A stretch of DNA of 64,000 nt from Hyaloraphidium curvatum SAG 235-1 (GCA_025558095.1 JAIVFI010000044.1:191022-255021); one strand, 5' to 3'. Positions 1 to 64,000 are shown, numbered from the stretch's first letter. Made by a program: numbers and translations. The notes: a model not told the origin generated them from the sequence alone.

Positions 1-1731
1 TGCCGGCAAAGTCCTGGACCCGAAGCGTGGCGCTCATGATGACCAGCCGCAGCGGCTTCACCCCCGACCGCCTGGCCTGCTCCGAGTTGCGCAGCTTCAC
101 GATCCGGGAAAGCCAACCGATGAGGACGTCGGTCCTAACCGTCCGCTCGTGGGCCTCGTCGCTGCTTCAGCAGCAGGTCGCCGCCCCCCTGCTCCTCGTT
201 GGCGGCGCCAGAAAGCTCCCGGAGGAGGATACCGTCCGCGACGAACTTGATCCTGGCGTCCCGGATGCCCTCGGACTTGTCGTAGCGCACCTGGTACCCG
301 ACCACCTTCTTCCCGACCTCGCCCATCTCCTCCGCAACACGCCGTGCGACACCGATCGCGGCGACGCGGGAGGTTCCGTTACGATGATCCCGCCGCTGAA
401 CAAGGGGTGGTCTGGTTGGCGAAACCAAACTCGTAGAGGATCTGCGGGACCTGCGTGGTCTTGCCGGAGCCCGTCGAGCCGCAGATGATGGTGACGGGGT
501 TGTGCAGCACGGCGTCGAGGATGTTGGACTCGTACTGCATGATGGGCAGCTCCTGCCTCGCTAGGCTCATCGCCTCGGTCCGCGGAACATGCTGGATGTA
601 CTTGGAGGTCTGCAGGTTCGCGGGCGTGACCTGCTTCGGATCCGCGGGCAAAGCCGGAGCGGCCGGCGGTTTGGGCGGCGGCCGCCAGTCGAGGCTGTCC
701 GAATCCGAGTCCGAGTCGTCCGGCCGCTTGCCCTGGGCCTCCCTGGCGCGCCGCCGCGCTTCCCTCTGTCTCTTTCGCTGTTCATGCCGCTTCCGCGCCT
801 TTTCCTCCAAGAAGGCCTCCTCCTCCCTCTGCCTATGCTCCGCCACGGCAGTATCAAAGGCGTCCTCCTTGGCGGCGGGAGGCGGCGCAGGTGCAGCGGC
901 AGCGGCCAACGGTGCGCCTTTCGGCTTGAGCGCCGAACCGAAACCGGGCCCTGACGATGCCATCGTGCCGTCCTTCGGCTTCAATGCGCTTCCAAAAGCA
1001 GGTTTCGCGGACTTGAGGGCGCTTCCAAACTGTGCCGGGGGCGCCGCAGCGACGGCCTCCTCGTCCCCGCCATCCGAGTCCGCCCCGAGCGCCCGTTCGA
1101 GGTCCGAGTCCTCGTCGAAATCAGAGTCCATCTCCACATCGTTGGTGCCGCTGCCGTTCGGCGCCTCCCGCACGCCGTTCCGCGCCTCCGCGGCCGGGTC
1201 GATGCGGTCCCGCAGGGCGTCGGGCCTGCCGAGGAGCTTCGCCTCTTGCCGTTTCTGTTGACCCGCAACGTCCGTCAAGCTTCGAACGGCGCTCGTCAGC
1301 GACGGCGGGGACTCACCACAAACTTTTCGAAGCGCTTCCTCTTCTTCGAAGACATCTTGCCCATACCCGCGGGCCGAGGCGGCTCTGCCTCGGGCCCTTT
1401 GGGCCCCTTTTGGCCCGGAACGAGGATCAACGGAGCGCTGCCCGAGCTCCCCCGGTATTCGTCCTCCTCTGCGAGTCCCTCGAGCTCCAAAGGAACTTCG
1501 TGCCCCTCTCCATCGTCGGAATCGCTGTCGGAAGGGGCCGACCGGCCCTTCTTGGAGCTCTGCAGGCCATCTTGACCGCCCGAGGTCCCCCCGCCCCCGG
1601 CCCGCTTCCGCTTCCGGACCAGCGCTTCGAGGCCCCCATCGCGGGCCTTGGGGTGGGTGCGCCTTTGCGCTCTTTACAAGGTGGCTCGACGCGCGCGCCT
1701 TGGCGTTGAAGCCCGGTTGCCGTCGGCCCAT
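1..1731 (-). CDS. DHR1: DEAH-box RNA helicase Dhr1/Ecm16 (DHX37 family), 5' part; carries three frameshift lesions; continues beyond the window start
   Basis: N-terminus [13 protein letters not shown], then [10 protein letters not shown]; [18 protein letters not shown]; motif [14 protein letters not shown]; Ia TEP(R)RVAA; VGYQVRYD; DGILLRE; DEAHER; LVIMSATL. Introns at about 1561-1677 and 1255-1316. Frame breaks near 414, 369 and 161. Confidence 0.88.
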
Positions 1732-1983
1732 GTGCGCGGAGGGTAAAATGTCGGTTGTTTGTCCGAATCGCGGTCGCGGTCGCGGCCCGTCACCCAGCGA
1801 TCGCCTCTATGTGCCGTCCGAATTGAGTTGGCAGGCAGCATACCCGGATTATGAGCTTCTCGGCATGTAATCAACGGTATCGTCGTGGCAAACGTGGGAT
1901 GCGAACTTTGTTCACGAGGCGCATCATCACCCCCCGGCGCACCGTCATCGCTTAGAAGACCGTTTCGCAGCGAGTCCACCGCC

Positions 1984-2631
1984 ATGGCTTCCGTGACGAT
2001 AAGGCTCAAGGGGTCAGACGACGTGTGCTACGTGCCTCAAGGCACAGTGAGGCACGTGAGGCGGCGGATGGCGCTCGACAACGACATCGGACTCGGACTC
2101 CGGGCCCTCAACGCTTCCTTTGCCCCGATCCTTGCGGTGACTCCTGAGGGGATCCAGCATGGCCCGTCCCTTGCAGAGAGCGAAGTCATGGCACCGGGTA
2201 ACACATACTTGCTTTGGGAAGATGAGGAAGCTCCAGCACGAGACGTGCTCCTGCAAAGGCTTCTTGCGTTGCAAGATCTCCTGGAGGAAGAACCAATCTC
2301 AAACCCTGAACTCCGCAAATGTCTGAGATGGCACGTGGCACTTTCGATTCGCGTCTACGAGCTTCAAATGGACCTCAAGAAGCAGGAGTCCGACGGCGGC
2401 TTCTGGAGCCTGCTTGCTGTGGTCTGCGCTCTTCTGCTGGCAGTAGCAGCGGTCATTACGCCACCTGACATTATGAGTGGATCCAGAGGCACGATAAGCT
2501 TCTTCCTGACCGTGCTTGGTGCGGTTGGAGCTGTGGTCCTGGCATTGCGCCAGGTTTGGCTGCACTGGGCTGGCTGGAAGCAGCATTGGACGTCATTGGC
2601 GGCTGCATTGCGACGCCTGTGGGGTTACTGA
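1984..2631 (+). CDS. Hypothetical intronless protein: possible ubiquitin-like N-terminal domain, helical linker and two C-terminal TM helices
   Basis: ATG in GCCATGG context at 1984; 215-aa open frame; hydrophobic segments FWSLLAVVCALLLAVAAVI and ISFFLTVLGAVGAVVLAL. Confidence 0.6.
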   Translation: MASVTIRLKGSDDVCYVPQGTVRHVRRRMALDNDIGLGLRALNASFAPILAVTPEGIQHGPSLAESEVMAPGNTYLLWEDEEAPARDVLLQRLLALQDLLEEEPISNPELRKCLRWHVALSIRVYELQMDLKKQESDGGFWSLLAVVCALLLAVAAVITPPDIMSGSRGTISFFLTVLGAVGAVVLALRQVWLHWAGWKQHWTSLAAALRRLWGY

Positions 2632-2754
2632 CCTTGGCGAGACATCTTAGAAATTGCGCTTTCTTTGGGAAATAGATCTTCTTGTCTTCTGAGTTCTGGG
2701 CCTGATTGGTTTGCGCTGGCGTTGCTACGCAGCTCGACGTAAACAGGGAAGGCC

Positions 2755-3549
2755 ATGGCCGACGAGGCCCCCGAGCCCTCCGCGCTGGTCCACGTGCACG
2801 GCCAAACACCGGATTTTGTGCCCGTGCGGCTCCGCGGCGTTGACGACGAGGCGACGCTCCGTACGGCCGCCGGGCGCGCCGCGCGGCTGTACGCGGACGA
2901 GACGGAGTCCCTGGAGCTGCGATGCGCGGGGCCGCTGCGGCCGGTCGTGCCAGGCTCCGACGCGGTGTGGGAAACCGCCGAGCCGCTGCCACTGTGGGGC
3001 CTCTCCGAAGCGCTGGCCGGGACGCACATCGTGGGCCGCGTGGGCGGCCGCCGCCGCGGCCCTCCGCCGCCGCCGCCGCCCATCGCCCCGCAGCGGCCCG
3101 ACGCCAGCGGCCCCATCGTGTGGGTGATGCTGCGCGAGGGCGTGTGGTGGTGCGCCTACCGTGTCCCTGTGCGCGGGTGCGTGTGCGGCAGGGACATCAA
3201 GGCCGCGTTCAGGGAGCAGTGTGGGCTCGACGCCCGGACGTTCGGCACCCTGGAGCTGCGGTGCGTGGGCTACGAGGCGCCGCCGCTGGACGACCGGGCC
3301 CGCGAGGCCGCGTGGCAGGCCGGCGCACCCGTCGAGGACGACACTCCGTTCCCCGACCGGGGCCGCGGCCTGGACTGGGATTCGCGGCTCATCGCGCGCA
3401 CGTATCGGCATCCCGTGGGACCGGAAGACGCAACAGCTGTCCACGGCGGGCTCGCGGAGGTCGCGGCGTCCGCCGCCGCGGCAATCCGATCGTGGGTCGC
3501 CCCGCTGTTCGGCACTGCGGAAGCCGGCATTGATTCGGGCGGTCAATGA
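2755..3549 (+). CDS. Hypothetical protein with two tandem Ubl/Crinkler-header-like repeats separated by poly-Pro
   Basis: GCCATGG start; 264 aa with GC3-rich codons; internal duplication (LVHV..VPVRL..LELRCAG..W versus IVWV..YRVPV..LELRCVG..W). Confidence 0.65.
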   Translation: MADEAPEPSALVHVHGQTPDFVPVRLRGVDDEATLRTAAGRAARLYADETESLELRCAGPLRPVVPGSDAVWETAEPLPLWGLSEALAGTHIVGRVGGRRRGPPPPPPPIAPQRPDASGPIVWVMLREGVWWCAYRVPVRGCVCGRDIKAAFREQCGLDARTFGTLELRCVGYEAPPLDDRAREAAWQAGAPVEDDTPFPDRGRGLDWDSRLIARTYRHPVGPEDATAVHGGLAEVAASAAAAIRSWVAPLFGTAEAGIDSGGQ

Positions 3550-3630
3550 CGACGCCGGCTTCCGATGCTCGACGCTGTGTGTCTCGCACGGGTCTTGTGC
3601 GCTTTTGCGCCCTCGGCACAGTCTCGTTAC

Positions 3631-4395
3631 TCATTCGGACTCGGAAGGTCGCATACATCCTGTATCTCTGGTTCGTTGAATACCATAGTGTGGTGCATGA
3701 GAATTGCGACCCGGTAGTTTAGGAGTCGGAAAGAGTCCGGACGTATCATCGAATGCATGGGCGCGGTGAAGTCTACTGTCACGATGTCTCCCATGTCCTT
3801 TACGGCCAGTGGCGATCACGCCGGCCCGTATCACTATATGCTTCGGCGGCTTCGCCATTAGGGAGACCAGATCCAAGATTCTGACGTCGTTGTTGAACGG
3901 GTCGCTGACATCCAGATAGTCGAGCGCGAAACGCGGATTGCCTGCCCTGGAAGAGATGGAATGTGGCGGGCGAGATCACGAGCGAAGCAGAATCGGCGCT
4001 GCCGCAGTCCAAAAGTCGCGATCGGAATAACGTAGAGTGAGACGAGAAGTCGATCGGATCGTCTTGGCGGTAATCGGAGCACTTCATTCGAGACGCCCCC
4101 GGCGCCCAGCGCAGGACCAAGGCGAGGATGGTTTCGAGCCCCTTGCAGTCGTACTCGACCGGAGACCCCGCGACGCTCAGGATCCACGGCCGACGGGGCA
4201 GCTCGGGGCTGGTCCTCCCCAGGAGCCGCAGAGGGTCCATCGTGTGCTTCCCCGTGACGTGCAGGTCGAGGCGCACACCGGCGATCGGAGCATGGTCTCG
4301 GCCAGCCGTTCGGTCTCGGTCGGCAGAGACGCCGGAAGATGGAGAGGTGCTCGAGCGAAGCCAGGGACTTGAAGGCCGCGCGGAGGACCTGCTAT
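3631..4395 (-). pseudogene. Probable decayed or frameshifted gene of unknown (possibly LRR/F-box-associated) family
   Basis: Protein-like segments in successive frames: VLRAAFKSLASLEHLSIF / ASLPTETERLAETMLRSP / VRLDLHVTGKHTMDPLRLL...VISPATFHLFQ / NPRFALDYLDVSDPFNNDVRILDLVSL. Joining them needs at least 3 frameshifts. Confidence 0.3.
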
Positions 4396-4726
4396 TCGGG
4401 CAGAAGTGCTTTCGGGTGGAAGTGGGTGAGCCGACCCGTCACGCAAACGCGTCCGTGATCGATCGCTTCCTCAAACCCGGATAGCTCGCGCGCCGTGGAC
4501 CAACATGACGAGCCGACGAACGTAGCACGTTGAACATACGTGTTCTTTTGTTGATGGTACAAAACTGCAACCGCCTCGACGGGTCTCTCCGCCGCCGAGT
4601 CCCACCGCCTCCACACCACTTCTCCATCTGCTTCCGCACGACCTAATCGACAACGTCAGAAGTGTAAAACGGTGCCAGAACAGAGAGAACGCACGGGAAC
4701 TGGCCCGCTCGATCGTCGGGTTTGAT

Positions 4727-6254
4727 CTAGTTCTCGTTCTCCCAGAGCGAGGCGGCACCCATCTGGAGTCGGAAACAGGTCAAGGACCGTCCAAACGAGC
4801 GCGAAACGAGCAATACAGACCCCAGTCCCGATGCACATGGAGGTGACGCCCAGCTTCCCGCCGGTCCTCTTGAGCGTCTCGAACAGGGTCGAGATCTGCC
4901 TCGCCCCGGTGGCGCCGAGCGGGTGGCCGATGGCGATGGCGCCGCCCTTGGGGTTGACCTTCTTGGGGTCGATCCCGACCGTCTCGACCGACATGATGGC
5001 CTGCGACGCGAAGGCCTCGTTGATCTCGTACGAGTCCACGTCGTCCTTGGTCACGCCGGCCTTGGCGAGGACCTCGGGGATGGCGTAGCTGGAAGGCGGT
5101 CGCTGTGAGCGCCGCGCAGGCGGCTCCGGAAGCGAGAAGCGACTCACGCAGGCCCGATGCCCATGACGCGGGGGGGCACGCCGGCGACGGCGAACGCGAC
5201 GAGCTTGCCGATGATGGGCAGGCCGAGCTTCTCGGCCACCGAGCGGCGGGCGAGCAGCGCGGCGCCGGCGCCGTCGGAGACCTGCGACGAGTTGCCGGCG
5301 GTCGAGGCGCCGTCGGGGGTGAAGGCCGGGCGGAGCTTGGCGAGGCCCTCGGCGGTGGTGGGGCGAACGCCGTCGTCGCGGTCGGCGACGACCTTGCTGC
5401 CGTCCTCCTTGGTGATGGTGATAGGGATGATCTCCTTGTTGAAGTAGCCGGCCTTCTGGGCGGCCAGGGCCTTGTTGTACGAGTCGAGCGCAAAGGCGTC
5501 CTGCTTGGCGCGGTCGACCTTGTAGTCCTTGGCGACGTTCTCCGAGGTGATGCTGTGGGAGATTGCGGAGTCAACTTCCATGTGCCGGGTACGGTAACTC
5601 GGCGCCGCCACCCACCCCATGGGCAGCAGGCAGTCCTGGATCGACCCGGCCTTCTCGACCCAGTTCCTGGGCGGCGGCACGGGCTTGCCCACGTCCTGGC
5701 CCATCGACTCCATCCCGGCGCCGATGCCGATGTCGATGGTGCCGGCCTTGATCTCGCCGGCGATGTTGGCGATGGCCTGCAGGCCCGACGAGCACTGCCT
5801 GTTGACGGCGAGGATCGAGGTCTCGACGGGGAAGCCGGCCTGGAGCATGGCCATGCGGACGAGGCCGGCGCCGGCGCCGGGGAGGCGCACGTTGCCGACG
5901 TGGATGTCCTTGACGAGCTTCTTGTCCAGGCCGACCTTGTCGCACACGGCGGCCAGGATGGGGGCGAGGATCTCCTCGGGGTGCACGCCCTGGAAGGCTG
6001 TGGGGCGGAGCGAGTGAGCCTCCGTCCGGGGGGCAGGACCGCGCACGACGCACCGCCGCCCTTGGAGCGGGTGATGGCCGAGCGGTAGGCCGAGACGAGC
6101 ACGACGTCGTCGGGCGACTTGACGCCGATCTTGCCCTGTTTGGCCGGGCGGGTGAGCGTTGCGGGTGGGGCTGGGTCGCCGCGGAGGAACGCACAAAGGT
6201 CGGGGCGGAGCCACCGGCGAGGTGCGAAGCGACCTGTTCGACGCGCGAGGCCAT
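4727..6254 (-). CDS. POT1: Peroxisomal 3-ketoacyl-CoA thiolase
   Basis: PTS2 RVEQVASHL; VNRQCSSGLQA (catalytic Cys); TAGNSSQVSDGA; YEINEAFASQ; GGAIAIGHPLGATGAR; SMCIGTG/MGAA; about 5 introns; stop after WENEN. Confidence 0.95.
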
Positions 6255-6666
6255 CTTTGTGCGGGATGCGGCGGCTGGATGGCGCGCGGGGGGGCGTGGC
6301 GGCGCGGGTGACAGAACGGCGGAGCGTCGCGGCGGGGCGGCGGGCGGGGGTCAGCGCCGGCTGGGGGGGCGCGGGTACCTTCCGGCAGGCTCAGAGGAGC
6401 CGGGAATGCGGTGCTCACCGGTGCGGCGGGGGAGGACGCGGTGCCTGGTTCGGTCGGAAGTGGAGCCGAAAACGAAGGGCAGTACTTGGAACTTCCGCGC
6501 ACGTGAAGAGACCCCATCGCGCAACATGCGCGACATCCGGCTTCCTGAGCATTGGCAATGGCATCCAACATACAGAACTAGCTTCAGCGATCTAGGTATT
6601 CACATCCGGTCCCCAATCCGGTCCCCGTCCGGCGAATGGCGCATGGAGACGCCGCAGCTTCGCGTT

Positions 6667-7810
6667 TCACTCCGCGCCCTGTCCGCGTCCAGCAGCTTCG
6701 TCGGCAGCGGAAGTGACGCGCAGCTCCTGCAGCGGCGTGCCGGATGCGTCGTCGGGCTTGTCCCCCTTGATCGGTTCGTACCTGTGGGCACCCACCGCCA
6801 TTGTGTCGATTAAGCAACCGATGCGCCCGATCGGCCCCGCGCGTGCCCACCTCAGCGACCACATCTTGAGCGACAGCGAGGCCACGGCCAGGAGCGTAGC
6901 GACGACGGCGAGGTAGAAGCCCGCGATCCACGCGGAGGATGTGGCGGACTCGAATGCGCGCGCGGAGTCGGCGACGAACCACGTCGTCTGTGGGTGAACC
7001 GGAAGCCATCAGTCAGCGGCAAGCGCGACTAACGAGCAGGCAAAGCGACCCACGATCGCGAAGGCCAGCAGCCACATGAAGTTGCCCACGCCCCCCGCGA
7101 CGATGCTGATCCACCCCGCCCAGCGGTCGTGCAGAAAGCCCGTGGTCAGGAAGACGGCGGTGACGACCGAGAACCAGGCAAAGGAGCCGAGGGAGGGCAT
7201 GGCGTAGAGGAGGGAGGATGGGTAGAGGGCGGTGAAGGCCGCCGAGTTCCACCTGTGCGTTTCCGGACGTCAACCGCGTGAGAATCCTTCGCGATCGTCA
7301 CGCGCCACGCCGTTGTACGCACGTGAAGGAGCACTTGAGCGGCGCCCCGCCCGCCGGATCCGCGCACACCCCCCACATGGCCACGAACCCCGCGCCCTGC
7401 GGCGAATCGTACCTCCTGAACGCCAGCTGCGGGACCGAATACCCCAGCAGCGCCAGGCCGGCCAGCAGCAGGAACGCCAGGTCGCACGCGAGCGACCAGT
7501 ACAGGAACCCCGCGCGCGAGACGACGGGCGGCGCCATCGACGCGGCGACCTGCTTCCACGACTGGGCGGTCATGCGGCGTGCGGGCTGGCGGGCGCGGGA
7601 TGCGGGATCGGCGCCGCGGGGCGCGTACGCGGGCGGCGCGGAGGGGTCGAACGGGTTGTCGAGGAAGGCCGGCGGCGGGTCGTTGCCGGGCGAGGGGGGC
7701 CGGGCGGCGGGCGGCGCGCCCGGCTCGGGCGGCGACGGGGTCGGCTGCCGCGCATCGGGCACTTCGTAGTCCGGCGGCGGATCCGCGGGAGGAGGTGGGC
7801 GACCCTCCAT
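6667..7810 (-). CDS. Four-TM claudin/SUR7-PalI-like membrane protein with N-terminal PPxY motifs
   Basis: Spliced product has a Pro-rich N-terminus with PPPDY and PPAY, TM1 LYWSLACDLAFLLLAGLALLGY, a loop containing MWGVC..C, and three more TM helices; 2 introns. Confidence 0.6.
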
Positions 7811-7971
7811 TGGGAGACGCCGCGAAAACTCTAATCGAGTCCCCGGCAAGGCCGTTCTAGAGCCCAGTCCAATCCCTTGGCACCGCTGCTGTGTCTCGGG
7901 TCGTGCGGCAGCACCGCGGCCGATCTATTTGAGCTGGAGGGCTCCTCGCGGTCCGGCAGCCGCCCGCCGAA

Positions 7972-9354
7972 ATGCGCTCCTTTGCCGCCGCGCTCCTCGC
8001 CGCCCTCGCGCTCTCCGCCGCGCCGGCGGCCCTCGCCGGCCGCTTCTGCTCCCCCTCGCAGCCCCCGTTCTGCGTTACCGGGTCCACGGTTGGCACGGAC
8101 GCGGACTTCCAGATAATCGCGCCCCCCGGCGTCCGAAGTGCGTCTTCCCGTGCTCGCCACCGCCGCACAGCGTTGACCGCCGCCCCGCAGATGGCTGGGT
8201 GGCCGTCGGCATCGGCGAGAGCATGCCCGGTTCCGAGATCTTCGCCTTCTGGTTCCCCGACCCTGCCAACGCGCCCACCCGCATCGTCGCCTCCAAGCGC
8301 TACGGCACCGCCTTCGTGATGCCCCGGCCGGCCGCGTCGGGCGACCAGACGGCGGTGGTGCAGCCCGATTCGGGCATCCTGCCCAACGGCACCATCTACA
8401 TCCACTTCCGCCGCCCCTTCGCCGCCTCCACCGCCTCGGCCTCCTCCAAGACCCTCGTCGCGGGCCCGCAGTCCTTCATCTGGGCCTACTCGGACAGCGA
8501 CCGCCCGAGCCCCATCAACGACCCGCAGGCCAGCTTCAGCAAGCACGTCTTTTCCGAGCCCATGGGCGCCGTCACCCTCTTCGAGACCGCGCCCAACGCC
8601 GCGCCGCCGCCGCCGGGCACCCCCGCGGCGCCGGTGATCCCCGCCGACACGCTGGACCCGCGCAACGCCTACATCCGCGCGCACGGGATCCTGATGGCCC
8701 TCGCGTGGGGCGTTTTCGCGCCCATCGGCGTGGCCACCGCAGTATTTGCAAAGGGGCAGAAGTGGTTCCCCGTCCACGTACGTCGCCGCCGCTTCCACCT
8801 CTCGCTGCGGCCGCTGACCCGCGATCACCCTCCAGTTCTACGTCATGGGCGCCCTCACCGCACTCTGCACCGTCGTCGGCTTCGCCCTCGCCGTGTACTA
8901 CATCTCCGCCTCGGGCATCAAGTCCTTCACCAACTACCACGAGATCATCGGCCTCGTCGTCTTCATCTGCACCATCATCCAGGTGTCCCTCGGGGTGTAC
9001 ATCCACCACCTGTACGACCCGAACCGGACCAAGCGGCCCATCAGGAACCACGCGCACATCTGGTTCGGGCGCGCGGTGTCGATACTGGGGGTGGCCAACG
9101 TCGCGCTCGGGATCCAGCAGTACGGGAGTGGGTCTCCGCTCGCCCCCGGCGCATCCGGAATGCTGACCCTCCTCGCCGCAGTCTGGTACGGCATGGAAAG
9201 CACCACAAATCCCTACCTTTGGGCATATATCGGCTGGATCGTGGCGTGGACGCTCCTGACGATGCTCGGCGCCTTCCTCGTGCGGCGGTCGGTGGCCAAG
9301 AAGAGCGGGGGCCTGGTGAAGGGGGAGAGCGAGGCGGCGCTGGGGACCAAGTAG
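7972..9354 (+). CDS. DOMON + cytochrome b561 domain protein (CYBDOM-like transmembrane redox protein)
   Basis: Signal peptide MRSFAAALLAALALS; DOMON motifs GWVAVGIGESM, IWAYS, FSKH; four b561 His motifs AHGILMALAW, WFPVH, YHEIIG, AHIWFGR; 3 introns. Confidence 0.88.
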
Positions 9355-9588
9355 GGAGCTGGGGACAAGGGGATGGAAGTGGGGTAACGTATGTGTTGAG
9401 GGTCGTTTGCCATGTCTTGTGACCGGTGGTGGTCTGTGGGATCAGTACATGTCTGCCTTGTTCTGCTCTGAAGCGTTCGCCGCGCCGGGTCCGCCTTCAC
9501 ACGAAATCGGCCTTCAAGCCATGGATTTTGACACAAAAACCAACATCCTTGTCAGTAGTGGCCCGTGGTCCCGCTTTCCCCCGATCTT

Positions 9589-10128
9589 TCATTGCCGATT
9601 GAACCCAGACCACAAGAGTTTCACTCCAAGAGCCACCTCGAACAACCCGCCCGGAATCGACATGGCAATCCCGACGGCATGCCCCGCCAGCTCTGCCACA
9701 GCCCCCGAGGCGAGTCCCACGTAACCCGCAAAGCCCCAGTTTGCGAACCAAGGCGGCAAGAGCCCCTCTGCGCCCCACAGCCGCATGACCGGCAGGCTCG
9801 AGATGCCGAGGGCGATCATGCCGGCTTGGTAGTACGCGTGCTTCGCCTTTGCGTTGCCCTTGGACGCGTGGTAGAGGCTCGCGATGAGAAGGCCTGCCTC
9901 TGCCACGCGACCGGCAAGGTACCCGTCCGAGACGCGTCCGTCGAGCCGGGAAAGCTCGGGGCGCAGATGTAGGGCGATCGCGGTGACCGTGACCGAGTTG
10001 GCGATGACCAGGGGGACTCCGGGGCCCCAGCGGCCCGCGTCGACAAAGTTGCTTCCCGCGCCGTAAAAGAACATGGGGAGCAGGAAGAGGAGGCCCGTGA
10101 GGCGGTCGGACGAAAGAGATGACGACAT
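9589..10128 (-). CDS. DUF4386-family multi-pass membrane protein (bacterial-type), intronless
   Basis: Motifs NSVTVTAI, GYLAGRVAEA, YYQAGMIALGISSL, LLPPWFANWGFAGY and SIPGGLFEVALGVKLLWSGF match the DUF4386 pattern as I recall it. Confidence 0.75.
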   Translation of the reverse strand: MSSSLSSDRLTGLLFLLPMFFYGAGSNFVDAGRWGPGVPLVIANSVTVTAIALHLRPELSRLDGRVSDGYLAGRVAEAGLLIASLYHASKGNAKAKHAYYQAGMIALGISSLPVMRLWGAEGLLPPWFANWGFAGYVGLASGAVAELAGHAVGIAMSIPGGLFEVALGVKLLWSGFNRQ

Positions 10129-10208
10129 TCCGAGGCCGGTGCGGGCGGTGATCGCAGACGATCTTCCGTCCTGTCCCCCGGATCCGCGACCAACAACTGT
10201 TCGACGTG

Positions 10209-11921
10209 ATGCCGGCCGACGACTATTCCAGCATTCCCGCGTCCGTCTGTGCGCCGCCGGACGCGTTTACGGACGTTGCGATCCGCCGGCGGCTGCCGGC
10301 CACGGCGGTCGACCCGCGGTTGCTTCCACCAACGCTGCGGCCGCGACTGGCGGCGCCGTTTCCACTTCCAACAAGCATGGCACGTGAATTAATGCTCTAC
10401 AGATCTCCTTTGAGCTATGACGACTGCATCGCCGCTTACCGGAACGGCCTGCCCGGGTTCCGCGTCTTGGCGGAGTTTCAGCGCTTTCTGGCGGTAACCG
10501 AGCGCAGATTTTGGATCTGGGTGGTTGGAATAGGGCTCTATTACGGGACCATGGTCGCCCTGCTGGTTGCCGTGTACGTGGGCCGCGGTCCTGACGGCTC
10601 CACGTCGGCCTTTGCCACCGCGGCCGTCGGGATCCTGTTTGGGTACGTTCACTACCCGCTGATTGCCTTGAGGCACCACTGGGTGACCTCTGCGCCGCTG
10701 TTTTCCGCTGCGGATTCGAAGGACTTGAGCTGTGCGCCGCACGCGTACACGGCGCGGTACTGGACCGTCATGGGCCAGTCGAAAAGAGGAGTCGAGGAGG
10801 GGCGCAATGGTGAGGACTCGGAAGAAACAAGGGCGTTGTTTGGGCACCGAGCGCCACAGAACGGTTTTGAGCTCGTCGAGCCGTTTCTGGAGCCGGATTC
10901 GCGGGCAGCGTCCCGCGACGCCATGCCCGGTTTTGCGAAATCGGACGTCTGCCCATGTCTCCGCTGCGCTGGCATTTTTGATGGCGGCGGGTGGAAGACG
11001 ATTGTAGTGTTCTTTTTGGGTCACTTTGGAGTGCACTTTACTCTCCAAGCGGTCCAGGTTGCGCTGGTATTCTGGGACCTCTGGGCAACGGGCAGTCTGC
11101 TGTACACGACTGCATGGGTTCCAGCCGTTCTGGCCGTGAACGTCGCCAGCTTCGTCGTTTTCTTCACCTGGATGCACGGGCACACGTCGTTTGTCCTTAG
11201 CAGCATGCACATTGGTCTCCTTGGGCGGACACAGCACCGTGTCGTTACCGCGGCCGTCGATGCACTAATCTGCAGCTGCACTGACCGTGTGCGGACATTC
11301 CTTTCCGGCGAAACAAAGCACGATGAAGCGCCGCATGGAGCACACACGGCACCGCTGTACCTACTTTGTGGGGAGGACATTGCTGCTTTCTACAGAGGCG
11401 CGCAGTTAGAAGCCATTTACGTCACCGCACCGCTCGTGCTGGCCATCTGGACGGTGGCCGTTGCCCTGCTGTGCTCATTTCCCTTTGGCGGGTCTTGTTT
11501 CCCTGCTTGGGTGCCTGTCATTGTCCATGCGGGCGTGTACATTTCTCTTTATAACCTCATTTGCTTGGCACAGGCCAACATGAGTGTGACGAGGCTGTCT
11601 GCGGAGTTTGGCCGCGCCTCGGAGCGGATTGGTGCCGCATTGGTGGAGCTGGCTTCGAGCGCTGGATCGCCACCCACGGTACAGGCCATGACCACAGACC
11701 CTTCCCGCGCGTATCTGTTTGCAGCGCTGTCGGCAGAGCTCGCGGCCCACAGGGACGAGCTGCGACGGCTCGCGACCACGCTCCCGCGGATCAAGGCGTT
11801 CGGATTCGACCTGACGTTTTCGGCGCTGCGCACAGGGGGCCTGGCGGCGCTGACGGTTGGCGCGGCGCTGTACCAGGCATTTCGTTTGCGGATCCAGCTG
11901 GGGACGTTCTGCAAGCCGTGA
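10209..11921 (+). CDS. Intronless 7-TM protein, candidate gustatory-receptor-like (GRL/7TMIC) channel
   Basis: 570-aa ORF with no signal peptide; seven hydrophobic segments; CPCLRC in a long loop; C-terminal KAFGFDLTFSALRTGGLAALTVGAALYQAF. Confidence 0.7.
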   Translation: MPADDYSSIPASVCAPPDAFTDVAIRRRLPATAVDPRLLPPTLRPRLAAPFPLPTSMARELMLYRSPLSYDDCIAAYRNGLPGFRVLAEFQRFLAVTERRFWIWVVGIGLYYGTMVALLVAVYVGRGPDGSTSAFATAAVGILFGYVHYPLIALRHHWVTSAPLFSAADSKDLSCAPHAYTARYWTVMGQSKRGVEEGRNGEDSEETRALFGHRAPQNGFELVEPFLEPDSRAASRDAMPGFAKSDVCPCLRCAGIFDGGGWKTIVVFFLGHFGVHFTLQAVQVALVFWDLWATGSLLYTTAWVPAVLAVNVASFVVFFTWMHGHTSFVLSSMHIGLLGRTQHRVVTAAVDALICSCTDRVRTFLSGETKHDEAPHGAHTAPLYLLCGEDIAAFYRGAQLEAIYVTAPLVLAIWTVAVALLCSFPFGGSCFPAWVPVIVHAGVYISLYNLICLAQANMSVTRLSAEFGRASERIGAALVELASSAGSPPTVQAMTTDPSRAYLFAALSAELAAHRDELRRLATTLPRIKAFGFDLTFSALRTGGLAALTVGAALYQAFRLRIQLGTFCKP

Positions 11922-12051
11922 TTCTTTGTTGTAGTTTTTCCTCGCCCCACAGAATGCGGAGCGAGATATGAAGAGCATAAAGTCGGCATTGGAATGGTAT
12001 TGACTGCTTCTTGGACGATGTTTCTAGTTTCAGATCGTTGTATCGCGTCCA

Positions 12052-13540
12052 TTACAGCTTTGCAACAAGTGCATGGTAGAAAGGCTGAAGGCTGGACACC
12101 CTCCGCACGCCCCGCGCAACAATCTCCCGCAGCTCCTGCACCCTCAGCTTCTCCGACTTTTCCAGGGCGTCCTCGATCGTCCCATCGCCCTCCTTGAGCG
12201 CTCGAACGAGGGCCAGCGCGTCGTCGAAGCACCGCTGCGTGCCGGTGGTGGTCGTTGGCGACGCTAGCGCGGCGGCGTCCCCGATCAGGATGGTGCGGTG
12301 CTTTGGGAAAGCCGTCCGCGTGGGGCTGCGTTGACAGGTGAGCAACTCAATGCTGCGATCCGCGTCGGAGCAGCAAGCGTACCTGTAGCTCCAGACGGCC
12401 TGCGCGAACAGCTTGTCCAGCTTCACCGTGAGCTCCAGCATCTCCACGACCTTGGGCCACTTCCCCAGCACGTCGTCCCGCTTCGCAAAGGCGAGGAACT
12501 CTTGCGCGACCCGAGGGTCGATCGTCCCCGGCGGGAGCGAGTACAGATGGCGCTCGCCGTTGCGGTCCGTCAGCGTGCGGACCATGACGTCGTTGGGCAC
12601 GATCAGGTACATGAACCAGTTGAAGCGCGCGCGACGATCGGCGCTCTTTCGGAACGGGGGGACAGGGTAACAGCCCCAGTACAGCTTCTCGCGCCGGTCG
12701 TAGAAAACGTTGAAGTTCCCGCAGCCGTCCGGCAGGATTGACTCGTACATCCCAGCGGGCATCTGCGAACGCTCCACGAGACCCCGAAAGATGATCAGGT
12801 TGTCGTAGCGCGGCCGCGAGGCGGGCAGCAGGGTGTGAAAGTCCGGCAACCCATCGCTCGGAGGGCTGGGCGGCAGCGGAGGCGGCGCCAGGTGGTCCTC
12901 CGAAGGTGGATAAAGGCCGAGGAGAAGGGTCCGCAGGTCCGACATGTACCCATCGGCGCCGACGATCAGGTCGGCGCGGAAGCTGGTCCCGTCCTCAAAC
13001 ACGACCGTCGACTTGTCGCCTCCAGGCTCCACCCGGAGCACCCGCTTGCCGCGCACGTAAGTTCCTCCGAGCGCAGTAAAAGTAGGTAACAATGCCGACA
13101 TGATGTTGTCGTAGGAAACGGTGCCCCGCCACAGCTTCCTCGGCTGGTCCGCCGGCGTATGAAAGTCCACAGAGACCGGCTGCCCCTTCGCGTTGAGCAT
13201 CTCGCTCCGCGAGAACCGGTGGCGTTCATAAACGAGGTGCTTCAGGTCCGTATCGCCCGTGACTTCGCTGTACAGGCCCAAGCTGATTGCGAGCCCGGCT
13301 CCGCGGTCCTCCAGGGCCTGCGTGGAGCGTTCAAAGGCGGTGACGCGGGGCTTCGGGTCAAGATTACGGAGGAGTGCGCTGTTTCGCGGTGAGATTGTGG
13401 TCGGTGGAAGGGTGAGCCGCCCCGGCGTCGAGAGAGCGTGAGAGATGGGAGACATCCACGCCGCGCTGCGAGGACACGTACATCGCCGCGGAGAGCCCGC
13501 CAATGGAGCCTCCGATGATTGCCACGTCGCGCTGAGCCAT
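12052..13540 (-). CDS. FAD-dependent monooxygenase (2,6-dihydroxypyridine 3-hydroxylase-like), C-terminal PTS1 AKL
   Basis: Exon 1 VAIIGGSIGGL (Rossmann motif); FERSTQALEDRGAGL; ADLIVGADG; FNWFMY; LTDRNGERHLYSLPPG; ILIGDAA; ends ALVAKL*; 2 introns. Confidence 0.85.
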
Positions 13541-13623
13541 TTCGGAGGCCTCTCGTGACCTGATCCGAGGACTTCGACGCGACCTGAAACCCCTTCGTCA
13601 ACAACGACGCGTCGTTCGCCGCG

Positions 13624-14548
13624 ATGTCCCTAGAGGAGGCGCCCGGCCCCGCGCAGGAAACCTCCCCCTTCCCGGACCCGCCTCCGTTCTACAAACACTA
13701 CACCGACGCGGCGTACCGCTCCCCCCCCGGCTCGGACGCGCGCCTCGCGTCCGCGCGCGCTGGCGCGTTCCTGGACCCGCCGGCGCCGGTAACGGACCGC
13801 TGGACGTCGTTCGGCGTGACGAGGGAGGTCGGTGATCTTTTGGTGTCGCGATGCGGCGCGCGATTAGGCCGCTGAGGTGTGGGAACGCGTCAGGTCGAGG
13901 AGGCGCCAAAGACGATCTTCGAGCAGGAGGGCGTGCCGCAGCTCTTCCCAAACGGCGACTTTGGTGGGCCCCTCCCGTGCTTGCTGCTCCACTCGGAACG
14001 CGCCCTGACCGCGTCCGGACGGCGTTCGGGGAACAGACCGCGCGGCAGCCCTCCGCAGCCTCAACAAGGCCCTCGTCTTCAACTACCTCGAGCTCCTGGA
14101 CGTCCTCGTCCGCGACCCCGGGCCGCAGCAGAACCCGCAGTGGATCCGCAAGGTGCAGCACCTCCACGTGCTCATCAAGAACCTGCACTTCCTCGTCAAC
14201 GGGTACAGGCCGCACCAGGCGCGGGCGACGCTGCAGCAGATGCTCGCGGTGCAGATTGCCGAGCGGAAAGAGGCGGCGGAGAAGCTGAGGGAGGCGAGGG
14301 AGGCGGTGGTCGCGGAGCTGGAGAGGGCGGGAGGGGCGCTGGCGGCGTGGGCGGCGGAGCACAGGGCGAGGGAGCTCGGGCCGCCGCCCGAACCGCCTCC
14401 GCCGGCGGCCGAGGACGACTTGCCGTCGCCGCCGGCGCCGGACGACGACATGCTCGTCGACCCCGTTGACCCCGCGGACCAGGACTTTGCGCCCGGAGGC
14501 GACCTCATGGCTTCTTTGCTGGACTACGCCGACCGTTCCGAGCGATAG
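13624..14548 (+). CDS. MED7: Mediator subunit Med7
   Basis: SPFPDPPPFYKHYT; PPAP..W.SFG; LRSLNKALVFNYLELLDVL; NLHFLVNGYRPHQARATL; 2 introns. Confidence 0.93.
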
Positions 14549-14608
14549 CATTTCCTCGATTCCAATATACCCGCCTTCCGTGCAGCGGTCCCCCCCGTGC
14601 GGCGCCCC

Positions 14609-16985
14609 TCACTCGGGCGGCTTCTCCGCCGGCTCGTCCGCGGGTTCGGGCGGCGGCACGCCTTCGTCCTCGGGCGGCGGGCCCTCTTCCGGCTTTGCGT
14701 CCTTCGGCCCTTCCTCAGGCTTGTCCGCGGGCGGTGCAGGCGGTTCGGGCGCCTTGCCTTCCGGCGACGGCGGGCCTCCATCGGGCGCTTTGCCTTCCTG
14801 CGGCGCCGCTCCGTCGGGTGCCTTCCCCTCCTGCGGCCCAGGTCCCGGCTTTTCCGCCTCGGGCGGCGCGCCCCCGCCGGGCTTGCGCCGCGGCTTCTTG
14901 CGCGGCGGCTTGCCCTCGCCCTCCTTCGGCCCGGGAGCCTGCTGGTCCCCCTGCGGCGCGGGCTGGTCCGGTTTCTGTCCCTCTGCCGGTCCGGGAGGCG
15001 GAGGCGGCGGGGGCGGGGGTGCCGGCGGCGGGGCAGCGGCCGCTGCCGCCTCGGCCGCCTTCCTGTGTTCCTCCCTGACGGCCCTCGCCGCCTTCTCCGC
15101 CGCCTCCTCCACCGCCTTGCGCTCCTTCTCCCCCAGCTCCGCCGAAAACCTGTCCAACCGCCCCTCGAACTCCTTCCACCGCGTCCCCACCTCGCGCGCC
15201 GCCACGTCCCGCAGGTGCGGGCCCTGCCGGTCGAACAGCTCCAGCCCGGACCAGTGCTTCACCCGCGACATCATGGTCCCGTAGAAGCCGCCCTCGCGGA
15301 TGCCGCCCATCTTTGCCGCGCGCTCGCCGATGGCCTCCCGGCGCTGCTTCTCGAACGCCCCCTCGCACGACTTGCCGAAGGAGGACTCGAACAGCACGAC
15401 GAACATGGTGTTGGCCCACTCGAACACCGGGCGGGTGCACTTGGTCACGTCGTTGACGCTGACGCTCTCGTGCATGAGCCCGTTGCCGCACTGCATCTCC
15501 AGCAGCAGCCTGAAGGCGTCCGCGCGCGAGTAGACGTCGCGGTCGAGGATGGCCTCGACCATGGTCCCCAGGGGCCAGATGTGGCCCGGCGGGGTGTGCG
15601 GCGACCCCGTGCCGCCAAAGAAGGGGATCTTCTTCTTCTTGCCGCGGTAGTTGTTGCGCGCGGCCGAGAACTCGGTCTCGAAGTAGTACTTGTTCTTGTC
15701 GCTGAGGAGGCGCTGCTTGGTGCGGAGGTAGGCGGTCTCGTCGTAGTGGCGGTAGCCGAGGATGGGGACCGAGAGGAGCGACGGGACGTTGGGGTCGTCG
15801 AAGTCCACCATGGAGGAGCCGAGGCCGTCGACCTCGTAGGCGTAGATGTACTCCTGCGTGTCCGATGTCTGGCAACGGGGTGGGCCGCCCATCAGGAACG
15901 GAAGGCGCGCTTGGCCGCCGCGCGTCCCCAACCTTGACTTTGCCGTACGTCTCGATGCCCTCCCTGATCTGCTCCGCCATCTCCCCCGCCAGCTTCTCGA
16001 TCTCCGGATCCCGCCACACCGCCGCGTTGAGCAGCACCGCCTTTTCCAGCGCGGCGCAGACGTACATGTTGACCGGCACGTTGTACCCGTGGGCCTGCGC
16101 GTCGTCCGAGGGGCGGAACCCGCCCCAGACCATCCCCGTGTAGCCGACCTTGCTGCCCTTGCCCCCGTAGGGCAGCTCCTTGTACAGGTAGGGCGACTCC
16201 TTCTCGTGCTCCTGCTCGATGCGGTAGGTGCGCAGGGTGGTCAGGACGGCGTCGTGGATCACGGTCTCGTTGAGGAAGCGCTCGCGGCCCCAGATGGCCG
16301 GCTCGGTGCGGAAGTAGTTGTAGAGCAGGTTGATGAAGTAGGCGCCCGTGTCGGGCTCGTAGTTGCGCGTGCTCACGAAGCCGTAGCGGCCCAGCTCCAT
16401 GTCGCCCTGGGTCAGGTCGGACTCGGTCTTCCACTTCTGCGAGAAGGAGTTTGCCCACGGGTCCAGGGCGAGCAGGTAGGCCTGCGTGCGGATGGCGGTG
16501 TCGACGAGGTTGCGCAGGCCGGGGATGGCGCGCACGCGGGGCAGGAACACGCCGATCTGCACGGCGCCGTCGCGCAGCCACTCGTCGAGGATGTCGCCGG
16601 TGGCCACGAACACGCTCTGGCCGGTGCCGAAGACCTGCGTGCGGCCCTCGAGCAGCGTGTGGAACAGGCAACGGCCGCACAGCTCCTCGACGAGCTTCAT
16701 GTAGTCCGGGCCGAGCTCGGCGCGCAGTGCGGCTGCCATCGGCGGCGAGGCGAAGGCGGTGCCCGACGCCCACAGCTCGACGTCGGGCCACTGGGAGGGC
16801 GGCGGGAGGACGAACTGTGCGGAGTCGACTTCGTCGGGGGGAGGCACGTCCGCGGGCGCGGCGAGGGACGGCAGCGGGAGCGGCAGCCGCGGCACGCGCC
16901 CGCGCAGCAGCAGCAGCGCGACGACGCCGACCGCGACCGCCGGCAGCGCGAGCCGCTTCAGCCGCGACGCGCCGAACCGCGCCAT
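14609..16985 (-). CDS. Glycoside hydrolase family 125 (exo-alpha-1,6-mannosidase-like), type II membrane anchor, Pro/Glu-rich C-terminal tail
   Basis: VATGDILDEWLRD; DPWANSF; YTGMVWGGFRPSDD; YAYEVDGLG; DDPNVPSLLS; GSPHT; LMHES; TRPVFEWANTMF; 1 intron at about 15869-15932. Confidence 0.9.
14700..14935 (-). repeat. Degenerate coding repeats (PQ)EGKAP(D/E)G in the GH125 tail
   Basis: GPQEGKAPDGAAPQEGKAPDGGPPSPEGKAPEPP in the translation. Confidence 0.7.
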
Positions 16986-17156
16986 TGCGGACGCGTCGGG
17001 GGGAGCCGCAGAGCCGCAGCGGGTTAGCGCGCTAACCACTTCAAGCCCGGGGAAATCGCGCGCCTGGACTGCGCCTAGATTTTTCGGCTTATTATAAACC
17101 GCACTCAACACCCCCGACACCCGTGTCCTGCCCTTCCGCCCCCCCAACGTCCCACC

Positions 17157-20113
17157 ATGTCCGACTCGGACGCGGCCGACGACGTGTCGGTCGACGGCGC
17201 CGCGGAAGCCCCGGCCTCCGCGGCCCCGCTCAAGGCGCCCGCGCCCAACACGCCCGCCGCCATCCTCGCGCACCCGGACTACGCGGACTTTGCCGCGGAC
17301 GGCTTCGACGCGAACGCGTACGCGTCGGAGATCGTGCACTCGCCCGCCAGCGCGTACTACTCGGGCTCGGGCGGCATCTCGGCGTCGCTGCAGAAGCTCG
17401 CTTACAACGTCGAGTTCCTGAGGAAGCAGGTGGGGCGCCCCCTCGTTCCGACCCGCTTCCCCGCCTCTAAAACCGCATTCGGCTTCAGATACACGACCAG
17501 GTCGCCGCGCACTACGAGGACCTGCTGCAGCAGGTCACCGGTCTGCAGGACCTCGAGGGCCACCTCTTCAGCGTGCGCCAGGGCCTCGCCTCGCTGGACG
17601 GCACCATGGACAAGTGCGTCGCCCTCCCTCGCCTGTGTTCTGCTTGAAAACTCACCGCCCGCCCAATGCAGAATCCGGGCCAAAGTCCGCGCCCCCCACA
17701 CGCAGCTCTCGCAGCTCACCCTGCAGCTGGAGCGTGTGCAGCTCGCCGCCGAGGTGCTCCGCCGCGTGATCCGGTTCCTGTACCTGTCGCGGCGGCTGGA
17801 GGCGCAGATGGCCGCGCACGCGGCGGCGGAGGGGAGGGAGGGGGGCGAGAGGGAGCTGGCAAAGGCCGCCCTGACCTACTCCGAAATCGGTCGGGCCCGC
17901 CCGGCGCTTCCCACCTCTTTGCACGCTCACCCCTGCCTTCCCTTCCTAGAATCAATCCTCGAGGGCTCCGACCTCGCCGGCATCGACGCCGTCTCCCGCC
18001 TCCTCCCGCACCTGGCCACCTCCCGCGCCTCCATCGTCCGCGTCGGGGACGCCCACCTCCGCCGCGGCATGCAGACCGGCGACCAGAGCGCCCTCGCTTA
18101 CGGCCTGCAGGTGCACCGCAACCTCGCGCAGCTCCCCCGCACCGTCAAGGCGGCCGCGGACGCTCTGCTGGAGGAGTGCAGCGAGCGCGTGAGGGGGGGG
18201 TTGGACGTGCAGGCTGCCAACAAGGACGCCAGGGACGGCACCGGCGGGGCGGGGAGCCAGCCGGCGGTCAGGAGGGCGGGTGGCAACGAGCCCGTGGCGT
18301 CGGCACAGGCGGCCGTTTGGGCGTCGGCCCTGTGGACGCGCCTGGAAAAGGCGGTGGACGGGGTGTACGGCGCCGTGGCCGAGGCGTACCTGCTCGAGAG
18401 GGTGCTGCGGAGGAGAAAGGATCCGATATCGGGGGCCACGTTCGAGGAGGAGGTGCTGCCGGCGTTTGGCGGTGAGGGCGTGGTCGAGTACGTGTGGCGG
18501 AATCTGGCGGCCAACTTTGACCGCGAGATCAAGAACGCGACAAAGAGTGGGTGGCATTGGCGCGGCGTTGGCGATCAAGTCGCTGAACGTAGACCCTGTC
18601 TTCCCACAGGCTCGGTCTTCCTGCTCCAGACGCTGCAGAACGCGTACCCACGCCTGCTGCGCCTCGTCAAGGACTTTTTCGTGCGCGTCCGCGTCATCAA
18701 GGGCGCCTTCAACGACCCCACCGCCCCGCAACCACCCGCCCCCGACCCCCTGCCCCTGACTCCGGGCGCCTCCTCCGCCTCCCTCCCCGACGACCCCACC
18801 GACCCGCACGAGCTCCTCTTCCTCCGCTCCCTCTCCCCCCTCGCCACGGCCTACATCCAGCGCTCCGCCACCCGCATGTTCGACCCCATCAACCTCGCCT
18901 TCCCCGGGGAGCGCGCGGCGCGGTGGGTCCCCGCCCGCGAGGACTCGGAGAGGATCGTCCGCGTCGTCGCGGCGGAGCTGGAGCAGGCGCGGTTCGACGC
19001 CAAGCTCCTCCGCAGCGTGGGTAGGAACGCCGGCAAGGCGGCGCACGCGTTCGCGGTCAAGGCCGAGGGGCTGGTGTCTGCGTACGACCTCGCGCCCGTG
19101 ATGGCGGGGCCGGCGGCGCCGGGGTTGGTCACCGATCTGGAGCTGGTCAACGCGCTGTTCTGGTTCGAGGACGGGGTGTGGAGGGTGCTGGAGGAGTACG
19201 AGGTGGCGTCGGGCCTGGTGGAGGAGATGGGGCCGGCGCTCGAGGCGGTGCGAAAGGTGGCCATGGCGGCGGTGGAGCCGCTGTTCAGGAACATGGGGAA
19301 GGAGCTGGAGGCGACGATCGTCAAGATCCACAAGGAGGACTACCACAAGTGGGTTTTCGTCGTCTTTGTTTGCGCCCGAGTTGCTGACGCATGGGTTTCA
19401 GATCCGCGCCCGCCAAGGCGGCGGGCGTCGTGCGGGTCGGGACGCCGTCCACGGACGCCGACGGCCAATACCTCAAGGAGCTCGGGACCAGGCTCAAGTG
19501 GATCCAGAAGGAGGTTGTCGCGCGGCTCACGGCCCCCGGCGACGAGTCGCGTTCGTGGGTCCGCGCTCTCGCGGCGCGCGTGCTGGACCTCTTCCTGCGG
19601 CACGCATCCTTGTGCCGCCCGCTTTCGGAACCGGGCAAGCTGCGGCTGGCCAACGACATGACGCAGGTCGAGTTCCTGCTCAACCAGTTCCTGGTCGACT
19701 CGGGGATCAAGAACGGGCTCAACGCCGCCTCCACGGACCCCACGGACGAGCTGGTCTCGGCGTACCGCCACCTGCGCGCCTTCAGGCCCCTGCTCTTCCT
19801 GGACCTGCAGCAGCTCGTCGCGCCGCACCACACCTCGCAGATCCAGACGCTGATCGTGGTGCACCACCTGTTCGTGCGCTCGCCGGCGGGCACGCTGCTG
19901 CTCCCGCACGAGCGCTTCGGGTGGAACCAGCAGCAGTACTCGGAATGGCTGGACTCGCACCCTGAAAAGGACCAGATCACGCTCGCGGAGCGGTGCCTGG
20001 AGGAGTACGTCAACGACGTGAGGAGGAAGGGCGAGAAGGAGTTTGTCGCCGAGTTCCCCGTCGTGCGGACGGTGCTGGACGAATGGAAGGCGCGGTTGGC
20101 AGGGGAACGCTAG
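17157..20113 (+). CDS. COG5: Conserved oligomeric Golgi complex subunit 5
   Basis: DYADFAADGFDANAYAS; ISASLQKLAYNVE; IRAKVRAPH; LRRVIRFLYLSRRL; YPRLLRL; LCRPLSEPGKLRLANDMTQVEF; LRAFRPLLFL; about 5 introns. Confidence 0.92.
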
Positions 20114-20152
20114 ACGCGGGGCGGGTGTATTACTCTATCTTGGAAGAACGGG

Positions 20153-22358
20153 CTATTTGCGACCTAGCTCCTTGTCGACTGCCGCGATCTCGGCCTTGAT
20201 GGCCTCAAGCTTCTTGCCGACCTCCTGCCGCTTCTTTTCCGCCTCGGGCTGCGAACCCAGCTGGTGCAGGTTCAGCACCTCGTCCTGGTGCTCGAGCAGC
20301 TTGCGCCGCCTCCTGGCCCACAGATCCGCCATGCTGCTACCAGACCGGCGCAGCTCCGCTTCGGCGTACTCCATCGATCTCACAGCGTCGGCACGGGCCC
20401 TGAGGAGGAGTGCGGCGTCCCTGTGCCGGCCGTTGTAGTCTTCATACGCGTCCTCGAGCTTGCGATGAGCGCGATCCAAGGCCTTGGAGACGGACTGCGT
20501 GGCGCCCGAGGGGTCCTGCATGGGAACGCGGGAAGGCAATAAGTGTATTGCGCGCAGCGTACACATGCGCCCCGTCAAACCTTGGTGATCGAGGTATCTA
20601 TCCGGCCGATGAAGACCACCGAAGCCAGGAACACGAAAATGCCCGTCGCGATCACCAGCGGTTTTCGCAGGTAGGCTGTGACGGGGAAGCGGTAGGTGAC
20701 CTGCAACCAAAACATCAGACCGCCTCACGAAGAAGCCCCTGAAGACCCACGATGAACTCGGACCACATCTCGTCGACGAACCGCTTCTTCACAAAGACCC
20801 GCGTGGGCCTTCCGATGCTGTCAAAGTAGCTGTAGGTGGTCTTGTCGTTTTCGCTGTCGGCTTCGAACGGCAAGAACACCTTGATATCGCTGCAGCAGAA
20901 ACCTCGTCAACGCGATAAACGACACATGCTCCGGCCCTCTCACCTGGCGCCCTCAGGCAAGATGACCTCCAACGTCAGCTTGTCCGCAGGCACGTTCTTC
21001 AGGCCCTCATAGACGCGCGCCTTCAGGACGTAGCGTCCTTGGCTCGAGTCGTACTTGACGAGCGGCTCCCGGCCCGAGGACATCGGAACCTCGTAGCCGT
21101 GGCTCCACGAAAACTTCCAGCCCCCGTAGATGGGGTAGCGCGGCCGCATTTCAAAGACCGAGTGCGAGGCTTCGTTGCGGAAGTGGGACGTCGACACGTT
21201 GCCGTCCACGTCCCTGTACCACGGGTCCCTGGCTCCTGCGGGCCAAAAGAGCTTGAAGCCGCTCGCGACCATGGTCCCGTCGGCACCACCGTAGTTCTGG
21301 GACCTGGCGAAATCGATCCGCGAGAAAGGTTCCCGCAGTCTGGGCGAGGTTCGTCAACGGCGAGCAAGCCACCGATTGGTGCCTTTCCCTACCTTGGGCC
21401 ATCGTGAACGAGGACAGAATCCTCCGAAAACTCGACCTTGGATTGCCAGTGGCTGACTTGTATCTTCCTCGTAACGCTCTCGAGCACGAGGACGGGGTAG
21501 GGCACCTCGAAATGGAAGCGAACGGGCTCGCGCTTGTGCGGTGCGAGCTCTCCCTTGAAAGTGAAGGAGTATTGGTTGCCGGAGACCGACGACGCCGCCG
21601 GGCTGTGGGAGTGGACCTTCCCGGGCGGAGTCCTGTGGGGAGGCAGTCGTTCAGCGACGTGGTTTCCTTCGCGCAACAAGGACCCACTTGACCGTGGTCT
21701 TGGACTTCTCCGTGGTGTAAGGCGAGTCGAAGTACTGGTTGCCCTCGTAGACGCGGGAGGTGCGGTCGCTTTGGCTGATCTTCTTGGGCAGGTTCTCCGT
21801 CAGGTGCACGTAGCTTGTGCCCACGACCAGTTGCACGGAGTCGCCTGCAGGCAGAGGTGCCGGAAGGATGACCTTATAGAATTGCTTGCCTCTGGAAGAG
21901 ACAAAGACGCGTCAGGAGGGGAGACTGCCCATCCGCGAAGGAGCTCACATGGTCGCGTCGTACTGTCCCTTCTGCACCACCAGCTTCGTCTTCTCCCCTT
22001 TAACGATGACTTCGAGCGACGCAAGATGCAAATCCGCCAGCGCAGAGTCAATGGTGACGTAGTAGGCATCCTCGGGCCCCGAGGCCGTGTTCTTCGCCGT
22101 GACCGTCGCGACTTCCCGCACGATGGCGGGGTTCTGAAGGTCCACGACGCGAACCACATTCGTGTTCACGAAGTGTTGCGGCGCAATGAATGGCACCGCG
22201 TTGACCGAGGACGACGACGCCGCGGAGACCAAGGGCGCGTTCCGGGCCGAAAGGAGCGCGACGAAGGCCGTCGCCAGGACCCAGAGCGAAGCGGCTGGGC
22301 CGAGTGCCGGCAAGCTCCTGCGAGCGACGCGGGATCGCGCGCCCGAAAGGCCCCTCAT
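20153..22358 (-). CDS. OST1: Oligosaccharyltransferase subunit ribophorin I
   Basis: Signal peptide; FVNTNVVRVVDL; YFDSPY; IQVSHW; YRDVDGNVSTSHFR; RPRYPIYGGWK; VILPEGA; TYSYFDSIGRP; TM plus cytosolic coiled coil; multiple introns. Confidence 0.92.
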
Positions 22359-22533
22359 CGCAAGGATGTGCTCAGGGAACGCAGGTCTGCAGTGCAGGGA
22401 CGCGACTGTGTGCGTCACCGCCGCGATTACAAGGTTTCAACGCCTCTCTAGCTTCAGCTTCATTACATGGCGATGCTCTATGTTACTACTCAGTCTTCCT
22501 CAGTGACAAAGCCAGTGATTCCATGCTTTCGGC

Positions 22534-25500
22534 TCAAGCGTCGACCCCCGTCCGCCAGCTCCTCCAGCTGCGGGCCGATTCCTGCTTCTTGTACGATCCC
22601 GAGTTGTACTTCTCGAGCGCGTCCACCAGCACGCAGGCGACCTTGGAATCGTTGATAATGCCGACGCCAAGGTCGACCGACGTGCGGCGCAGGACGTAGT
22701 TCGGGTCCGTCGTGAGCTCGGGGCGCTCGCGGGCGAGGTTGATCGTGAGGCTGATCTTGTTCTCGGCGAAAACCTGGCGCGCCGACTTCTTGTCGCCGAG
22801 GATCTTGACGATCTGCCCGTCCGGAACGATCGGGCGGGATCCCTTGATGCCGCGGATCTCGAGGAACTGCGTGGTCTCGCTGCTGTCCGTCAGGACCTTG
22901 TACCCCTGGTTGGTGAGGGACTCGCAGATGTAGGCAAACTCGTCCATGTTGGTGAGGTGGTCGCAGCCGACAGCCACGGAGCTGCTGAGAGCCATGGGAA
23001 GCTGCTTGACGTTCTGGTGGTTGCTGAGCAGGCCCACGAGGAAGGCCTCGTGCACGTCCCTGCCAAAGCAGGCCACCTCGCCCGTCGAGGCCATTTCCAC
23101 GCCGAGCATGGGGTCGGCACCGCCAAGGCGGGTCCACGAAAAGATGGGGACCTTGACGCACTTGTACGGGCGGTCCTGCTTCATGAGATCCGTGGCGGGA
23201 GCCGCCGTCTTGAGCGACGGGTGCCTCATGATGGCGCGCGTGGCCAGGTCGATGAAGTTAATGTCCAGGGTCTTGGAGACGTAGGGGAAGGAGCGCGAAG
23301 CGCGGAGGTTGCACTCAATGACCTTGAGCTCGTAGGGGAACCCCTTGTGGTGGCCGTGCTCGTGCGGCTCGAGATCGCGCTTGATGATCTGCATGTTGAA
23401 GGGGCCCGTGATCTTGAAAGCAGCCGCGACCTTCTCGGCAATGATACGGCAGTCGTCGACGACAGCGGGAGTCAGGGGCTTCAGGCCGATCTTGGGCAGG
23501 CCGCCCTGCTTGGAGATTTCGTCCACCGTCGCCACGATCGGAGGGAGGACGAGGGTGGCATCTCCGGAGTGCACGCCGGCATTCTCGATGTGCTGCGACA
23601 CGGCGTACGTCACGAGCTTTCCGTCCTGTCCGACGGCGTCCACGTCGAGCTCCTGCGCTCCGTTGATGAACTTGCTGATCACAACAGGGTACTCCTTGGA
23701 GACCGCGGCAGCGTGGCCGAGGAACTCCACGAGGTCCTCGTGGGTGTGCGCAACCTTCATGGCCGCGCCCGAGAGCACGTACGAGGGCCGAACGAGCACG
23801 GGGTATCTGACAGGGAGACGCATCAGCTTGCGCGACGTCCACGACAACGACGTACGCACCCGACACGCTGAGCAAACGACTTGGCGTCGTCCATGGAGGT
23901 CAGTTCCTGCCAATCAGGTTGGTCCACCCCGATGGTGTCCAAAGTCGAGGAGAACTTTTCGCGATCTTCAGCACGGTCGACGTCAACCGGGCTCGTGCCG
24001 AGCACGTTGATGCCACGGTTCCACAGCTTGAGAGCGATGTTCTGCGGGAGCTGGCCGCCCACGCTGACGATCACGCCCGAGGACTGCTCCAACTCGAAAA
24101 TGTCCATGGTGCGCTCGAAGCTGAGCTCCTCAAAGTACAAGCGATCGCACTCGTCAAAGTCGGTCGACACGGTTTCCGGGTTGTAGTTGACCATGACGGT
24201 GCGGTAGCCGAGGTCCTTAAGCGTGCGGATCGTGGCGACTCCGCACCAATCGAACTCCACCGAGCTGCCAATGCGGTAGACGCCAGAACCGAGCACCATG
24301 ATGCCCTTGTCGTCAAATTTGACGTCGTTGGTGATACCGTTGTAGGTCGTGTACAGGTAGTTGGTCGGGGCCGGGAACTCGGCCGCAAGGGTGTCGATAC
24401 GCTTGACGACGGGAATGATGCCGAAAGACTTGCGCAGGGCGCGGACGGCGAGCTCCGTCGAGGCCGTGAGGTCCGCAATCTGCTTGTCAGAGAAACCGGC
24501 CTTCTTGGCCTTGTTCAGAAGCGGGACGGGGATCTGCGAGGTCTCGAGCTGGTAGTTGGTCTTGACCACCGGGGGAGACTGGGTGGCGTCGATGTCCTCC
24601 TTGACCGGCGTCGGGCCGCGATACTTCTGCAGTTCAGTGCGGATGTTGACGATGTTCTCGAGCTTGTACAGGAACCACTTGTCGATCTTGGTGAGCTCCC
24701 AGATCTTGTCAACGGAGTAGCCCTTGTCGATCATGGCGTTGGCGACGGCAAACAGACGGCGGTCCGTGGGCTTCTGCAGCACAGAGTCCAGGTTCTCGAA
24801 AGGAAGGGATTCGAAACCCTGGAAGGAGGGATCCACCATGCGGATGGCCTGCGGAGCGATCGCTGCTCAGTCACGCAATAGAATTCCGGCCTCATGCGTC
24901 CGCACCTTCTGCAGAGACTCCTCGAACGTGCGACCGATGGCCATGACCTCTCCCACACTCTTCATCTGGCTCCCAATGTCGCGGCCGACGTGGGCAAACT
25001 TGGCAAGATCCCAGCGGGGAATCTTTGTGACGATGTAGTCCAAACTCGGCTCGAAGTTGGCGGTGGTCGATTTGGTGACGGCGTTGCGCAGGTCGGGCAG
25101 GCTGGCGCCAAGCGCGATCTTGGCCGCGACGAAAGCAAGGGGGTAGCCGGTGGCCTTGGAAGCCAGCGCACTCGAGCGCGACAGGCGGGCGTTCATTTCG
25201 ATGACGCAGTACTCGAGGCTGTTGGGGTTCAAGGCGTACTGCACGTTGCACTCTCCGACGACGCCGACGTGGCGAACGATCTTCATGGCTGCAGTGCGCA
25301 GCATGTGGTATTCTTCGTCGGAAAGGGTCTGCGAAGGGGCAACGACGATAGAGTCTCCGGTGTGAACGCCGAGCGGATCAAAGTTCTCCATGTTGCAGAC
25401 GGTGATGCAGTTGTCCTCGGCGTCGCGGACGACCTCGTACTCGACCTCCTTCCAGCCGCGCATCGACTTCTCGACCAGAATCTGGGGAGAAAGCGATAGC

Positions 25501-26553
25501 GACTTGGAAGCGAGCTGCTCCAATTCCGCGCGGTTCTCGGCAAAGCCGGATCCGAGACCGCCCAGCGCGTAGGCAGAGCGAACGATGATCGGGTAGCCGA
25601 TCTTTTCCGCGGCTTCCAGCGCGGCATCGACGGTCTCGACGGCAAAGGAGTAGGCGCAGGGGATGTCGATGTCTTCAACACGCGGCGTCAGCAGCGCTGC
25701 CAAGGCATCGACGGCAAACCTCACCTTTGAGGGCCTTAGCAAAGAGGTCACGGTCCTCGCTGAGTTCCAGAGTACGGATCGACGTGCCCAGAACCCTGAC
25801 GTTGTACTTTTCGAAGACGCCCATGTGGTAAAGCTGGACGCCGACGTTGAGCGCGCTCTGGCCGCCGAAAGCCAGCATGATCCCGTCCGGCTTCTCCTTC
25901 TGGATCACGTATTCGATGAACTCGGCGTTGATGGGGAGGAAATAGACCACGTCCGCCAACTCCTCGGCCGTCTGGTTGGTGGCGATGTTCGGGTTGATAA
26001 GCACAGTGAAGACACCCTCCTCTTTGCAGGCCTTGATGGCCTGGGAGCCTGCACAGTGCCCGTGAGCGAATGGATCACATCGCGGGCCCCGAAGCAATCA
26101 TACCCGAGTAATCAAACTCGCCAGCCTGCCCAATGCTGAGCCCTCCAGACCCGACAATCAGCACCTTCTTAGCCAACGGCCCGTTCTTGAGGGCCGACCC
26201 CGGGTTGGCCGGCGGGGCAACGGTCGCGTACTGGCGCCGGTTCGGTCCGCACGTCGCGAACATGGCCTGGCCCGAGTAGAACCGGAATTTTTCTTCCGGT
26301 GTCAGCCGCTCGACCCATTTGGGATCGGAAACCGGTTGCCGCGGCTTCGGTTGCGAAGAAATCCCGCGAACGGTAGGGCCCTTGGGGCCAAGACCAGCAG
26401 GCGGCGCCACCCGGGGGGTCGGCGGAACGAAGAACGGCGCCGCCAATGGCCGCAGCCACGGCAAGAGCCGCATGGTTTTCGACGCTAAAATCGAGTCGGA
26501 AATGATTAGATCAGCATCTTAGGTCCGCAGCTGTCCGAAAACTCACGCTGCAT
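22534..26553 (-). CDS. CPA2: Carbamoyl-phosphate synthase large chain, arginine-specific (mitochondrial presequence)
   Basis: [23 protein letters not shown]; [21 protein letters not shown]; [16 protein letters not shown]; [12 protein letters not shown]; C-terminal MGS-like domain. No GATase, DHOase or ATCase fused. Predicted 7-nt first exon ATGCAGC (26547-26553). Confidence 0.95.
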
Positions 26554-27013
26554 CGCGTGCAGCCCGTCGTCCCCGCCCGATAGCTGGACGATAGCTGGAC
26601 GGTTCCCCAAGAACGACCCTAACGTCTACAAGCGGCCGAAGTAGGAATGATAAGGGGTTCGAGAGCGCGCCAGGCAGTTCGTGGCGTCCGATGGCAGCCG
26701 AAAGAGACGAAAGACGACCAGGTCGTCGCCAGGAAAAACGTGGGGGGCGGAGAGCACCGGGGCGTTGTCACTCGTCAGCACGAGTCGGCGGCCGGCCAGA
26801 AGTTTGATCTGACCGCGATGCACGCCTGGATCGACAGGAACCTGCTGGGCGGCGTCGCCTGGGGCCGGGAAACGCGCTCGCGTTCGCTTATCTCTCTGAC
26901 GGATTGCTTGGCGGGGCGCCACCGCAAACACACACCTTCCCGTTGCCCTCGGCTCTGTTTTGACAGAATGAAGAGGAGAAAGCACGATCAGAATCTAATC
27001 TGAAATCATTCAA

Positions 27014-27802
27014 CTACACTGCAGCCGGAATCGGCTTGCGATCCGCTTCGGTCCAGACGGGAGACGAAGGGGGGAACTCTGCCGTCGGCATCGGAACGTA
27101 GTACTGGCCACGAGCCACCGCACGCCGGCGCTGAACATGGGCCGCGATACCCGCAATGATGAGGGGGGCAAAGAGCAGGACCGCGATGACGACTGGAAGC
27201 GAGACAGGGTAAGAAGCCGATCATGACCGGGACCAGAGCAACTTACAGAAGAGGTAGGCGGTGTCGGGGTCCAGGCAACCCTCCTCGTCGTCCCATGCGC
27301 ACGACGGCCACCAGTCACCATCTCCGAAGCCGAACCAGGACGCCCACGAGTAGTCGTCCTCGTCAGATGCCGGGGTGGCCTCGGGAGCATCACCCAGGGG
27401 CACCGGGGATGCCAGTCCGAGATTTGCCTTTTCAGCCATCTCGGAAGAGTTTAAGATGGTCTTCGGAGCGGCAACGACATCGGGCTTGGACTCTCCGTCG
27501 ACCATGGAGCGGATACGTTCGGAGACTGTTTCCAAGGTGACCCGCCCCTTGTCGGCCAGGTCCGCGACCTCTGCGAGCGCGGCGGCGACGAAAGCGTCCA
27601 ACAGCTGCTTCACGTCGTCCTTGGAGGGATCGTCCAGCTTCGCCTTCACGAGCTCGTCCGGCTGGCCCGCATCGACGGCATCTCTCCTGTGCGTCCGGAG
27701 CTTGAGCCAGAGATCCTTCGACCTCGACTCGGCCACCGGCGAGGCATGCGCGAAAGACAGGAGGAGGAGGAGGCAAGCAATCGAGGCTACGATTCGCTTC
27801 AT
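27014..27802 (-). CDS. Hypothetical type I membrane protein (signal peptide, acidic ectodomain, TM, tail with YYVPM)
   Basis: MKRIVASIACLLLLLSFAHA; after a GTAAGT..CCAG intron reads FVIAVLLFAPLIIAGIAAHVQRRRAVARGQYYVPM...PAAV*. Confidence 0.7.
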
Positions 27803-28250
27803 GGTGTGGTGGGTTGCGTTGCATGCGTCTGTGGGGCCACGCCTTCTGAAGTCACTCGACTGTGGCTGTGCCCTCATCAAGCACGCCCCAACCCCGCTCC
27901 CCGTTTCCCATCGGGCCGATCCTGCGCCGAATCCGACAAGTAATGTCTTCAGCAAGTGATCGGATGCTGATGTGTCTATTTGAACACATGGATTGTGTCT
28001 GTATTGGGCATTGGGCGGGAGCATCTGGCTTGACAGCGGATCTGGCAGCTCGCAGATTGGATCATCGCTCGAGCCCCAAGGCATGTGCCACTCAGGACAT
28101 TGCGGTAACTCTTGAAGGACGGTTGCGGCAGGGGTTCAGCGATTGCAGCGCACGGAGGACGATCGCCGAATTTTAGCCGGCGGGATCCCAACGTTCGCCG
28201 CTCTCTAGGAATCCTCCGCGCTAGCGACTGTCCGTGCAACGCGTGCCACG

Positions 28251-29702
28251 ATGCCGGACGGAGAGGGTTCCGTCGCCTCCATCCCCGTTCCGCCTATGCC
28301 CGCTGGGCTGAAGCTCAAGGATCCCGCTGCCCCTTCGGCCACCCTCCCCTCATCGGACCTCCCGAAACTGTTCCAGCCGCTCAAGATCCGCGGAGTGGAA
28401 CTGAAGAACAGAATCGCAGTCAGCCCTATGTGCGAATATTCCGCCAAGGACGGCATGATGAATAGCTTCCACCTGGTGCACCTCGCGCAGTACGCCATCC
28501 GTGGTTGCGGCCTTGTCATCTTCGAAGCGAGTGGGGTGATGCCGAACGGAAGGTTGGCTCCGATTCGACCTGCACGCCTCGTGGACTGCGAACTGAGTCG
28601 ATTCCTTGCTATCTTCTCCCAACGTCGCCCTTCTCTTGACGTGCTCCGCACCTTCTCTTTGAAGAATCACGCCGCATTGCCCCGGAATCTGGAGCGACGA
28701 CCACATTGCGCCGATGAAGGCCATAAACGACCTGTGCCACCTGCACAACGCAAAGACCGCCCTGCAGATCGCCCATGCCGGCCGCAAGGCTTCTTCGCTC
28801 TCCCCTTTCCACGGCGTCGGCCACGACGTCCTCGCGGATGAGTCGCAGGGAGGCTGGCCGACCAACGTATACGGTCCGAGCGCGATCAAGAACTCGGAGA
28901 CCCAAGCACTGCCCATCGAAGTCTCCAAGGAACAGATCATGGAGGTCGTGAAGGCGTTTGGGGAGGCAGCAGTCCGTGCGGACAAGGCCGACTTTGACGC
29001 CCTCGAGGTCCACGCCGCACACGGATACCTCATCCATTCATTCTATTCACCAATCTCCAACAAGCGCACCGACGAGTTCGGGGGCAGCTTCGAGAACCGA
29101 ACGCGCCTGGCGGTGCTCGTCGCCCGCGAGGTCCGCAAGAACTGGCCCGCAACCAAGCCGCTCTTCATGCGCATTTCCGCTACCGATTGGGTCGATGATG
29201 AGCCTTCGTGGAGGGTAGAAGACTCCGTCAAGCTCGCCGAACTGCTGGCAGCCGAAGGGGTGGACCTGATAGATTGCTCGTCGTCGGGCGTTGCGACGCA
29301 CAAGCAAAAGATTCCATGGATGGAGCCTTGCTACAACACCCCGCTCGCGGAAACGATCAAGAAGGCGTTGGGGGACAAGATTCTCGTCGGTGCCGTCGGT
29401 AACATCACAACGGCCACGGAAGCCGAGGCGATTCTCGAAGAAGGCAAGGCCGATTTGATTCTACTCGGGAGGGTGCTACTCCGCGATCCGAACTGGTGCA
29501 GATTTGCGTTATTCCTCGACGGGAACTTTAGCTCACTCAGCCCCGCTCCCAGGGCCGTCAATGCGGCTACAGAACTTGGCCTTCAGCCCGAGTGGGCAAG
29601 CCAATGTGAGTGCTGGGCGTCTCATTCTCGACTAGCAATCTTATTCGTGCGATAGATGATTGGTCGAAGCCAGCCGCACCTCGCGGTATCAAGCGACACT
29701 GA
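28251..29702 (+). CDS. NADH:flavin oxidoreductase / Old Yellow Enzyme (YqjM/NamA-like)
   Basis: [26 protein letters not shown]; [10 protein letters not shown]; [13 protein letters not shown]; [14 protein letters not shown]; RISATDW; [10 protein letters not shown]; 3 introns. Confidence 0.93.
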
Positions 29703-29820
29703 AGTGGCGAGTGGCTCGACCAGAAAGTGAGACAGTAAGCGACCAGTAGACGTGACTGCTGTAGAGTGCCAACGAATCACATTCTTCAACCGTGCACGGC
29801 ACATCGCCATCAATCATCAT

Positions 29821-32800
29821 TCAAGTCCAATCCGTGTCCGAATCCTTGACCACGAGCGAGCCCGAGCTGGCCGTCGAAAGCAGACTCTTGTCCGAACCTT
29901 GCCTGAGTAGCACTCCGCTTTTTCCCGCCCCTGGCCCCGCCCCCGATGCCGATCCTGCGGCATCACCATCCTGGCATGCGGCATCCAGCACCTCCGCCGA
30001 AATCTGGCTGTCGCTGCCGGCACTCGGAATCGGCGGGAGCATTTCGAGCGCAAAGTCCTCCATGCGCTTTGCGAAACTTGCCGCCGCGCGAGGATCCGAT
30101 GGAACGCGCACTCGCGAACGCGAGGCGCTCGACTTTCGCACGTTCGCGATCGCCTGCGTAAAGCTACCGGAGGTCGGAGCTTGCGCTGACGTTTTCACGT
30201 TCGGCAGGCGGAGCTTTCGAACAGGGTCAACGACGCCAGTTGCATCAGACATTGATGACCCACGTTTCGTCGCCTCGCCGCTGCAGCTTCCTGTTCCCTG
30301 ATCATGCGATTTGCGTCCAATGCGCGCTGCGAAGTTAAACGATTAGAGCCCGTGGCTAACGAATACACAGCTAGACCGACCTTGTAACTATCAATGAACT
30401 TGGCAAAGACGCCGTAAAAGTCCTCGCACGTAGCTGCTTCGGGATTCTCGCCAAAGAATGCGACGCACTCGTGGTGCTTGAATTTCGCGCGTTGCAGCAC
30501 GTCCGCAGCTTCGAGGTATTCCTCGCGGACCTGTGCCAGCTTCTTGGCAGCGGCGGCCCAAAACGCATCGGGCACCACAGTCTCGACTTGCACGGTGGTG
30601 GCAACATCTGTCGACAGATCGATTTGCTGCTGGACCATCGTGAGTTTCGAAGAACTGTGTCACAAAGCCACTCACTTGCGCCGGGGCCGCCGCTTCATCC
30701 CCGCCGTCACTATCTGGCTTTCTCTTGGCCAGCATCCTCTGCTTTTCCAGGATCTTTGACGACTTTTGAGTCGGCTTTTCCGTCGAGATCGGAGGTGCTT
30801 TGTAGGGATTTTTCGCGAAGCGCTCCAACTTATGCAGCTTCTCGCCGAACTTTGACTTGGTCTCCTCCAAATCCGTCAGGGATACTGTTGGTACAACGCT
30901 CAGTGATGGTGCATCGAGTGAAGACGGCCACCAGGCCGACCTCGAAACGCGTCCTTGGCGGATGCTATCTCCTCCGCGAAACGCGCGGCAGGCAAGTCCT
31001 GGTCGACAAAGGTCTTGGCCAGCAGCTGCATCAAGCTCATGGACCCGTCGGTAGCCTTCGTGTCTTGCAGCTGACGAACCAGGTCAAGCATGTATCGCGA
31101 GGCTTGCAATGTATGCTCACCCGCAGAATGGTTCCGATTTTGATGCCGTATGCTGCGCCCTGCGAGACGTCTCGTGCGTGAGGACGGTTTCGGAATCGAT
31201 GGCAGAGACTCACCTTCGTGCGGAAATTCATGAAGTTGGAAACATCGAGCACGGCCTGTTGGCCAATACGATCAGCGGACCGATCCATGTCGACAAAGAG
31301 GCTCTGACTTACCTTGAGCACGTCGCTCAGAGCTTCGCTCTCCATCAAGCTCGTCGCAGCCCGGGCAATGTCATCAGCCCGGTCCTTCAGGTTCTGGAGC
31401 TGTTCGGTTGCGGAGTAGATCAGAGATAGGACCGCAAATCGTTCTCGCACGTCTGGTAGGTTTGCGAGCTGTCATGGGGGTCAAAGAACGTCCAAGTCGA
31501 CGACCGTGCATCGCACCTCTTTCACGAAACGATCGGCAAAGCTAAGGCCTTGGCTCGACTCCAGCTCTTTCAACTGGGCTAGCTTCTTGTCATCAGGAAG
31601 AAGATTTGCAAAACCATCCACAAAAGTTTCCGAAAGGTGCGTGTCTGCCGAATCCGACTGCAGCCAGCGGCGTATGACTTCGAAACTGATGCCGCTTTTG
31701 ATGAGTGGTTGCAGCAGGATCTCTGCGACCACGTTGAGCTAGGCGGGGAAGGGCGCTGCGGCAACCTACCGAGGGCTTGCGCCGTCTTTCCGTCCACGAC
31801 GTTCGTGGTGCTCGCCTTCCCGGCCGCGGTAGACAGCGATTTCGCCTTCTTTGTCGCCTCGTCTCCGAAACGAAGCTCGATCTCGGACCAAATGCTGTCG
31901 TCCGCGAAGACTTTCCTGGGGCCCGTCGACGCTCCGAGGAACGCCAATTGGCTCGCCGAACCTTCCGGTGGCGCCACCTTTCGGCACCAAATCGTGTTCA
32001 GTGCCGCATTGTCCGGCAGCACGTCCACCTGAACAGTCCTGAAAGACGTATTGGGAACGCGATCGATCGTTTTCTTCGGAAGAAGCGGTACTGGAGTTGC
32101 CGCGTCGAAACCCGGCGGTGGAGGCGGGGGCGGAGGTCCCGATCCCGGAGGCGGCGGTGGCGGGGGTGGTGGTCCCGAACCAGGAGGAGGTGGTGGTGGT
32201 GGTGGGGCTCCGAGGGTTGCATTCGAGGGCGGCGGGGGAGGAGGCGGTGGGGGACCGCTGCCTGGCGGGGGTGGCGGAGGCGGAGGGGCAACCGTCGCAA
32301 GAGTTGTAGTCGGCGCTTCCGATGCCGTGTCAGAAGATGCCGGCGACGTCGAGGCCGGCGCGAAAGCAGATTGGACGGGCGCGATGGCGCCAGTCTCGCC
32401 GATCAGCCCTGCGCCGGATACCCTAGCTTCGATCGGCTGAGCCGCCGGCAAGAACGATCGGCCCAATTCGAGTTCCGTAAGCTTCTTGCGCTCGAGCTGG
32501 AGCAGATCGTCCGCTCGGGATCGGAGGCGCCTCTCCTCCTTGAGATCGTCCACGATCGACTCGTTGAGCACCGTGGCCAGTTCTTGAGCGTTGGAGCGTA
32601 CCAAGGCAGCCGCCAAGTTTGTGACGGCTTCTTTGTGCTCCTCCCCGGATGAGTTGAACGTCCGCAGCAGCTCCTTATTCCGATCCATCAGGCGGTTCGC
32701 ATGCTGTTCCCATGTCTGAGCAGCATTTTGAAGCATCGCATACTTTACCTCGTGCTCGGAGCGTAACGTCGCTGTCCACCGCGGGGCATCAGCATCAATC

Positions 32801-35267
32801 CATTGCAGCGTCAGCATCACGCACCGATCTTGGCCTCCGACTCCCGTTCCACGGTCCTCCTAAAGCTCTTCTCGTCGTTCAGCTGCCTTTGCAGAATCTC
32901 AATCTTGCGTACGTTGCCTTCCGCTAGATCGTTGGATACCCAATCCGAAAGCAGTTTCGAAACGGTCTGTTCGAGCTTCCCTTCAAAAAAAGGGGTCCCG
33001 TAGGAGTTACTGGAGAACAGGTCCTCCGTGTCCATGAGCCTGGCAGCCACTCTGCCCAAGAAGGCTACCATTTTGGACCTGGCGACGATTCCATGAAGCA
33101 CAAAGCCAGCGGCGTGCGAGCTGTCTACTCACGCTCTCCTGTTGTCCAAGAAAGAAGTTGCCAGCCAGATCTGCCGGAGAAGGCTAGCAAAGTCCTCGCG
33201 CCCGGTCCTGGAGTCGGGTGTGCCTTCGGCCGCGACGTCCTTCGCGAAAGCCTCGTCGATCTGCTTCGCCAGTGCCGAAATGCTAAGGACCTTTCCCTCG
33301 ATGACGTCCTCAATATTCCGGGCATTCGAAGCCATGTTCGCCTCCAAGAGCTCCTTGAACTTGCCGAGTTCGTGGAAGTGCATCGGGAACTCGTCGCGCG
33401 CAAAGCCAGAAACGCGCGAAAGCACGATGTCGTAGCCGCAGCTGAAGAGCTGGGGAAAGTAGCAGGTGGTAACTGCCACCTCGCTTGTGCAATCCAAGAT
33501 TGCATTGACCAACGTCATCGCCGAAAGCTGGCAGCCACAGAAGCCGATTAGCCATGAAGGACGAGATCTGCTAGAAACAATGCGACATGTACTCACAAGA
33601 AACGCCATGCCGTCGCTTTCCCGTTTTGCGCTCGCATCCGAGGTCCAAAAGCTAAGCGACGCAGCACCCGGCGTCGCGGGGGAAGCCTCGTCGGAATCTC
33701 CGGAGCCGGCCAAAGAAACGGCCTCTCCGCTGATCCCGCTGACCACCGACATCCGATCCGAATCGTCAGGTACCACGGGCTGGGCAACGTTCCGATCTCT
33801 GTCTTTGAACTTCGCGACCACGCCTCCCATCCCGCTCCCGCGAAAGGAAGGCAGGCTCCACCCGGTCTGCGCCTTGGCCGAGGTTGGCGGCTTGGCCCCT
33901 GCAGCTGGCCTCGCAACACGAGACTTGTCGGCCCCGACCGACGTGCCAAAAATGCCGCGGGAGTCAAGAACCTCAAGACAAGGCTTCACAAGGCAGCGGA
34001 AAGGGTTCAACTGCGCTGTAAGGCGGCCGGCAACTTGTTGATAGCGCGAGTCGCAGTCCTCGAGCGCCTTCACGACCTTTCCGAGGCAGTCAGACGGATC
34101 AGAGGAGTTCGTGGGCGATTTCCCGCTCCCATTGTCCTCGACAGTAATGCACATGAAAGTCAGCATGTCGGCAACAACGGTGCGGACTTCCCATGATGGG
34201 AAGTCCAGGAGCAAACAGAGATCCAAAGGCATGCTGTACGCCATCCCGACGACAGTGGAGCCGAAGACACCCTCGATGCTTTCCATTCGCCGCGTGAGAC
34301 GGACTATGGCTTGTTCAAGGTTCCGGTGCTTCTGCTCCCTGGACTCGATGTCAGAACAGCTCGGGCCTCCCGGCAAAGCACCCACCGCGCGCCGATCTGT
34401 TGAATCGCGACCAAAGCCTTGAACATCAGTGCGAGTCCTCCGCACTCCAAAAAGGTCCGTGGCCACGATTCGTCTGCTGCGTGGGCGTGGGTGGCGATTG
34501 CAGCAGCAAGCTCGGAGCTCGTTATCCGCTTGTTGACATGCGGGGGTTTCTGCGCCACTGTGGCATCATGTTTGGAGATCCAGCTGTTGAGTTTCAGGCA
34601 GAGTGCTTGCGGATCGGTGCCCTGTGCGAGGAATCGAGATGGTGAGCGCGGAAAGCGCCAGTCAAGGCTGTGTTCCGACCTCGAGTTCGTTCAATCCGAA
34701 AAAGTTGAGCATGAACCTCCACATGGTGCCATGGTCTCGGGAATCGACGCTGCTCAAGGCTCGTATTGTGCTCTCGTCACGCGCATTTCCGATGGCCTTG
34801 GGAACGAATAAGGATCCGGCACGAGGGGAAGGACCGCTACCTACCGAAAACACAAGATCAAAGCATGGTTTGACATCCTCGCGAGGTGGCACTACTCCGG
34901 GTCCGGTTTTGTAGTATAGCTCCAGCACGCGCGCCCTTCCATGTGCCCCCTGTAGGTCGCTTGCTCGCCCAACCACCGCCGATGGGGGGTTCGCGTTTGT
35001 GCCCTGCACGTTATCCCGCCCTGATTGCCCCTGGTTCCCGCCCGGAAGGGCTACAAGCATGCTGCTCCGCCGAGAAAGGGTCTCTGCCCCGGTTTGGGTC
35101 CCCCCAGGGCCAGTGCGATCCGCGGCTCCCGGAGCACCCTCCTTTCCCGAAAACAAGCCCGTGAAGATAGCACTCATGGGGCGAGACTTGCGCAGAAGCT
35201 CCGGTCTCCGAAATGCCGGCGCCGGGTCGGGCCCTCCGCGGCCGGCTGGCGGACTTGGATCCGCCAT
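29821..35267 (-). CDS. Formin (GBD/FH3-like region, coiled coil, FH1 poly-Pro, divergent FH2)
   Basis: Poly-Pro tracts followed by NTIW; VVDGKTAQAL; VLDVSNFMN; GAAYGIKIGTILR/LQDTKA; FFGENP..CEDFYGVFAKF; many introns. Confidence 0.88.
32110..32290 (-). repeat. FH1 poly-proline repeats (PPPPPPPG-SG)n
   Basis: Five poly-Pro tracts, seen as GGN runs on the + strand. Confidence 0.9.
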
Positions 35268-35466
35268 TGGTGCCCGGAGTCCAATCCCATGGGCCAGTCC
35301 AGAGGGCGTCTCCCTAAGCAGGCCCGCGGGCTCCGCGCTGCCACAAGGACGCCCTTCAATCTGCCGGAGCGCCTTTGTCCTATCCGGCGCGCGGCGGGTT
35401 CTGCGGCGCCGAGCTTTGGAAGAACGCGCGCAAACCGCCGCCGCTGGCCGTCGGCGCAGCACAACA

Positions 35467-35851
35467 ATGGAACCCCCGGACGACGCGCCTGCCGCCGAAT
35501 CGCGGGAAAGCAGTCGACTGCGTTTCGAAATTGAACTGGAGTTCGTCCAATTGCTGGCAAACCCGTTCTACCTTCAATGTGGGACACGTCGCGCGCCGTT
35601 CGCGTGGGAAGCCAACTTCCCGCCTCTTTACAGACCTCGCGCAACGCGGCTTCATGAAGGATCGCGCCTTCGTGAACTACTTGGACTACCTGCAGTACTG
35701 GCGGCGACCGGAATACGCAAAGTTCATCGTCTTCCCGGATTCGCTGGCGATCTTGGACCTGCTGCAGTACGAGGCCTTTCGCGAGGAGATCGCAAAGGCG
35801 GAGGTGGCGAGATTCGTGTTCGAAACCGAAACTCAGGCACAGAGGCGATGA
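35467..35851 (+). CDS. SOH1: Mediator subunit Med31/Soh1
   Basis: RFEIELEFVQLLANPFYLQ/YLAQRG..FVNYLDYLQYWRRPEYAKFI.FP; 1 intron. Confidence 0.95.
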
Positions 35852-35950
35852 TGTGGTGAGGGGAGAGGCAAAGGAGGTCTATATACATGGTATAATGGAG
35901 CGGAATCGACAAAGGAAATCCGGGTAGTGCGCCGTGAAACAAAGCACGCG

Positions 35951-36869
35951 TCAGTAGTAGGAATCCTCTGGGTTTGCTGGCGGTAAGCTGTGGTCTTACG
36001 GCGTGAGGAGCGGGCTCACCTCCGCCACCGTCTCCCCCGTCGTCCTCGGCGTCATCGGCATAGTAGTCCAGGAGGTAGTCCGTTTCCTCCTCCATCTCCT
36101 CCTCATCGTATCCGTCGTCCTCCCAAAACGGCTCCCCCTCTGCGTCAAAATCGACAACGCCGCCCGCGGTCCTTCGTCCCTTCTGCGCCTGGCTCTCCTC
36201 CTGCTCCATTCGGTCCAAGTCCTCCTTCGAGAGGCCCACAACATCTTTTGCCCGCGATGGTCTGCTCGTTGCTTCGGTGGAGATCAGCGCGCGATCGTTT
36301 CTAAGCGCAGGTAAACCCCACCTGGTCTGATGGAGGGGTCCTTGAGGAACCGCAACTCCTCCGGAAAGAACGTCGGGAGCGCCGGGGTATCAACGAAACG
36401 GTTTCGATCCTCGTGCTGTTTCGTTTGCGCTCTGGCGTCGGTCGAGTTCCCCTTGTCAATGTCTGGCGACGTCACCGGGCCGCCGCAATGAGATGAACAC
36501 TCGAAAGGCAAGACGCAAAGAGATGCACACCCTTCCTTTTGGCCGTTGGAGGCGCCAAGTAGTAGATGCTGCCCTCCATTGTCTTCCGGAAGGCCCGGGC
36601 AATCTTGACCAACTCCAGTTCCTCCTCGGTGGGCTCTTGGGGAGGGTACTTCTCGGCTTGCCACTCCTAAGGCAGAGAAAGGGTCATGAAGAGATCCGAA
36701 ACGCGTCGAAATGCCCGGTGCGGCCCACAGGGAACACTTTCACGGGGTCCTCGAACTTGAGCGTGTCGGCGTCGAAACCAGCCGGGAACCGGCTGTCCGA
36801 GGAGGCTCCCGTCCGCGTGCCCCCTCTGCCACGACCGCGAAAGCCGCCACGGCCCATTCCTCGGCTCAT
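35951..36869 (-). CDS. RPC31: RNA polymerase III subunit C31/RPC7
   Basis: RGG-rich N-terminus; P.K.FP; IYY; FFPEEL; acidic tail with DYLLDYYADD ending EDSYY*; 4 introns. Confidence 0.8.
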
Positions 36870-37065
36870 CGTGGCGGTAGGACCCGCTTTGGGACTCTCC
36901 ACGCTCCTATTTACGTAGCGTCAGTCGCCACAGGATCGGATGATCGGATGTTCATCGCACCCGGCGCTCCCGCGAACTCCGTCTCCCACTTCGACCGCGA
37001 AGGGCCTACCCACCTCGCATTGGCTCCGGAAGTCACAGAATCAGACATTTGAGGCGGAAGTTGCA

Positions 37066-38386
37066 ATGGCCGCCGAGGCAAAGGACATACCCCAGATCGC
37101 GTGGAACCCCGAGACCGGAATCCAGCTCGCCGCGCTGAAGGAGGCCACGTTCCCGCCTACGTACTGGACCTACAACCCGAGGGACCTGATTTTGTATAAC
37201 TTAGCGAGTTTACGTGCGTCTTTCTGGTCTACGTGGAACTAATCCGAGCTGGGTAGGGACTCGGAGCCAAAGCCGAGGAGCTCCACCTCGTCTTCGAGCT
37301 CAATCCCAACTTCCACGCCATCCCTACCTATGGGTGCATTCCCGGGATGATCGGTGTGGGGACGGTGACGCGCTACATGCCTCAGTTTCTCTCGGGGTTC
37401 AATGTGAGAAGACTCCTGTTGCCGGTCGTGCGACTTTCCCTCACAAGATCTTCAGGTTGCGTACCACGTTCACGGAGAACACTACACGGAGCTCCTGAGC
37501 CCCATTCCCACCGGGGGCAAGCTCCGGACGGAGAGCAAGGTCGTGGACGTCGTGGACCGCGGCAAGGGCGTCACCGTGCTCATCGGCCTCACCACGTACG
37601 ACGAGAGCGGAAAGAAGATCGTCTACAACGAGGTTCGATGCCATTCTACGGCGGTTGGGCCTTGGGTGACTGTGGATTCTATTCCAGTGGACCAGCTTCG
37701 TGATGAAAGTCCCTGGCAAGGGCGCCTCGAAGGCTGGAGGGGCGCCGGCCATCCCTCCCGTACCGACGGACAGGGCACCGGACGTCGAAATCGAGGAGCC
37801 CATGTTCCCGTCGCAAGGTGCCCTGTACCGCGCCGCCGCGAACGACCTGAACCCTCTTCAGTAAGCGATCGCACCGAAAGCCCGCGTGAGCTAGCTGACA
37901 GTTCAAACAAGCATTGACCCCGACGTCGCGAAAAGGGGCGGTTTCGGTAAGTAGTGCTTCCGGCTCGTTGTTGGTTCATGCACTGATTCCGCTTGGTTGC
38001 AGCTCGTCCGATCCTTACCGGTTTGTTGCATGAGGGGCTTCTGTCTGGGTGTCGCTGACTGATCTTGCTCCATCTCAGGCACCGGGACTTTCGGCATCGC
38101 TGGTGAGCCTGGCACCTGTCGAAAACCAAGCACGTGTTGACTTCTGTTTACAGGTAAGAAGTGCCTCCAGTACTTTGGCAACAGCGACCCCCTGCGCTTC
38201 AAGTCCATCCGCGGCCGGTTCACTTCGGCCGTCTACCACGGCGAGACCTTCAAGATCCAGATGTGGAAGGCGGGAACCGGCCCCGGTTTCGCCAAGATCA
38301 TCTACCAGGTCTCGGTCAAGGAGCGCGGCGTCAAGGTCCTCAACGGTATCGTGGAGATTTGGGACGAGCCTCGGAGCAAGATTTGA
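37066..38386 (+). CDS. Stand-alone double-hotdog MaoC-type enoyl-CoA hydratase 2, C-terminal SKI (PTS1-like)
   Basis: RDLILYNLA/LGA; FHAIPTY; HGEHY; DVVDRGKG; ALYRAAANDLNPLH/IDP; RFTSAVYHGET; about 7 introns including micro-exons. Confidence 0.88.
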
Positions 38387-38853
38387 GCTGTAGGAGGATG
38401 AGGAGAGCAGAGCGCCATTAGAGAAACCGCAGGCGAGATGGCGCGTGCGAGGGTCTTTGACGCGTGCAGATTGTGTGTTTGGTTGAGGGGTTGCAGGGGC
38501 CGAAGGTTAGGGCCAAACAGGCGGCCTATTCCCAATTGCCGGAGCTCCACTGGACGGGAGGGTGCTCTGCACTGCCGGGACTGTTGCCGGCTTCATTGCG
38601 GAGTCCTCATCGGGAGAGACGCGGCGGTTCACGGAGCCGGGCGCAGGGCGGTGCACATCTTCCACGGACCGGCGCGCGGACTTCGGACGCCGATCGGCCG
38701 GTTGCATCAGCCGTGCGGACACCGTCACAGCGTGCCTGCATCGTTTCTATTGCTGGTTGCTCCGTTCCCGGCATAGCAGACTCGTAGTCCGGGCAGGGGA
38801 CGGTGTTTGGGTCTCGGCGACGGCAGCGGGCAACATCCGGACGCGCCTTCACG

Positions 38854-40812
38854 ATGCGCACGACGCCGTCTACTCCGTCGGCCGCGTCCAAAGATGTTCT
38901 TGCAGACGCGCGAGAATTCATTCCTGGTGCGTAGTGCCGCGGGAACGGGCACGGCAGAGCACCGTTGACTCCGTCCCCCGCCGCCCTCAGACCGGCTGTA
39001 CTTCACCTGGCGCACCGCCATGCCGCACAACGCTGACAAGGTCCACTTCTTCACGGTCGACAACGAGCTGGTGTACGTGCCCTTCAACCAGGACTTTGGG
39101 CCCAACTCCATGGCCCAGGTCTGGAAGTTTTGCGAAATCGTGAAGGCCAAGATGCGCGTGAGTTCCACCCGACGCATCGTTGCCGGCTCGTCCTTGACTC
39201 TGCCATGCTGCTCATGTCGAATACAGGGCCATCCCCGGGAGAGGCTCTGCCTCGTGAGCAGCACGTCGTACGACAGGAAGACCAATGCTGCCTTCCTCAT
39301 GGCGTGCTACATGGTGGGTCCCAATGTTCTCGCCATCCCGAAATAGCTGACGGCTTTCCTTGCACTATGCAGATGTTCTGCCAGGGCAAAACCCCCAGCG
39401 AAGCGTGGGAGCCCATGACGGACTTTGACCACGGCATCACCCCCTACCGCGACGCAGGCTACGGCCAGCCCACCTACTTCCTCACGATCCCCGACATCCT
39501 GAGCGGCCTCTACAAGGCGCAGTCCCACGGTTTGTTGCATCTCAAAACCTTCGACCACGCGGAGTACGAGTGGTTCGAAAAGGTGGACAATGGCGACTTC
39601 AACTGGATTTGCGACAAGTTCATCGCCATCGCCAGCCCGCACGACGAACGGACGGATCTGCAGGTCGCCGGCCACATCCGGCTGCAGCGCACGCCCCAGG
39701 GCTCCATCATGGACCTTCTCGCGACCCGCGATGCCACGGTGAACGCGTCGCTGGATACGCTCGTCACCTCGGCGGGCGGTTCGCAGTCCGAGGTGTCCAC
39801 GGACTCGGTCTTTGGCTCCGGCCGGCGGCGGCGGGACGGGCGCCAGCTCTATTCGTGCTACAGCGTGGACGACCTGGTGGCGTACTTCAAGGAGTACGGC
39901 GTCTCGGCCATGGTCCGGCTCAACAACCGGCTCTACGACCGCACGCGCTTCATCAAGGCGGGCATCGCCCACCACGAACTCTACTTCCCGGACGGCACCA
40001 CGCCCCCGGAAAGCGTGCTCCGCCGCTTCCTGGAGATCTGCGAATCGACCCCCGGGACGATCGCGGTGCACTGCAAAGCCGGGCTGGGCCGCACTGGCTC
40101 CCTCATAGCGTGCTACCTCATGAAGCACTACCTCTTCACCGCGGCCGAGGTCATCGGCTTCCTGCGCGTGCTGCGCCCGGGTTCGATCGTCGGCCCCCAG
40201 CAGAACTGGCTCGTGGGGATGCAGGCGCGCATGTGGAAGCTGCACCCGGCCAGCCCGCTGCCGGCGCACATCTCCATGCTCAGGGAGCCGAGCTTCGTGG
40301 CCACGGCCAAGCGCGTGGAGGGGTCCGTGCAGGCGATGATGCGGCTGGCGAACGAGCTGATGGACGCGGCCGACATGGAGGTCGACGAGGAGGTTGACGT
40401 GTCCAAGCTGGCGATCCCGAAGCAGCCGCGCAAGCCGCAGGCACACGCCGGCTCCAAGGTATGCTCTACCGTGCAGGTTTTGCAGGCACAGATGCTAACA
40501 TACATGCACGAACAGTCTTCCGGCCCCATGCGCCGCACGAAGTCGCAGCAGATGAACGAGGCGCTCGACGGCCTGCAGCTGAGTGTCAACTCGCACTACA
40601 AGGTCGTCAAGAACAACAAGGTCCGGCCCGCCCCCAAAGTGGACCGGATCGACACTGCGGCCGTCGTCAAGCCCGCCGCTGGTGCCACCACACCCTCGTC
40701 CTCCGGGACCCTGGTCATGTCGACGCCGCCGAGCGGGGCGCCGACCACCCGCAGCGCGTTCAGGAACCTGCTCAGCGTGTTCACCGGGGTCGGCTCGGGC
40801 GAGAGCAGGTAG
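38854..40812 (+). CDS. CDC14: Cdc14 dual-specificity phosphatase
   Basis: EFIP/DRLYF; Y.PFNQDFGP; NAAFLMACYM; PYRDAGY; EKVDNGDFNWI; VRLNNRLYD; FPDGTTP; VHCKAGLGRTG; RPGSIVGPQQ. Confidence 0.96.
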
Positions 40813-41118
40813 ACCGATCGCGCTTCATCGCTCCATCCACCCACTCCACCATCCACTCGAGGCATTGCTCACAGACGTTAGCCATTCCCTCCTCTGGACT
40901 TCTGAATCCTTTCTCCCGCACTATCTGACCTCCTGGACGATACCCTATTGCTGATTCATTAAAAGGCCCGCGCGGTCATGTGTATCAATGTAGATTCAGA
41001 CGCAGAGCAGGACACGGCTGGCATTGTAACATCACCAATACCACGGCCCCGAATAGATTACCCCCTGGCATGCATCCCATGCGACAGCCCGGCGAAAATG
41101 CAGCACTTCGGTCCCCAT

Positions 41119-42218
41119 TCAGTCCTCCCGACCGGCGAAGCTCCACGAGAAAAGCAGCACCTCCCCTGACGACGCCCGCCGCACGGCTCCCCCGAGGGTC
41201 AGCTCCGCCGCCGACGACGTCCTCCTCCCCACCGGAATCCTCTCGTCCGCATCGCGCTTTGCGATCCGCCCGTCCGACCCCCGCCTCACGTGCCCCGACC
41301 GCGGGTTCGTGAGCGACAGCCTGTCCAGCGCGGCGCCCAGCTCCGCCTCGGCCCCCGGCGACCGCGCCAGTCCCGCGAGCTCGGCGATGCTCCGCCGCCG
41401 GAGCTCGCGGGAGGCGAGCCGGCGCCCGAGGGTGGAGGGGAACCGCGGGCGGACGGGGGGGAAGTCGTCTGGGGGAGGGGGTTCCCCGGGGGAGGAGGGT
41501 TCGGTGGGTTGGGGGGTGCGGTCCTGCATGACGCGGACGACGGGGCTGGCGTCCGATTCGGGGAGGTGGGCGTTGCGGAGTGGGGAGCGGCGGGTGCCTG
41601 GTCTAGAATGTCAGACGGGCCGAGACCACGAATGCCGGAAAGCTCACGTTTGGAGTAGAGGTTCCCCAGGTACTTTTCCTTGGGAGTGGGCGTTTCGAGC
41701 TCCACGGAGTGCCGTTCCAGCACCCGCTCCGCGATCGCCACGAGCTCTTCGAGCGGCAGGAGTTCCGGTGTCGGCGAAGGCGTGCGGTTGGCCTCGCGAA
41801 CGCCATCGGGAGGCGGATCGGGCTCATCGTCCGGATTCCGTTTGTCCGGTATTCGCAGGGATGTGCCGATGGGGGGTTGGTCGGCGTGGGCGACCTTGGT
41901 CGGGGACATTGCGGGGGCGACTCGCACCACAGCGGGGGCCTCCGCCGCCGCCTTGAGGGCGTTGTTGTCGACGGCGATGCGCAGGTAGCCGGTCTCCTTT
42001 TCCGTCTTCCACCGCGGCTGGGCCGTCCGGGAGACGTACCACGACTCGATCGCGTCATCGGCCAACGAGTCATCGCGGGGGGCCACGGGCCGCGGAGGAC
42101 CCCGCGGCTTCATCCGGCGCGCCTGGCGGAGCCGCGCCTGCAGCTTTGCCGGCGACATTGCGGGGTCGTCCGTCAAGGTCGACGGCTCGATGACTCTGCC
42201 CAGAATAGGCGCCCCCAT
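41119..42218 (-). CDS. Hypothetical, largely disordered Pro/Arg-rich protein
   Basis: Two GC3-rich ORFs joined by a GTGAGC..ACCAG intron at about 41599-41647; the start is uncertain. Confidence 0.5.
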
Positions 42219-42486
42219 CGTGTCCCAGGCGCCGGAGCGGCCCCTCAAGCCCAGCAGGCAGCCGCGTGCTTCTCAATACAGGCGGATTGCGCCGCGGAAT
42301 ATTCGGGCCGGGTCCGCCGGAGTTGTTGCCCGGGCCCTGACTGAGTGCACATGCCGCGAACGACGCCGCGCTTTTCCGTCCGCAGCACCAAACGGCCCCA
42401 CGGCCCGCCCCCCGGCGCCGCCGCCGCCGCCCGGGCCGCGCCGCGGGCAGCACAGCCGCGCCGCGCTCGCGCCGCCCCGCCCCGCC

Positions 42487-43556
42487 ATGGCGGACCTCGC
42501 CGCGGCCGAGGCGCGCATTGATCTCAAGGTGCGTCGCGTCACAGCGCCCCGCCGCCCCCGCCGCCCCGGCTGGCCGCCCCGCCGTGCGCCGCATTGCGCT
42601 TGCGCGGCCGCGTGGACACCGCCGGCGGCGGTCGCGGGCCCCGCCACTCCCCCCGGCTGACGTCCCCCGGACCTTCTCCCGTCGTCCCCCATTTTCAGGT
42701 GCTGCATCACATTGGCAACGACGGTGCGTGGGGCCGCGCTGAGGGTCGGGGGGCTTTGGCTGACGACGCCACCGGGTTCCAGCGGCCGCCAAGGGCAAGG
42801 ATGCCCGCAAGCAGGACCGTTTCCGCCGCACGGTCCTGGCCGTCGACCAGATCGTCAACCAGAAGCTGTACAAGAGCAAGTCGAGCTCCCTCGAGCAGTA
42901 CTTTCGCGACGTTTGGAAGATCTCGCGCGCCCAGGTCTACCGTTTCATCGACTCGGCGTGCGTGCTGAAGGTGCGTCACACGGTGCCCCCCACCCGGCGT
43001 GCACACGCGCTGACGGTTTCGCGCCTCCTCTCCCGCATCTCGCGTGTCCATCCGCCGGATTCTTCCTACGTGCATCCCCCTGCCGCCCCGCAACGGCGTT
43101 CGATCCATCCGCCCCATTTTTCGTTCTGTGCCCTGAATCTGTCTCCCCCCCGCGTCTCCCCCACGCACGATCTCCCGGGAGCAGCAACTCCAGGGCTTCC
43201 CGCACCTCCCCGCGCGCGAGCGGATCTGCCGCACCCTGCGCAAGCTCACGAAATCGCGCACCGACATCCGCAAGCTCTGGGCGACGGTGCTGGAGCGCAA
43301 CGCGGCCTCGGCCGACCTCGAGCAGGCCATCACCTCGACTTCGGTCGCGGACGTGTGGAACGAGCTCTCTGCAAAGGGGCTCGTCGGGTACGGCGGCGAG
43401 GATGACAACGAGGAGCTGCCCGAGATCGAGCTGAGCGACCACTCTTCGGACGCCGAGGGAGGCCCCGGACCGCCGGCCGTGTCCGTGCCCGGGCCCGTCG
43501 TCAAATCCTCCGCACCGCGGACGCAGCGGGGACCTAGGCAGAGCTACGTCGAGGAC

Positions 43557-43588
<32 letters not shown>

Positions 43589-44960
43589 AGAAGAGGACGA
43601 GGACGAGGACGACGACGGGAGCAGCCTCTCCGCGGACCGCCGCTGGGGCGCGCGTCCGCCCAAGGCCCGCGGCCGGGGCGGCGGCACCAAGACGCGCCCG
43701 CGCGCGGCTGCCAAGCCCAAGAAGGTCGCGCAACCAAGGGGCGGCCGGGGCGGAGGCGCACGCATGCCGGGCCCCGCGGACTATGGCATGCAGCCGCAGC
43801 AGCTCCCCGGCGGCCGATCGCGCGCCATGCACGCAGTCGCCGCGGCCAGGCAGGCCACCAACATTCTCGAGAACATCTCGCCTTCGTCCGGCGACCAGCG
43901 GAGCAAGCGCCGCCGGACCTCGTTGGACAACCCCACCTCCACCATATCCGCCATCTCGGGCCTCTCGCGGCTGGCCGAGTCGGGCTACGGCACCGGCATG
44001 TACGACGCCCCGGGGGAGCGCTACGCCCGCGCCTACACCGGCGGCGGCGCCCCGCGCGAGGACTACGGTTACTACCCCGCGCCGCAGCCGCAGTACCCGC
44101 ACGACGCCGGCCGCTTCCGCGGCGCCGACCCCGCCGCCGATCCGGGGGGCCACGGCTATGCACCCGCTCCCCGCTCGGACGAGCCCACGCCGCGCTGGCG
44201 CTGGGTGAACGAGGACGACGAAGGGGACGACGTGCTTCTCCCCTGGCAGGACGACGGCATCGAGACCAATAACCACGAGCTTTCGAGCAACGACGTCGTC
44301 CTGTGCACGCACCTGCTCGAGTCGTTCGCCCGGCGCGGGTACCTGCTGCAGCCCTACGTCAACGGCGCCTGGGCCGAGGGCGTGTCGCACTGGCGCCTCG
44401 CCCCGCGCCGCGACCTGGTGCACAGGCCGCTGCAGAACAAGCGCCGCAACCCGGTGCTGCTCACGTACCCGCCCCAGGGCGCCGGGCCCCGCGCCCCGCA
44501 GCAGGCCATGGAGGGCGTGCAGGGCTTCCCGCCCCAGCCCGCGAGCGCCCAGCCCCCGTTCGGCAGCCCGCAGCCCCCCGCAGGCTACGGCAGCCCCGCC
44601 TTCCACGAAGCGCAGCAGTCGTTCCACGACCCGCCCGCGCACGCGTTCGACAACCAGCCGCGCACGCAGGCCGAGCAGCCCGCGGAGCGGTGGGAGGGCG
44701 GCGGCGAAAAGTTCCTGCACCCGCAGCGCATGCTCTCGCCCTTCGAGCACGGCGAGGAGCCCAGGTTCCACGATGCGCCCATGGATGCCGCGAGCCCGCC
44801 GTCGGGGATGCTGGGCATGTTCTCCGGCAACGGGGCTCAGGCGGGGTCGCACGAGGGGATCTTTGCGGCCATGGGCGGGGGCCAGCTTGAGCACGATTTC
44901 GGGGGATCCTACGGCGCGGCGGTCAAGCCGCCCGATTCGCCGGCGCCGGGCCAGAAGTGA
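42487..44960 (+). CDS. Putative DNA-binding protein: N-terminal phage/bacterial-like HTH-type domain, acidic tract, basic/RGG region, small Trp-rich domain, Q/P-rich tail
   Basis: Exons at about 42487-42528, 42699-42723, 42783-42970 and 43185-44960 give MADLAAAEARID..DRFRRTVLAVDQIVNQKLYKSKSSSLEQYFRDVWKISRAQVYRFIDSACVLKQLQGFPHLPARERICRTL..RKLWATVLE..ITSTSV; NLS-like KRRR. Confidence 0.8.
43551..43617 (+). repeat. (GAG/GAA/GAC)n coding acidic tract
   Basis: Encodes EDEEEEEEEEEEEEEDEDEDDD. Confidence 0.9.
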
Positions 44961-45240
44961 CAGACGGACGGATGGATGGGACAAAATGGGGATGCGGCGT
45001 CTGAGCCGCGCTCTTTCGAAAAGACTGACTTCGTACATGGGCTATAATCTGGGAGTAATACTAGTCGCCTGTGAAGCGGCCGCGCCTTGCCCTTCGTCAG
45101 TCCGTCCGAGCCTCATCCCCGTGCTGCGCAAGCTACAGTAGTCCGCACACAGGCCAACCAGCATCAGTGACAGCGACAGAGATTGATTCAGCACACAGAT
45201 ATCTGTCCACATCGACACATCGACAATTGCTTTGGACGCT

Positions 45241-46896
45241 TCAGACGTCCAAAAAGCTCATCGGATCCTCCTCGTCCTCCGTTTTCGGTGCCACGCCGTG
45301 GGTAAGAAAGAGGTCCGGGTGATCCTGCAACAGTTTCAGGAGCACAGCCTGGTCTTCTTCGGTCCCGCCGAAGTCGTGCTGCTGCAGGTACTGGTCAAGG
45401 TCCATGTTCCCGCCGTCCAAGTCGACCCCGAGCGCCGATTGGACGTTGGCCAGCGAGTGCTCCAGGTTCTCAATGTCCTTGGACAGCGCATCCGCGCTCC
45501 CCTTGGTCAGATCGATGTTGGACGCCATTTTGGAGAGGTTGCCGATGGCTTCCGTCGGAGGGGGTGCGACGAGCGAGGCCAGAGGGAGGTTGAAGAGGGC
45601 GGCGGTCGACTGCGGTATCACCGCGTCGGAAGCCGGCCCGGGGGGAGTGCTGGGTCCGCCGTTGATGGTTTCCGTCGGTTCGGGAGATGCAGCGCCCTTC
45701 TTCTTGCCCTTGGCGGCAGACGGGGGTTTGGCCTCGGAGATCTTGCGGGCGGCGGGAGCGGAAGCGCCGGCGCTCGAGGTGGACGAGCTCGAGCCAGCGG
45801 GTGAAGGGGCGTTGAAGGGCAGAATGATGGGACCTTGCCGCGCGGCTGCAAGTTGAAGCAGTTTAGAGTCGTGAGGAAGACGCCCCTTCCAAGAGCACCC
45901 ACAATGCACGTGCTGCTCAGGTTCCGGCCTCAGCTGCAGAATCTCCTCGATCCCGTTGGCTGCGTTCTCGTCATCCTCGTCGTCGTCGTCGTCCGTCAGC
46001 GCCACGCCCGTGACCAGCTTCCGCCGCTTCCCCTGTCCCAGGCCAGTCTTCGACTGGAACACAGAGGCCAGGAACTGGATGATCTTCTCGATGAGCTCCT
46101 GCTGCTTCTGGTACTGCGCCCGCAGGCTCTCCGTTTCCGCCCACATCTCCTGGTTCGCCTTCTGCATCGTCTGGAGGTCGTTCTGGATCGCAAACTGGTG
46201 CCGTTTGATGCCGGCCATCTCCTGGATCAGCGTCGACAGTTCGAGCGACGAGCCGGGCGACAAGGCCTGCGGATTGTCCTCCTCCTTCCCCTTTTTGCGC
46301 GTGACGAGCGAGAGCAGCTCGGGCTGGTCCCGGAGGAAGTGCGGGTGGGCAAACTCTGTCGCCAGCTCGGCCTCCTGGGGAGGGAGCAGGGCGCCGGCCT
46401 GCAGGTGCGGAACTTTGTGGAAGCCGTACATGTTGAGCTGGCGGACAAAGGAGGAGAAGTTCGAGTGCTTGAAGAAGCGGGGGAGGATCTCGTGGGCAAA
46501 CTCGTCCGGGTTCTCGACTGCGGCCGGGGTCAGAGGGGGGCGGGGCCACGATAGCCGCGCTTCCTACCGATGAACGAGTTTCCCTCTTCGCTCCAGTGGA
46601 TCAGGTTGTCCGAGTTGGGGTCGTTGACCATGCTGCGGAGATTCGGCCCGGTGTCAGAGGAGCCGCGCGGGGGTTCGCAACCCGGCCCACTTGAAGAGCT
46701 TGGAGAGAAACTGCGGCACATTCTTTCCCGCCATCGGCCCCGGGGCGATGAGCCGCGGCGGCAGCTGGGCGAGCGGGGCGGCAGCGACAGACTCGAGAGA
46801 GAAGTCCACGGGCGAGTTCAGCGCACCCGCGCCCGCCGCGGCGCGCCGTGTGCCGACGCCCCCGCGGCTCTCCGAAGAGCGGGTCACGCGCTCCAT
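45241..46896 (-). CDS. HSF1: Heat shock transcription factor
   Basis: VPQFLSKLF/MVNDP..IHWSEEGNSFI/..FAHEILPRFFKHSNFSSFVRQLNMYGFHKV; EFAHPHFLRDQPELL; HR-A/B heptads ending KIIQFLASVF. Confidence 0.93.
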
Positions 46897-47167
46897 TTCC
46901 GGGGGCAGGGACCGGGCAAAGTGAGTGGGAACTTCGGCAGCGCAGCGAAAACCTCGTCGTCCCAGCCCTATGAAACTGCCGCCCGAAATCGTCTCACAAC
47001 CTGTGGCTATCTTTCTACTTGGTCAAGTGCAGCCGGACGAAGACAAGCGCAATGGTAGCTTGCTGAGCTATCGGATCACGGCGTCACTGAGCACTGGCGT
47101 GAGAGCTGGAGGTGAATGTCGATTAGATGTCAAGATTCTGTCAAAGGCTAGTACAGTAGTAGGGTAA

Positions 47168-48388
47168 TCAAGCGTCCTCTCCAGGGTAGCTCTCAGCGGC
47201 ACTGGGGAGCCCGTGGCGGGTATCGGCGTGGGGTGATCCAATGAAAGAGGAAGATCGCTGAGGGGTGGCAAAGTTGTTCTTGTAGTACCGGAAGGAAGCT
47301 GTTCCGGCCTGAGCCGAAGGCAGTACTACTGGCGGAAGGTCGGGAAGGGCGGCATCCGCTTGCGTGTGCTCGAAGCCCGCCGACTGAGGTGACGGGAGGG
47401 CGACGAAGCCATGAGCCTGCGCCGGCGCCTGCCCAAACATGGATTCCCGGTTCCGTTGCAGCACAGTGAAGGCAGAAAGTACGTCCGTTTGAATCCGGAG
47501 GGAAGCGCGGACCGCCTCGATTTCCTCAAGCGACATTTGCGGTTCCTTGGGCGGGGGAGATGGCGCTGGCGTCGCGGCAGGATACGAAACGGGGCGAGCG
47601 GGGGTGTATGGGGTGTAAGACGGAGCCTCAATCATCTGGGGCTGCGTCACGGATCGCTGCTATCGAAAGCAATGCCGTCAGACGAAGGCTTTCTGTCACG
47701 CAATGACCTAGACCCACTTTGTTTCTCCTTGAGCGGTGCCACAGGAAAAGCCCAGCAATGGCCATCAGCAGCAGCATCCCGCCGGCAGCAATCCCGATGA
47801 TGACGCCATATGTGAGCGGGGAAACAGCGTCCGAAGGAACGATGCTCGGAGTGGCAGTCGCAGTGACCAGATCCGTTGCGGTCCCCGACACCGTCGTGAA
47901 GTGGCTCGTGGCTGTTGTCTGGGAGGCCCAAGTCGACGTAGGAACGGCGGAAGCGGTGCTAGAAGCGAATCCGACGGAAGAGGTGCGGGTGGAAGAAGCC
48001 GAAGACGTTTTGCTGGCCGAGCTCGCCGGCTTCGAGCTCGAGGTAGAGACCGTGGAGGACGTGGTGGTTTGAGACGCTGAGGAGGATCCCAAAATCGTAG
48101 ATGCAGGCCGGGAAGTCGAGCTTGGCGAGGCGGTGGTCGCCAGCGCCGAGGACGCCGCCCCAGTGGGTCCCAACGAGGCCGTCGTGGCCGTTGCCGCGGC
48201 TGGAGTCCCCGCAACGGAAGTCACCAGTATACCGACGGAGGTGCCCGGGCTGCCGACGGAGGCCGAAGGATCCACTGGGAGGACCTGGACGCCTGGCGGC
48301 ACATCGTTCGCGACGACTGCGCAAACGGCACAGAGTTAGCATCCTGGGCATCGAACCCGCCGAGAGATCGAGACTCACGCTCCGACAT
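47168..48388 (-). CDS. Ser/Thr-rich single-pass membrane protein (Mid2/Wsc-like sensor architecture)
   Basis: Predicted 10-nt exon 1 (ATGTCGGAGC); long S/T-rich region; TM VIIGIAAGGMLLLMAIAGLFLW followed by HRSRRNK; cytosolic tail. Confidence 0.75.
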
Positions 48389-48896
48389 GCGGCCCGTGAA
48401 GCCTCGAAGTGCTGCGGCGACCGGTGTGCGTGTGGGCGAGTGCGGATTCGAGAAGGACCCCTTCCTTTATGGGGCGGCCGCCGCGAGGCTGTGCCCGGCG
48501 GTGCGTTTGATCGCTTTCCGAGTAGGCCGGAGGTCGCCGTGCCAACCGGACTCCGAAGACTTGCGGTTGCTGAATGGCTCTTTGATTGGTGCCCTTTGAG
48601 CCCTTCTGGGCGGGAGCCGCCTTGGTTGCACGAAAAGGTGTTGCACGTGCCGGCCCAACAGCCCATCACCGACCGCAGACGACCAAGCGGCACGGCTTGC
48701 TTGAACTGCAAATGGACTCCTTTCATCATGTGGGAGTGACGGATGGATTCACATGTTCACCTTTTGAGCAATCACCTGCGTGCCTGTGTGGCAACGCAGG
48801 CCTCCCCTTGCCACCATGAGACAGCACGCGCGCGCGCGCGACGACTGTCTCCCTGGAACGCTTCGGCCCTCGAATCTCGAGGAAGTTTGCGGAAGA

Positions 48897-49936
48897 ATGT
48901 CTACCGTGACCATTGATCTCGCAAGTCTGCCCCGCTCCACCTCGGCCATCGCGTGGAACCGGCGCGATACCATACTCTACAACATCGGCATCGGATGCTC
49001 GGAGCTCAAGTATACCTACGAGCTGGACAAGGACTTTCAGCTATTCCCCATTCCCGATCAACATACAGTTCAAGGGGACTTCCGTTGACGTGACGGATTT
49101 CGTCGAGCTCGTGAAGCAATCCGCGGTCGTCATCCCGGGAATCAAGCAGAACTTCCGGGGACAGCTCGCGGGCGACCTCACCTTGGAGTTCCTGGCTCCC
49201 CTGCCTGTGGCAGAGGCGAACGCGACCCTGGAGCGCCGCGTGACGGGCGTCTGGGACGGCGGGAAGCACCTCATTACGGACTCGGAGAGCCTGCTGAAGG
49301 ACGGTAACGGGAAGCCGCTGTTCAGGCAGCTGGGATGCGGGTTCTCGCTCGGCGGCGGCGGGTGGGGCGGGCCCAAGCGTCCCATTGATCCTCTCGACGC
49401 GCTGCCGGCTCTTTCGGGCGCCCCACACAAGACGGTGGGTGGACACAGGGGTTTACGGACTCGGCTTGTGGCTCATGGGCCTGTGGCCTTTTCCAGGTCG
49501 AGCTGCAGACCAATCTCAACCAGGCAATGATCTTCAGGCTCACTGGCGACTTCAACCCCCACCACGTTGATCCCGTGGTAACGAAGAAAAATGGCTACGA
49601 CAAGCCCATACTTCATGGTCCCTGCACGGTGAGTTGCGCGCAGGGCTCCAGGACCCATAATGACCACCCCAACCACGACAGATCGGCTTCGCCTGCCGCG
49701 CCGTCGTCTACGCCTTCTGCGATGGCGTTGCCCGGCGTCTCCGCATGGTCCATTGCCGCTTCGCCTCGCCCGTCATTCCCGGGGACTTGCTCCGGACGGA
49801 GCTTTGGGACGCCTCGGATTCGGGACTGCCCCTTGCGGAGGAGAAGAAGAAGGAGGGACAGAAGCTGGTGCGGTTCCGTGTCATGGTCGGGGACAGGGTG
49901 GTCGTGAGCAACGGGGTGGCGGCGATCTCTGCGTAG
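48897..49936 (+). CDS. Second MaoC-type enoyl-CoA hydratase 2; frameshift near 49050
   Basis: [26 protein letters not shown]; [15 protein letters not shown]; [10 protein letters not shown]; [10 protein letters not shown]; 2 introns. Confidence 0.85.
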
Positions 49937-50179
49937 CATAGTGACCTGCTTCACGTTGCGATACAGCCAGTAGACCCCCAAGCTCTGACAGTCCGGTCTG
50001 CGCCAAGCACGCGGGATAGCATAGTACTTAGCTATTTCCTACGCGTGATAAATCGTGTGCGGGACTGCGAGAACTGCTTGCAGCTTGGCGGTGTGATGAC
50101 ACACAACGTGCTCGCAACTGAGGGACCACGCGTCCACCGCGTCCCGGCCGTCGGATCTTCTCCCGCCTCACCATTTGCT

Positions 50180-50886
50180 ATGATACAGCATGCGCAATGG
50201 GGTGCGGCGTGGGCGCTTGTGGTCGCGACCGCCATAGTGCTCGCGACCTTGGGAAAGGTGACGCGGCCTTGTCCCCCAAGTTCTGTAGCTGACCATGCCC
50301 CTCTCCGTCGCAGCAATGTGCCGCAGTGGCAACCCTAAAGCAGCAAAGCGTGCTGTTTGCAGCGTCCTGCAGTGATTGCCCCGACGGCGCGTTCTGCGAC
50401 TACGATGGCAGCACCCCTGAAGGCCAAGTCACTTGCACCACCACAATCGACTCAGGCGAAGGCAGGAGGCTTCGATACCGTTCGTACAGCCTTCAATTGG
50501 GCCAGGCCTGTGTGAGCAACGCGGAGTGCTCGTCCACCTACTGCGTGGAGAGTGTCTGCTGCAACATCGCGTGCACCGGGACGTGCATGAGCTGTCTTGC
50601 CGCGCGCACCGGTGGAGTCACAGGCGCATGCACTGGCACCCTGTGGGCCCGGGATTTCAAGAAAGAGTGCACCACAGACGGGTGTTTTGGCCCCGGCCCG
50701 TGTGAATGCGGCAGGACCTGCAACGGATACGGTGCCTGTGCCATCACCGCCATCGATATCCCATGCGGAGGACCGCGGTGCAATACGCCCACCGTCACCA
50801 ACAGATATTGCGATGGAATCGGCAATTGCACCGTCCGCGACTCCACAGTCTGCGGTGGCGGATGCACAGAGTCCGGATGCAGCTAG
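50180..50886 (+). CDS. Secreted cysteine-rich protein with myxobacterial-type Cys repeats
   Basis: Signal peptide WGAAWALVVATAIVLA; one intron; LGQACVSNAECSSTYCVESVCCNIACTGTCMSC..CNGYGAC..CDGIGNC. Confidence 0.78.
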
Positions 50887-51025
50887 CCTGCGCTCGTCGG
50901 GCAAGGTGCGTTGCAGATGAGGCATAACGGTCATGCAAATCTAATCTGGCGCGCAGATTGAAGCGTGATGACGTGGTGCAGCAGAGAGATTGGAGTGAGG
51001 TCCAGCAGCATTGAATGTCAATCCA

Positions 51026-51313
51026 TCACACCCGTACAGTCACCGTCCTCGACCCGCTCCTCAGCGGCAGCTCCGTCCTCACCGTACGCGTGATGCCGCC
51101 GAGCTTCACCTCGACCGCGTGCACGACGTAGAACGCCTTGACCACTAGTCTCCCGTCCCTCCCCGTCCGCCCCGCCGTCCGAGTCCACCATTCGCCCCTG
51201 ATCAGCCGCATCAGCGCGTTGTACGCGGGCTTGGACGACATGTCCGCGCGCAGCAGCCCCGCTGGAGCGTTGAGCCACGCGCCGCGATCGGAGAGGGCCA
51301 AGTCGACATCCAA
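51026..51313 (-). pseudogene. C-terminal remnant of a bacterial-type GH10 glycoside hydrolase
   Basis: LSDRGAWLNAPAGLLRADMSSKPAYNALMRLIRGEWWT..GRTGRDGRL..AFY; no ATG or upstream catalytic barrel; abuts the KGD1 stop. Confidence 0.72.
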
Positions 51314-51363
51314 GAAACGCTCTAAACCTTGCCACGGCTACGGCACATCAATACATGGCACGC

Positions 51364-54300
51364 CTAAATGTAGTCCAGCCCCTTCCACTTGGGGTCCTCA
51401 CTCTTGCCGAACGCGTCCCGGACAAAGGCCTCCAGCTCGGCGTAGTGCTTCTTCTTGGAGCCCGTGGCCGGCGCAGCGGAGGGCGCGCGGCCAGCATAGC
51501 GCTAGAATGGGGCGGAGCGCGATGAGCGGGGTCCGGCACCGGCTCGCTAGGAGGGACCCACGATCTCGATGGCGGGCTTGCCCGCCGACTCGGTCTTGGT
51601 CAGCAGCAGCCTCGGCCGGACAAAGGACCACGCGCCCTGGTTGCGCGGCTCCTCCTGGCACCAGACGAGCTCGGCGTTGGGGTACTTGTTCATCTCGATG
51701 AGGACGTGGAGGAAGGGGAAGGGGGAGAGCTGCTCGATGCGGACGATGGCGACGTCCTGAGCGGGAAAGGTCAGCACGAGCAGCCTCTGACGGCGGGCAG
51801 ATGAGCCAGACCTTGAAGGAGTTCTTGTCCCTGGCCTTGGTGAGGTCGTAGTACACCTTGCCCGTGCAGAAGATGACCTGGCGGACCTTGTCCCCGTCCA
51901 CGAGGTCCGGGAGCTGGTCGGGGATCACGTTCATGACGCGCTTGCCCGGGCCGAACTCCTCCAGGTCCGACACGCAGTAGGGGGCCTTTAGCAGAGACTT
52001 GGGGCTCATCATGACCAGCGGCTTGCGGAACATGCGGTGGACCTGCCGCCGGAGCAGGTGGTACAGGTTGGCCGGCGTCGTCGGGTTGGCCACGACCATG
52101 TTGATGTTCTGCGTCTGCTTCATCAGCGTCGCCGAGATGGCCGCGGGGTCCAGGCTGTCGTATTCGGGGAACTCGGTGGGCTCCTCGTTGACGGCCTGGA
52201 GGAAGCGCTCCAGGCGGGCCGACGAGTGCTCGGGGCCCTGGCCCTCGAAGCCGTGGGGGAGGAGGAGGACGAGGCCGGACTGGCGGTACCACTTGTGCTC
52301 GGCCGAGGAGACGAACTGGTCGATCATGATCTGGGCGCCGTTGACTGGACGAAAGTCAGACACAGCGCCAACGACGGCACCGCGAGGATGGAGCCCACCG
52401 AAGTCGCCGAACTGCGCCTCCCAGATGACCAGGGCGTTGGGGTTCTCGAGCGAGTACCCGTACTCGAAGCCCATGACGCCGTACTCGGACAGCGACGAGT
52501 TGACGACGGTGAAGTTGGACATGCCCGTGGGCTTGCGGCTGATGTTGGCCAGGGCGCAGTGCCGCGCCTCGGTCTCCTGGTCGTAGATGACCGCGTGCCG
52601 GTGCGAGAAGGTGCCGCGCTCGCAGTCCTGGCCCGACAGCCGGACGTGGTAGCCCTCGTTGAGCAGCGACCCGAAGGTGAGCGTCTCGGCGGCGCCCCAG
52701 TCGAGCGCCTTGCCGGTCTGGTACATCTTGCGGCGGGCGTCGTAGATCTGCTGGATCTTGCGGTGCGGGCGGAAGTTGCTCGGCACGTCCGTGGCCATGA
52801 TCCCGACCTCCTTGAGCACCTCGGTCGGCACGCCTGTCTCCTGGCGCGTGGCCAGCTGCGACGGCTTTAGCATGGCCGACCACGAGTCCTTGAGCCAGTC
52901 CGAGGGGGGCTCGTACGCGGCCTGGGAGGTCATGTCGTACTGCGAGTTGCAGAGGGCCATGTACTTGGCCTCGACCTCGGCGATGGTGCCCTGGTCAAAG
53001 GTGCCCTCCTTGAGCAGCGTCTCGCGGTACTGCTCCAGCGTCGACGGCGTCCGCGCGATCTTCTTGTACATGATGGGCTGCGTGAACATGGGCTCGTCGA
53101 TCTCGTTGTGGCCGTGCCGGCGGTAGCTGAAGATGTCGATCACGACCTCGTCCCGGAAGGTCTGCCGGAAGTCCATCGCGGCCTCGGCGGCCCACACCAC
53201 GGCCTCGGGGTCGTCACCGTTGACGTGGAAGATGGGGGCCTGGAAGCCCTTGGCGATGTCGGTGGGGTAGGGCGAGGAGCGCGAGAACTTGGGGTTGGTG
53301 GTGAAGCCGATCTGGTTGTTGACGACTATGTGGATGCAGCCGCCGACGGTGTAGTCGGGCAGGTCGTTGAGGTTGATGGTCTCGGCCACCACGCCCTGGC
53401 CCGCAAAGGCTGTGGGTTCGAGACAAATGCCCATCAGCAACCGCGTTCACTGACGGCGAGGACGAGACCCACCAGCATCACCGTGCATCAGGATCGACAT
53501 GCTCTTCTCAAACATGTAGTCGTCGTCCCAGAACTGCTTGGCCCTCGTCTTACCGATCACCACGGGGTTCACGGCCTCGAGGTGCGACGGGTTCGACACG
53601 AGCGAGAGGTGGATCTCCTTGCCGGAGGCCATGACGCGGTCCGTCGACGCGCCCAGGTGGTACATGACGTCCCCGGAGCCCTCGACGTCCTCGTTGTTCT
53701 GCGTGCCCTTCTTGTCCTCGAACTCGGCGAACATCTTGTACATGGGCTTCTTCATCACGTTGGCCAGCACGTTGAGCCGCCCGCGGTGGGGCATCCCCAG
53801 GATCGCCGTCTCGATGCCCAGCTCCGTGCCGCGCTCGAGGATGGCCTCGAGGCAGGGGATCAGCGACTCGGCGCCCTCGAGGCCGAAGCGCTTGGTGAAG
53901 GGGTACTTCTTGGCCAGGTAGCTCTCGAACTTGTCGCCCCAGGTCAGCCACGCGAGGATCATCTTCTTCTTCTCGGGGGTGAAGGTGCGCGCGCGCTCCT
54001 CGAGCTAAATTGGGGGGCGCGTTACTTATGAAAAGGCGGAGCGGGGCAGAACAGCCCACCTTCTTCTGGATCCAGTCCTTCCGCGCCACGTCCTGCATGT
54101 GCATGTACTCGACGCCCACGGTGCTGCAGTACGTGTACTTGAGCTTGTCCACGATCTCCCCGAGGGTCAACCACCCGTCTGCCGTTCGGGGTCAGGGCGT
54201 GCCGGGGGTGCGCCACCCCGCGGGGACCCACCTCCGGGGGCCAGCGGCGCGCCGACGAAGAACTTGCGGCCCAGGTCCGCCTCGGTGAATCCCCAGAACT

Positions 54301-54811
54301 TGTAGTCCAGCTCTGCGTAGGGCGGGCGGTTCCACAGGCCCAGGGGGTCGAGGTTGGCCGACAGGTGGCCGAAGACGCGGAACGAGCGGATGAGCTCCAT
54401 CACTTGGGAGGGGGGGCGTTTCAGCGGCGATGCGGGCGCGGTGGGGGTCCACGCACGCTTGACCTGCTCCTGCAGCAGCTTCGGGGTGACCACGGCCTCC
54501 GGGGCGGCGACCTGCACGCCGGGAGCCACCGCCACGAACTGGTGGCTCTCCAGCGCGTTGAAGTACGCGCCCCAGTCTGCGGGCACCGACGCCGGGTTCT
54601 GCCGCCACGAGTCGTAGATGCTCTCGAGGACCGCGGCGCTCGTGCCGTTGGCGAACGCGTCCTGGCCGGGCGCCGCCGTGGCGAGCGCGCGCGCCGGGCG
54701 GAGGCGGCAGGGCGCGGCGCGGGGCGCCGCCGCGGCACGCAGCGGGGCGGCACTCGGCCGCGCCCGCAAGACGAGCCCGGCGGCGCGGCGGGCGGCGCTG
54801 GCGAGATGCAT
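51364..54811 (-). CDS. KGD1: 2-oxoglutarate dehydrogenase E1 (mitochondrial)
   Basis: Arg/Ala presequence; [11 protein letters not shown]; [10 protein letters not shown]; [11 protein letters not shown]; NPSHLEAV; HGDA/AFAGQG; [17 protein letters not shown]; WEAQFGDF; [14 protein letters not shown]; WCQEEP.N.G; [13 protein letters not shown]. Confidence 0.97.
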
Positions 54812-55230
54812 CGTGCCCTGGATGTTGGGAGACCGCTGGCCCCGACTTGCTCCGATGCGGCGTCGTGAGGACCCGCAAACACTGTCACGGCTTCACCCCG
54901 ATTTGCCCCCCCCTTGGCCCATGGCCGTAGTCATCTAGAGCCGATGTAGCATCAGAGCGATATGGTCATTCGTTCTCTCTCCCTTTTGAACTGTCGCCTC
55001 GGGGCTGGCGCCTGAAGTCCGTCGATCGGGACCCTGGACGCCACCTCGTACGGATGCAAGCCATCGCACGGATGCCGCAGCACAAATGCCGTACTTCAAT
55101 CATCCTTGTGGGATGGATCGGCCCAATGAGAAGCTAGAATGTTGGCGAGCGAAGGGGACGTGCGGCGGAACTTGCCGCGTCTTTGCCACGCTCCGCTGCC
55201 TCCCACCATTCTCCGTCCCTGAACGCCAGC

Positions 55231-57748
55231 ATGGCCAGCTTCGACGCCGTCGCCCACCTGGAGCCGTACGGCCCGTCGGGCCCCGAGTCTCTCGCCGCCG
55301 AGCGCGCCGGCGCCAGCTTCCCCGTGGGCGCCATGGAGTCCGTCGTGCGCGCCCCCGACGAGCTGGCGATACGGAGGACCGTGCTCCGCCGCCTGGAGTC
55401 AGAACTGCTCTTCACGCGGCTGCACTTTTCCCTGCCGCACCACGAGCAGGTCCGCGTGTCGGTCGAAAGGACGGCGAGGCTGGCCGAGATCAGCAGGGAG
55501 GAGCGGTGGGGGATGCAGGAGTGGAACACGGCGCTTGGCTTCGTGGAGCACGGGCAACCGCTGACGCTCACCACGACCATTTTCGGTGGGCTCGGAAAGC
55601 TGCGTCGGCGGGCTTTGGCGTCGGGTCCTGACGCCACGGCCGCAGTCTCGATCATCGAAACCGAGGCCACGGACGAGCAGCGGAAGGAGCTTCTTGAAAA
55701 AGTCGCGAACTTCAACATCATCGGCTCTTATGCCCAGACGGAGCTGGGCCATGGGTCCAATGTGCAGGGCCTGGAAACCGAGGTTCATTACATCCAGGAA
55801 GACGACTGCTTCGAGGTTCGCTCACCGTTCCTGACCTCGGCCAAATGGTGCGTAGCAGTCCCAGTTCGGACTGTTGGTTCGCTTCCTGGCAGCCTAGTAA
55901 CCCCCCGCCCGGCGCTGTCGCAGGTGGATCGGAGCTCTGGGCAAGTCCGCGACCCACGTTGCCCTCATGGCGCGCCTGGTCGTCGGCGGCCGCAACCGTG
56001 GCCCGCACAACTTTGTCTTCCGCATCCGCGACGAAAGAACGCACGAGCCTCTCCCGGGGGTCTTCGTCGGCGACATCGGGTCCAAGTACGGCAACCAGGG
56101 GATCGACAACGGCTTCTGCGTCTTCACCAACTTCCGCATACCGAAGACGGCGCTGCTGTCGCGCTTCTCCAAGGTGTCGAGGGACGGGAAGTACGTCCGC
56201 GACATCTCGGGGCGGATCGTCTACACCGCCATGTGGGTTGTTGGCATGGCAAGCCCGATCGTCGCCAGCTCACGCATTCCGCCGTCGCAGGATGATGATT
56301 CGCGCTTATATGGTCCGCGGCGCCGCCGCCTCCCTCGCCAAATCCGTCACCATCGCCACCCGATTCTCCGCCGTTCGCCGCCAGACGGCCGCCAACGACC
56401 CCTCGGCCTTCAACGACTCTGTCGGCGCGGCCTGGTCCGCGCGCACCGGCCTCCCCGCCGAAACCCGCATCATCGACCACTCCCAGCAGACCCACCGGCT
56501 GTGCTACCGCCTCGCCGAGGCTTATGCTTTGCAATTCGTCGGCCGGGACATGATGCAGCGGCAGTACGCGGAATACGAGGACCTGCTGCGGCGGGATCCG
56601 GCGGCGGCCGAGGCGATGCAGCCCGAGGTGCACGCCACCGCGAGCTCGCTCAAGGCCCTGTGCACGGACATGGCGTACGCGGGGATCGACGACATGCGGC
56701 GGGCGTGCGGGGGCCACGGGTACTCGGAGTTCAGCGGGATCAGCAACAACGATTACGGTGCGCGGCCGTGCGCTGTTTTGCCTGTCCATCTGACGCATTC
56801 ATTCTCGCGCAGGAATCATGGTCACCGGTGAAGGAGACAACTGGATGATCGCGCTGCAGTGCGCGCGCTACCTCCACAAGGCAATGGTCGCCATGCGCAC
56901 CGGCAAGAAGGGCGCGGCCGTCGGGACGCCCACGACCGCCTACCTTCTCGAGGCCGCACGGCCTCCTCCCGGGGGCGCGACAAAATGCGCGGCAGCGAGG
57001 CCGGCGGACCTGCTTGACGCCGACACGCTCGTCAAGATCTTTGCCGCGCGCGCGGGGAGGCTGGTCGCGTGGTATGCGGACGAGGTGGATGCGGGGGTCG
57101 CGCCCACGGCGCTGCAGTGGGAGGTGGGCTCCCCGTGTGCAGATGGATGCATGCATGCGTGCGTCCAGCCGTCGCTCGTCCCCGACTCAGCGCCCCGCCC
57201 GTCACGCAGGGCAACATGATTTCCAAGGCCCACGGCCAGTTCATCATCGCCTCGAGCTTCGCGGAGCAGCTCCGCCTCCTGCGCGGGCGCATCGACGCCG
57301 GGGCGTGGGCGGCGCTGGAGCGCCTGCTCTTTCTGTACTGCCTCTCCACGGTCGAGGCCGAACCCGCGTTCGCGACCAACGGGTACCTTTCGGGGGAGCA
57401 GCTCGGATGGGTGCGCCGGCTCGTGAGGGGGTTGGTCGCGGAGGTGAGGAAGGACGCGGTGGCGCTGACTGATGCGTGGGGTGGGTGTGCTGGGCGCCGC
57501 GCGGGGTGCATGCGAAGCTGATCGGACGGGCAGGGTTCACGGACTGGGAGCTCAAGTCCGCGCTGGGGCGGTACGACGGCAGGGTGTACGAGACGCTGTT
57601 CAAGTGGGCGATCGCGGATCCGCTCAACCAGGGGAACAACTACCCAGTCGCAAGCTTCATCGGCAGCACGTACAGGCCCATGCTAGATAATGATGGTAGC
57701 AAGGGCCCCGTGATCTCGGGCATGCTCCCGGTGAAGGCAAGGTTGTAG
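55231..57748 (+). CDS. POX1: Peroxisomal acyl-CoA oxidase, PTS1 ARL
   Basis: GSYAQTELGHGSNVQGLET; SAKW/WIG; VGDIGSK..IDNG; TIATRFSAVRRQ; RRACGGHGYS; GEGDN; SALGRYDGRVYE; ends VKARL*. Confidence 0.95.
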
Positions 57749-58073
57749 GCGTGCCTGTAGAGCTTCAAAAACGGTGCTTTCATTGATCACGCGTACAGAA
57801 AGAATCATCATGCAGAAAACGCCTCGCAGCTTCACACAAAGCCTCATACAGAATAAGGGGAAACAGACAGAACCGCCCAACAACACGGGCAGGAACATTC
57901 TACATTGCGCCGTCGGGGCCCAAAACAAGGCCGCCGGGCCCGGGCCCGCGCCGGCGGCGTTCGCGACACGGAAGGGTGGCGGAGCGGTATGTACACGCGG
58001 CTTGCCCCACGGGGGAACCGCGATCGGAGCCTTGTGCGGCACACGGCCGCATTGCGGGTGCGGCGCGAGGCCG

Positions 58074-58911
58074 CTATGAGGAGATGGAACCCTGCCGGTA
58101 CCGCTTGGTCGGCGGCAGCGGGACCGCCGGCGGCGGGTGCCCGTGTGCGCCGGGTTCGTCCGGTGGCGGCGCATCCGCGTTTGCCGGGGTGGGCGGCGAG
58201 ACGAGGGTAGTCGGCACCGCGGGCGGTGCAGGCGCCGGGGCGGGGTCGCGGTCGCCCCGGTCGGTGCCGCCGTCGTCCATGTCCTCGTCCTTCTCGGCCA
58301 TCACCGTGTCGGGCGTGGGCGGGCCCGAGGGCGGTGCGTCGTCCGACGAGCGGCGGGGGGCGAGGGAGCGCGCGGGCGAGGCGGTTTGGGGGTCGGAGGC
58401 GTCGCCGTCGTCGTCATGGTGCGGCTCGGGCGAGCACGAGGCGCGCGTGGAGCTCAGCGCCATCAGCAGCTCGACGGCCTCGGTCTCTGCCTCGGGGCTG
58501 AGCGACGCCCGGGCTGGAATCGGGTTGTTTTTTGTGGGAAGTGCACCGCGGTGAGTGCGCAGTTGGGAGGTCACGCGGACACGGCCACCCACCCCGCTTT
58601 GCGCCGCCCGGCGGCTCGCGGTCCGGCAGCGCGTCGCGACGCGGACTGTGCGGAAGCGCCTCCCTGCGCGGCGACGGCGGGGCGTCGAAGATGTCTGCGA
58701 CCTCGCGGAACGTCTTGCCCTCGAGGCCGCGCGCGACCTTGAAGCCCGCGAACCGCAGCCGCGTCGACAAGGTGTGCGACATCTTGAAGGCTTCCGCCCG
58801 CGTGACAAACACCGGCAGCAGCTCGGCCGGCAGCGCCGCCGGCCCCGCCGCCCGGTGGTGGCGCGGCTGCGCGGGGGACGCCGCGCGCGCACCTTCCGCG
58901 GGAACAGCCAT
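58074..58911 (-). CDS. Whi5/Nrm1-like G1/S transcriptional co-repressor
   Basis: GTB-like motif LSTRLRFAGFKVARGLEGKTFREVA; several SP/TP CDK sites; EAVELLMALSS; 1 intron. Confidence 0.75.
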
Positions 58912-59087
58912 CGTGCCGGCGATTCGGGCTCCCGCGGAGGCCTCAGGCACGCGCGGACGCGTGGGGCGTCGCGCGGAACGCGTCGGCTGCGGCTGTCGAC
59001 GCGGTTCGAGGAGGGCAACTCAAATCGGCTGCGGACCCAAACATGCAACCATCACCTCGATCGGCTCCATCCCAACCCCTGGAACTC

Positions 59088-62000
59088 CTACATTCCGAGG
59101 GCCTCGGCCTCCCTAGCCACCTCATCGAGGAACTCGCCCACGCTCCCGAACACCTCGAGCTCCATGGCCCCGAACCGCCTCGCGATCCGCGCCGCCGCCT
59201 CGGTCCGCGCGCGGTCCTCCTCCGTCTCGACCGTCTCGACGGGCTCGAACCGCGCGAAGCTCTCCGACACCCGCTCGCTGCGCTCCACGATGCGCCGAGG
59301 GATCCCAGCCAGGCCGGCCACGTAGTTGCCGAACGATTTGGTCGCACGCCCCGGCGCAAGCCTGCCATCCATCGTCAATGCCGATCCTGCGATCGCCGAG
59401 CCCCAGCGCCGCCACCCACCGGTACAGGAACGTGAGCTCCTCCGCCGAACCCCCCTGCATCACCTCCATCACGCTGTAGCCCAACATTGACGATGGTTTC
59501 AAAAGCTCGTTCCGGAACACTTCGTGGAAGTGAGTCGCCACCGCCACCTTGGGGCACGCCGCCCCCTGGTCGACAAAGTGCTCCACGATCCCGCACAGAA
59601 GCGCGATCCCGTCCGCCGTCGCGGTGCCTTTGCCGAACTCGTCCAGCAGGACGAGGCTGCGCGGCGTGGCGAACAGGAGGGCCTGGTTGGCCTGCACGAG
59701 GTCGAGCATGAAGGCCGAGGCGTGCTTGGAGACCGTCTCGCGGGTCTGGATGCGGGCGAGGATGCGGTCGGTGAAGCCGACGACGGCCGAGTCGGCGGGG
59801 ACGAAGGAGCCTGAATGAAAGGGTCAGGCGTGGACGGACCACGTGTGCAGGCAAGAATCACCAATGTGGGCCATGAACACGATCAGTGCGATCTGCCGCG
59901 CAAGCAATGAGCCCAATCCACTCGCTCCCGGAGCCCGAGCAACCCACCTGCTTGAGGTAGGTGCTCTTCCCCGAGCAGTTGGCCCCCGACAGCATAAGCA
60001 CCCTCGTCCCACCCCCGGGCTCGTTGAACTTCACGTCGTTGCGCACGAACGTCTCGGCGACGATCTCCGACAGCGGGTGGCGGGCCCCACGGACGAGGAG
60101 CACGTTGGCGTCGGTCATGGCTGGCCGCGCGTAGCCGTGCTTCCTCGCCGCGGCCGCGAACGCGAGCAAGCTGAACGCCCGGCATCGGGTCAGCTGTTCC
60201 GTCCCATGCACGGCCCCGGAGGCATGTTCGACCCACCAATCCAGCTCTGCCAGCGCCTCGCACGCGCGTACCATCATCCCTCCGTGCTCCAGCACCGCCT
60301 CGGACAGCTGGTGCATCAGCTCGATCTCGCGGTCGGCGATCAGGCCGTGCACGTCGCCCAGCTCCGCGTCGAGGGCGCGCATGCGGTCCGATTTGTAGTA
60401 GACCGTGTTGGCGGTGCAGAACTGGTACTGCAGGCCCGGGATCTCGAAGTCGGCGGCGGTGCGCCATGTGGGCTGTAGGGGGACGGTGACGAGAAAGCCG
60501 AGCTGGGGGAAGTAGATGCCTGCAGAATGCGGGTAAGCAGTGCGCGCATGGGGGACGAGGGCAGGCGTACAGTTGAGGGTGCTGCCCGGCGGCAGGTCCA
60601 CGATCTCGGACATTTCCCTCGCGACCGAGGTCTGCGCCGCACAAATCAGCAAGCGCTCCCAGAAGACCGCTTGGCGCGGGAACGCACCAGGAAATCGTTC
60701 AGCCCCTCGTAGGTCCGCTTCATCTCGTCCAGCTCCTCGTCCACCCCGGGCTTGACCACGAACCTGCCCTCCTCGGCCGACGCGTCAAAGTCGCAGATCT
60801 CGTTGATGAGGCTGCCGATCTCGCGGAGGCTGGCGGCGTCGCATAGCGCCTGGAACTAGAGGCAGGGGGCGGGAGTCAGGTCATTGTCCGCCGGGATGGG
60901 CGGACAGGCTTGCTTGGCGATCGCCTCGATGGTTGTACCTCGTGGGAGCTCGCGGAGGGTGGACCGAATGCGGATGGCGTAGTAGGCGAATCTGACGGAA
61001 CAGTCAGCGTGGCCAAAGGGGCGTGCGGAAGATTGTACTCACTTGAGCAGGCTCTGGAAGTCGGCGCTGGTCGGCTGCACCCGCAGGTTCTGCACGACCC
61101 TCTGAGAAGCCCGGTAAGTTTTGCCGACAGAAACTGACCACGCACGAAGCCTACCCTGATGTTTCCGACCTGCTTGAGCGCCGTCCGGATCTGGTCCGCC
61201 GTGTGCTCGTACTCGGGCCTGACGAACATGGCCACGGCGTCGTGCCGGCCCTGGAGCACCTTCGGGTCCGCGCTGGGCTTGAGGAACCACGAGCGGAGGA
61301 GCCGCTTGCCCAGCGGGGTGAGAGTGGTGTCGAGGAGGCCGAAGAGGGAGAGGCCCTCCTTGCGGTGGGAGCTGTGCATGCTTGGGTGGCGGTCCTCGAT
61401 GAAGATCGACAGGGCCCTGTTGGCGCGGAGAATGAGCGGCAGGTTGTGTGCTCTGTGGCCGGATTGCTGACCTCAGCGTGTCTTCGCTGATCTGCAGGTG
61501 CGCCTCCAGCGCCATCTCCTCGACCCCCTCGAGCTCCACCTCGGGCACCGACGGCCCCTCGTCGTCCTCGTCCTCCTCGAGCTGCTTTCTCCCCCTCTTC
61601 TTGGTCTTCTGCTGCGGGGCGTCGCCCGCCACCAGAGACCGCTGCAGGTACGCCAGCAGCGCGCCCGCGGCCGTCACTGTTTCGCCGTTTCGCGTGCTGA
61701 GGTCGATCCGGCCAGACAGCCACGTCTCGGCCTCCTTTCGGTCCTCGAACGAGGGCACGTCGAACCCGTTGCCGAGGATGCGGACGGTGAGGAGGCGGTT
61801 GAGCGAGTTGGGGAAGGAGAACTCGGTGCTGGGCCTGACGTCGATGAAGGCGCGGTTGCCTTCGATGTTCTTGAGAAAGTCCAGGAAAGACTCGTCCGAG
61901 CGGGACGAGGTGATGATGCGGGCAGGTCGGAGCTGCAAGATCACTGCATGGGAGGAACTTATCAAAAAGACCATCAAGAAGGGCGGCTCCTGGGGGTTAT

Positions 62001-62906
62001 GACCTTGGTGGGCAACGGCGAACTTGTCCGTCTCCTCGCATTCCTGCATGAGGTAGAGAATACGTGTCGCAGGAAAGAAAGCAGCTGCCCCCAGCCTTTT
62101 CTTGCGATGCAAAAGGCACAGTACCACCTAAAGTCGCTCATTGAGCGGGCGTGCAATTGCAGCTTCGAGGAATCTCACCGCGTCGTCCTCCCGCACGTCC
62201 TCCTGCTCCGCGATGTTCTCCGACGACGCCTGGCTCGCATCGTCACGGATTTGAGCGGCCGAAGAGGTCACCACCGAGGCCGACGGGTCGATGTACATGT
62301 TTTGACTTGGAGGGGCGAAGCGGCCTTCTTGCTCGCAACGGTGCGCTTCCTGCCACGGATCCCGGGTCCGCCGCGTCCTCTGTCCGCTTCCGCGGCATCC
62401 TCGTCTCCTTCAACGGCATAGGCATTGTTCCCGTCCTCCCGGATGCGGAGATCGAACGCCGAGAATGCCTCGAAATCCAGCGGGTCCAGCGGTTTGATCG
62501 CTACGTGACTCGGGCCGGGGCTCGGCGAACGATCGTCCCCGCCTGCCCCTTGCCTGGCCCGCGCGACCAGTCCTTTGCTCTGCATAAGACGCGTCAATCG
62601 CCAGTCCTCGTGCTCCGGCGGCAGAGCGCGCTGGACGCGCACCTGCGGCGAGCGATCGTCCCCGTCAGCGTCGTCGAAGGTCAGGCGCGAACGGGCCGCT
62701 CTCCTCTTGGCCGCGCCGCTCCCTTGCGAGGGAGCATTTGCTTTCGAGGTGCGCGCTGGTGCCGCGGGCTGGCGGCCGACGGAGTCTTCGATCTCGTCTT
62801 GCGACGGTTCCGAACCCGGCGGCGAAAAGGAGATGCCCAGGCCCCTCACGGAGGGCTGGCCGGCGCCGGCTTCGATCGCCGGCGAGGGCGGAACACCGGC
62901 CGCCAT
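59088..62906 (-). CDS. MSH5: Meiotic MutS homolog Msh5
   Basis: KEGLSLFGLL; YFPQLGFL; YYKSDRMRALD; SGANCSGKSTYLKQ; SFVPA; RIQTRETVS..SAFMLDL; LLDEFGKGT (MSH5-type); ATHFHE; no N-terminal mismatch-binding domain. Confidence 0.93.
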
Positions 62907-63033
62907 GGAGCAACGCGCGCCGAAGTAGGGCTCCGCGTGGTGGTGCGAATGCTTCGAGGCTCGGCCAAGTCACTGGAACGACGACGCCCGCAGAACCAAA
63001 ACAAAAACACGGCAATCCCCGCGCTCCCACGAA

Positions 63034-64000
63034 ATGGCTTCGCAGCAGGGATCCTACGGTACGACGCTCTCGGCAAGAATTCTATTTTTTCAGCGTCTGA
63101 CTGGTCTCCGCGCCGCGATTCCGGGACTCGCGTGGGAACTAATGGGACCGCAGCGCTCCTGTCCGTTTCGGACAAAACCGGCCTCTTGGACCTGGCCAAG
63201 GGCCTGTCCGAGTGCGGTGTGCGGCTCATTGCTTCTGGGGGACCGCGAAAGCCATCCGGGACGCGGGATTGGAGGTCAGCGATGTCGCCGACATCACCCA
63301 GGCGCCGGAGATGCTGGGAGGCCGTGTCAAGACCCTCCACCCCGCTGTCCACGGCGGTACGTTGATGGATTACTGAAGGAAACATTCCATGTGTTTGATT
63401 GGAATTCTTTGCGGTCACCAGGAATTCTCGCTCGCGACATTCCCTCTGACAACGCCGACATGGCGGCCCGTGGCTACAATAAGATCGATTACGTGGTCTG
63501 CAACCTTTACCCGTTCGAAAAGACCGTGGCAAAGGAGGGTGTCACCATCCCGGAGGCGGTCGAGGAGATTGATATCGGTTGGTTCCTTGTCAAGCGCTGT
63601 TTCTTCCTCCCGACTTAGCTTTCCGTAGGCGGCGTCACGCTTCTCCGTGCCGCTGCCAAGAACCACGCTCGTGTCACAATTCTGTCGGACCCCGCGGACT
63701 ACGCCAGCTTCCTCACCGAGCTGAAGGCGAACAAGACCATCTCGGAGGCCACGAGGAAGACCCTTGCCCTGAAAGCGTTCACTCAGACTTCAGACTACGA
63801 CACGGCCATTAGCGGGTACTTCAGGGGCCAGTACGCGGCAGGAGAGCAGTTCCAGCCGCTCCGCTACGGCATCAACCCGCATCAGAAGCCCGCCAGCGTG
63901 TACGTTAAGCACGGAAAGCTGCCCTTCAAAGGTGAGCTCGTCGATTCCTTTCATTTGTCCCCCCAATTCACACCTTTCTTCAGTGTCGCCCGGCTCCCCA
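63034..64000 (+). CDS. ADE17: Bifunctional AICAR transformylase/IMP cyclohydrolase (Ade16/Ade17, ATIC), 5' part; -1 frameshift in a G run near 63240
   Basis: [11 protein letters not shown]; LIASGG(T)A; [17 protein letters not shown]; VVCNLYPF; [18 protein letters not shown]; LRYGINPHQ. Confidence 0.95.

Follow-up and report, generated by a model that had tools for sequence, protein, structure and literature searches.

The window, a stretch of 64,000 nt from the genome of Hyaloraphidium curvatum, a monoblepharid/chytrid-grade fungus, carries a four-exon gene that is real and expressed, and whose model we count as shown (Table 1). An initial annotation had put this gene together as a chain of four exons, one of them only 25 nt long, and the DNA reads as described, with both comparative and contig support. 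All three introns are of the GT..AG type, and all three have the donor gtgcgt. A 670-nt Logan contig from the public run X1, the type of which was guessed as RNA, aligns with 0 mismatches and skips 42723|42783 as well as 42970|43185 exactly; because this gene is single-copy in the genome, the contig was read as a spliced transcript. A check of the junctions against RNA was thus successful for introns 2 and 3, including the 3' junction of the micro-exon, while intron 1 lies outside the coverage of this contig, which ends at the exon-2 acceptor.

Support for intron 1 comes from comparison instead. Logan assemblies of two related fungi (L001 and L002) contain the same start codon, the same exon 1 donor, and the same four-exon layout including the 25-nt exon, with exons that are conserved and introns that have diverged in length and sequence. 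In a paralogue of H. curvatum (L004, G000:C1:598601-599147), the equivalents of exons 1-3 are contiguous in one frame and only the intron-3 position is shared, which is also common to L001 and L002. Moreover, the annotated orthologues P0009, P0011, P0007, and P0013 read ...RIDLKVLHH... unbroken across the exon 1/exon 2 junction. At the level of sequence comparison, intron 1 is therefore supported by the layout of L001/L002, by the paralogue, and by the read-through orthologues. The Logan gene calls for the two relatives (P0001 in L001 and P0002 in L002) open with residues that are intronic or out of frame and lack exons 1-3 altogether, so that the helix-turn-helix (HTH) is invisible in these predicted proteins; it is the 25-nt exon that causes gene callers to miss the domain.

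Run X1 also contains a 4344-nt contig that extends from 43773 to beyond 45200, where the adjacent HSF-type ORF has its first bases, and a single transcript is not claimable from a contig. Positions 43544-43772, which include a skipped repeat at 43544-43624 (codons of the acidic run), are covered by none of the contig pieces of this run. The convergent neighbour, a gene for a heat-shock-factor-type DNA-binding protein (PF00447), is found downstream on the opposite strand at L001 and L002 as well, indicating conserved synteny.

Behind the N-terminal domain, the acidic run, the basic RGG region, the KRRR motif, and the Q/P-rich tail were found where the initial annotation had seen them. In addition, exon 4 encodes a second conserved domain rich in Trp, which recurs in 47 of the 158 family proteins examined, including those of Gonapodya, Allomyces, Catenaria, and Spizellomyces (Blastocladiomycota are thus included), and which is absent from the phage and bacterial ORFs described below. 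The rest of exon 4 with the Trp-rich domain gave no Pfam or PDB sequence match, and an ESM Atlas language-model feature search returned no usable match for the Trp-rich domain.

Table 1. Features of the gene and its neighbour (positions in the window)
Feature	Position	Strand	Remarks
Exon 1	42487..42528	+	14 codons from the start codon on, MADLAAAEARIDLK; encodes the domain's first short helix
Intron 1	42529..42698	+	170 nt, GT..AG; comparison only; spliced contig stops at 42697
Exon 2 (micro-exon)	42699..42723	+	25 nt: VLHHIGND and the first base of the following codon
Intron 2	42724..42782	+	59 nt, GT..AG; skipped exactly by the run X1 contig
Exon 3	42783..42970	+	62 whole codons, includes KISRAQVYRFIDSA
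Helices in exon 3	42783..42970	+	long helix FRRTVLAVDQIVNQKLYK, then helix-turn-helix core SLEQYFRDVWKISRAQVYRFIDSACVLK
Intron 3	42971..43184	+	214 nt, GT..AG, phase 0; skipped exactly by the spliced contig
Exon 4	43185..44960	+	591 aa plus stop
Exon 4 start	43185..43400	+	last three helices of the domain: LPARERICRTL, IRKLWATVLE, ITSTSVADVW
Rest of exon 4 to stop	43401..44960	+	acidic, basic, KRRR, Trp-rich and Q/P-rich parts
Acidic run	~43551-43616	+
Basic RGG/K-rich region	~43638-43763	+
KRRR motif (NLS-like)	43905-43916	+
Second conserved Trp-rich domain	~44190-44470	+	RWRW...RGYLLQP..G.W...HWRLAP
Q/P-rich tail	within 43401..44960	+
HSF-type gene (neighbour)	45241-46431	-	convergent

A domain family in zoosporic fungi

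The N-terminal domain starts at residue 1 of the protein, spans ~140 aa, and defines a large family. The exons of the window gene were searched one by one, and a paralogue (P0004) and an orthologue (P0009) stood in for the whole domain. A search of 1.84 billion representatives with a profile from alignment A1, in which an uninterrupted paralogue and the exon pieces form separate rows, matched 1484 proteins at E<=1e-3, of which 203 also passed E<=1e-10. The 30 matches that were looked up by name, all from among the best 150 of the 1484, belong to zoosporic fungi without exception. Members occur in Chytridiomycota (Spizellomyces, Polychytrium, Quaeritorhiza, Blyttiomyces, Nowakowskiella, Rhizophlyctis, Cladochytrium, Dinochytrium, and Chytridiales sp.), Monoblepharomycota (Gonapodya), Neocallimastigomycota (Piromyces), and Blastocladiomycota (Allomyces, Blastocladiella, Catenaria, and Paraphysoderma). 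Other eukaryotes may be present among the 1334 matches beyond the best 150, and much of this tail is probably prokaryotic, because with the A1 profile at a database size of 1.84e9, 28 of the 180 phage and bacterial ORFs introduced below pass E<=1e-3 and none of them passes 1e-10.

Four loci with the domain exist in the H. curvatum genome, as a search with exon 3 gave the 100% self match and three paralogous places. Besides L004, these are an intron-free paralogue (L005, G000:C3:1009421-1009825), which encodes 602 aa and is identical to the NCBI hypothetical protein DFJ74DRAFT_654356 (H. curvatum, Monoblepharomycota), and a third place at G000:C24:367405-367761. The orthologue of Spizellomyces punctatus is SPPG_02829. 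Two tandem copies of the domain are carried by P0005, an unnamed representative of 218 aa, as judged from two matched stretches in the A1 profile search.

Despite more than 150 cluster representatives, this family is without a Pfam model and without annotation. No Pfam domain was detected in any of the 78 fungal full-length members at E<=1e-4, and searches of the fungal domain against Pfam, PHROGs, and PDB sequences stayed blank or sub-threshold, the PDB sequence search yielding nothing for the domain with either a single sequence or a profile. Single exons gave nothing usable against Pfam and PHROGs, and a weak match of one exon to SAMD1_WH (E 0.06) was dismissed. Matches to DUF3791 in 14 of the 87 members (best E 2e-4) and to HTH_7 in 7 of the 87 remained below threshold and were read as generic HTH signals. 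In a word-based protein search, exon 4 returned 3 matches and was swamped by low-complexity words, residues 1-75 returned 2, and the paralogue found only itself. The view that the domain does not belong to a known pan-eukaryotic family is in line with these results, as neither the Pfam search of the 78 members nor the 30 names from the best 150 of 1484 matches led to such a family. Papers that describe a stand-alone fungal family or that name SPPG_02829 were not found in the literature search.

Homology to phage and bacterial proteins, and the predicted fold

In the initial annotation, the spliced N-terminus had been held to be colinear with a widespread uncharacterised phage/cyanobacterial family. 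The central motif written down for that family, AL.EIRD.RLYR, was back-translated and scanned in IMG/VR and in GTDB species genomes, which yielded 78 phage and 102 bacterial loci. As this set was fished with one 12-residue motif, which overlaps the fungal ..KLYK, it samples part of the prokaryotic family. In most of the phage ORFs (140-360 aa), the motif lies 30-50 residues from the ORF start. The bacterial loci include the cyanobacterial genera Brasilonema, Scytonematopsis, Dolichospermum, and Chroococcidiopsis, along with Actinomycetota, Verrucomicrobiota, Planctomycetota, Desulfobacterota, Deinococcus, Chloroflexota, and Acidobacteriota. Aligned with each other, 92 phage and bacterial ORFs give a consensus that is almost letter for letter the motif of the initial annotation, and the family behind it proved to be real, homologous, and colinear with the fungal domain.

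A fungal-only HMM matches all 78 IMG/VR phage ORFs (best 65.9 bits) and 101 of the 102 bacterial ORFs (best 62.2 bits), with alignments that are colinear over HMM positions ~17-138, i.e., about 115-120 residues. One may ask whether this resemblance reflects chance or convergence of short helical HTH segments, or an artefact of motif fishing, given that the ORFs were chosen by a 12-residue motif overlapping ..KLYK, that exon 3 and the domain of the paralogue, searched by tblastn in GenBank phages, returned no match or E values around 3-9, and that PHROG matches are weak, with four fungal members weakly touching phrog_4571. The blank tblastn result can be explained by a family that is too diverged for pairwise search. 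Moreover, scores still reached 48.4 bits after all columns through KLYK had been removed, and 33 ORFs stayed at E<1e-3 (database size 1.84e9), whereas shuffled ORFs attained 3.8 bits at maximum against the same motif-free HMM. In the reverse direction, 112 fungal family proteins passed E<1e-3 with an HMM of 94 phage and bacterial domains (Z 1.84e9), the best of them scoring 68.5 bits, and a prokaryote/phage-only profile scored exon 3 of the window gene alone with 30.5 bits and the start of exon 4 with 17.9 bits. Comparison of A2, the 87-row alignment of the fungal family domain, with the prokaryotic alignment A4 in hhalign gave a probability of 99.5 and an E value of 3.9e-23 over 126 columns at 27% identity, and paired the L..E..I helix of exon 1 with the prokaryotic L..LE..I. 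In addition, language-model and shape searches independently arrived at the same phage and cyanobacterial clusters; in the ESM Atlas feature search, phage and cyanobacterial hypothetical clusters of 125-146 aa came first (0.94). Chance or fishing is refuted by the motif-free control, the reverse profile, and hhalign, and the probability that we leave to it is negligible. From the two-way profile scores, the motif-free control, and the hhalign result, we consider homology of the fungal domain to the phage/bacterial module as established over the whole ~120-130 residues. Profile searches for prokaryotic and phage homologues, which the initial annotation had called for, were thus highly significant in both directions.

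The module is known from the work of Iyer, Zhang and Aravind (2016; PMC4738411), who termed it ParB-type HTH and reported its linkage to Dam in phages, cyanobacteria, chlorophytes, and chytrids. Hence, the domain is not wholly uncharacterised and has already been noted in chytrids, but fused to a Dam methyltransferase (PMC4738411). The novelty lies in a new architecture and a lineage-specific expansion of a known, poorly catalogued domain. Behind the module, the 92 phage and bacterial ORFs carry Dam (10), N6_N4_Mtase (3), MT-A70 (3), DUF5131 (2), or UPF0020 (1), the remaining ORFs being without a Pfam match or cut by the locus end. In PHROGs, the enzyme parts are labelled 'DNA methyltransferase', and the HTH part corresponds to the unannotated phrog_4571, phrog_1733, and phrog_15609; of these, phrog_4571 and phrog_1733 are matched by the HTH part of the prokaryotic module, for which there is no Pfam model. 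The fusion of the same HTH module to DUF5131, a radical-SAM-like phage Gp37/Gp68 family, was seen in phage ORFs at L057:2-853:- and other IMG/VR loci. As it is joined both to DUF5131 and to three different methyltransferase families, it gives the impression of a DNA-targeting head that can be exchanged.

Fungal and prokaryotic versions agree in the N-terminal position and the order of the helices, besides the significant two-way profile and profile-profile similarity, and have in common the positions F, LY(R/K), E.Y, W..SR..(A/V)YR, P..ER..R.L, W..V, and (I/V)T. In contrast to the prokaryotic module proteins, the fungal ones are devoid of a methyltransferase, DUF5131, or any Pfam domain (0/78, and none in exon 4 of the window gene). 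They possess long disordered acidic/basic tails and often the Trp-rich second domain, contain spliceosomal introns within the domain, and form a separate, long-stemmed clade. The fungal domain therefore belongs to the module family, but the architecture of the fungal protein does not.

The fold was modelled on the Nowakowskiella orthologue (P0009:1-150), which stands in for the window protein. An AF2 model based on the A2 alignment has nine helices, with a pLDDT of 95.6 and a pTM of 0.88; an earlier model from a 9-row alignment (pLDDT 55) was set aside as poor. By shape, the nearest ESM Atlas entries (TM 0.63-0.73) are unannotated Uroviricota and Cyanobacteriota clusters and a phage DUF5131 fusion, followed by HTH_ParB/KorB clusters (TM 0.55-0.58). 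Among 48,161 PDB chains, VIA-align retrieved Spo0J (1vz0, Z 6.8, 103 aligned, 3.0 A), ParB-parS (6s6h, Z 6.5), KorB (Z 6.4 and 6.1), P1 ParB (5.1), and SopB (4.9), with the Spo0J/ParB/KorB matches extending over ~100-113 residues, and Z values of 6-8 being middling for this tool and common for helical domains. With Foldseek, no entry of PDB or BFVD reached E<=1e-3, phage proteins and ParB-like entries being at the top of the lists. By themselves, such shape matches are leads.

In shape, the PDB entries closest to the fungal domain come from Raf1 (8ilb, 6kkn, 6smh; Z 8.3 and 7.7 over 116-118 aligned residues of its N-terminal alpha domain), a Rubisco accumulation chaperone and not a DNA binder. 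Identity is only 6-8%, with no sequence signal, and the likeness is probably a shared helical arrangement. In the predicted structure, the fold class is shown to be all-helical, with a probable ParB-type HTH that may resemble the DNA-binding domains of ParB, KorB, and Noc. As modelled, the conserved core SLE.YF...W.ISRAQVYRF.D.A.VL is the helix-turn-helix, and the P.RER.CR.L, R.LW..VL, and ITS helices would complete a ParB-like domain. The HTH that the initial annotation had proposed to look for by structure prediction is thus present in this confident model, with ParB-like HTH proteins as neighbours in shape. With ParB/Spo0J, Noc, KorB, SopB, and VirB (HTH_ParB PF17762, KorB PF08535), the fungal domain may have its general fold in common, in which more helices come after an HTH. 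Nevertheless, canonical ParB has an N-terminal ParB/Srx CTPase domain and a C-terminal dimerisation domain, and the fungal protein is without both (no ParB_N or other Pfam match). HTH_ParB PF17762 is absent among the first 25 families listed for the 87 fungal members (E<=0.1) and for the 92 prokaryotic ORFs (1e-5).

Origin and possible function of the fungal proteins

A quick maximum-likelihood tree was calculated (155 rows, 157 columns, LG+C20, unrooted), which includes a random draw of 70 from the 94 prokaryotic rows and leaves out two short window pieces. The 85 fungal rows fall on one side of a branch with SH-aLRT 100, and fungal monophyly is thus shown among the sampled sequences. Phage and bacterial rows interleave (16-17 label changes). 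The fungal stem is long, at 1.70 changes per site, and the point where it joins the prokaryotic rows has a support of 15. Given its wide range in prokaryotes and its narrow range in eukaryotes, the module is most economically read as having passed once from a phage or bacterium to an early zoosporic fungus, and this is most likely what the sequences reflect, the number of transfers being inferred together with their direction. For the direction, we rely on the distribution and on one long-stemmed fungal clade in an unrooted tree. The suggestion of a prokaryotic or viral origin, made when the gene was first annotated, is supported as likely by the homology, the distribution, and this single clade (SH-aLRT 100 in the unrooted tree).

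Vertical inheritance of an ancient eukaryotic or universal HTH that was lost from most eukaryotes would attribute the likeness to phage and bacterial proteins to deep common descent. The long fungal stem of 1.70 changes per site without an identifiable donor would fit such a history, and the presence of four zoosporic phyla in the family indicates that it is old. However, all named eukaryotic matches (30 of 30, from among the best 150 of 1484) are zoosporic fungi, the prokaryotic side consists of many phyla and phages with interleaved rows, and a consensus identity of 27% over 126 columns together with cross-scores above 60 bits is high for a split dating back to the last universal common ancestor. 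We hold vertical descent to be very improbable.

The module may also have entered as an HTH-Dam fusion that lost its enzyme afterwards. On this account, it arrived as a ParB-HTH-Dam fusion, the stand-alone family came about through later loss of the methyltransferase and duplication, and the protein might be a targeting or reader subunit for adenine methylation rather than a classical transcription factor. Fusions of ParB-type HTH and Dam have been reported in chytrids (PMC4738411), the recognised prokaryotic partners are, except for DUF5131, all methyltransferase domains and mostly DNA adenine ones, and the H. curvatum genome keeps 5-6 MT-A70 loci. Yet a match to Dam (PF05869) was not found in the H. 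curvatum genome, a methyltransferase domain was found in none of the 78 fungal members, chytrid Dam fusions were not among the sequences retrieved for the tree, and the window gene was not seen to be linked to any MT-A70 gene. An origin by fusion first is therefore rather unlikely in our estimate, albeit less so than vertical descent.

The explanation that we favour, and to which we attach good though not overwhelming confidence, is that of a transferred ParB-type HTH module heading a nuclear DNA-binding regulator in zoosporic fungi. Most likely, an early zoosporic-fungal ancestor acquired the module in a single event, the source being a phage or bacterium, and subsequent duplication would have led to four copies in the H. 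curvatum genome. In zoosporic fungi, the module is free of an enzyme and stands at the head of long proteins that are disordered for the most part and contain acidic stretches, basic/RGG stretches, and an NLS-like motif; in the orthogroup of the window gene, the Trp-rich second domain is present as well. DNA would most likely be bound through the putative recognition helix SRAQVYRF, and the tail would recruit partners, making the protein a candidate nuclear DNA-binding regulator. A role in transcription regulation is suggested by the predicted HTH fold in combination with the disordered acidic/basic/NLS tail, and both DNA binding and a nuclear regulatory role of the fungal protein are what we infer from the model.

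Alternatively, the stand-alone HTH proteins could have retained the ancestral task of their phage relatives and guide or read DNA N6-adenine methylation, perhaps as partners that target MT-A70 enzymes to DNA in 6mA-rich fungi, which we regard as an improbable but specific proposal. The only clear relatives of the domain serve as targeting modules in DNA adenine methyltransferases of phages and bacteria. The link to these enzymes provides a concrete hypothesis for the targeting or reading of 6mA in 6mA-rich early fungi. If the proposal is true, the family would represent a missing sequence-specific component of a eukaryotic 6mA system, namely a targeting domain split off a phage methyltransferase.

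Recruitment of a virus-derived DNA-binding domain as a fungal transcription factor is familiar from KilA-N/APSES of SBF/MBF. Most fungi, Dikarya among them, possess KilA-N factors, whose role as regulators has been shown by experiment. The two cases are alike in concept only, each being a DNA-binding module with mainly viral and bacterial relatives that heads known or predicted nuclear regulators of fungi. KilA-N/APSES has an alpha+beta fold, unrelated to the all-alpha HTH of the zoosporic family, which among the named matches is seen only in zoosporic fungi and whose regulator role is predicted. After KilA-N/APSES, the family described here would be a second, independent example of a DNA-binding module from mobile elements heading predicted nuclear proteins of fungi. 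Few lineage-specific regulators of zoosporic fungi have been characterised, and here a whole family with one putative DNA-binding domain comes into view, which is directly testable through SPPG_02829 of Spizellomyces punctatus.
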